Below are positions 1 through 917 of a DNA stretch of 917 nucleotides, one piece after another (positions within the stretch are counted from its first letter, which is position 1; each line of letters begins with the position of its first letter). The translations under genes and the position numbers were made by a program. The stretch is from the sequence record AF056279.1. One strand, written 5' to 3'. The notes beneath the pieces are model-generated. The model had not been told where the DNA came from, searched no databases, and saw only the letters and a list, made by a program, of their open reading frames with translations. Source of the DNA: a phage.

Positions 1-23
1 GCGTTAGCTGGCGTACAGGTCAA

Positions 24-37
24 TCTAGAGGATCCCC
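24..37. other. Polylinker-like string TCTAGAGGATCCCC (XbaI TCTAGA 24..29, BamHI GGATCC 30..35, then CC) overlapping the stop codon of the 25..786 CDS
   Basis: Exact 14-nt identity to the XbaI-BamHI-SmaI-half segment of the pUC18/19 and M13mp18 multiple cloning site (GTCGACTCTAGAGGATCCCCGGGTACC), recalled from memory. The adjacent CAGGTC at 16..21 also matches the neighbouring polylinker bases, but the SalI site is not intact (AA in place of GAC). On the other side the sequence diverges immediately after CCCC. Confidence 0.35.
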
Positions 38-786
38 TCTGACATTGCTTCATCATGCATATGTTTTTCCTCGTCAGTCATGAACTTATAAGGAATTGGC
101 ATACACTCGATTTTACAATAGGTTCTATACCAGTCTACAATATTCTCCGTGTTCATATCTTTACCAATGCCCATCATACCAAGATACATTCTAGCATATT
201 TTGGATTAGCACTCTGACCTGTTTTAAGGAAGAAATCTTTCTTCTTACCTTTCAGAGCTTCTATGAATGGTTTGATAGTGACGTTTGAACACTTCTTAAT
301 ATCTTCCCAAAACATCTCGTGCATCTTATGGAAGAATGCAGCTCGATCATTCGGTTTATCTTTGATATATTGTTCAACATGCTCAACTGTTACATCTTTA
401 ATAGACTCAAGATGATAATAGCGAACAAGAAGTAGTTTAGCTTCATACGCATCCGCATGACGTGGAGCACAATAATCTGGAGTTGAATGCAGAATAGCTT
501 TGATTCGCTCTTCTGTGTACTCTTTACCAGCACCTTCAATAGTTCCCCAGCTTTCGCTGAAAATATCAATAGTTGCACCTTGATCAAGCAAGTAATAACG
601 TAAAGTACTAGTATAGTTCCTGGATTCCAGTTCCCTGCGACGTGCGTATAATTGCTGTGCTAACTCCAGCCAACCTTCATCAATATTATATTGTTCAGAA
701 CCTGCGGAGAACCCACTAGTGGATTTATCAATAAAATAATAGATATTCTGAGCACCACGGTCGCGCCTGATTGCTTGGAAACGCAT
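25..786 (-). CDS. Hypothetical protein, 253 aa from first ATG (786..784) to TAG stop (27..25); family unassigned, possibly the C-terminal part of a helicase-like protein
   Basis: Longest ORF in the supplied six-frame track. A stop-free run this long is unlikely by chance in AT-rich DNA. Codon choice looks coding-like: Gly mostly GGT, Arg mostly CGT/CGC, and G is rare at third positions. The 5' boundary is uncertain: the frame is open upstream to 894, and no GGAGG/AGGA-like Shine-Dalgarno precedes the ATG (upstream mRNA-sense sequence ...AGTAATCAAGCGCCAAAC-ATG). The 3' end lies in a polylinker-like string. Confidence 0.75.
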   Translation of the reverse strand: MRFQAIRRDRGAQNIYYFIDKSTSGFSAGSEQYNIDEGWLELAQQLYARRRELESRNYTSTLRYYLLDQGATIDIFSESWGTIEGAGKEYTEERIKAILHSTPDYCAPRHADAYEAKLLLVRYYHLESIKDVTVEHVEQYIKDKPNDRAAFFHKMHEMFWEDIKKCSNVTIKPFIEALKGKKKDFFLKTGQSANPKYARMYLGMMGIGKDMNTENIVDWYRTYCKIECMPIPYKFMTDEEKHMHDEAMSEGIL

Positions 787-798
787 GTTTGGCGCTTG

Positions 799-816
799 AT
801 TACTGGTTCTAGTAAT
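799..816. repeat. Short inverted repeat ATTACT-N6-AGTAAT (6-bp arms, 6-nt spacer) in the leader region just upstream of the ATG at 786
   Basis: Plus strand 799..816 reads attactggttctagtaat and the two arms are exact reverse complements. The arms are AT-rich and no T-run follows, so it is not a typical intrinsic terminator. It could be a small operator or mRNA hairpin, or chance. Confidence 0.3.
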
Positions 817-818
817 AA

Positions 819-848
819 CAAATACGTTATCAAAGTAGTTAAAGTCAA
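819..848 (-). promoter_or_regulatory. Weak sigma70-like promoter candidate upstream of the 25..786 CDS: -35-like TTGACT (848..843), 18-nt spacer, poor -10 TATTTG (824..819)
   Basis: Read by eye on the minus strand. The -35 hexamer matches TTGACA at 5 of 6 positions, but the -10 matches TATAAT at only 3 of 6 and lacks the conserved final T. Position, roughly 35-65 nt upstream of the ATG, is plausible. Confidence 0.15.
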
Positions 849-857
849 CACCACTCG

Positions 858-917
858 TTACGGATGGGCTACATAATAAGCAATCAATTTGTTGTCAATT
901 AGACCTAGCAAAGAACG
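858..917 (-). CDS. Possible 3' end of an upstream gene running off the window edge: 19 codons (...RSLLGLIDNKLIAYYVAHP) plus TAA stop at 860..858; product unknown
   Basis: This is the only minus-strand frame open from the window edge, and it differs from the main CDS frame. It would leave a 71-nt gap (787..857) before the ATG at 786. Nineteen open codons are weak evidence on their own. Confidence 0.2.
   Translation of the reverse strand, partial: RSLLGLIDNKLIAYYVAHP

Follow-up and report, generated by a model that had tools for sequence, protein, structure and literature searches.

The minus-strand reading frame at the left end of this DNA raises the question of whether its stop codon belongs to a phage gene or to a cloning vector. 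The window, by which we mean the entire 917-nucleotide stretch that was analyzed, carries an ORF that extends over 25..786 when counted from its first ATG, with the frame open back to 894, and that ends in ...HDEAMSEGIL* with the TAG within an XbaI site as its stop codon. An earlier note on this DNA had placed the end of the coding sequence at this TAG and had recognized a 14-nucleotide piece of polylinker around it, and both observations held. The window begins with gcgttagctggcgtacaggtcaaTCTAGAGGATCCCCtctgacatt..., and the 14-mer, TCTAGAGGATCCCC, occupies 24..37 on the plus strand as its single occurrence when both strands were checked. It corresponds to the contiguous XbaI-BamHI-SmaI block of the polylinker, TCTAGAGGATCCCC(GGG), which is present and exact at this position. 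A similar match, with up to two mismatches tolerated, occurred in 0 of 200 dinucleotide-preserving shuffles of the window, and by arithmetic only about 7e-6 exact copies of the 14-mer would be expected by chance on both strands of 917 bases. The coordinates of all features discussed are collected in Table 1.

Table 1. Features of the 917-nucleotide window, from left to right.
Feature	Position	Strand	Remark
Polylinker upstream of XbaI (HindIII-SphI-PstI-SalI, pUC18/19 or M13mp18/19), probable, badly read	1..23	+	Alignment to pUC19
XbaI (24..29), BamHI (30..35), and half SmaI	24..36	+	Exact pUC/M13mp-type polylinker
Vector-encoded ORF tail, G-I-L and stop	25..36	-	In place of native LGARNDSEE-stop
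ORF end	CTC (L) 30..28, stop TAG 27..25	-	Inside XbaI site 24..29
ORF last codons	GAG (E) 39..37, GGG (G) 36..34, ATC (I) 33..31	-
Insert, 3' part of obp, residues 632-920 of 929 aa	37..902	-	99.8% identity to OR083247 57402..58268
In-frame TGA from one-base deletion (plus-strand A missing after 894)	895..897	-	Compared with BF23
Tail after the second AluI end	903..917		ACCTAGCAAAGAACG

Most of the window is phage DNA. A megablast search of the window against 50,697 phage records returned matches in 450 T5-like phages, 448 of which covered at least 80% of it, and the best 30 of the 450 all aligned from base 37 to 901 or 902. The top match was Escherichia phage BF23 (OR083247), in the gene obp, annotated as 'replication origin binding protein.' In the BF23 locus (L001), obp (BF23_00126, WLW40715.1) comprises 929 codons on the minus strand at 2471..5260, and window 37..902 corresponds to 2501..3367, a length of 867 bp in BF23, of which the window has 866. 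Within 37..902, the window departs from BF23 at only two points, a substitution at 204 and the loss of one base after 894. On this near identity, we take the source of the insert to be phage BF23 or a near-identical T5-like phage. Orthologues of obp occur across the T5 family, the AKFV33 record citing T5 YP_006936.1. Compared with BF23 obp, the window is without residues 1-631 and 921-929, and it has a foreign G-I-L-stop tail, the frameshifting deletion after 894, and Pro in place of Ala at 204. The Pfam family Herpes_ori_bp (PF02399) is found in the full BF23 protein at residues 389-533, outside the window, and a Pfam search with the window's 289-aa ORF returned no family.

The phage homology has a sharp limit on the left. 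A sensitive blastn search of bases 1..60 against all phages found 188 records; in the alignments listed, which came from 15 of the 188, every match started at base 37 and none extended to the left of it, and 0 of the 188 covered 80% of the query. In 437 phage records, the native 200 bp of BF23 runs uninterrupted through the breakpoint. With a slash at the breakpoint, the native DNA reads ...TTTCTAGCACCTAG/CTCTGACATTG..., whereas the window reads ...TCTAGAGGATCCC/CTCTGACATTG.... The native BF23 protein runs on as ...AMSE-LGARNDSEE*, and BF23 shares the ending ...ELGARNDSEE* residue for residue with five relatives (AKFV33, LmqsSP1, RUS_R2, 26175II, and poul149), which belong to Tequintavirus and Epseptimavirus and show DNA identity down to 81-82% over the 200-bp region. 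A tblastn search with the last 42 residues of the native protein returned 827 phage records, distant Vibrio phages included, and all 827 alignments pass the breakpoint at residue 33, given that each covers at least 80% of the query. The insert stops 30 bases before the end of obp, which amounts to 27 coding bases and the stop codon, and the window ends its protein in ...SEGIL*, without the intact native ELGARNDSEE-stop. Given that the homology starts at 37 and that the native C terminus differs, the residues G-I-L and the stop are vector-derived, with nine native residues missing. The earlier note had proposed this origin for the C-terminal residues and the stop, had suspected a longer native gene, and had raised the question of whether homologues run beyond ...MSEGIL; BF23 and the five relatives do, each with the same nine further residues. 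A natural coincidence, which it had also considered, is for practical purposes excluded, and no listed natural isolate carries bases 1..36 beside obp.

In native BF23, the conserved ...ARNDSEE codons are overlapped by a small hypothetical gene (77 aa, L001 2254..2487) whose start lies 17 nt ahead of the obp stop; the window does not contain this gene. Annotations of BF23 and of four of the five relatives show the overlap, and the poul149 record has no downstream gene annotated. The overlap may explain the strong DNA-level conservation of the last nine obp codons.

On the other side of the breakpoint, we compared the window with the pUC19 polylinker. The pUC19 string used had 111 nt, and several deposited plasmids matched its positions 15..74 and 1..56 at 100% identity, a stretch that includes the 14-mer. 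The pUC/M13mp18/19 polylinker continues with GGG after the 14-mer, and cutting at SmaI (CCC^GGG) leaves ...GGATCCCC. The polylinker match stops at the SmaI-cut base, 37, and the phage homology begins at 37, so that the two agree within one base, in keeping with the earlier proposal of an insert joined near the SmaI and BamHI sites. C37 itself is ambiguous: it may belong to the vector end, as its fourth C, or open the AluI insert. For a SmaI end ligated to an AluI end (CTCTG...), five Cs would be expected, whereas the run at 34..37 has four, and the missing C must reflect nibbling of the ends at the join or an undercalled homopolymer.

Farther to the left, the polylinker can be followed with decreasing clarity. 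A local alignment of bases 1..45 matched window 16..37 (CAGGTC-AATCTAGAGGATCCCC) to pUC19 CAGGTCGACTCTAGAGGATCCCC with one mismatch and one gap. The CAGGTC is exact at 16..21 and is followed by AA where the polylinker has GAC (GTC-AA versus the SalI site GTCGAC). In the polylinker, the PstI-SalI block (CTGCAGGTCGAC) lies 5' of XbaI with SphI and HindIII before it; the window reproduces the CAGGTC part of this block exactly and the remainder in garbled form. When 1..23 was aligned, with anchoring, to pUC19 upstream of XbaI, the match was weak, with a score of 9.0 that was reached by 96 of 5,000 shuffles, and the pUC13/M13mp11-type variant scored 8.5 (201 of 5,000 shuffles). Bases 1..15 resemble the HindIII-SphI-PstI region of pUC weakly (p of about 0.02-0.04). 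In pUC18, a read primed with M13 -20 begins with GCCAAGCTTGCATGCC..., and the window starts with GC.TTAGCT.G; the distance from the base after this primer to the SmaI cut is 41 bases, and the record has 37 from its start to the insert. An AGCT at 6..9 of the garbled leader ('TTAGCTGG') fits the core of a HindIII site (AAGCTT) and weakly supports 1..23 as miscalled vector. The earlier note had stated that both flanks of the 14-mer diverge from pUC. This is true of the right flank, where divergence is expected because the insert begins there, and does not hold for the left flank, since 16..37 aligns as described above. We interpret bases 1..23 as the beginning of a sequencing read with poor base calls. 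We infer a vector of the pUC18/19 or M13mp18/19 type, although, given the weak resemblance of bases 1..15 to pUC, it may be another vector with the same XbaI-BamHI-SmaI block.

The junction strings had no match in IMG/VR viral contigs, JGI metagenome contigs, or GTDB genome contigs, and the 253-aa ORF was not on record in an exact look-up in the assembly collection. Among the natural plasmids of PLSDB, which is not a vector database, the whole window had no match, and bases 1..45 found only a chance 21-nt match in a Rhizobium galE (E = 8).

Both limits of the phage homology fall on AluI cuts. BF23 has AGCT at L001 2499 and 3366, and cleavage at AG^CT falls between 2500 and 2501 and between 3367 and 3368, which are the two limits observed. 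With one AGCT per 168 bp in the locus, the chance that both ends match by accident is about 3.6e-5. The window retains five uncut internal AGCT sites (at 256, 340, 439, 496, and 549), unlike what a complete digest would give, so that an AluI digest, if there was one, must have been partial. The insert reads as a blunt fragment of such a partial digest. Libraries of blunt fragments from partial AluI (or HaeIII or RsaI) digests in SmaI-cut M13 or pUC vectors were a classical means of quasi-random shotgun cloning, and the window resembles them in its ends at AG^CT, its uncut internal sites, and the blunt vector site, with the difference that here the pattern is known from one clone alone. A sticky-end join of Sau3AI to BamHI, considered for the GATC at 32..35, was rejected: there is no native GATC at the breakpoint (CACCTAGCTCTG), and the nearest Sau3AI sites are elsewhere.

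At the right end, phage homology stops at 901-902 in the matches listed. Because it ends exactly at the second AluI cut, the step from 902 to 903 is probably the second vector-insert junction and more than the decay of a read. The 15 bases that follow showed no significant similarity to the BF23 continuation in a shuffle test, and none beyond shuffles to the KpnI-SacI-EcoRI side of pUC18/19. With the far side of pUC18 (GGGTACCGAGCTCGAATTC) they share ACC.AGC...GAA..CG, at a score within the shuffle range. They are probably the far side of the vector (KpnI-SacI-EcoRI) or a collapsed read end. The earlier note had remarked on neither this second junction nor the AluI nature of the insert.

The right end also carries the deletion, which lies 8 nt from the end of the insert, at about position 895 of the read, and changes the native ...LIDQQIDC... 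to ...SN*QQIDC.... It is absent from the relatives aligned to 902 in the matches listed, which span 867 bases compared to 866 in the window. We consider it probably an error of base calling late in a long read and not a real gene boundary. Given the garbled bases 1..23, the deletion after 894, and the tail at 903..917, the record most likely represents a single sequencing pass that was left untrimmed.

We therefore answer the question in favor of the vector and assign a probability of about 93% to the reading that the window is a laboratory clone, made of a blunt partial-AluI fragment of BF23 DNA in the SmaI-cut polylinker of a pUC18/19- or M13mp18/19-type vector. Partial AluI digestion (AG^CT) of BF23 DNA would have released a blunt fragment of 867 bp, which would then have been ligated into the SmaI site of the polylinker, SmaI being the enzyme that the position of the join points to. 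The read would begin with polylinker (1..36, of which about 23 bases at the start were miscalled), cross the insert, and end just beyond the second junction. Because the insert stops 30 bases short of the end of obp, the truncated frame would enter the polylinker, where it would be translated through GGG-ATC-CTC (G-I-L) to the TAG of the XbaI site. The arrangement is like that of an untrimmed pUC18/19 or M13mp18/19 read start of the kind flagged by UniVec or VecScreen, with XbaI-BamHI-half-SmaI, CAGGTC before it, and the insert at the SmaI cut. It differs from such a read start in that 1..15 is weakly similar, one C is lacking, GTC is followed by AA, and the far side is unrecognized in 903..917.

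The alternative that survives best, although we regard it as unlikely, is that the same type of construct was made deliberately, as an engineered subclone for expression, marker rescue, or mapping, and was deposited with its vector ends instead of arising as a shotgun read. The junction evidence is the same for both, and a single restriction fragment in a polylinker would suit subcloning equally well. However, the fragment lies within one gene, lacks the start and the last 9 codons, and retains five uncut AluI sites, which would be strange planning for a purpose-built construct and looks more like a library clone, and the frameshifting deletion together with the garbled ends resembles an unedited read. 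The frame also does not form a fusion of obp with lacZ-alpha, given that the XbaI TAG terminates it after three codons of polylinker. A deliberate subclone would leave the identity of the feature unchanged.

Considerably less probable is a chimera made in silico, in which a vector-contaminated read and phage sequence were brought together by an assembler or by manual editing and no ligation took place. Vector contamination often gives rise to chimeric contigs, and the lack of the junction in the viral, metagenome, and genome contig collections would fit such an origin. Yet the vector breaks off no more than one base from the SmaI cut, and on the phage side both ends coincide exactly with AluI cuts. 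Computational misjoins arise at shared repeats and not where enzymes cut, whereas here a single base (C37) is common to the two sides.

We give almost no weight to a natural T5-like variant whose obp truly ends in ...SEGIL* beside a coincidental or naturally acquired 14-mer: its only point is the poor pUC match of bases 1..15, and it is opposed by the lack of any listed phage alignment left of 37 or right of 902, the C terminus shared by BF23 and the five relatives with 827 of 827 matching records passing the breakpoint, the chance expectation of ~7e-6 for the 14-mer, the AluI cuts at both homology ends, and the in-frame TGA, which would inactivate obp, a predicted replication gene. A viable T5-like phage, recombined in the laboratory by design or by accident and with an obp that keeps a scar of polylinker at its 3' end, strikes us as hardly credible; if it existed, it would have an origin-binding/helicase protein without nine conserved C-terminal residues, and the ELGARNDSEE tail and the overlap with the downstream gene would be dispensable.

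Read as a cloned fragment, the window is an artefact of a well-known kind and holds no biological novelty. The insert is an ordinary BF23-type obp that adds nothing on phage replication, and the value of the finding is one of database hygiene only: masking as vector is advisable for bases 1..36 and probably for 903..917, the ending ...SEGIL* is not to be entered as the C terminus of a protein, and the TGA should not be taken as a gene boundary or a sign of a pseudogene. Unmasked vector codons can enter protein databases as false truncated variants.

Two further observations concern the origin of the insert and the public records. At 204, G (Pro, ...SANPKY...) occurs in the window and in every one of the five relatives examined, and OR083247 has C (Ala). 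By this comparison, the window would carry the family-typical base, and it is the published BF23 stock or assembly that differs there. This difference suggests that the source of the insert was a separate stock of BF23 or a very close relative. The earlier GenBank fragments of BF23 cover tail proteins, the receptor-binding protein and llp, A2-A3, and a tRNA region, and obp is described in none of those listed by the 2023 genome paper (PMC10644984); the window is apparently not among them. In PLSDB, pieces of the pUC polylinker that end near SmaI are present in several plasmids entered as 'natural,' for example CP045673 (1..56), MT108922 (61..111), and 13 'uncultured' records. Given that these pieces break near SmaI, they suggest that similar vector-insert junctions exist in other public records.

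Follow-up and report, generated by a model that had tools for sequence, protein, structure and literature searches.

The window analysed here (the whole 917-nt stretch of record AF056279.1) consists of a phage insert at 37..902, a stretch of cloning-vector polylinker at 1..37 and an unassignable 15-nt tail at 903..917. The insert, read on the minus strand, was assigned to the D2 (obp) gene of phage BF23/T5; it covers codons about 632-920 of 929 and is bounded by AluI sites (AG^CT). A megablast search against phage genomes showed that similarity was confined, in every match, to window positions 37-902 on the minus strand. The best match was the gene 'obp' of Escherichia phage Bf23 (99.8% DNA identity, OR083247.1 57402-58268); altogether the window matched 450 T5-like records, and 448 phage records covered at least 80% of it. 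No signal above background emerged when the window was scanned for Rfam families, tRNAs and promoters or terminators. The plus-strand ORFs, all of 77 aa or less and antisense to a conserved coding region, were set aside.

The 289-aa translation of the main frame matched PHROG 3712 ('replication origin binding') with E=1.3e-172, and the alignment ran from protein residues 1-286 against profile positions 636-921 of 927, straight through the first Met. The window peptide was 98% identical to residues 635-920 of D2, the T5 orthologue (AAU05245, AY692264 51489-54275). The obp gene of Bf23 has 929 codons, and an intact ORF of about this length is absent from the window, where codons ~632-920 only are present, the frame is broken at 894/895 and the sequence ends in vector. 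Judged by its sequence, the window holds a fragment of a PHROG 3712 member gene and not an intact gene. The positions of helicase motifs V and VI are the same as in T5 D2, but the window represents only the last third of that gene and, compared with it, lacks 1 nt near one end and has vector at the other. A homologous-protein search returned 3 partial proteins only; full-length relatives, of about 900-1030 aa, were obtained by an exhaustive representative search.

The naming of this gene is inconsistent among records. The D2 orthologue is named 'obp' in Bf23 (locus L001, 1108-3897; the T5 copy lies in locus L015, 90-2876), and orthologues elsewhere are labelled 'OriC binding protein', 'DNA primase C' or 'hypothetical protein'. 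In the Bf23 record, 'D2 helicase' is the label of another ORF, of 705 nt, located downstream (L001 4184-4888). Directly downstream of D2, T5 has an HNH endonuclease gene (L015 2881-3001) whereas Bf23 has a small hypothetical ORF (L001 3881-4114); here the two close relatives differ locally in their mobile-element content. A partial hypothetical protein of Enterococcus faecalis, recorded on a 757-nt contig, is a 188-aa fragment with 99% identity to the window peptide; T5-like phage DNA has probably contaminated that assembly or been mis-binned in it.

The sequence at the low-numbered end of the window is vector. Positions 1-37 align to a pUC/M13mp18-19-type polylinker, from the HindIII side to the SmaI half-site (...GCTTGCATGCCTGCAGGTCGACTCTAGAGGATCCCC), with the final 14 nt exact and mismatches rising toward position 1. 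Over 1-23 the polylinker is garbled; the exact part, 24-37, is TCTAGAGGATCCCC, in which the XbaI site (24-29), the BamHI site (30-35) and the SmaI half-site CC can be read. Shuffled sequences had a mean local alignment score of 8.2, the window one of 20.5, which none of 5000 shuffles equalled; the polylinker reference matched plasmid records at 100% identity. In the megablast search against phage genomes, window 1-36 matched zero records. The TAG stop of the 253-aa ORF (25..27, minus strand) lies within the vector XbaI site TCTAGA and is therefore an artefact. The final residues of this ORF, G-I-L, are likewise encoded by vector: the window reads ...DEAMSEGIL* (asterisk, stop) and Bf23 OBP reads ...AMSELGARNDSEE*.

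In Bf23, an AluI AG^CT cut falls at each end of the phage match (window 37/38 and 902/903; L001 3000|3001 and 3867|3868). Since 5 internal AluI sites in the insert were left uncut, the digest was partial. At the SmaI junction (window 37/38), C4 was seen where C5 was expected, so the junction can be placed only to within 1 nt. At the other end, the tail at 903..917 had no phage match by megablast. Its similarity to the EcoRI-side arm of the polylinker was not significant (GCTAGGT/GCTCGGT, 6/7, with 31.7% of shuffles as good), and neither was its similarity to the upstream Bf23 DNA (89% of shuffles as good); the simplest view of the tail is that the read deteriorates there as it enters vector. 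An exact search of viral, genome and metagenome contigs for the vector-insert junction found zero occurrences.

Translation of window 915..25 on the minus strand gives FFARSN*QQIDCLLCSPSVTSGVDFNYFDNVFVITRTSNQAPNMRFQAIRRDRGAQN..., with a TGA at 897..895 (tca on the plus strand, 20 nt from the window edge) separated from the first ATG (786..784) by 36 open codons (894..787). The first-pass annotation, made from the letters alone, had described these 36 stop-free codons and the TGA at 895..897 correctly, and had also noted rightly that the 36 codons contain no ATG, GTG or TTG; the ORF listing opens at 786. Its term 'annotated start' does not apply, the codon being merely the first ATG in a stretch that carries no annotation. 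The vector sequence had gone unrecognised in it.

That annotation had further read the peptide across this ATG as resembling motifs V and VI of an SF2 helicase, and this reading was borne out: the PHROG 3712 match begins at residue 1 and the published D2 motifs coincide with the flagged segments. In T5 D2, motif V has been placed at residues 632-653 and motif VI, with the arginine finger, at 668-682 from an alignment with UL9 (PMC3632103). Since the window peptide begins at D2 residue 635, TSGVD falls inside the published motif V and QAIRRDR inside motif VI. By conservation and profile alignment with UL9, the motif V core SPSVTSGVDF (D2/OBP residues 643-652) lies at 841..870 and the motif VI core QAIRRDR (residues 674-680) at 757..777, both on the minus strand. 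The register that had been proposed for motif VI, QxxxRxxR, needs amending to Q-x-x-x-R-x-R, the UL9-type QxxGRxR pattern.

Conservation was examined in a family alignment of 43 representatives. In motif V (P0004 numbering), S644 was conserved in 39/43, P645 in 43/43, G650 in 40/43 and D652 in 38/43, and the Q, R and R of motif VI were invariant in 43/43 homologues. The invariant columns of the 43 were G405/K406 of Walker A, S468, D485/E486 of Walker B, D524, P645, Q675, R679 and R681; S644, G650 and F656 were nearly invariant. The flagged peptide thus contains those residues that are most conserved in the C-terminal half of the protein. Walker A and B, which the first pass had suggested looking for upstream, lie outside the window and were found in the Bf23 orthologue as GTGKT at 402 and IDECD at 483, aligned to UL9; their GK and DE are family-invariant.

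The family profile was also compared with proteins of known structure. D2/OBP shares an SF2 helicase core with the herpes simplex virus protein HSV-1 UL9 (PDB 9hgj, 9hgi, 9zgf, 9vjh; Pfam PF02399), and the profile matched HSV-1 UL9 in the PDB with E=1.8e-30, motifs I-III and V-VI being collinear. The second collinear stretch pairs kvdvLlcSPSvtsGVDF...rfQAlrReR with UL9 QYRVVIYTTVVTVGLSF...VYQSLGRVR. Within it, SPSvtsGVDF of motif V is aligned with TTVVTVGLSF of UL9 and QAlrReR of motif VI with QSLGRVR, the position of the UL9 G being R in D2/OBP. With an offset of 11 between PDB chain numbering and native UL9 numbering, the aligned UL9 residues are T348, T349, T352, G354 and S356 in motif V (337-357) and Q383, R387 and R389 in motif VI (375-393). 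The corresponding pairs (D2/OBP and UL9) are G649/G354, D651/S356, Q674/Q383, R678/R387 and R680/R389. In UL9, R389 makes contact with the gamma-phosphate of ATPgammaS (PMC12543377).

No similarity of fold or sequence to the UL9-type C-terminal origin-binding domain (UL9 536-851, with its RVKNL motif) was found. Full-length Bf23 OBP scored 30.5 bits against PF02399 Herpes_ori_bp (cut-off 20), a match that spans only residues 389-533, outside the window, and Pfam returned zero matches for the 289-aa translation even at E<=10. The helicase assignment was based on PHROGs, NCBIfam, the family profile and a structure model. The last of these is an AlphaFold2 (AF2) model of relative P0002 (79% identical), which from motif II to the C-terminus had a pLDDT of 91.6 and whose top Foldseek match in the PDB was UL9 (9hgj_A, E=4.9e-9), followed by BLM, Dbp5, RecQ5, UvrB and Mfd. 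In this model, the predicted structure contains the fold of RecA-like domain 2.

Similarity was also found to the CyRepA1 family of plasmid replication proteins (NCBIfam NF042913), which matched OBP 392-708 with E=5.9e-35 and window residues 2-87 with E=8.1e-9. The helicase core of CyRepA1-family proteins is similar to that of OBP, but the flanking domains differ; at 121 bits, OBP falls short of the cut-off of 200, so it is a relative of the family and not a member. CyRepA1-type and RepA-like proteins encoded by a Halomonas phage and by Pseudomonas putida (P. putida) have been cited as D2 homologues (PMC3632103). In the N-terminal about 380 residues of the full-length relatives, a region outside the window, DID...SSSAG...H motifs are conserved, and some distant relatives match DUF3854, Toprim_3 or RepB_primase in Pfam. 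These sequence features suggest that a primase-like module may be fused N-terminally to the helicase in this family.

Alignment of the window with Bf23 showed a single gap overall, at 894/895. The window, which reads ...TCAATTAG... here, lacks one nucleotide between 895 and 894 on the minus strand, the T of GAT (Asp634); its absence turns ...CTA ATT GAT CAA CAA... into ...AAT TGA CAA CAA..., which puts the TGA in frame. Among the matches listed, the span is one base longer in 40/40 relatives than in the window, and TNELIDQQIDCL is encoded across the site in 14/14 related loci. The undeleted form was present in 13 viral contigs, and searches of viral, metagenome and genome contigs found the deleted form zero times. 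Between the deletion and the end of the phage insert, beside the 15 unalignable terminal bases, there are 8 nt. In the other 857 nt, the sole substitution relative to Bf23 is at window 204; the minus-strand codon 202-204 is CCA (Pro865) in the window and GCA (Ala) in the Bf23 record, and Pro is encoded in 11/12 related loci. At residue 865 the outlier is thus the Bf23 record, and the window is not in error.

A clean middle with poor quality in the first and last ~20 nt is typical of one long Sanger-type read. We infer that the TGA most likely arose when base calling dropped a nucleotide in the tail of the read, and not by mutation of the clone. The window as a whole is, with high confidence, a single-pass read of a plasmid clone carrying a known D2/obp fragment, the TGA being most likely an error of the read tail. 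The insert is an 867-bp blunt fragment from a partial AluI digest of BF23 (T5-like) DNA, cloned at SmaI in a polylinker of the pUC/M13mp18-19 type, and on the window's minus strand it carries D2/obp codons about 632-920, out of 929. If the TGA is a read error, the clone would be expected to have GAT intact and the junction ...GGTACCC|CTAATTGAT.... The odd look of the sequence, with a start codon between two motifs and an in-frame TGA, results from the cloning junction, the vector and the 1-nt deletion at the read end.

The missing T could instead be a true frameshift, carried by the DNA that was cloned or by the phage stock it came from, making this a D2 mutant or pseudogene or a change selected during cloning in E. 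coli. The quality of the insert speaks for it, with 1 difference in 865 nt and a family-typical window residue at that position, but the deletion is so close to the insert end and to the unalignable bases at the record end, the deleted form is in none of the viral, metagenome and genome collections searched and the frame is kept in 14/14 related loci, that the explanation is an unlikely one. It would, moreover, remove motifs V and VI and the entire C-terminal domain of a replication helicase that is conserved in 448/448 related records. A genuine frameshift of a BF23 isolate or clone, in which D2 would be cut before motif V and either the C-terminal helical domain would be made from Met671 or the loss of D2 would be tolerated, is less probable still.

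Recoding, in which read-through of the TGA or a programmed frameshift would join the two parts of the gene, draws on the highly conserved reading frame that follows the in-frame TGA. However, the ORF of the relatives is uninterrupted, with GAT at this position, hence there is nothing to recode; the phage sequence upstream of the TGA amounts to just 8 nt; and T5 D2 was expressed as a single 928-aa polypeptide from a continuous ORF (PMC3632103). Recoding is accordingly highly improbable.

The idea that the gene truly starts at the ATG at 786, the first after a stop and the opening of the 253-aa ORF, with the motif-like peptide upstream arising by chance, has next to no probability: the 36 upstream codons are 100% identical to T5 D2 and hold the near-invariant S-P-S...G-V-D-F, Met occupies this column in 9/43 homologues only (Leu in 15/43), a Shine-Dalgarno sequence is absent from the 20 nt upstream of the ATG (CCAGTAATCAAGCGCCAAAC, read directly), all full-length homologues align through Met671 and the stop of the ORF is vector sequence. 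The ATG at 786 is not a start codon. By the family alignment, it encodes Met671, internal to D2/OBP, where the helix of motif VI begins (784..786, minus strand). Homologues beginning at this Met with no conservation upstream, which the first-pass annotation had named as evidence against its reading, do not occur; conservation is in fact highest in the 36 upstream codons. Of the four causes that it had offered for the interrupted frame, a truncated gene fragment combined with a sequencing error was sustained, and recoding and chance resemblance were not, the PHROG 3712 match (E=1.3e-172) going far beyond chance.

As to function, T5 D2 has been purified and is a bipolar SF2 DNA helicase (Wong et al., 2013, PMC3632103). 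The flagged peptide is the end of the second RecA-like domain, after which the all-helical C-terminal domain (D2/OBP residues about 695-920; 37..714, minus strand) follows. Motif V, with G649 and D651, would sit on a strand-loop facing the ATP/DNA site; R678 and R680 of motif VI would act as arginine fingers contacting the gamma-phosphate, and the fingers would link the hydrolysis of ATP to motions of the two RecA-like domains. These putative catalytic roles are derived from the UL9 structures and from the biochemistry of T5 D2. ATP-dependent DNA unwinding has been published for T5 D2 (PMC3632103).

The gene itself is already known and characterised, and its motif assignment was published in 2013, so that there is nothing new in the gene. 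The record, a vector-contaminated single-pass read of a clone in need of vector trimming, matters mainly as quality control. The first-ATG start and both stops of the window are artefacts of cloning and of the read ends and are not biological; annotating the 253-aa ORF, or calling the TGA a pseudogene or a recoding signal, would be wrong.
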